The position numbers and the translations under genes are program-made. A stretch of DNA of 29,592 bases from Candidatus Xenobia bacterium (GTDB lineage: Bacteria; Vulcanimicrobiota; Xenobia; Xenobiales; QWHO01): contig BTUM01000093.1 of assembly GCA_045863235.1 (NCBI GenBank), positions 1 through 29,592 on the forward strand, in the 5' to 3' direction. The number at the start of each line of letters is the position of its first letter. The stretch's first letter is position 1. Positions 1 to 29,592 of the stretch are shown in pieces. The notes under the pieces were generated by a model. The model saw only the letters and a list, made by a program, of their open reading frames with translations, made no database searches and was not told the origin of the DNA.

Positions 1-3
1 CCG

Positions 4-55
4 CGGGGACCGAACGCCAGTTTGTCCCCGCCGGGGACGAACGCTTGCTCGCCCC
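4..55. repeat. Short GC-rich REP-like palindromic repeat (two units) at the window edge
   Basis: CGGGGAC(C)GAACGC occurs at 4-17 and 32-44. CGGGGAC (4-10) is the reverse complement of GTCCCCG (24-30), giving a hairpin. Confidence 0.35.
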
Positions 56-394
56 ACCCCAGACGTCGCTCGACAGGGATTGAGCCTGAACCCCACGGGG
101 ACCCAGCGCAGGGTGACTCAGGACCCCATCCTCGAGACGCAAAGCGTGACGGCTGATGGGAATCCGACTCTGACAGGGCAGATCAGCAGTGCCCACCAGC
201 GGACGCAGCATCAGGTCGAATCTCACTCGCACTGAGGTAGAAGTCCGGCGGGACGCGGCATCTCGACGTCTGGCTCGCTCGGGATAGCTGGTCAAGCGTG
301 GAGCAATAGGAGCCTCATTGGCGCTGTCCGCCCTCTGGCGGTCGGCAAGGCTCCTCGCCAGGTTCGGCCGATTCCACTGACGAAGCCGGCCCGT

Positions 395-1465
395 ATGCTT
401 CAAACCGCCGTCTTTCCCGGTCGCTACACCCAGGGCGCCGGAGCCCTGGCCCAGCTATCGGAAGCCGTTTCGGAACTGGGCTCGAAGGTTCTCGTGATCG
501 CCGGTAGGACGGCTCGCGAGAAGCTGGTGCCCCAAATCAAGCTGGCACACACTCTGGGGGCCTTCGGGGGGGAGTGCTCAGATGAGGAGATCGCCCGCCT
601 GACCTCCCTGGGAGAGGGCTGCGACGTCGTGGTGGCCCTGGGGGGCGGCAAGGTCATCGACACTGCCAAGGCTGTGGCCCACCAGCTGAGGGCCCGCAGC
701 GTCATCGTGCCCACCATCGCCTCCACCGACGCGCCCTGCAGCGGGGTTTCGGTCATCTACACCCCGGAGGGAGCTTTCAAGCGCTATCTCTTCCTGCCCC
801 GCAATCCTGACCTGGTGCTGGTGGATACCCAGGTGATCGCGCGGGCGCCGGTGCGACTGCTGGTGGCCGGGATGGGGGATGCGCTCTCGACCTGGTTCGA
901 GGCCGACTCCTGCCGCCGCTCGCGCTCGCCCAACCAGTGCGGAGGGCTGGCCACCGGGGCCGCTTATGCCCTGGCCCGCCTTTGCTACGATACCATCCTG
1001 GAGTTTGGCCAGAGCGCCCGGCTTGCCTGCGAGGCCGGGGTGGTCACGCCCGCCCTGGAGCACGTGGTGGAGGCCAACACTTTGCTCAGCGGGCTGGGGT
1101 TCGAGTCGGCCGGGCTGGCCGCGGCTCACTCGATCCACAACGGGCTGACGCGCCTGAAGGGGGCCCATCCCACCTACCACGGGGAGAAGGTGGCCGTGGG
1201 AGTGCAGGCCGGGCTCTTTCTGACCGACCGGCCCGGCGCGCAGATCGCGGAGGTCTATGGCTTCTGCGAGTCGGTGGGGTTGCCCACCACCTTGAGTGAG
1301 CTGGGCCTGAAAGACCCTGACCTGGCACTGGTCGCCCGGACCGCTTGCGCCGAGGGAGAGACGATCCATCACGAGGCGGGCGGGGTCACCCCGGAGCAAG
1401 TGGCGGCGGCGCTCGCGACGGCCGACGCTTACGGGCTGCGTCGGCGGAAAGGGCGGTCGGCTTGA
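395..1465 (+). CDS. gldA: Glycerol dehydrogenase (iron-containing ADH / GldA family)
   Basis: 356 aa. N-terminal FPGRYxQG, GGGKVIDTAK nucleotide-binding loop, PTIASTDAP, GDALSTWFEA, and metal-ligand segments AHSIHNG and HGEKVA. Confidence 0.92.
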   Translation: MLQTAVFPGRYTQGAGALAQLSEAVSELGSKVLVIAGRTAREKLVPQIKLAHTLGAFGGECSDEEIARLTSLGEGCDVVVALGGGKVIDTAKAVAHQLRARSVIVPTIASTDAPCSGVSVIYTPEGAFKRYLFLPRNPDLVLVDTQVIARAPVRLLVAGMGDALSTWFEADSCRRSRSPNQCGGLATGAAYALARLCYDTILEFGQSARLACEAGVVTPALEHVVEANTLLSGLGFESAGLAAAHSIHNGLTRLKGAHPTYHGEKVAVGVQAGLFLTDRPGAQIAEVYGFCESVGLPTTLSELGLKDPDLALVARTACAEGETIHHEAGGVTPEQVAAALATADAYGLRRRKGRSA

Positions 1466-1604
1466 ACCTCACCCCCACTGTTGGCGGATCGTTTACCTTC
1501 GGTTCAGACCCGTTAACCTGACGTTCATCCCTCCTCGGGCGGAGTGCCCTATACTACCCCTCGACCAGAGAACCAGACACAGAGAATTTACGGGAGGGCA
1601 TATC

Positions 1605-2105
1605 GTGAACATCACCAGCGCCAACACCAGCCGGGCCGACCTTTTGAGCCGCGCTCAGAACTACGGATCCACCGTCGCTTCCGACGAAACCAATCCCTAC
1701 AAGCGCGCCGACTCGGCCGAGAACGACTTCTTCCTGGCCAACATCGACCGCTTCCAGGGCGAGAACCTGGGCGAGATCAAGGCCAACGTGGACGCGTCGG
1801 CCGCCGCCAACGCCAAGAAGGCCCGTTACGCCACCCTGGGTGGTCTGGCCCTGGCCGCGGGCGGATTCCTCGGCCCTGCGCTGCTCGGCATTCCGGGCCC
1901 GGTGGGCACGGGCATGCTGTTCGGCGGAATCATCCTGGCCAACGTGGTGGGTGGACGCGCCAGCCAGGCCGCCGCGGTGGACCAGAAGTTCAGCCAGCAG
2001 TTGGGCGACTGGGCGAACGCCATCCAGGCCTCTTCGGGCCAGCAGCCTCCGGCTCAGCCGCCGGCCGCTCCGGCCCCGCCGGCCGAGCAGAAGGCCGCTG
2101 CCTGA
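1605..2105 (+). CDS. Hypothetical protein with a glycine-rich hydrophobic hairpin and a Pro/Ala/Gln-rich tail
   Basis: 166 aa from GTG with SD GGGAGG a few nt upstream. Strong GC3 codon bias. Two Gly-rich hydrophobic segments (LGGLALAAGGFLGPALLG; VGTGMLFGGIILANVVGG). Followed by a terminator. Confidence 0.8.
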   Translation: MNITSANTSRADLLSRAQNYGSTVASDETNPYKRADSAENDFFLANIDRFQGENLGEIKANVDASAAANAKKARYATLGGLALAAGGFLGPALLGIPGPVGTGMLFGGIILANVVGGRASQAAAVDQKFSQQLGDWANAIQASSGQQPPAQPPAAPAPPAEQKAAA

Positions 2106-2128
2106 GCTTAGGCTCACTCGAGCAGGGG

Positions 2129-2164
2129 GAAGGCCGCTCCGCGTGGGCGGCCTTTCTCATTTTC
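2129..2164 (+). terminator. Intrinsic terminator
   Basis: Stem GAAGGCCGCTC / GGGCGGCCTTT with loop CGCGT, followed by T-rich CTCATTTT. Lies between convergent genes. Confidence 0.75.
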
Positions 2165-2280
2165 ATGCCTGGAGTCTCGATGGCGTGGACTCCATGAACG
2201 TCAATACGGCGCGCATGCTCGCTGCAGGTCCGTGATGACGGAGCCCAAGATCAGCTTGGGTGACGCCTGGTACGGTTGGA

Positions 2281-3267
2281 TCAGCGAGCGGCGGGTTGGA
2301 CGTGCTTCTCGAGCAGGTTGTCGGCCACTCGCTCGCGTTTGGCCAGGGTGACCAGCTCGCGCGGGAGGGTGAAGGTGACATCTTCCTCGACGACGTTGTA
2401 GGGCTCCACCACCACCTCGTGGTGGCGCTTGACCCAGGCCAGCACTTCCTGTACCAGGGTCTCGGGGGCGGAGGCGCCGGCGGTGATGCCGAGGGTCTCC
2501 ACGCCGCTCAGGTCGACCTGGTTCATCTCGGAGGCGTCGTTGATGAGCTGCGAGCGGCAGCCGTGGCTCTTGGCCACCTCCACCAGGCGGTTGGAGTTGC
2601 TCGAGGTGGGCGAGCCGATCACCAGGATGACGTCGCAGTCGGCGGCCATCTTGCGCACGGCGGCCTGGCGGTTGGTGGTGGCGTAGCAGATGTCGTCGGT
2701 GGGCGGGCCCTGGATGTGGGGGAAACGCTTCTTGAGGGCTTCGATGACCACGTTGGCGTCGTCCACCGAGAGGGTGGTCTGGGTCAGGTAGACCACCTCG
2801 TCGGGGTTCTTCAGCTCGAGCTTGTCCACGTCGGCCGGGCTCTCGACCAGGGTAATGGCCTCGGGGGCCTCGCCCATGGTTCCCTCCACCTCGACGTGCC
2901 CGCGATGGCCCACCAGCACGATGGAGAAGCCTTTCTTGGCATAGCGCACGGCCTCGAGGTGGACCTTGGTGACCAGGGGGCAGGTGGCGTCGATGACCTT
3001 CAGGTTGCGCTCCTTGGCTTCCGAGCGCACGAACGGCGAGACGCCGTGAGCCGAGAAGATAATGGTGCCGCCCTCGGGAACCTCGCTCAGGTGGTCGACG
3101 AAGACCGCCCCCTTCTGGCGCAGCTCGTCACAGACCAGGTCGTTGTGGACGATCTCGTGGCGCACGTAGACGGGCGCTCCGTAGGTTTGCAGGGCGATCT
3201 CCACCACGTCGATGGCACGGTCGACTCCGGCACAGAAACCACGGGGCTGGGCGAGCAAGACTTTCAT
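2281..3267 (-). CDS. ispH: 4-hydroxy-3-methylbut-2-enyl diphosphate reductase
   Basis: 328 aa. PRGFCAGV, HEIVHN, FSAHGV, DATCPLV, QTTLS, DICYATTNRQ, SSNSNRL, GITAGASAPE; all three Fe-S Cys present. SD GGAGG upstream. Confidence 0.97.
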   Translation of the reverse strand: MKVLLAQPRGFCAGVDRAIDVVEIALQTYGAPVYVRHEIVHNDLVCDELRQKGAVFVDHLSEVPEGGTIIFSAHGVSPFVRSEAKERNLKVIDATCPLVTKVHLEAVRYAKKGFSIVLVGHRGHVEVEGTMGEAPEAITLVESPADVDKLELKNPDEVVYLTQTTLSVDDANVVIEALKKRFPHIQGPPTDDICYATTNRQAAVRKMAADCDVILVIGSPTSSNSNRLVEVAKSHGCRSQLINDASEMNQVDLSGVETLGITAGASAPETLVQEVLAWVKRHHEVVVEPYNVVEEDVTFTLPRELVTLAKRERVADNLLEKHVQPAAR

Positions 3268-3492
3268 TCAACACCTCCGGACGTTGGCCGTCGGTTCTAT
3301 GGGGCGCTGGTCGATCCCTGCCGAACAGAAAGGCCCGGCGTCTGACATCGGGGCACCTGCAGGGGGGCTTTGCTTGAACGAATCACCCTTCGCTGCGCGG
3401 ACAGGGCGGACGCAGGTTTGTGTCAGGTCTCGTCGGTCGCGGAGTGACAGGCCGGGTCGGGTGTCGGAGGGACACAGATCGTGCCAGGTTGG

Positions 3493-4353
3493 TCAGGGCA
3501 AGCTCTCGCGCCGTGCCAACCAATCTTCCGGCACGCCTGGGGCCGAGAGGGCCACGATGCCGCCCACGATGGCGCAAGTCGTGTCCCGGTCGCCCAATCC
3601 CGACACGGTGGTCCAGAAGGCCTCAGCGTAATCGTCGAGATGGCGGCGCGCGCACCAGAGACAGAAGGGCACCGTATCGTAGCAGGCCACCTCCTGCCCG
3701 CTTCCAAGCCGGGCGGCTACCTCGGTGGGCTCGCTCTCGAGGGGGAGCTCGCAAGCCTGAGCGATGCGCTCACGCACCCGTCCGCGGGGAGTGTGGTCGA
3801 GCACCCCGGCCCAGAAGCTGGCCCCGGTCGGGTCTTGCCAGGCCAGTGCGGCAGCCACAGCCACGGCAACGGCGCCAGCTTCGGCCTCGGGGTGGGCGTG
3901 GGTGACCACCGCCGAGCACGCCGCCTCCCGCGCGGCCCGCTCCGGGTCGTGGGCGAAGTATGCGCCAACGGGAGCCACACGCATGGCCGAGCCGTTGCCA
4001 AAAGAGCCCCGCCCTTCAAACAGCATGGAGGCCGCCTGGTCCCAGGGCACTCCCAGGTCGAGCAGCTCCATGAAGCGGTGCATCCCGCGCCCGTAACCCC
4101 GGTCGTTGTGATAGCTCCGATGAAAGAGGCGGGCCAGCAGCGTGGGCTCGATCCCACCTCGCTCCTGGAGGCATGCCACCACTCCCAGCGCCATCTCGGT
4201 ATCATCGGTGTAACGCCAGGGACCGGGCGGTAGGAGGCGTGCGGCGATCCGCCGGCCGACCTCCTCAGGGAGGCCGAAGAAGCGCTCTCCCAGAGCATCC
4301 CCAACCGACAGGCCGTCCAGGGAAAGCAGCGCGCGGCGAATTGGTGTATCCAT
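3493..4353 (-). CDS. ADP-ribosylglycohydrolase family protein
   Basis: GDALG, YTDDTEM, SFGNGSAMR, VTHAHPE and GDRDT motifs. Start moved from 4527 to the ATG at 4353 (MDTPIRR), where family-like sequence begins. Confidence 0.9.
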   Translation of the reverse strand: MDTPIRRALLSLDGLSVGDALGERFFGLPEEVGRRIAARLLPPGPWRYTDDTEMALGVVACLQERGGIEPTLLARLFHRSYHNDRGYGRGMHRFMELLDLGVPWDQAASMLFEGRGSFGNGSAMRVAPVGAYFAHDPERAAREAACSAVVTHAHPEAEAGAVAVAVAAALAWQDPTGASFWAGVLDHTPRGRVRERIAQACELPLESEPTEVAARLGSGQEVACYDTVPFCLWCARRHLDDYAEAFWTTVSGLGDRDTTCAIVGGIVALSAPGVPEDWLARRESLP

Positions 4354-4359
4354 TACACC

Positions 4360-4368
4360 ATAATAGCA
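4360..4368 (-). promoter_or_regulatory. Extended -10 promoter (TGcTATTAT), probable leaderless transcript
   Basis: Minus strand reads cgTGcTATTATggtgtaATG: a -10 hexamer 6 nt before the ATG at 4353, with no SD. Confidence 0.6.
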
Positions 4369-4531
4369 CGCGATGGCAAGAGCAGTCCCGAGCACGGGGT
4401 TGCCCTGGACCGCGACCAGGTCGAATCTTGCGACCGTCAGGTTGAAGGCAGTTGGTCTGCTGGCCGGCCAGGAAGGTGCCTCCCAGCCCCCTCGAGAGAT
4501 CTCCGGGGAGGAGCGACCCCTGGTCATGGCA

Positions 4532-4540
4532 TGCTAGAAT
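4532..4540 (+). promoter_or_regulatory. Extended -10 promoter (TGcTAGAAT), probable leaderless transcript
   Basis: aTGcTAGAATccctgtATG: a -10 hexamer 6 nt before the ATG at 4547, with no SD. Confidence 0.6.
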
Positions 4541-4546
4541 CCCTGT

Positions 4547-5800
4547 ATGGAAATCCCCCCTCAGGCCCCGCCGAAGTTGCGCGTGGCCGCCTACGTGGAT
4601 GCGACCGAAGAGCACTTCGAGCCGCACGCGGTGAGCCGGGTGGATGCCTTCGAGAAGGCGGTGGCGGCGGCTCCCAACTTGGAGATCCAGGCCCACGTGG
4701 TGCGCAACGGCACCTCGGCTGGCACCAAACTGGCTCGGGGACTGGGCTACCTGGCCATGCACGTGGCCCCTCCCGTGCTCGGACAGGCCGTCTTCGGGCT
4801 GCCCGGAATGCTGGCGGGCGCGGCGGTGACGGCCTATCTGGTCTCCAAAGGCTACACCCTGGAGGCGGGCAAGAACCTGGGGGGCGCGTTCCACCAGCCC
4901 TTCACGACGCCCGGACCGTTCTGGAAGGGCACCCGCACCTACGAGATTGTTCCTGACCAGACAGACGGCATCGACTCAAAACTTTTGGCCCAGAGCGACT
5001 CCACCCGCCCGGCTACGCCCGGCGAGCTCTCCGACTTCACCACACAGCACCTCGAGCCCGGCCAGACCAACGTGCTCTACATCGCCGGGCACGGCTGGGG
5101 CCCCTGGAAGGTGGCCTCGATGCACACCACCGCCCTGGCCGGGGCTGTGGAGAAATCCCAGGTCAAGCCCGACCTGGTGGTGTTCGAGAGCTGCCTGATG
5201 GGCAACCTGGAGGCTCTCAGCCTGCTGCGCGAGCACGCGAGCGTGGCCGTCGTCTCGGAAGAGCTGATGGTGGCGGGAGGGCTGGGAGCGGGACAGCTGC
5301 CCATCAAGTCCATGCTGGCCGGTGCGGCCCGGGAAGGCGGCACCCCTCGGGAGATGGGCCGGCGCATGGTGGAAGTGGCCCGCCAGGCCGGCGTGCCCAC
5401 GCTGGCGGCGGTCGACCTCAAAGCGCTGGACGGGCTGCTGGGCGAGTTGGGGGGTCTGGCCCGGGCGGCCCTGAAGGATCTCCCCACCAGGCGTGAGGCC
5501 CTGCGTGAGGCTCTGCAAGCTTCCCAGAAGGTGCCCCAGATCGACCACGAGCTGGGCGGCACGGCCGACTTCGCCGACCTGGGCGACTTCCTCAAGCGTC
5601 TCAAAGCCCTGGGGCTCCCCGCCGACGAGGCCCTGCAGGCCCTGGGCAAGGCGGTGCTGGCCCACACCGCCGGGCCGGGCAACGAGGCCACCACGGGGCT
5701 GTCCTTCTGCACCCGCATCCCGAAGGGGGGCGAGGTTATCTATGCCGGCCTGCCCCTGCCCGAGTCCTTCCGCACGCTGGTGGGCGAGCTGACCGCCTGA
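4547..5800 (+). CDS. Clostripain-related cysteine peptidase (C11-like, clan CD) with an N-terminal hydrophobic segment
   Basis: 417 aa. Catalytic-like YIAGHGWG (His) and LVVFESCLMGNLE (Cys; family motif FDACLM). Also VVSEE, TLAAVDL, ADLGDFL and TGLS segments typical of clostripain-like proteins. Confidence 0.75.
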   Translation: MEIPPQAPPKLRVAAYVDATEEHFEPHAVSRVDAFEKAVAAAPNLEIQAHVVRNGTSAGTKLARGLGYLAMHVAPPVLGQAVFGLPGMLAGAAVTAYLVSKGYTLEAGKNLGGAFHQPFTTPGPFWKGTRTYEIVPDQTDGIDSKLLAQSDSTRPATPGELSDFTTQHLEPGQTNVLYIAGHGWGPWKVASMHTTALAGAVEKSQVKPDLVVFESCLMGNLEALSLLREHASVAVVSEELMVAGGLGAGQLPIKSMLAGAAREGGTPREMGRRMVEVARQAGVPTLAAVDLKALDGLLGELGGLARAALKDLPTRREALREALQASQKVPQIDHELGGTADFADLGDFLKRLKALGLPADEALQALGKAVLAHTAGPGNEATTGLSFCTRIPKGGEVIYAGLPLPESFRTLVGELTA

Positions 5801-5834
5801 AGGGCGGCGCTGCCGCAAAGGCGAACTTTCCAGG

Positions 5835-7076
5835 ATGATCGTGGGCCCGCTCCGCCCCGCAGCCGCGAGCTCCGGGACCCCTCCCCCCGCCAGGAGCCAG
5901 GAGCTGGTGGAGCAGCTCATGCAAGACGGGGTCGAGATCCGCTGCGAGCGCCGCCTGGGGCCGATCCGGCTGGGCACCCGGCCGGCCACCAGCGCCGAGG
6001 TCCTCCAGCAACTGGGCTCGCAACCTCTCTTCATCGGACTGCCCGGCATGCTGGCCGTTCCGCTCCACAACCTGCAAGACGCCGCCGTGCTGCAGGGCAA
6101 GCTCCCAAACGACCAGGCCAGCCGGCCTATCCAGGCCCAGAGCCTGAAGCAGCTGGCCTCGGACGGCTGGCGCTTTTTCAACGAGCAGGGCGAGGTGGGG
6201 CTGTTCGGGGCCTACGACCAGAAGGTCGAAGCTCGCAAGGACGGCCGCACTGTGGTGCTCGAGAGCCAGCAGACCGCGGCCGGGCTGGTGGAGTTCTATC
6301 GCCGTCCTCCCCTGGAGGGACGCCTCGAGATCGAGGGCTACCGCTTCTTCACCCCCGATGGCCAGCCGAGCAGCGCTTTCGCCTCGCGACAGGGGGCCCT
6401 GATCGGCAAGAACGGCCAGGCCTGGTTGGCCCTGGGATCAGGCTCAGAGAGCGAGCTGCGCCAGCGCCTGCAGCGGTTCGAGCAGGTCTTGAGCGGCCTG
6501 GACGGGGACGTGAAGGGCGCTCGGGCCGCCTTCCACTGCCTGGAGCGCAGCCAGGGCCAGCCACCGCTCGAGCAGGCGAAGCAGCTCATGGCCGAGGTCA
6601 AGGGCTCGGCCCGGCTGGCCGCCAGCCTGCTGTCCAGGCCCGAGGAGCTGCAAGCCCTGGGGCACAGGTGCGAGGACCAGAAGGTGCTCCTCCCCCTGGT
6701 GGAGCGGCTGGCCGAGCTGAACGAGACCGGACGGGTGGGCCTGGCCGTGAGCCGCTCGGTCAAGAAGCCCACCGGCATCCTCCAGACCACGCTGGAGAAC
6801 GCGACCCGGGACGCCAGCCTGGTGCTGCCCGACGCTCACCCGCCCGAAGCCCTGAGCGCCCTCTTGCAGGCCCTGGAGCCGACCCGGCCCGACCGGGTAG
6901 CCCGGACACGCCAGTGGGTGGGGTTCTGCAAGCAGAGCCCCTCCCACCAGCGCATCGCCTCCACGGTGTTGACCGGGGGCGGGGCGGTCGAGGTGCTGGC
7001 GGCCATGAAACAAGGCTGGTATGAGACGCCGAGCGCGACCAGGTTGCCTTCGGGCTGGGAGTGCTCCCCACCCTGA
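5835..7076 (+). CDS. N-terminal fragment of a large helical-repeat protein (frameshifted at ~7025)
   Basis: 413-aa ORF with coding-like codon usage up to ...AAMKQGWYE. The rest of the repeat motif continues in the -1 frame. Confidence 0.7.
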   Translation: MIVGPLRPAAASSGTPPPARSQELVEQLMQDGVEIRCERRLGPIRLGTRPATSAEVLQQLGSQPLFIGLPGMLAVPLHNLQDAAVLQGKLPNDQASRPIQAQSLKQLASDGWRFFNEQGEVGLFGAYDQKVEARKDGRTVVLESQQTAAGLVEFYRRPPLEGRLEIEGYRFFTPDGQPSSAFASRQGALIGKNGQAWLALGSGSESELRQRLQRFEQVLSGLDGDVKGARAAFHCLERSQGQPPLEQAKQLMAEVKGSARLAASLLSRPEELQALGHRCEDQKVLLPLVERLAELNETGRVGLAVSRSVKKPTGILQTTLENATRDASLVLPDAHPPEALSALLQALEPTRPDRVARTRQWVGFCKQSPSHQRIASTVLTGGGAVEVLAAMKQGWYETPSATRLPSGWECSPP

Positions 7077-9070
7077 AGGGCCCGGCCAGCGAGCTGGCGC
7101 TGCGGATGCTGGCGGTGGAGAAGAGCCCTTCGGTGGTGGAGGCGGGCCTGACCCACGCCGGGGCCACCAGCCCCGGCGAGCTGGCCCAACTGATGTCCGA
7201 GGCGCTACCCGGCCAGGGAGCCAGCCCAAAACTGACGGAACTGGTCCTGAGCGAGCTGGCAAAGCATCCCGACACGCAGGAGTCGGCCCGTCTCGGGCGC
7301 GAGCTGGGGGCCCTGGTTAAGGGCGACCAGAGTCGCGCCTTCATCCTCCGGGAGGTCGTCCGCAATCCCGATCTCGTAGGCGCCGGCGAGGCAGTCCTGG
7401 CGGCCTCCCGGGCCACCTGGTACGAGGCGGCCGAGCGGGACCGGCTGGCGCTGGGCAAGCACCTGCTGAGCCAGATGCAGGGCAAGGCGGCCTCGCTGGG
7501 CCTGCGCATCCTCAACCAGGGCAATGTGGATCAGGTGCTGCCGGCCGTGCTCGCTCATCGCCAGGCCAGCACCCCGGCCGAGCTGGCCGCTCTGGCTCTC
7601 CAGGCCGTGCCGCAAGATGGCGCCATGCAACCGCTCTGGGACGAGCTGGCCTCCCACCCCGAGACCGCCGCCCAGGCCGAGCTGGCCCGCGAGCTGATGG
7701 CCCTGGTGAGAGATGGCAAGGGTCACCAGATCATCGCTTCCACGGTGCTCTCTCAACCGGCTCCCCGCAACGCCGTCGAGCTGGCGGCGCTGGGCGGAGC
7801 CATCCTGGCGAAGTCGAAGGCCACCTGGTACGAGGGCATCGAGCAGGATCGGGCCAGCCTGGGCAAGCACCTGCTGACCGAGCTGGCTCGGGATCCGTCC
7901 ACCCGTCCCGCCGCCGACCTGGGGCTGCGCATGCTCAGCCCCGGCAACGCCGACGAGGTGGTGCCGGCCGTGCTGGCCCATGCAACCGCCCGCACTCCCA
8001 CCGAGCTGGCCGCCCTGGCCCTGGCGGCGGTGCCTCAGGACGGCGCCATGGAGGCGGCCTGGAAGGAGCTGGGCGGGCATAGCGAGACGCGCGAGAGGAC
8101 CGCTCTGGCGCGCGAGCTGAACGGGGTGGTCAAACAGGCGGGCAGTCGCCGGATCATCGCCCAGCAGGTGCTTCAGCACCCACCCGAGCTGGCTTCCCTC
8201 GGCCACGCTCTCACCACGGCCATGAAGGCCACCTGGTACGAGGGCGTGGAGGCCGACCGCCTGGCGCTGGGGCGACACCTGCTCACGAGGCTGGAGAGCC
8301 AGAGCGAGACCGCCCTGGCCGCCCGGCTGGGCCTCGAGATGCTGGCACCCCTCAAGCCCGGCGACAGTGCCGACGGCATTCTGCTGGCCGTGCTGGGGAA
8401 TGCTCGGGCCACCGGTCCGGCCGAGCTGACCGGCGCCGTGCCCCAGGAGGGTGAGAAAGAGGCCATGCAGCCGCTCTTGAATGCCCTCGCGGCGCGACCC
8501 GAGACCGTCGAGGTGGCCCGCCTGGCCCGCGAGCTGGATGCGGTCGTGTCCCAGGGCCGGGGCCGGGCCATCGTGTGGCGCCACGTCCTGGACTCTCCGA
8601 AGGACACGGCGGCCCTGGGGGGAGCCATCCTGGGGGAGATGTCCCGGACCTACTATGACGGGATCGAAAAGGACCGCCTGGCCCTGGGCCAGCACCTGCT
8701 GGGGAAGCTGAGCTCGCAGCCCAAGACCAGCGACGTGGCCCGCCTGGCGCTGGCCATGGGGCCTCATGCCGACGTGCACCTGGCGGCCATGAAGTGCGCC
8801 AGCAGCAGCCTGGGCGACTTCGTGCGGGCCGCCATCCCCAACGACGCCCCGGCCGCGCTGCTCGAGCCCGCTTTCCAGGCCCTGGGAACTCCGCTGGCGG
8901 ATCTGTTGCCCCAGCTGAAAACCGACCGGCTGCGGGCCCTGGCGGCCCGGGCCCTGCTCGACCAGCCCTCGCTGGAGGGGGCCGCCCGGCAGACCTTCCA
9001 GGGGGCCAGCCGGACTTACGCCGATGGCCTGGAGAAAGACTGCAGCCGCCTGGCCAGCCTGCTGCTGGCC
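6880..9070 (+). repeat. Six tandem ~122-139-aa protein repeats
   Basis: Anchor motif (W/Y)Y(E/D)GxExDRLALGxHLL begins at 7017, 7418, 7826, 8234, 8651 and 9017. Spacings are 401(+1), 408, 408, 417 and 366 nt. Confidence 0.85.
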
Positions 9071-9508
9071 CGGGATACCTCACCGGTGAGCGCGTTCATC
9101 CGGGACACGCTCTCACGCCTGCCGGGCAAGCCGCCCGACAACCTGCTGGTGGATTACTACCGCTCTTGCGACGCTCATCCCCTGCTGCGCGGTCGAGCCT
9201 TCCTGGCCGGAGTGCCCCAGGAGCAGGTGGTGGAGTGCGCCCAGCGCTTCCTCAAGCTTCCCGAGCTGACCGACTCGAAGCTGCTGACCCCCATGCTCAA
9301 GCAAGCGTCGGCCCGCCTCACCGGCGTGCCGGTGGAGAGCGCCCGCGCTCAGGTGCTGGCCGAGCTTGACCGGCTGGCCGACCAGGCCGGCATCGTCGGC
9401 GAGGTCGAGGCGCTGGTGGTGGACGACAACGCCACCCTGGTGCAGGAAGATGCGGTGAAGGTGACGGTGGGAGGCGTAACGGTCAAGCGGAAGACTTCCG
9501 AGTCGTAA
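7025..9508 (+). CDS. C-terminal fragment of a large helical-repeat protein
   Basis: Frame is open from 7025 (DAERDQVAFGLGVLPTL...) to TAA at 9506-9508. The GTG at 7061 is probably not a real start. Contains five further repeat copies. Confidence 0.75.
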   Translation, partial: DAERDQVAFGLGVLPTLKGPASELALRMLAVEKSPSVVEAGLTHAGATSPGELAQLMSEALPGQGASPKLTELVLSELAKHPDTQESARLGRELGALVKGDQSRAFILREVVRNPDLVGAGEAVLAASRATWYEAAERDRLALGKHLLSQMQGKAASLGLRILNQGNVDQVLPAVLAHRQASTPAELAALALQAVPQDGAMQPLWDELASHPETAAQAELARELMALVRDGKGHQIIASTVLSQPAPRNAVELAALGGAILAKSKATWYEGIEQDRASLGKHLLTELARDPSTRPAADLGLRMLSPGNADEVVPAVLAHATARTPTELAALALAAVPQDGAMEAAWKELGGHSETRERTALARELNGVVKQAGSRRIIAQQVLQHPPELASLGHALTTAMKATWYEGVEADRLALGRHLLTRLESQSETALAARLGLEMLAPLKPGDSADGILLAVLGNARATGPAELTGAVPQEGEKEAMQPLLNALAARPETVEVARLARELDAVVSQGRGRAIVWRHVLDSPKDTAALGGAILGEMSRTYYDGIEKDRLALGQHLLGKLSSQPKTSDVARLALAMGPHADVHLAAMKCASSSLGDFVRAAIPNDAPAALLEPAFQALGTPLADLLPQLKTDRLRALAARALLDQPSLEGAARQTFQGASRTYADGLEKDCSRLASLLLARDTSPVSAFIRDTLSRLPGKPPDNLLVDYYRSCDAHPLLRGRAFLAGVPQEQVVECAQRFLKLPELTDSKLLTPMLKQASARLTGVPVESARAQVLAELDRLADQAGIVGEVEALVVDDNATLVQEDAVKVTVGGVTVKRKTSES

Positions 9509-9514
9509 CCGTGG

Positions 9515-9715
9515 TCAACTCTGGCTTTCGAGCTTCTCCTCCAACCTGGCCAGGACATAGGGATAGAGCAGCCAGGGGTTGACCCGCCACGACCTGCCCA
9601 CCCGCAGCCCCGGCAGCCGGCCCGTCTCGAGCTGAAGCAACACCTCGCCGCGCGGCAGCTCGAGCACCTCGGCCACCTCCTCGGGAGTCAGGAGCTCAAA
9701 GGGAACATGCTGCAT
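9515..9715 (-). CDS. Excisionase-family (HTH_17) helix-turn-helix DNA-binding protein
   Basis: 66 aa from ATG 9715. LLTPEEVAEVL...GRLPGLRVGRSWRV is the excisionase/MerR-like winged HTH pattern. Confidence 0.7.
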   Translation of the reverse strand: MQHVPFELLTPEEVAEVLELPRGEVLLQLETGRLPGLRVGRSWRVNPWLLYPYVLARLEEKLESQS

Positions 9716-9776
9716 CCACCAGGGCTTCCGCGGTGGCCAGCGGGAATCCCCCCCACCGGCTCGAACCCCGCTCGGC

Positions 9777-11594
9777 ATGAGCACCACCGCTGAGAAAGTC
9801 CCCGGCGCGCGCTGGGATCTGACGCCTTTCTTCCCCACCTTCCAGGGCCCCGAATACAAAGGATTTCTGGCCGAGTGCAAGAGCGAGGCGGCAGCCCTTC
9901 AGCAAGAAGCCGGCCAGCTCAAAACGCTGGACGAGGGCAACGCCGCCCGCTGGGCCCCGATCTTCCAGCGCACCGAGGAGCTGGGCTCGCGCCTGAGCCA
10001 CGTGCAGGCCTACCTCGACTGCCTGCAGGCCGAGGACACCACGGTGGAGTCCGTGCGCCAGGAGGTCTCCGCCCTCAGCCTGCTCTCCTCCGAGCTGGAG
10101 AAGATCCACGTGCTGCTCCAGGCCGCTCTCAAGAGCTGCAGCGATGGCGCTTTCCAGAAGCTGGTCGAGCACGAGGCCCTGCAGAGCGCCCGCTTTGCCC
10201 TCGAGCGCATGCGCCGCCAGGCCCGCTACACCATGGACCCCGAGCTCGAGACCCTGGCCGCCGAGCTGGGCGTGGACGGCTTCCACGCCTGGGGCCGCCT
10301 CTACACCCAGATCGCCGGAGGGCTCGAGTTCGAGCTGCCCGGCCGGGGCATGGTGCCGATGGCCCTCAAGAACAGCCTGCTCGAAGATCCCGACCCGGAA
10401 GTGCGTCGGGCCACCCTGGTCAACTCCAACGCCGCCTGGCAGCGCATGGAGACGGTGGCGGTGGCCTGCCTGAACGCCATCTCGGGCACCCGTCTCCTGC
10501 TGAACAAGCGACGCGGCATCGAGCACTTCCTGGACGTGGCCCTGGAGGACGCCTGCTGCAGCCGCAAGACGCTGGATACCCTGATGAGCGTGCTGCGCGA
10601 GCGGCGCGACCTGGGTCAGCGCTATCTCAAGCTCAAGGCCCGCCTGCTGGGCAAGGAGCGGCTTGGCTGTCAAGACCTCTACGCTCCCCTGCCCGTGCAG
10701 CACGAGCAGCCGATCCCCTGGCCTCAGGCCAAAGAGCAGGTGCTGCAGTCGTTCGGGGCCTTCTATCCGGGCATGGCCGAGTACGCCCGCCACGCCTTCG
10801 AGCACAGCTGGCTGGACACCGAGGCCCGCCCCGGGCGCAGCCCCGGAGGCTTCTGCACCGGCTCGGCGGTGATCAACCAGACCCGCATCTTCATGACTTA
10901 CAACCAGGCCGCCGGCGACGTGCGCACGCTGGCCCACGAGCTCGGGCATGGCTTCCACGAGTGGGTGATGCGTGATCTGCGTCCCTGGCAGCGCGGCTAT
11001 CCCATGACCCTGGCCGAGACCGCCTCCACCTTCGCCGAGGCGGTGTACGGCGAGAGCCTGCTCGAGCACGCGAGCCCGGACGAGCAGGCTTACCTGCTGG
11101 ACAAGCGGCTCAGCGACACCTGCGCTTACCTGCTGAACATCCCTCTGCGCTTCGATTTCGAGAAGCGCTTCTACGAAGAGCGCGCCGAGGGCGAGCTGAG
11201 CGCCTCCCGCTTCAAGGAGCTGGTGCTCGAGGCCGAGCGAGCCTGGTACGGCGAGGCCATCGACCCCAACGAGCTCGACGAGTATTTCTGGGCCTCCAAG
11301 CTCCACTTCTACATCACCGAGCTGAGCTTCTACAACTTCCCTTACAGCTTCGGCGCCTTGTTCAGCGCGGCGGTGTTCGAGAAGGCCCGCGCCGAAGGCC
11401 CGAGCTTCCTGCCCAGGTACGAAGAGTTGCTGCGTCTGACCGGCAGCGATACCTGCGAGGGCGTGGCCCGGCGCTCGCTGGGAGTGGACATCGAGGCGCC
11501 CGAGTTCTGGCACACCGCGCTCAAGCCCACCGAGCGCGAGCTGGATCGCTTTGAGAGCCTCGTGCAGGACAAGCGCGCCGGCCAGAGGAACTGA
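9777..11594 (+). CDS. pepF: Oligoendopeptidase F (M3B family)
   Basis: 605 aa. N-terminal RWDL, RPGRSPGGFC, zinc motif TLAHELGHGFH, LAETASTFAE, HFY...FYNFPYSFG. Confidence 0.92.
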   Translation: MSTTAEKVPGARWDLTPFFPTFQGPEYKGFLAECKSEAAALQQEAGQLKTLDEGNAARWAPIFQRTEELGSRLSHVQAYLDCLQAEDTTVESVRQEVSALSLLSSELEKIHVLLQAALKSCSDGAFQKLVEHEALQSARFALERMRRQARYTMDPELETLAAELGVDGFHAWGRLYTQIAGGLEFELPGRGMVPMALKNSLLEDPDPEVRRATLVNSNAAWQRMETVAVACLNAISGTRLLLNKRRGIEHFLDVALEDACCSRKTLDTLMSVLRERRDLGQRYLKLKARLLGKERLGCQDLYAPLPVQHEQPIPWPQAKEQVLQSFGAFYPGMAEYARHAFEHSWLDTEARPGRSPGGFCTGSAVINQTRIFMTYNQAAGDVRTLAHELGHGFHEWVMRDLRPWQRGYPMTLAETASTFAEAVYGESLLEHASPDEQAYLLDKRLSDTCAYLLNIPLRFDFEKRFYEERAEGELSASRFKELVLEAERAWYGEAIDPNELDEYFWASKLHFYITELSFYNFPYSFGALFSAAVFEKARAEGPSFLPRYEELLRLTGSDTCEGVARRSLGVDIEAPEFWHTALKPTERELDRFESLVQDKRAGQRN

Positions 11595-11626
11595 GCTACT
11601 TCCATTTACCCGGGGAGGACCGCGCC

Positions 11627-12742
11627 ATGACCCTTCAGACCGAAAGTCCCGCCAGCACCGCCGAGATCACCCTCGACAACTTGCTGCGCACGATGTGCGA
11701 GAAAGGCTCCTCCGACCTGCACCTGGCCGTGGCCAGCGTGCCCCACGCCCGCCTGGACGGGCGGCTGGTGGTCCTGGACGAGAGCCTGCCCGTGCTCGAT
11801 CAGACCATCCTGGAGAAGGTCTTGTTCCCGCGCCTGGACACCGACCAGCTCGAGAAGCTGCAAAAGCACCGCGAGCTCGACTTCTCGGTCTCGGTGCCGG
11901 GCCTGTCCCGCTTCCGCGGCAACATCCTGTGGCAGCGCGGCACGCTGGGCGCCGTCTTCCGCGCCATCCCGTCTCGTCCCCTGACCCTGGCCGAGCTCAA
12001 GCTGCCCCAGATCATCGAGGACCTGTGCAACCGCCCCCGCGGCCTGGTGCTGGTGACCGGCCCCACCGGCAGCGGCAAGTCCACCACCCTGGCGGCCATG
12101 ATCGACCACATCAACAGCAACCACGAAGGCCACATCGTGACCATCGAGGACCCCATCGAATTCCTGCACAAGAACAAGAAGTGCATCGTGCGCCAGCGCG
12201 AGCTGCACGCCGACACGATGTCCTTTGCCAACGCCCTCAAGCACGTGCTGCGGCAAGATCCTGACGTCATCCTGGTGGGCGAGATGCGCGATCTCGAGAC
12301 CATCGGCCTGGCCGTGACCGCGGCCGAGACCGGCCACCTGGTGTTCGGCACCCTGCACACCAGCTCGGCGGCCACCACCGTGGACCGCATCATCGACGTC
12401 TTCCCCTCGGGCCAGCAGCAGCAGATCCGCATGCAGCTCTCCTCCACCCTGCAGGGGGTGATCTCCCAGACCCTCATCCCCCGCGCCGAGGGCAAGGGAC
12501 GCTGCTGCGCGATGGAGATCATGGTGGGCACCAACGGCGTGCGCAACCTGATCCGCGAGGGCAAGACCCACCAGATCAACAACCAGATCCAGTCGGGCAT
12601 GAGCGTGGGCATGCAGAGCCTGAACCACGCCCTCAAGACGCTGGTGCAGTCGGGCGCCATCACGGCCGACGCGGCCTTGATGAAGAGCAACGCTCCCGAT
12701 GAGCTGCGCGGCTTCCTGGGCCTGCCCATGAGCAATCTCTAG
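11627..12742 (+). CDS. pilT: Type IV pilus twitching motility ATPase PilT
   Basis: 371 aa. SDLHL, Walker A GPTGSGKSTT, Asp box TIEDPIE, Walker B LRQDPDVILVGEMRD, His box TGHLVFGTLH, VRNLIRE (AIRNLIRE-like). SD GGAGGA upstream. Confidence 0.95.
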   Translation: MTLQTESPASTAEITLDNLLRTMCEKGSSDLHLAVASVPHARLDGRLVVLDESLPVLDQTILEKVLFPRLDTDQLEKLQKHRELDFSVSVPGLSRFRGNILWQRGTLGAVFRAIPSRPLTLAELKLPQIIEDLCNRPRGLVLVTGPTGSGKSTTLAAMIDHINSNHEGHIVTIEDPIEFLHKNKKCIVRQRELHADTMSFANALKHVLRQDPDVILVGEMRDLETIGLAVTAAETGHLVFGTLHTSSAATTVDRIIDVFPSGQQQQIRMQLSSTLQGVISQTLIPRAEGKGRCCAMEIMVGTNGVRNLIREGKTHQINNQIQSGMSVGMQSLNHALKTLVQSGAITADAALMKSNAPDELRGFLGLPMSNL

Positions 12743-12773
12743 GCGCCTGCAGCTCCTCCTCAAACGGCTGGCG

Positions 12774-13259
12774 TTGCTGCGCCGCCGGGATGGTCCCGGC
12801 CTTTTCAACCGCAGGCCTTACCGCATCGTGGGGGCGGCCAGCCACCGCTACCGGGCCGCCCCGCGCCTGAGCGAGGCCGAGGTGGCGGCCTTCGAGGTCG
12901 CCCACCTGGTCAGTCTGCCGGCCGAGTACCGCGAGTGGATCACCGCCGTGGGCAACGGTGGAGTGGGCCCCGACGAGGGGCTGGGGCCGCTGGCAGAGTG
13001 GGATCTCGTGCGGGGCCAGAGGATTCGCGAGCCCGATTTCCTGCGGCTCCCCTTCGAGCCCGGTAGCGGGCGGCGGGGCACCCTCTGTCTGGCCTCGCGA
13101 GAGCTCCGCGAGCCCTTGCTGGTGGTCACCGGCCCGGCCGCCGGCGAGATCTGGATGGACGACGGGGGGGAGCTGAAGCCCGAGGTCGCTCAGGGTCTGC
13201 GACTGGGCTTCTATGACTGGCTGGACGCCTGGATCGGGCGCTCGCTGCGCGAGCTGTGA
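12774..13259 (+). CDS. SMI1/KNR4 (SUKH) family protein
   Basis: GAASHRY...LSEAEVAAFE...LPAEYREWITAVGNGGVGP, LLVVTGPAAGEIWMDD and FYDWLDAW match SUKH-domain proteins. Start uncertain; could be CTG 12747. Confidence 0.8.
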   Translation: MLRRRDGPGLFNRRPYRIVGAASHRYRAAPRLSEAEVAAFEVAHLVSLPAEYREWITAVGNGGVGPDEGLGPLAEWDLVRGQRIREPDFLRLPFEPGSGRRGTLCLASRELREPLLVVTGPAAGEIWMDDGGELKPEVAQGLRLGFYDWLDAWIGRSLREL

Positions 13260-15088
13260 AGCGAGCCTTCCTCAGGCTGCGCCTGTTCGCCCCCCTGCTG
13301 CCCCCGGCCGTCAGGGTGGAGGCCGCCCGCCAGGTGGGACAAGCCTGCGACGTGGTTCTGGTGAGCGAGCTGGCCGCCCGCCTGCCCTCGCTCCTGCCCG
13401 AGGCCTTGACCGGGTGGCCCGAAGAGCGCCGCCATGAGCTCTTCGAGCTGAGCGCCCTGAACGGTCACCTGGAGGACTTCCTCTCCAGCGAGTCCTGGCG
13501 CCAGTCCGCCGCTTACGCCGGCCTCGAGCCCTGGCGGGCCCGGGCGGTTCTGGAGCGCTTTCCCCCGGACGACCCCGCCGCCCGGGCCCTGCTCATGCTG
13601 CTCGCCGAGGAATTCGAGCGATATCTCGACTTTGATCTCTCCCGCGACTCGCTGCACCAGGCGCTGCAGCGCTGCCGCCCGGCGGTACGCTCGCGGGCCC
13701 TGCACCTGCTCACCCGCACCGGTCACCCCGAGCTGGTGCGGGCCGCCGTGGCGCCGGTGCGCGACTGGCTCGAGCTCGAGCCGGACGAGTGGCTGCCCCG
13801 CCTGGAAGGCATGGCCCGCCACCAGAGCGCCGAGCTCTTCGACCTGCTGCCCCGGCTGGGCCCGGAGCAGGCACTGGCGGCGGTGGAGCAGCTGCGAGCG
13901 GTCGAATGGAGAGCGCCGGATCGCATCGCGCCGCTCTGGGCACCGCTGCGCGCGGCCACCCTCCCTTCCTGGCAGAGGCTGCGGGCCGAGCTGGCCGCTC
14001 CCCTGGTGCTGCGCCGCGAGCGCGCGCTCGAGCAGCTGACCTTGAGCCCCTGCGGCACCCGGATGGCCTGGCGAGAAGAACAGGCCTGGAATGTGGGCAT
14101 CCTCGGCTGGTCCGAGCCCGCTCAGCTGGCCCGGCTGCGGGGCGAGCGATTGTCCTTCGACCCCACCGGCGAGGTGGTCGGCGTTCAGGACCCCTCTGGC
14201 GTCAGCTTCTTTCTGGTCACCCGGCCTGACCATCCCCTGCTCCTTTACGAGCGACGAGGAGCCACCGACTTTCGCCACTCGCGCACCCGCTCCGCCACCG
14301 TGCAACGCCGCCCCGAGGCGGTCCGTCTGGCCCTCTGGCCGGCCTGTACGGTGGTGGGCCGTCCCGACGAGGTCGATCTACCGCTCGATACCACCGCCTT
14401 CGTTCCACTCGATCCGCCCGGCGCCGTGGTGGGCATGCAGAACGGCTCTCTGGGGATCTTTCGCGCTAACCGTCACGACCTTCGCTGGCAGAAGCGCTCG
14501 CACCCCGGTCGGGTGGAGCGCCTGGAGGCCCGTCCCGCCTCCCGCAAGTACGTGGCCAGCTGTGGGCCCGAAGGGGTGGTGCTATGGCGAATGATCGAGC
14601 TGGTCTTCAGCGAGCTGCTCGAAATGGGCCGGGTCGGGCCCTCGAGCTGCGTGTCCTTCTGGCGTGAGCAGTTATTGGTGGGAACCACGCTCTATCAGAT
14701 GGAGCCGTTCGAGCGCTCGCGCGAGCTTGTGGCCGTCCCCAGCGGGTGCTTTCCGGCCGGCCAGTGGTTGTTGGCGGGCCTGAGCGAGGGGGGAGCACTG
14801 CTCTTTGACGGAGCCGAGGAGCGGGTGCTGCCCGGCAGCTCGCCGGCGGTGCAGGGTACGGCCGCCCCCGATGGCACGCTCTGGGTGGTGCAGGATGGGG
14901 ATCTCATGCAGCTCGACCCGGCTCGCCGGATGCCCCGCCTGTGCCTCGCCGAGCTGGCCGAGCGGCCCGAATGGGGGCTGCAACCGCGCCCGCCGGCCCT
15001 GGAGGTGCTCAGCCTGCTGAGCCGCGCCTTCGCGGTGGAGCTGGCCGACGGGCGGGCGACGGGCGAGAGCGAGATCGAGCTGGAGTAG
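13256..15088 (+). CDS. Hypothetical protein with a helical N-terminal half and a degenerate WD40/beta-propeller-like C-terminal half
   Basis: 610 aa with a GTGA overlap with the upstream gene. Beta-blade-like segments LTLSPCGTRMAW, LSFDPTGEVVG, HPGRVERL...YVASCGPEGVVLW and APDGTLWVV. Confidence 0.6.
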   Translation: MKRAFLRLRLFAPLLPPAVRVEAARQVGQACDVVLVSELAARLPSLLPEALTGWPEERRHELFELSALNGHLEDFLSSESWRQSAAYAGLEPWRARAVLERFPPDDPAARALLMLLAEEFERYLDFDLSRDSLHQALQRCRPAVRSRALHLLTRTGHPELVRAAVAPVRDWLELEPDEWLPRLEGMARHQSAELFDLLPRLGPEQALAAVEQLRAVEWRAPDRIAPLWAPLRAATLPSWQRLRAELAAPLVLRRERALEQLTLSPCGTRMAWREEQAWNVGILGWSEPAQLARLRGERLSFDPTGEVVGVQDPSGVSFFLVTRPDHPLLLYERRGATDFRHSRTRSATVQRRPEAVRLALWPACTVVGRPDEVDLPLDTTAFVPLDPPGAVVGMQNGSLGIFRANRHDLRWQKRSHPGRVERLEARPASRKYVASCGPEGVVLWRMIELVFSELLEMGRVGPSSCVSFWREQLLVGTTLYQMEPFERSRELVAVPSGCFPAGQWLLAGLSEGGALLFDGAEERVLPGSSPAVQGTAAPDGTLWVVQDGDLMQLDPARRMPRLCLAELAERPEWGLQPRPPALEVLSLLSRAFAVELADGRATGESEIELE

Positions 15089-15090
15089 GG

Positions 15091-15501
15091 TCAGGCGCTC
15101 CTTTGCTCCAACCGCTCGACCCGTGCCTCGATGGCGCTCAGGCGGAGCTCGGTGCCGTCCACGAAGGCGTTCATGGCCCGGGCCAGGCGGCCCAGGTGCT
15201 CTTGCCCGGTGATGTCGGCGGCCTGGAGCTGGTCCACGTCGGCCCGCAGTCCGCCAACCGACCGGTCCAGTCTGGCAGTGGCTTCCTGGTTCATCGTCAC
15301 GGCCTCGTGAACTGCCGTGAGGCCGGCTTGCACCACCTTCAAGGCCTCTTGCGTCAAACGCAGGCTTTCTTGAGACTTCCCGATGGCCGCCTGCATGTCG
15401 TCCAATCTCTGGACCATCTGATTTCGGTGCTTGCTCGCCTTGCGGGCGGTCTGCTTGTGGTGGACCTGCATCTCCTCGATGAGTAGCAGGATCTCGCGCA
15501 T
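15091..15501 (-). CDS. Coiled-coil hypothetical protein
   Basis: 136 aa from ATG 15501, preceded by SD-like GAAGGGAGA. Heptad pattern throughout, ending LSAIEARVERLEQ. Confidence 0.7.
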   Translation of the reverse strand: MREILLLIEEMQVHHKQTARKASKHRNQMVQRLDDMQAAIGKSQESLRLTQEALKVVQAGLTAVHEAVTMNQEATARLDRSVGGLRADVDQLQAADITGQEHLGRLARAMNAFVDGTELRLSAIEARVERLEQRSA

Positions 15502-15582
15502 GGTTGGGTCTCCCTTCATCAGGACCCTCCGAGCCCGACGAATGGTCCTCGCCTCTGGAGGATGGTGTCGGGGCTCGAAGCC

Positions 15583-15592
15583 ATGCTAGCAT
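15583..15592. promoter_or_regulatory. Palindromic extended -10 element (possible bidirectional promoter)
   Basis: Perfect palindrome ATGCTAGCAT gives TGcTAGCAT on both strands, between divergent genes. Confidence 0.35.
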
Positions 15593-15665
15593 AGGGGTGA
15601 ATCTTTTGCAACCCGGTGTTGATTCCAGGCGTAGGGTAATTCCCTGGCCTGTTGAAGTTGGCTCA

Positions 15666-16334
15666 ATGCCATTCGGGCGCCTGTTCCGTCGATTGACCTC
15701 CAAACCCAGCACGGTGGGCGCCGTCTTCTTCGATGTCGGGGGCGTCATCGTTCACAGCACCATGGAGCAGTACGTCGCAGCTGGTTGTCAGTATTTCGGC
15801 TGCTCGCCCACCGACCTGGGCCAGGAGATCTCGGACGGGATTGGGGCTCTGGAAACCGGCAAGTTGGATTCCGAGACCTTTTGGCGGAACATCGGGGCGA
15901 GCCTCGAGCGCAAGGGGAAAGGTCACCCGGCGCCGCCCGAGACCTGTCGAGACCTGTGGACGAGTCTGTTCCAGGCAACAGCTCGCCTGGATAAGAAGGT
16001 CATCAACCTCTGCCTCGAGCTGGACCGAAACCGGCTGGCGGTCGGCGTGCTGTCGAACACGATCGAGGATCACGTCGAGCTGGTGCACAAGCTCGGGGGC
16101 TACCAGAACTTCAAGCCGATCCTGCTTTCGTGCAAGCTCGGGCACCGAAAACCGGACCCGAAAATCTATCAGTTCGCCTGTCAGAAGGTGATGCTCCCCC
16201 CCCAGCAGTGCCTGCTGGTGGATGACAACAAAGAGAACTGCGAGGGCGCAATGGCCGTGGGGATGCAGGCGATCCTCTACACCGGTTATGCCCAGCTGCT
16301 GGAAGACCTTCAGAGGCTGGGCGTCACCGGGTAA
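15666..16334 (+). CDS. HAD-superfamily subfamily IA phosphatase (YihX-like)
   Basis: Motif I FFDVGGV, motif II LSNT, motif III KPDPKIY, motif IV LLVDDNKEN. Start placed at ATG 15666 (uncertain). Confidence 0.88.
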   Translation: MPFGRLFRRLTSKPSTVGAVFFDVGGVIVHSTMEQYVAAGCQYFGCSPTDLGQEISDGIGALETGKLDSETFWRNIGASLERKGKGHPAPPETCRDLWTSLFQATARLDKKVINLCLELDRNRLAVGVLSNTIEDHVELVHKLGGYQNFKPILLSCKLGHRKPDPKIYQFACQKVMLPPQQCLLVDDNKENCEGAMAVGMQAILYTGYAQLLEDLQRLGVTG

Positions 16335-16467
16335 CTTGTCCTGACGCCGTTACCTGGTACCGTCCCCTGCAGTAAGCATTGGCCGCGCGCCACGCTCCTC
16401 CAGCAGGGACCGAGGCTCGTGCGTGGTAAGAATTGGGTTCGACTGAGCACAGGAAGGACCCACCACG

Positions 16468-17301
16468 TTGAGCACGGTTACATCCGATCCCCTGGCCGAT
16501 CTGCAGCAGTTCGGCGAGCGGGTGGAGACAATTCAGCGCACCCTCAAAGAGCTGGGCAAGGCTCTCAAGGAGCTGCGCCCCCAGGAAACGCGCAAGCTGA
16601 AAGGCCGCCTCGAGCGCCTGCACAAGCTCGATCTGGGCCTGCCCGAATTCGAGCAAGAGCTGAAGGCTGTGCTCGCGCGGGTGGAGGCCTGGAGCAAGGA
16701 GCAAGAGCGCAGCCTGCCGCTTCAGTTCGGACGCACGCTCAAGGATGCGGCCGAAGAGGCCCGGGTGGGCTTCCTCAGCCTCACGGCCGAGCCCCCCACC
16801 TACTTCCTCGACCCCTTCACCATCGAGGCTGACTTCGGCAAGGGCATCGCGCGGCTGACCTACGCCCGCACCACGCTGGGCGAGGCCAGCCTGGAGCCGA
16901 AGGCCATCTTGCAGGAGCGCGACAAGATGCTGCAGGCCCTGGAAGGCAAGTCCTTCGACCCGGAAACCTACCTGGCCAGGCTGTATCGGGCCTACGAGCG
17001 CTCGGCCCCCAGGCCCCAGGACCGGGTGGAGCTGATCGACCTGTTGCCCGAGATCGCCTTGCTTTCGCAGTCAGACGACTTCCGCAAGGATCCCACCCGG
17101 GAAAACTACAAGCCCTACGGGCGGGTGCGCCTGGCCTACGACCTGGCGCGCCTGCGCAAGAGCGGCACCCTCACCCACCAGGGCAAGCGACTCACCCTGG
17201 GTACCGCCACCATCGGCACCACCAAGCACAAAGACCGGGTGCTCTTTCTCGAAGAGGGCCAGGGGCGCGGCCAATTCTACCTGACGGCGGCATTCGTATG
17301 A
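16468..17301 (+). CDS. Hypothetical protein with an N-terminal coiled coil; first gene of the DUF2791 operon
   Basis: 277 aa, TTG start with SD AGGAAGGA. Strong codon bias. ATGA overlap with the next gene. Confidence 0.85.
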   Translation: MSTVTSDPLADLQQFGERVETIQRTLKELGKALKELRPQETRKLKGRLERLHKLDLGLPEFEQELKAVLARVEAWSKEQERSLPLQFGRTLKDAAEEARVGFLSLTAEPPTYFLDPFTIEADFGKGIARLTYARTTLGEASLEPKAILQERDKMLQALEGKSFDPETYLARLYRAYERSAPRPQDRVELIDLLPEIALLSQSDDFRKDPTRENYKPYGRVRLAYDLARLRKSGTLTHQGKRLTLGTATIGTTKHKDRVLFLEEGQGRGQFYLTAAFV

Positions 17302-18557
17302 ACGATCTCACCCAACCCATCGCACGCCACATCATCTCCCGCATGGGTGAAGCCGGCCAGCCGCCCGAGTTCGGCATCCGCTTCGTCAACGTGGGCAACG
17401 AGAATCTGCTCGAGATCCTGGCCCTGGACTACCTCGACCGCCTGCTCTCGGGCGCCCGTGGCTCGGCCTTCAAGCTGGTGCAGGGTTACTATGGCGGGGG
17501 CAAGACCCACTTTCTGCACTGTGTGCGCGACCTGGCCTGGCAGCGGGGATTCTTGACCGCGGTGGTCAACCTCAGCCCCAGCGAGTGCCCCTATGAGGAC
17601 CCCTACCGGGTCTACAAGGCGGTGGTGACCGCCCTGACGACCCCGCCCCGCGAGCCCGGGCTCGAGCCCAGCCGGGGCCTGCCCGACGTGCTGCGCGACC
17701 TGTATGACGACCTGTCGAGCAAGCTCGACGCCGCGGCCATGAAGACCTGGATCAAGCGCAACGCCATGCGCATCCCCGCCGACAGCCACAGCTTGCGCCG
17801 GGCCATGGCCGAGTTCCTCAACGCCCTGCAAGAGGAAGACCGCGAGGGCGAGGCCCTGCTCGAGGCCTGGCTGCGCGGCGATCAGGTGCCGCGCTCCGAG
17901 CTCAAGCGCTTCGGCCTGTTCGAATGCATAGACTCCTCCAGCGCCTTCGGGGCCCTGCGCAGCCTGTGCCAGCTGATGGTGGGCTACGGCTATCCGGGCC
18001 TGGTGCTGATGTTCGACGAGGTGGATCGCAACCTGTCTCTCTCCACCCGGCGCATCCAGGCGCTGGGCGACAACCTGCGCCAGGTGATCGACCTGTGCGG
18101 AGCCTCGATGCTGCCGGGCGTGCTCTTTCTGTACGCCGTGCCGCCCGAGTTCTTGCGACTGGTCGTGCCCGAGTATCCGGCCCTGGATCAGCGGCTCAAG
18201 AGCCCGCTGCCCATGTCGTTTCGCAGCCCCCAGGCTCCGGTCATCGATCTCGAGCAACTCGGGATGGGTCCCGAGGAGCTGCTGGTGGCCATCGGCACCC
18301 GGTTGCTGGAGATCTTCCAACTGGCCGAGGGCTGGACGGCCACCGAGGCCATCCAGCAGGGCAACCTGCAGACCCTGGCCCGGGCCTGCGCCCACTACTC
18401 CTTCGAGGTGGGCCACCGGCGGTTGTTCGTGAAGACCTGGCTGGCCTTCCTGTACCAGCAGAAGTCGAGCGGCGAGTCCTGGCTCACCGACCCGGTGGCC
18501 GAGCAGATGCTGAGCGGTACCTTCGTGCCGGCTGGAGGCGACTTCCAGGATGTCTGA
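17298..18557 (+). CDS. BrxD/DUF2791-like P-loop ATPase
   Basis: 419 aa. N-terminal GQPP...VNVG, GSAFKLVQ followed by Walker A GYYGGGKT, Walker B GLVLMFDE, YPALDQRL and PVIDL. Confidence 0.8.
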   Translation: MNDLTQPIARHIISRMGEAGQPPEFGIRFVNVGNENLLEILALDYLDRLLSGARGSAFKLVQGYYGGGKTHFLHCVRDLAWQRGFLTAVVNLSPSECPYEDPYRVYKAVVTALTTPPREPGLEPSRGLPDVLRDLYDDLSSKLDAAAMKTWIKRNAMRIPADSHSLRRAMAEFLNALQEEDREGEALLEAWLRGDQVPRSELKRFGLFECIDSSSAFGALRSLCQLMVGYGYPGLVLMFDEVDRNLSLSTRRIQALGDNLRQVIDLCGASMLPGVLFLYAVPPEFLRLVVPEYPALDQRLKSPLPMSFRSPQAPVIDLEQLGMGPEELLVAIGTRLLEIFQLAEGWTATEAIQQGNLQTLARACAHYSFEVGHRRLFVKTWLAFLYQQKSSGESWLTDPVAEQMLSGTFVPAGGDFQDV

Positions 18558-20052
18558 CCTGCCCGGCATCGGCCAGGAAATCGTCCATCCCTTCTACGGG
18601 CGCGGCACGGTGGTGCGGCACATGCGGGGCGGGCGCTACCTGATGATCGACTTCGGGGCCGGGGTGCCCTACCAGATCCGCCCCGAGGAGCTGCGGCCGA
18701 CTCCGCCGCCACAACCCTCGCGGGAGATGGTCCCCCAGCCGAAGGCCCCCGAGCCGCCTGCTCCCAAGGCAAAGCCCGTGGTCGTGCCGGCTGCCCCGCG
18801 CGACGTGCCCCAGACGGCCGCCCAGGCCCTCAAGGTGCTGGAGGCGCTGCGGGTCGGGGTTGTGCCCTCGCAGTGGATCGAGTCCTATACCGTGGCACGC
18901 GAGCTGGAGCTGGCCCTGGTGGATGGCGACCTGACCGAGGCCGCGCGCGAGGGCTCGGCCCGGGTCTTTCTGGGCGACTACGGCACGGGCAAGACGCACC
19001 TGCTCGAGTCCATCGAAAAGCGGGCCCTGGCCAACAACTTCCTGGTCTCGCGCATCACGCTGGACGATGACGAGGTCTCCCCGGCCCATCCCAAGCGGGT
19101 CTACCGGGCCCTGGTGAACCGCCTGCACTACCCCGACCAGCCCTGGGGCTACGGCCTTCGTCCCCTCTTCGACCGCCTGCTGGAGGGCCCCAAGAAGAGC
19201 CTGCCCGAGCTCAATCCGGCCAAACCCGACTTCCACCGCTACCTCTCCCCCACCCTGCTGTACTACCGCGAGCTGCAGGACGAGGCCCTGCGCGAGGCCC
19301 TGCTCGACTGGGTGGAGGGCCATCCCAGCGAGTCCAATCTCGAGCTCGAGCCTGATCTTCGCAAGAAGACCGGAGTGCGGGGCCTGCGCCTGTATGCCCT
19401 GATGGACTACCGGCCGTGGGCACACCTCTACGCCTACATGGTGGGCGGACTGGCGGTGTGGGCCAAGCTCGCCGGCTACGCGGGGCTGACCGTGCTGTTC
19501 GACGAGGCCGAGTTCTACGCGCTGCTCGGCGCGGCCGGGCGCGACTTCGCCGACCTGGTCTTCGGCTACTACGCCAGCGCCGCCATGGGCCCCGAGAAGG
19601 TGCGCTTCGACCTCGACACAGCCAAGCGTGGAGGGCACGCCGTCCACCGCAGCTTTCCCCCCCGCTACGCCCCGGTGCAGCCGCTCTACTGCGTCTTTGC
19701 CATGACCGAGGACCCGGCCGGGGTGGGGGCGCTGAGCCGCCTGCTGCCCGCCGACCGCCTCAACCGCATCCGCGCCCTGGGCCTGGAAGACTATCAGGAG
19801 CTGTGCCGCCGGCTGGTGGAGATCTACAAGCTCGCCTATCCCGACTTCACCGTAGGAGCTGAGGTGCAGCGCCCCCTGGGCCAGGTGGTCTACATCGGGG
19901 TGGACCGGGGCGTGTTCGAGAACCCCCGCCAGGTGCTCAAGTTCATCCTGGAGATGCTGGACATCTCGCGCCTTTGCCGCGACCGCATTCCTGACTACGT
20001 CAAGGAGGTGCTCGCCCACCTGCGCGGCGAGCCCTCGGAGGTGGGCGCGTGA
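18550..20052 (+). CDS. BrxD/DUF2791-like P-loop ATPase with an N-terminal Tudor/SH3-like domain
   Basis: 500 aa. EALRVGVVP...VARELE, Walker A GDYGTGKT, Walker B GLTVLFDE. N-terminal GQEIVHPFYGRGTVV...IDF followed by a Pro-rich linker. 8-nt overlap with the upstream gene. Confidence 0.8.
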   Translation: MSDLPGIGQEIVHPFYGRGTVVRHMRGGRYLMIDFGAGVPYQIRPEELRPTPPPQPSREMVPQPKAPEPPAPKAKPVVVPAAPRDVPQTAAQALKVLEALRVGVVPSQWIESYTVARELELALVDGDLTEAAREGSARVFLGDYGTGKTHLLESIEKRALANNFLVSRITLDDDEVSPAHPKRVYRALVNRLHYPDQPWGYGLRPLFDRLLEGPKKSLPELNPAKPDFHRYLSPTLLYYRELQDEALREALLDWVEGHPSESNLELEPDLRKKTGVRGLRLYALMDYRPWAHLYAYMVGGLAVWAKLAGYAGLTVLFDEAEFYALLGAAGRDFADLVFGYYASAAMGPEKVRFDLDTAKRGGHAVHRSFPPRYAPVQPLYCVFAMTEDPAGVGALSRLLPADRLNRIRALGLEDYQELCRRLVEIYKLAYPDFTVGAEVQRPLGQVVYIGVDRGVFENPRQVLKFILEMLDISRLCRDRIPDYVKEVLAHLRGEPSEVGA

Positions 20053-20462
20053 CCCCGCTGGGCAAGCTCCTCCTGGTGGACGACGACAGCAACTACCCCT
20101 TCCTGATGCGCCAGGCCTTCCTCAAGGAGGGCTGGGACGGCTTCCTGGAAGTGGCCGCGGACGGCCTGCTGGCCCAGGAGCGGCTGCAGGATCAGAGCCA
20201 GGAGCTACCCCGGGTAGTGCTGTGCGACCTCAAGCTGCCCGGGCTGCACGGCTTCGAGCTGCTGGGATGGGTGCGCTCGCAACACCACCTGCGCTGCCTG
20301 CCGATGATCATGCACAGCTGGGTGACCACCCCCGACGATCTGACCCGATCCTACCAATTGGGGGCCAACGCCTTCGTCCAAAAGCCCATGTCCTTCGAGA
20401 AGCTGCGCCAGATGGTGCGCCAGGTGGGCAGCTACTGGCTGGTCTTCAATCAGGTTTGCTAA
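20049..20462 (+). CDS. Single-domain response regulator receiver (Rcp1-like)
   Basis: 137 aa. LLLVDDD, phosphoacceptor in VVLCDLKLPG, SYQLGANAFVQKP and C-terminal YW. GTGA overlap with the upstream ATPase. Confidence 0.9.
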   Translation: MTPLGKLLLVDDDSNYPFLMRQAFLKEGWDGFLEVAADGLLAQERLQDQSQELPRVVLCDLKLPGLHGFELLGWVRSQHHLRCLPMIMHSWVTTPDDLTRSYQLGANAFVQKPMSFEKLRQMVRQVGSYWLVFNQVC

Positions 20463-21210
20463 CTTCGGCCCTCTCGATGTCGCAATAAAAGCTCAAGGCG
20501 GCGCTGCCGAGCAGAATGCCGGGCAGCATCTGGGGCACGTTGAAGGCGGTGCTCAGGATCTGCTGCAAGAAGCCCACGATGTTGGGGGGCGGGGTGACCG
20601 AGCGATACTCCCAGAACAGGGCCAGCCCGGCGCAGACCAGGGCGACCATCCCCCGCTGCACGTCGGCCTGATCGCGCGCTTTGAGCATGAGCAGGGGGGT
20701 AAACACGACCGTGAAGCTGGCCATGGCCGTAAAGTAGCTGTTGCAGAGGAAGAGGAAGAACAGCGCCCAGAGGGCGGCCACGGCCACCCAGCGGATCTGG
20801 AGCAGTCCGAAGAGGGCCAGGAACACGACGATCAGGATGAGGAAAACCAGGGCAAAGCGAGTGGCCATCTGGCAGACGCCGCAGACGGCCAGGAGGCGCA
20901 GCAGCAGAGAAACCCAGCTGGCGGTATCGCAGCGGGCCACGGCCTCGGCCCTGAGAGCGAGCGGGTTGAGCAGCTTGGAGAGCGTGCTCTTCTCGCCTCT
21001 TTCGCCTGGCTCGGGCGGCAGCGGGCCGGCCCCCCAGCGCGAGGTGGCCATCCAGTAGAGCCCGTCGATGGCGCCGGCCCAGGCGATCACCCGCATCAGG
21101 TCGGACATCCAGCTTCCCACAGCAACGTCGAGCAAAGCCAGGAGGAGAATCCAGCCCTGCAGGGCCAGGTAGAGCAGGGCCAGTGGCACGACCAGCGGCC
21201 GGTTCAGCAT
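20446..21210 (-). CDS. Polytopic membrane protein of unknown function
   Basis: About 7 hydrophobic segments. ATG 21210 follows the upstream stop directly (TGAcATG). Confidence 0.7.
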   Translation of the reverse strand: MLNRPLVVPLALLYLALQGWILLLALLDVAVGSWMSDLMRVIAWAGAIDGLYWMATSRWGAGPLPPEPGERGEKSTLSKLLNPLALRAEAVARCDTASWVSLLLRLLAVCGVCQMATRFALVFLILIVVFLALFGLLQIRWVAVAALWALFFLFLCNSYFTAMASFTVVFTPLLMLKARDQADVQRGMVALVCAGLALFWEYRSVTPPPNIVGFLQQILSTAFNVPQMLPGILLGSAALSFYCDIERAEVSKPD

Positions 21211-21211
21211 G

Positions 21212-21745
21212 TCAGCCGGGTCCGGGGGCGTTCTGGCTGGCCCACTTCTGCACCAGGCCACCCAGCAGATCCCAGATGCCCCCGGAGATCTCGTTGTAGC
21301 TCTGAGCCAGCTCCTTGCGGTTGAGGTGCAGGAGCTGGGCGCCCGAGCCGAGCGGCGTCTTGATCAACACGTAGCTGTCGATGGCTTCCTCGGTGTAGAC
21401 GATGACCGAAAGGCTCTGGAGCGGGCCCTGGCTCATGTCGGTGACGGTCCAGCCCTGCGTGCTGGTGCCCTCGAAGCGCAGCCGGGGAGCCGGCAGGGGA
21501 GGCCCTCCCATGGGGCTCTGGGCGGGCGCCATGACGGGCTGGAAGATGCCGGGCTGACCCTTGCAGGCGTCGTGCTCGGTGTCTTTGAGCTGGCCGATCT
21601 GGTCGATCTGGCCGGCCAGGCTGCTGGCGGCCTGGAAGGCGTCGGTCTCGGAAAGGTCGGTGCGCTTGGCTTCCTTGCCGAGAGTGTTGGTCTTCTGGTA
21701 CGTCTGGATCTCTTTGAGAGCCCAGGCGGGAATGCTCTTCTCCAT
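21212..21745 (-). CDS. Hypothetical protein
   Basis: Coding-like composition from ATG 21745 (MEKSIPAW); alternative GTG start at 21778. Coupled to the downstream membrane protein gene. Confidence 0.7.
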   Translation of the reverse strand: MEKSIPAWALKEIQTYQKTNTLGKEAKRTDLSETDAFQAASSLAGQIDQIGQLKDTEHDACKGQPGIFQPVMAPAQSPMGGPPLPAPRLRFEGTSTQGWTVTDMSQGPLQSLSVIVYTEEAIDSYVLIKTPLGSGAQLLHLNRKELAQSYNEISGGIWDLLGGLVQKWASQNAPGPG

Positions 21746-21850
21746 GGCCGGATTCTGCGACGGAGGGGGGCTTGACACCTGCGCCGGCTGGAGGTTGCTT
21801 CGGGCCGCGGGCCCGGGAGGACAGAGGGCCCGCGGGGTGAAGTTCTAGGC

Positions 21851-21985
21851 GATACGCCGAATCTCTCATCCCAGAGAGCGGGGGACCCAAATCAAGTCCC
21901 GGGGCGAAGCACGCAGGATGCGTGCCGGGTTAACACTCTTCCGACCCGAGCCCGTCAGCTAACCTCGCAGGCGTTCGGAAGGGAA
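21851..21985 (+). ncRNA. Cyclic di-AMP riboswitch (ydaO/yuaA leader)
   Basis: Conserved blocks in the expected order: CGCCGAATC (21855-21863), GCGGGGGACCCA (21878-21889), GGGGCGAA (21901-21908), CCCGAGCCCGTCAGCTAACCTCGCAGGCG (21945-21973). CTCTTCCGA (21936-21944) can pair with TCGGAAGGG (21975-21983). Confidence 0.9.
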
Positions 21986-22054
21986 ACGTGGGCGTGCCTG
22001 GCGGCACATCTGACGGATCCCTGTTCGAGTCATCCCGGTGGTGACTCCCAGGAC

Positions 22055-22114
22055 GCGCAGTGAGCTGAGGCCTCCCTTTCTCCTTCGGGAGGTTTCAGTC
22101 TCACTCCGCTTTCT
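22055..22114 (+). terminator. Long stem-loop in the riboswitch leader, possible terminator or expression platform
   Basis: GCGcAGTGAG-CTGAGGCCTCCC pairs with GGGAGGTTTCAGtCTCACTcCGC, followed by TTTCT. Confidence 0.55.
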
Positions 22115-22186
22115 GGTTGATGACCCCATGGGGCAGGAACGCCAGGCAAGGCGAATCGACCTTCGCGCGCTACAAAAGGAGTGCTC

Positions 22187-23059
22187 ATGCTCAAGTTTCT
22201 CATCCCTCTGGATGGCTCACCGCTCGCCCAGGCCGCCCTGCGACAGGCTGCGGGGCTGGCTGCTCACCGCTCGGCCGAGCTCGTGCTGGTCCACGTCGTG
22301 CAAGAAGCTTATCAGGGGGCCACCTTGGTTGCGCCGTACAACGACGAGCTGAAGCGCAAGGGAAGGGTCTGCCTGGAAAGCGCTCAGTCCCTGCTCGATC
22401 AGGCAGGGTTTCCGGTGCGCACCCGCATGCTGACGGGAGAGCCCGGCCCGGCGCTGATTCAGTGCGCGCGCGAGGAGAATCCCGATCTGATCGCCATGGG
22501 AACCCACGGCCGGGGAGGAATCGAGCGGCTCCTTCTTGGCAGCGTCACCGAGCACGTGCTCACCTGCGCTCCCTGCCCGGTGCTGGTTACCCGACAGGAG
22601 GAGGCCGAGCTGGACCTGTCCGCAGCCCGAGTCTGGCAGGGTTATTCCCGCGCACTGGTAGCTCTGGACGGCTCAGAGCCCTCGCACCGTTCCCTGGGAG
22701 CTCTGAGCGCCCTGATGGCCGAGAACGGGCAAGTCACCTTGCTCTCGGCGCTCGATCTTCCGATCGAGCATCACACCGCCTGGAAGGTCGCCGAAAGCAG
22801 CCAGGAGGGGTATCTGCGCGAGCAGGCTGCCACACTGGCCCGGGCGTCGCTTCAGGTAAGCTGCCTGGTGGGACAAGGCTCAGCCGCCCGCGCCATCGTG
22901 CAGAAGGCCGCTGAGCAAAAGGCCGAAGTGATCCTCGTCGGGAGCCGCGGTCGGGGAGCCGTGGCCACCCTCTTTCTGGGCAGCGTGGCCCGCGACGTGG
23001 CCCGCACCTCCGAGTGCGCCGTGCTGGTGATCCGGGGGGCGAGCGGGCTGGTGCCGTGA
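22187..23059 (+). CDS. Universal stress protein with two tandem USP domains
   Basis: LIPLDGS...DLIAMGTHGRGGIERLLLGSVTEHVL..APCPVLV and LVALDGS...ILVGSRGRG...FLGSVARDV...CAVLVIR. SD AAGGAG before ATG 22187. Confidence 0.93.
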   Translation: MLKFLIPLDGSPLAQAALRQAAGLAAHRSAELVLVHVVQEAYQGATLVAPYNDELKRKGRVCLESAQSLLDQAGFPVRTRMLTGEPGPALIQCAREENPDLIAMGTHGRGGIERLLLGSVTEHVLTCAPCPVLVTRQEEAELDLSAARVWQGYSRALVALDGSEPSHRSLGALSALMAENGQVTLLSALDLPIEHHTAWKVAESSQEGYLREQAATLARASLQVSCLVGQGSAARAIVQKAAEQKAEVILVGSRGRGAVATLFLGSVARDVARTSECAVLVIRGASGLVP

Positions 23060-25626
23060 AAGACGCCGGAGCCTCCCTGCAGGGCTTGAGTCTGGCCGAG
23101 GTGGCCACCCTGCAGGCACAGCACGGCCCCAACCGGCTGCCCCGGGCCGCCGGACCTTCGGTGGCCAGCCTGATCCTGCACCAGTTCCAGAGCCCCCTGG
23201 CGGTCGTGCTGGCGGTGGCCGGGGCGCTTTCTCTGGCCATTGGCGGCCTGGACGAAGCCCTGATGATTCTGGCAATCCTGCTCATCAATGCGGCTCTGGG
23301 GAGCTACCAAGAATGGCGAGCCGAACGCGGCGCCGCAGCCCTGCAGAAACTTCTGCGCGTGCGGGCTCGGGTGATCCGCGAAGGCCAAACCCGGGACGTC
23401 GACGCCGAGGAGCTGGTGCCCGGCGACCTGGTCCTGCTCGAGTCGGGCGACCGGGTACCGGCCGACATCCGGTTGGAGTGGTGCCACGGACTGGAGGTCA
23501 ACGAGTCGTTCTTGACCGGCGAATCGGTTCCCGTCGGCAAAGAGGCGCTGGGAACGGGCGACAAAGTACTGGCCTACGCCGCCAGCTTGGTGGTGCGTGG
23601 ACGCGCTCGGGGCGTGGTCGAGAGCATCGGGCTGGGGACGGCCGTTGGCCGGCTGGCGCGCGATGTCACCGAGCTAGCTCCGGGGCTCTCCCCGCTGCAG
23701 GTTCGCATGGAGCGGTTCACCCGCCTGGTGGCCGGAGCCACGGGAGTGGTCGTGATCCTGGTGGGCGTCCTGGGAATGAGCGTGCACGGGCACAGCCTGG
23801 TGGAGACCTTCTTCTTCGCGGTGGCGCTGGCTGTCTCGGCCATTCCCGAGGGCCTGCCCATCGCACTCACCGCCGCCCTCTCCGTGGCCGCCATCCGCAT
23901 GGCCCGCCAGGGAGTCATCGTGCGCCGCCTGCAGTCGGTGGAGGGGCTGGGCAGCTGCACCCTGGTCGCCAGCGACAAGACGGGCACGCTGACCATGAAC
24001 CAGCTCACCGTCACTGAGCTGCGGCGCCCCGGAGTCGAGCCCTGTCGGGTCCAGGGAGTCGGGTTCCAACCTGAAGGCTCCATCGATCCGGCTCTCGAGC
24101 CCGAGCTGGCTGACCGGCTGGCCCGCATCGCGGTGCTCTGCAACGAAGGCGCTCTGAGCCTGAAGGACGGGGAGTGGGTCGGCTCGGGGGATCCGACCGA
24201 CGTGGCTCTACTGGTCCTGGGTGAGAAGCTCGGCCTGCGTGCCGAGCCGGCTCGCGAGGAGCTGTCCGAGGTTTACCGCATCCCCTTCGAGCCCGAGCTG
24301 AGGTATTCAGCCTCGGTGCACCGCCAAGGCTCACGCCTGCTGGTGCTGGTCAAAGGAGCGCCCGAGGTGGTGCTGGAGCTCTCCGACGAGCCCGACCAGT
24401 CGACCTGGCTGTCCTCGGCCGAGGAGATGGGGGGCTCGGGATTGCGAGTGCTGCTGCTGGCTGACGCCGAGCTCGAGCACGGCGAGCTCGAGCCAACTCC
24501 AGAGCCCTTTCCCCTGCCTCCCCTGCGGCCCGTGGCCCTGGTGGGCATGATCGATCCTCTTCGGCCCGAGGTGCCGGCCGCCATCGACGCCTGCCGCGAT
24601 GCCGGAGTGCGGGTGATCATGGTGACCGGCGATCACCCCGTCACGGCCCTGGCCATCTCCAGGCAATTGGGACTGGCCGACCGCCCCGACCAGGTGGTCG
24701 TGGGCACGGAGCTCTCCGACGTCGCTCAGGCGCTGGAGGGGGCCCGGGTCTTCGCCCGCACGGCCCCGCATCAGAAGCTCGAGATCGTGCGGGCCGCCCA
24801 GCAAAGCGGTCATTTCGTGGCCGTCACCGGAGACGGGGTGAACGACGCCCCGGCCCTGCGCGCCGCCAACATCGGCGTGGCCATGGGGCTTTCGGGCACC
24901 GACGTAGCCCGCGAGGCGGCCAGCCTGGTGGTCTCCGACGACAACTTTGCCACCCTCGTCACCGGCATTCGCGAGGGACGCATCGCATACAACAACGTGC
25001 GCAAGGTGATTTTCCTGTTGATCTCGACCGGGGCCGCCGAGGTGGTGATGGTGATCGGCTCCTTCATGGTAGGGCTTCCCGTCCCCCTGCTGCCCTCGCA
25101 GCTCCTGTGGCTGAACCTGGTCACCAACGGCATCCAGGACGTGGCACTGGCGTTCGAGCCGGGCGAGGGGGACGAGCTGCGCCAGAGGCCGCGCTCCCCC
25201 TCCGAGCGCATCTTTGACCGGCTCATGATCGAGCGGGTCGTCCTCTCGGCTCTGGTCATGGCCGGCCTGGGCATGGCAGCCTTCACCTGGGCCCTCTCTC
25301 AGGGTTGGGAGGTCGAGGCGGCTCGCAACTTGCTCTTGTTTCTCTTCGTGATGTTAGAGATCGTCCACATCGGCAACTGCCGCTCGGAGACCCGCTCGGC
25401 CTTCGCCATCCCGCCCTGGAGAAACCCTGTCTTAATGGGGGGCTCGCTGATCGCCCTTAGTCTTCACCTTGGTGCGATGCTCACGCCTCTGGGGCAGCGG
25501 TTTCTGCACACGCAGCCGCTCGCTCTCTCGGCCGCCAGCGGGGCGGTGGCCGCCTCCTTGCTCTTGCTGCTCGTGATGGAAGCTCAAAAGCTGCTGCGCG
25601 CCCGACGACAACCCTCGTTGGTGTAG
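23056..25626 (+). CDS. Cation-transporting P-type ATPase, type II (CtpF/PacL-like)
   Basis: HGPNRL, LTGES, IPEGLP, phosphorylation motif SDKTGTLT, KGAPE, MVTGDH, TGDGVNDAPAL, WLNLVTN. GTG 23056 overlaps the USP stop (GTGA). Confidence 0.95.
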   Translation: MKDAGASLQGLSLAEVATLQAQHGPNRLPRAAGPSVASLILHQFQSPLAVVLAVAGALSLAIGGLDEALMILAILLINAALGSYQEWRAERGAAALQKLLRVRARVIREGQTRDVDAEELVPGDLVLLESGDRVPADIRLEWCHGLEVNESFLTGESVPVGKEALGTGDKVLAYAASLVVRGRARGVVESIGLGTAVGRLARDVTELAPGLSPLQVRMERFTRLVAGATGVVVILVGVLGMSVHGHSLVETFFFAVALAVSAIPEGLPIALTAALSVAAIRMARQGVIVRRLQSVEGLGSCTLVASDKTGTLTMNQLTVTELRRPGVEPCRVQGVGFQPEGSIDPALEPELADRLARIAVLCNEGALSLKDGEWVGSGDPTDVALLVLGEKLGLRAEPAREELSEVYRIPFEPELRYSASVHRQGSRLLVLVKGAPEVVLELSDEPDQSTWLSSAEEMGGSGLRVLLLADAELEHGELEPTPEPFPLPPLRPVALVGMIDPLRPEVPAAIDACRDAGVRVIMVTGDHPVTALAISRQLGLADRPDQVVVGTELSDVAQALEGARVFARTAPHQKLEIVRAAQQSGHFVAVTGDGVNDAPALRAANIGVAMGLSGTDVAREAASLVVSDDNFATLVTGIREGRIAYNNVRKVIFLLISTGAAEVVMVIGSFMVGLPVPLLPSQLLWLNLVTNGIQDVALAFEPGEGDELRQRPRSPSERIFDRLMIERVVLSALVMAGLGMAAFTWALSQGWEVEAARNLLLFLFVMLEIVHIGNCRSETRSAFAIPPWRNPVLMGGSLIALSLHLGAMLTPLGQRFLHTQPLALSAASGAVAASLLLLLVMEAQKLLRARRQPSLV

Positions 25627-25737
25627 GTCCAGTTTTGTATTGTGCCGTTCAAGTGAATGACTGGAGATTTTGCAGTATTTTGCGCCGACAGGCTTTTATG
25701 GAGGCGCCCCCGCAGGATAGGTAAACCTTCAGCACCC

Positions 25738-26988
25738 TCAGAGGCGCACCTCGAAGTTCAGCTCCGAGGTCCAGCGCCCGCCACCCGGAGCCACCTGACG
25801 GCCTTCCAGGGAGCGCGCGAAGCTGGCGTAATCGACCGCCTGGTAGGCGTCGAGCAGGGCCCGGGCCTCCTCGGGAGACTCGAGCAGGAAGGCGCGCACC
25901 CGCTCCAGGCCCGGCCGGTCGGGCGCGAAGGCCTGCTCCGGGCCGGGGATCTCGATGCGGCCGGGGCTCACGCGGGCCGCTTCCAGGCCGCCCGTCAGGG
26001 GATAGAGGCGCTGGATCCTGCCGCTCACCCCGTGCTCGAGCAGCACGAGATAGCCGGGAGAGCCCACTTCCACCGTAAAGCGCAGCTTCTCCCCCACCTT
26101 GAGCTGGGAGCGGTCGGGCTGCATCCGCAGCTCGAGGCGGGCCGGGTCGGGACGGTCGCGGTGGTAGAGCTCCCACAGGTTGGCGCTCTGGGGTTCGGCA
26201 GCGGGGGCCGAGCCGCCGAACACGGGCCGCTCGGCCGCCCCCGGCGTCAGCGTGGGGTGCTGCTCGTCGCCCAGGTGAGCGGCCACCCGGGTGCTCACCC
26301 GGGCCTGCAGATCGCCCCACAGGAGCGGCTGCGGCTGCAGCAGGGCGTCGGCCAGGTAGTAGGTGAACACGCCGTGCATCTTGCCGCCGAGCTCGTCCTC
26401 GCGGGCACCCTGGTTCTGGCGGCTGGCCACGAAGTAGATCACCTGCTCGGAGCCGAGCGCAGGCGTGTCGCCCTGCGGGCTCACAGACCGAGCGGTGGCC
26501 TTGGGGTAGAAGCGGTTGCGCCTGGCCAGGCCCAGTCCGCGCGAGGCCAGAAAGCTCTCCGAGAAGCAGGCGTCCAGGAGGACCGTGCGCTCTTTTGTGG
26601 GCAGAGCGGCCAGGAGCTTCTTCAACTCGTGCTCGCTCAGGTCGGTGGCCAGCTTGCCCTCGGCCGAGTCGAAGGGCAAGAGATAGGCCACCTCTGCCAG
26701 CGTCCCGTGACCGGCGAAGTAGAGCACGAAGCGCTCGCCCGGCTCGAGCTGGCGAGCCTGGCGCTGGAAGGCCTGGCGCAGGCCGGCCAGGGTGGCCTTC
26801 TCATCGGTCAGCAGCTCGACTTGGAACCCCATGTCCTTCAGGCGTCGGGCCATCAGGTTGGCGTCGTTGACCGCTCCGAGCAGGTTGGCCTGATGGCGCA
26901 GGAAGGGATAGCGGTCGATGCCCACCACCAGCGCCCGGTCGCCCAGCGCAGCCTGGGCCAGCAGCCAGAAGAGCAGCAGGATTCTCAT
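25738..26988 (-). CDS. Secreted caspase-family (peptidase C14) protein with a C-terminal DUF4384-like domain
   Basis: Signal-peptide-like MRILLLFWLLAQAALG. ALVVGIDRY, NLLGAVNDA, catalytic YFAGHG and LLDACFS, HGVFTYYL. C-terminal LKVGEKLRFTV...GYLVLL...SGRIQRLYP...PGLERVRAF. Confidence 0.85.
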   Translation of the reverse strand: MRILLLFWLLAQAALGDRALVVGIDRYPFLRHQANLLGAVNDANLMARRLKDMGFQVELLTDEKATLAGLRQAFQRQARQLEPGERFVLYFAGHGTLAEVAYLLPFDSAEGKLATDLSEHELKKLLAALPTKERTVLLDACFSESFLASRGLGLARRNRFYPKATARSVSPQGDTPALGSEQVIYFVASRQNQGAREDELGGKMHGVFTYYLADALLQPQPLLWGDLQARVSTRVAAHLGDEQHPTLTPGAAERPVFGGSAPAAEPQSANLWELYHRDRPDPARLELRMQPDRSQLKVGEKLRFTVEVGSPGYLVLLEHGVSGRIQRLYPLTGGLEAARVSPGRIEIPGPEQAFAPDRPGLERVRAFLLESPEEARALLDAYQAVDYASFARSLEGRQVAPGGGRWTSELNFEVRL

Positions 26989-28487
26989 CGCTGTAGCTCG
27001 AGGTTGCAGCGCACCAGCTGGAAGTTGGAGAGAGGCACCAGCTGGCCTCGGATGGTGCAGTTGACCAGTTTGACGGGCGCTTCGGCGCGCAGGGTGCCCT
27101 CCAGCACGCTCTTGTCGCCGTCGATGGTGACCGGCCTGGTGAAGAGCAGGTCTTCTCGGTAGGTGCCCGCGGTCACCATGATGACCGAGTTGGCGGGCGC
27201 ATCCCGCAGGGCGGCTCCCAGGCTGGCATAGGGCGCCTCCTGCCCGTGGGAGACGAAGAGGGGCTTGCTCCCGCCCATGCCGGACATGCGGGCCTCCATG
27301 CCCATCAGCTGGCTCAAGAGCCCGGCTGCCTCACCGCTTCGGGCCCGCTCGTCCTGGGCCTGGCGGGCCTGTTGCTCGGCCCGGCGAAGCTCGGCTTCGC
27401 GCTGGCGAGCTTTCTCGGCCAGCACCGGATCCTGAGGATTCTGGCGGGCGGCCTGCTCCGCCTGGCGGGCCCGCTCCTCGGCCTCGCGGCGAGCTTTCTC
27501 GGCCTGCTCGGCGCGGGCCTCGGCCTCGGCCCGGGCAGCCTCGGCCTGCCGGGCGCGCTGCTCGGCCTGCTCGCGGGCTTGCTTCTCACGCTGCAGGTCG
27601 GTTCCGGAAGGTTGGCTGGCCTGGCCGCGGGCGAGCTCCCAGCCATCGGCGCCGGGGCCCTCATAGCGCAGCCAGGGCACCTGCTTTTGCATGAGCCAGC
27701 GGCTGGAGGCGTCGGCCACCTCGCGCTGGACATAGTTGGTCAGCGACTGCAGGGTAACCCGCCCGTCGGCACCGGCCGCCTGGCCCTTCAAGCCCTCCAC
27801 CAGGTAGTAGGTGAAAAAGCCGTGGCCCTGCTCGCTCCACTCGAAGGAGCGCTGGCCGGCGCTGCAGGCAAAGAAGGTGGCGCTGGCGGGCACCACCTCG
27901 GCTTTGGGCTCGGCGGTGCGGGACACCAGGGTCAGATCGCGGGCCATCTGATCCGAGAGCTGGTTGTCAGCCTCGCCTTTGCCGGCCATCGGGTCGTTGC
28001 GACAGGCATCCACCACCAGCAGCGTGCGCGCCGCCCGGGTGGCTCCCAGCCAGCGAAACAGATCGCTTGCATTGAGGGCCGACTGCTGCAGCGTCAGCAG
28101 GCTGCGCGAATCGGCCTCGGCGGTGAGCAGGAACGACTGGCCCTCGACCTCCACCCCGTGGCCCGAGAAGTAGACCAGCAGGGTGTCGTTGGGGCCCATG
28201 TTCTTGATCAGGAAGTCGAAGCGGAAGGCCACGTTGGTGCGGGTGGGCAGCTCGTAGCCGGTGCGGTCGGTGGTCAGCACGAAGACGTCCTTGGGCTGAA
28301 AGCCGCCGTGCGAGACCAGCGCCTCGGCCAGCTTGCGGGCGTCGGCCTCGGCAAAGCGCAAGGGGGTGATGCCCGGGTTCTGGTAGCGATTGATGCCGAT
28401 GACGATGGCCCACTTGCGGCCCGCGGTCTCGGCTGAAACTGCCGCTGTCAGGGCCAGCAGCAGGCAGATGCTCAGGATCGTTCTCAT
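26985..28487 (-). CDS. Secreted caspase-family (peptidase C14) protein with a coiled coil and a short beta-helix-like C-terminus
   Basis: Signal peptide MRTILSICLLLALTAAVSA. WAIVIGINRY, LRFAEADA, catalytic YFSGHG and VVDACRN, HGFFTYYL. EQ/AR-rich coiled coil. C-terminal YASLGAAL...IMVTAGTYRE..VTIDG. ATGA overlap with the next gene. Confidence 0.88.
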   Translation of the reverse strand: MRTILSICLLLALTAAVSAETAGRKWAIVIGINRYQNPGITPLRFAEADARKLAEALVSHGGFQPKDVFVLTTDRTGYELPTRTNVAFRFDFLIKNMGPNDTLLVYFSGHGVEVEGQSFLLTAEADSRSLLTLQQSALNASDLFRWLGATRAARTLLVVDACRNDPMAGKGEADNQLSDQMARDLTLVSRTAEPKAEVVPASATFFACSAGQRSFEWSEQGHGFFTYYLVEGLKGQAAGADGRVTLQSLTNYVQREVADASSRWLMQKQVPWLRYEGPGADGWELARGQASQPSGTDLQREKQAREQAEQRARQAEAARAEAEARAEQAEKARREAEERARQAEQAARQNPQDPVLAEKARQREAELRRAEQQARQAQDERARSGEAAGLLSQLMGMEARMSGMGGSKPLFVSHGQEAPYASLGAALRDAPANSVIMVTAGTYREDLLFTRPVTIDGDKSVLEGTLRAEAPVKLVNCTIRGQLVPLSNFQLVRCNLELQR

Positions 28488-28494
28488 CGACCTG

Positions 28495-28500
28495 AGTATA
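28495..28500 (-). promoter_or_regulatory. -10 element TATACT, probable leaderless transcript
   Basis: Minus strand reads ccTATACTcaggtcgATG: hexamer 7 nt before ATG 28487. Confidence 0.5.
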
Positions 28501-28532
28501 GGCCGATGGTCAAGAGCGGACTGTGGGCGAGA

Positions 28533-28784
28533 TTACAGGCGGTTCTTCTGGTCGTGCTGGTTGCTGGCAAACCAGAATCCGAGCAGGGGGAGGAAGGCCG
28601 AGCCCACGACGTAGCCCATCTTTCCGGGGTCGCCGCTCTTGGAGGTCATCAGGATCACCATCAAGAGCATCAAGACCACCATGGCGATCTTGCCGGGATT
28701 GACCGCCGGACGCTTGGCGAGGGCATTGATAGCCAGGCCCACCAGGTAGATGAACAGGCCGATAAAGAGAAAGCTCAGTCCCAT
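28533..28784 (-). CDS. Small three-helix membrane protein
   Basis: 83 aa with three hydrophobic segments. Strong SD GGGAGGT before the ATG. Confidence 0.75.
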   Translation of the reverse strand: MGLSFLFIGLFIYLVGLAINALAKRPAVNPGKIAMVVLMLLMVILMTSKSGDPGKMGYVVGSAFLPLLGFWFASNQHDQKNRL

Positions 28785-28825
28785 GGTTTTGCACCTCCCC
28801 TGACGGCATGTTCGCCCTGGCGGGT

Positions 28826-28855
28826 CGGGATTCCCTGGGTTTCCCGGGAATCTCG
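28826..28855. terminator. Stem-loop immediately 3' of the precursor-like gene
   Basis: CGGGATTCCC / GGGAATCTCG inverted repeat 10 nt past the stop at 28866. No U-tract, so it may be a stabilising hairpin rather than a terminator. Confidence 0.35.
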
Positions 28856-28865
28856 GTACTGAAGC

Positions 28866-29219
28866 TCAGCCCAACCAGCTCCAGAAGGGCCTGGCCTGGC
28901 CGCTCGGCCCGGGTCGAGGAGGCGCTGCGTGGTTGTCCACGTCAGAAGGATAGCGACGGGTCCGCAGGACGTCCATGTCGCTGTCCGACGGATAGGCCTC
29001 GGTACAGTCGACGAAGTGGTCCACGTCCTTGTCGGACGGGTAAGCCTTGGTGACGGTCACGGGCTCCGGCTTCGGAGCGGGCCGCTCGGTCTGATCTTCG
29101 AGGAGTTGCTCGAAGAAGGGCTCTGAGCGCGTCAGTGCCGAGGCACCGAGGAGCGCGCCTCCCACAAAGAGCATGTCGGCCAGCAGGCGGCGGCGGGTTC
29201 GCTTGTCTTGCATAGCCAT
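28866..29219 (-). CDS. Microviridin/marinostatin-like (graspetide) multi-core precursor peptide with a twin-arginine-like N-terminus
   Basis: 117 aa. PFFEQLLEDQ resembles the PFFARFL leader box. Three cores: TKAYPSDKDVD, TEAYPSDSDMD and TRRYPSDVDN (family motif TxKYPSD; marinostatin TMRYPSDSD). N-terminus TRRRLL plus a hydrophobic stretch. Confidence 0.75.
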   Translation of the reverse strand: MAMQDKRTRRRLLADMLFVGGALLGASALTRSEPFFEQLLEDQTERPAPKPEPVTVTKAYPSDKDVDHFVDCTEAYPSDSDMDVLRTRRYPSDVDNHAAPPRPGPSGQARPFWSWLG

Positions 29220-29592
29220 CCCGTCGTCGTTTGGGGAGCTTTGTTCCCTCGGACTCTCCTGAACAGGGCGGGCGTGTCAATGCGTGGCACAGTGAGCCAA
29301 TGTTGTTCTCCAGCCATTTGAATCAGCCAGACGCCGCCCCGTGACAACAAGAACAGAGTGGCTCGCCAACACGAATCTGGATGCGAGGGGAGTTGGAGCA
29401 TCGACTTCCTTTTGCACGCTCGCTAGAGCGAGCGTGCCGGGGCGGACATCAAACATATTCCTTGGCCGAAGAGAATCAAGTTCAACACAGGAAATCCCCC
29501 CCCCCCGCACATCGAATACCTGAATTCTAAGCCAAAGCTCGGGGAGGGGCCCATTCTCACCTGCCGCCGCGGGGTCGCACTGGCGACCGTTC

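Follow-up and report, generated by a model that had tools for sequence, protein, structure and literature searches.

In microviridin-type cores, the esters pair the Thr with the first Asp and the Ser with the second Asp, and the residue after the Thr is the presumed specificity position of the inhibitor. Marinostatin has Arg at the position of the lactam Lys. It shares the lactone architecture of microviridin without the lactam, and of the two ligases MvdD makes the lactones and MvdC makes the lactam (PMC13039773). According to the same source, the class II multi-core microviridins (AMdnA, Anabaena PCC 7120) have a PFF-type box followed by several cores, and the processing and exit of microviridin-type precursors without a double-glycine site are still partly open (PMC13039773).

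We examined a stretch of 29,592 nucleotides (the window, contig C93 of genome G000) from a Candidatus Xenobia bacterium, in which an ORF of 117 amino acids encodes a precursor related to these systems (Table 1). Like marinostatin, the window precursor keeps the lactone-forming residues without the lactam Lys, and its third core has Arg at the Lys position. Unlike marinostatin, it is multi-core with mostly Ala at that position, carries a twin-arginine module and a second box at the C-terminus, and has no adjoining ligase. It resembles the class II precursors in having a PFF-type box ahead of several cores, but it has no Lys, so that no tricycle is expected, and it is without inter-core double-glycine sites (inspection of the sequence found no Gly-Gly between the cores), a C39-ABC transporter or MvdC/MvdD clustering. 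Further likenesses were found within the lineage. Four precursors linked to a lone MvdD-like ligase (on C84 of this genome and at L089, L090 and L095) share the box form and the Ala/Arg cores; however, they adjoin their own ligase and have long polar N-termini with Trp-x-x-x-x-Gly and no twin-arginine module. Conversely, short proteins linked to a radical SAM enzyme (on C18 of this genome and in relatives) have the same N-terminal module as the window precursor, but carry Pro-rich Gly repeats where the window precursor has the PFF box and YPSD cores.

The combination of a twin-arginine module, strictly Lys-free cores, a second C-terminal box and a stand-alone gene appears to be a new layout. 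The family assignment is not new, because automatic NCBI annotation already names two homologues microviridin/marinostatin precursors; the preliminary description, which had seen here the window's best candidate for an undescribed natural-product system, went too far in this respect. A targeted literature search, with the main graspetide surveys and the supplementary precursor tables of PMC8939145 outside its scope, found no Tat export route for RiPPs, no twin-arginine graspetide precursor and no radical SAM RiPP Tat signal. No report of a microviridin from Eremiobacterota was found either, again with the main graspetide surveys outside the scope.

The window ORF is assigned by profile to the microviridin/marinostatin family

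By profile, the window precursor is a genuine member of the microviridin/marinostatin family, and its cores do not indicate a tricyclic microviridin. Scoring against precursor HMMs, a step suggested in the preliminary description, gave 30.3 bits with NF033738 (the NCBIfam microviridin/marinostatin precursor model), which passes the cut-off of 26, and 16.1 with Pfam PF12559, which is below the cut-off of 21. The ORF, the leader box and the three cores first described map exactly to the positions in Table 1. That description had also judged a chance origin of the leader box and cores unlikely, and our searches agree: the core pattern used for counting, T-x-x-[YF]-P-S-D-x-[DE], had no match outside the seven precursor ORFs among 14,969,981 six-frame residues of the genome, and at least one core arose in only 16 of 200,000 shuffles of the window precursor, indicating that the core layout is not due to chance. 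Its reading of the precursor as a whole was supported by the two computational tests it had named, the genome search for ligases and the conservation in homologues (both below), but was incomplete, since the N-terminus had been taken as an ordinary leader and the C-terminal box had been missed. The leader box itself is a degenerate form without the Arg of PFFARFL.

Table 1. Features of the window precursor
Feature	Position in window	Strand	Description
Precursor ORF	28866..29219	(-)	117 aa, probably 115 from second Met at 29213
Twin-arginine module, aa 9-30	29130..29195	(-)	RR-x-LL, invariant Asp, 15 uncharged residues; Tat-signal-like
PFF leader box, aa 34-43	29091..29120	(-)	Lineage form of the microviridin ligase-binding motif
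Pro-rich spacer, aa 44-56	29052..29090	(-)	Read from the sequence
Core 1	29019..29051	(-)	Ala at lactam position; Lys after Thr
Core 2	28971..29003	(-)	Ala at lactam position; Glu after Thr
Core 3	28932..28961	(-)	Arg at lactam position, marinostatin-like; Arg after Thr
C-terminal PFW box, aa 111-117	28869..28889	(-)	Resembles a second copy of the leader box

The shorter form is probably the true product, because the closest homologues start at the second Met and this codon is preceded by GGGA. Comparison with three close copies gave synonymous/non-synonymous codon changes of 4/2, 9/4 and 12/9, respectively, and this excess of synonymous changes is as expected for a coding gene. A promoter and terminator scan returned neither a promoter-like site nor a terminator for the strand of the gene; a short imperfect inverted repeat just past the stop codon (window 28829-28852), seen by eye, was not called a terminator. 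Among RNA libraries, contigs spanned the ORF wholly in X1 and partly in X4, with none in X2 and X7, although transcription is not thereby demonstrated.

Precursors with the same layout in related genomes

The layout is shared by 28 proteins (P0001-P0028), to which a further search round added P0192; in the last two family searches, the best 8,000 candidates were scored. These proteins form 29 clusters at 90% identity and, in an alignment of 27 rows, are 41-91% identical to the window protein. NF033738 matched all 27 aligned members at E<=0.05. As the preliminary description had proposed to verify in homologues, the Thr, Ser and Asp positions and the PFF box are conserved: a PFF-type box lies ahead of the cores in 28/28 family proteins, and 26 of the 28 also carry a second box, P-[FLI]-[WF], at the C-terminus, which in P0028 is the canonical PFFARFL. 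This C-terminal box may offer the ligase a second binding site or form a helix in contact with the membrane. Single cores are decayed in some homologues; core 3, for example, is degraded in the 91% identical P0002.

The full form was found in 4 of 44 genomes of the class (twice each in G000 and G046, and in G106 and G074), while a fifth matching genome, G060, contained long ligase-type precursors only. It was not found in other classes among 401 genomes of the phylum, with 11 or fewer candidates scored per genome. The homologues with a named source belong to Ca. Eremiobacterota and bacterium CPR1.

The precursor gene stands alone

The nearest neighbors of the precursor gene encode a membrane protein of 83 aa and two proteins with caspase domains, and the contig ends 373 bases upstream. 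At a near-identical locus (L060), which appears syntenic except at the contig end, the upstream gene encodes an alpha/beta hydrolase. Across seven related locus records (L060, L061, L062, L065, L066, L032 and L043, of which L062 and L065 are the same place), we found neither a ligase nor a neighbor common across species, and the same was true of the in-genome paralogue on C33. The precursor gene is thus an orphan, stand-alone gene, with neighbors that differ even between close relatives. Such differences could suggest a mobile cassette, but no mobile-element gene was identified.

The lack of an adjacent ligase, the differing neighbors, the patchy spread over four genomes and the decay of single cores would all be expected of an unmodified or decaying orphan that has lost its ligase and whose product is linear or unused. 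We consider this very unlikely, because the 29 clusters, diverged to the degree given above, keep the ring-forming residues and both boxes, and synonymous changes exceed non-synonymous ones.

Two features of the surrounding DNA were noted. A repeat at the contig end (window 29460-29592) recurs with 78-89% identity at the ends of C3 and C100 and within C24, and probably caused the assembly break. The two caspase-domain (Peptidase_C14) proteins are encoded by adjacent genes (window 25738-28487, minus strand) that lie downstream of the precursor gene and share its strand; both have hydrophobic N-termini, one has DUF4384, and the pair is absent at the more distant family loci.

The cores are predicted to form ester-only bicycles

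All three cores of the window precursor keep the ester positions (Thr, Ser and two Asp), and none has the Lys and acceptor acid for a lactam. The preliminary description had predicted ester-only bicyclic cores, and the relatives bear this out. In 62 cores from 28 family proteins, Thr/Ser, Ser, Asp and Asp are kept, the lactam position is occupied by Ala in 56 and Arg in six, and neither the lactam Lys nor an acid at the acceptor position occurs. A looser count gave 66 core-like stretches, also without Lys, of which 62 had Thr/Ser and both Asp.

The genome has 41 cores of this type in seven ORFs (42 if His is allowed at the aromatic position). The acceptor acid was present in 23/23 Lys cores, whereas it was absent in 15 of the 19 Ala/Arg cores, the four exceptions being Ala cores of the mixed precursor on C114. 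The Arg cores of L091 and L095 also keep the acceptor acid. Apart from such exceptions, the lactam Lys and the acceptor acid are lost together, and ester-only bicycles without a lactam are well supported as the predicted products. A similar pattern was seen class-wide in the ligases: lone-MvdD loci with visible YPSD-type cores had solely Ala/Arg cores (7/7), and MvdC-containing loci with visible cores included Lys cores (9/9). One MvdC+MvdD locus and five lone-ligase loci, coreless in their 1.5 kb flanks, stand outside these counts, as do four loci adjoining other precursor types; related loci are kin and not independent tests, so that we read the association of core and ligase as a pattern rather than as a statistical test.

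The residue after the Thr varied widely among the 62 family cores (Lys 18, Glu 17, Cys 12, Arg 7, Gln 7 and Ser 1). Glu or Cys at this position is unusual in the loops of serine-protease inhibitors and speaks against an inhibitor role. The family offers about 60 natural cores, predicted to be ester-only, with unusual residues (Lys, Glu, Cys, Arg and Gln) at the presumed specificity position.

Candidate ligases are encoded elsewhere in the genome

No ATP-grasp ligase was found among the 21 window proteins scanned, and contig C93 had no ligase-family match. The genome-wide search for graspetide ATP-grasp ligases, also suggested at the outset, found three MvdD-like genes (C57:1967, C84:30192 and C53:43993), which score 308-384 bits, below the equivalog cut-off of 475, and one MvdC-like gene (C57:1020), likewise below its curated equivalog cut-off. 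The C84 gene encodes a lone ligase that matches the solved ATP-grasp ligase 5IG9 (E 1.5e-75) and adjoins another Ala/Arg-core precursor. We regard this lone MvdD-type ligase as the best candidate enzyme for the window precursor.

Because the ligases lie only elsewhere in the genome, modification of the window precursor would occur in trans; no ligase adjoins any of the family loci inspected, and we therefore infer the link between enzyme and substrate. Uncoupling of ligase and precursor is common in the class, with several lone ligases having no YPSD precursor within about 1.5 kb. MvdD-like genes are carried by G000, G046 and G074, and in G106 (65% complete), which has a precursor gene, there was no MvdD-like match at E<=1e-50. 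The motif and the co-variation suggest that a cytoplasmic MvdD-type ATP-grasp ligase would bind the PFF box and close two esters per core, from Thr to the first Asp and from Ser to the second Asp, with no lactam. We consider this step highly probable, although the missing Arg of the leader box, the lack of an adjoining ligase and the result for G106 speak against it.

Two further approaches to the cognate enzyme were tried. A ligase tree was rejected as a guide, as the ligases of Ala/Arg-core precursors do not form one clade (3 changes). Co-variation of the leader box with ligase residues that correspond to MdnC leader contacts gave no clean pattern among 25 ligases and was dropped.

The N-terminal module also occurs in a radical SAM peptide system

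The twin-arginine module also begins one orphan gene on C31 and three short genes on C18 that directly follow a gene for a PapB-like radical SAM enzyme (C18:32707). The enzyme is present in 18 of 44 genomes of the class, and 17 of the 22 enzyme loci have one to six module-bearing short genes alongside (L027:6865-8736, which equals G000:C18:31864-33735, and L067-L088). It has 343 aa with its Cys motif from residue 11, which leaves no room for an N-terminal recognition domain. The short proteins beside it have Pro-rich repeats centred on Gly, and the enzyme and these genes together are apparently a RiPP-like system so far unnamed.

To relate this module to the window precursor, a profile was made from 25 enzyme-linked segments of other genomes; it replaced a search of the own genome with profile A2, which was circular. 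The independent profile found the window ORF with E 5.4e-7 among 152,787 six-frame segments, and the next match outside the family had E 0.022. In a search of 1.84 billion representatives, the module had 198 matches at E<=0.001. Among the 150 of these that were listed, all were 194 aa or shorter, 147 had the twin Arg, and the cargo comprised Gly motifs in 134, YPSD cores in five and neither in 11. The module thus goes with short, peptide-like cargo, and this cargo is of two different types. It was absent from ten ordinary microviridin-type matches.

These data raise the possibility of a natural hybrid, in which the PapB-like radical SAM enzyme uses the module as its leader, both this enzyme and the ATP-grasp ligase act on the precursor, and the module may at the same time direct export. 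The frequent pairing of module and enzyme and the profile match to the window ORF speak for it, as does the size of the listed carriers, so that none is a large folded Tat enzyme. In addition, the enzyme is present in three of the four genomes with a precursor gene, and 20 of the 28 family proteins have Cys beyond the module. However, Cys is missing in the other eight, no inspected family gene adjoins this radical SAM enzyme, and the family has hardly any of the Gly repeats, with two or more motifs in 1/28 family proteins vs 117/145 enzyme neighbors (at least one in 10/28, with a loose pattern). The window precursor has one loose Gly-motif match, and the enzyme is not adjacent to it. A second modification by the radical SAM enzyme is thus not favored, and we rate the hybrid as rather improbable.

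A Tat route may export the cross-linked chain

ATP-dependent cyclisation must take place in the cytoplasm, and Tat is the general route that passes folded cargo. The twin Arg, in the RR-x-FL register, is present in 26 of the 28 family proteins, and the other two start downstream of it. RR-x-hydrophobic-hydrophobic with an uncharged stretch also occurs in 26/28; the stretch is 12-16 residues long (15 for the window protein). After this hydrophobic stretch comes a small-x-small site in 26/26, in a loose test on a segment rich in Ala and Gly. The Tat signal model TIGR01409 did not match the window protein; at E<=0.05 it found nine of the 27 members, and the in-genome paralogue scores above its cut-off (18.6 vs 16.7). 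NCBI names P0017 a twin-arginine signal protein. The genome has a TatC over the cut-off, and an adjacent 75-aa gene looks TatA-like by eye. In the ESM Atlas, all feature scores were below 0.9 and structure matches were uninformative; families with Tat signals were the closest of the named clusters, which is a lead only.

Against a plain Tat signal stand the missing TIGR01409 match of the window protein, the shortness of the uncharged stretch and the invariant Asp with its Asp-x-Leu-Phe-x-Gly pattern, which is conserved much more strongly than other Tat-like N-termini of the genome. Such conservation suggests that the module has a specific partner, and the radical SAM enzyme could be the one that binds this pattern. 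The conservation exceeds what Tat needs and would also suit an uncleaved membrane anchor or docking helix, with cores cyclised in trans staying membrane-bound and possibly facing the cytoplasm. The Trp-rich C-terminal box could then form a second membrane contact, and the failure of TIGR01409 to find the window protein fits as well. On the other hand, 12-16 uncharged residues are short for a membrane span, the twin Arg is almost invariant, and the small-x-small site, loose as the test is, was found throughout. We consider the anchor unlikely, though less so than the hybrid described above.

Class II microviridin-type processing would offer another exit, in which a C39 peptidase cuts after the N-terminal Gly-Gly and an ABC transporter exports the rest. 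The Gly-Gly is kept almost without exception across the family alignment, two C39 domains are encoded in the genome, and multi-core class II precursors use double-glycine motifs (PMC13039773). But the C39 domains sit in frames of 226 and 283 aa, both too short for peptidase-transporters, and the flanks of about 1.5 kb around the radical SAM loci and the family loci showed no conserved transporter. Furthermore, the Gly-Gly lies inside the hydrophobic stretch and is replaced in some members, and there are no such sites between the cores. This is the least probable of the readings considered here.

As a second and weaker step after cyclisation, the twin-arginine module would send the cross-linked chain through Tat, so that no dedicated transporter or double-glycine peptidase would be needed. 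By analogy, the chain, whole or clipped, would then act outside the cytoplasm as a multi-headed serine-protease inhibitor, and the residue that follows each Thr would determine its specificity. For our preferred reading, a stand-alone multi-core bicyclic graspetide precursor that is cyclised by an MvdD-type ligase and exported via Tat as an extracytoplasmic inhibitor, we put the chances at even or slightly less. More tentatively, and short of an even chance, this graspetide subfamily may have taken its twin-arginine signal/leader module from the unrelated radical SAM system and may export folded ester-linked chains via Tat, with ligase-binding boxes flanking the cores.

If the Tat-like signal is real, it would provide a route free of a dedicated transporter, with cytoplasmic modification, folded export and perhaps trimming by signal peptidase, and it could serve the secretion of graspetide libraries. 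If the module was indeed taken over from the radical SAM system, this would be a case of natural modular swapping between two RiPP classes. The family also points to the apparently unnamed radical SAM peptide system, which is common in this Eremiobacterota class.

Other loci in the window and the genome

Farther along the window (16468-20052, plus strand), two tandem genes for BrxC/BrxD-family ATPases, under the BrxD cut-off, follow a coiled-coil gene; they are possibly a BREX-like defence module.

Several other graspetide-related loci were observed in the genome. Two tandem ATP-grasp-like gene pairs on C45 and C108 (L025:7338-9118 and L026:6495-8293) are closest to TIGR04187, and no precursor was recognised beside them. 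An orphan precursor of 339 aa (G000:C114:8869-9885; L022:6870-7886) has nine cores, a mixture of Lys and Ala types, with no ligase in the vicinity. On C156 and C148 (L023:2-373 and L024:8243-9527), Ala-type YPSD cores are followed by a different Pro/Glu-rich repeat, and the precursor adjoins a divergent ATP-grasp ligase closer to MvdC; the two pieces are probably one gene split over contigs. Of the pieces on C53 and C57, one breaks off and the other starts within the same repeat, and they too are probably a single gene. Finally, a graspetide precursor at G000:C53:43283-44940 (L019:5284-6941) has a PFF box, two kinds of non-microviridin repeats and a C-terminal FF box, and directly precedes a lone divergent MvdD-like ligase, an arrangement also present in G104 and G054.
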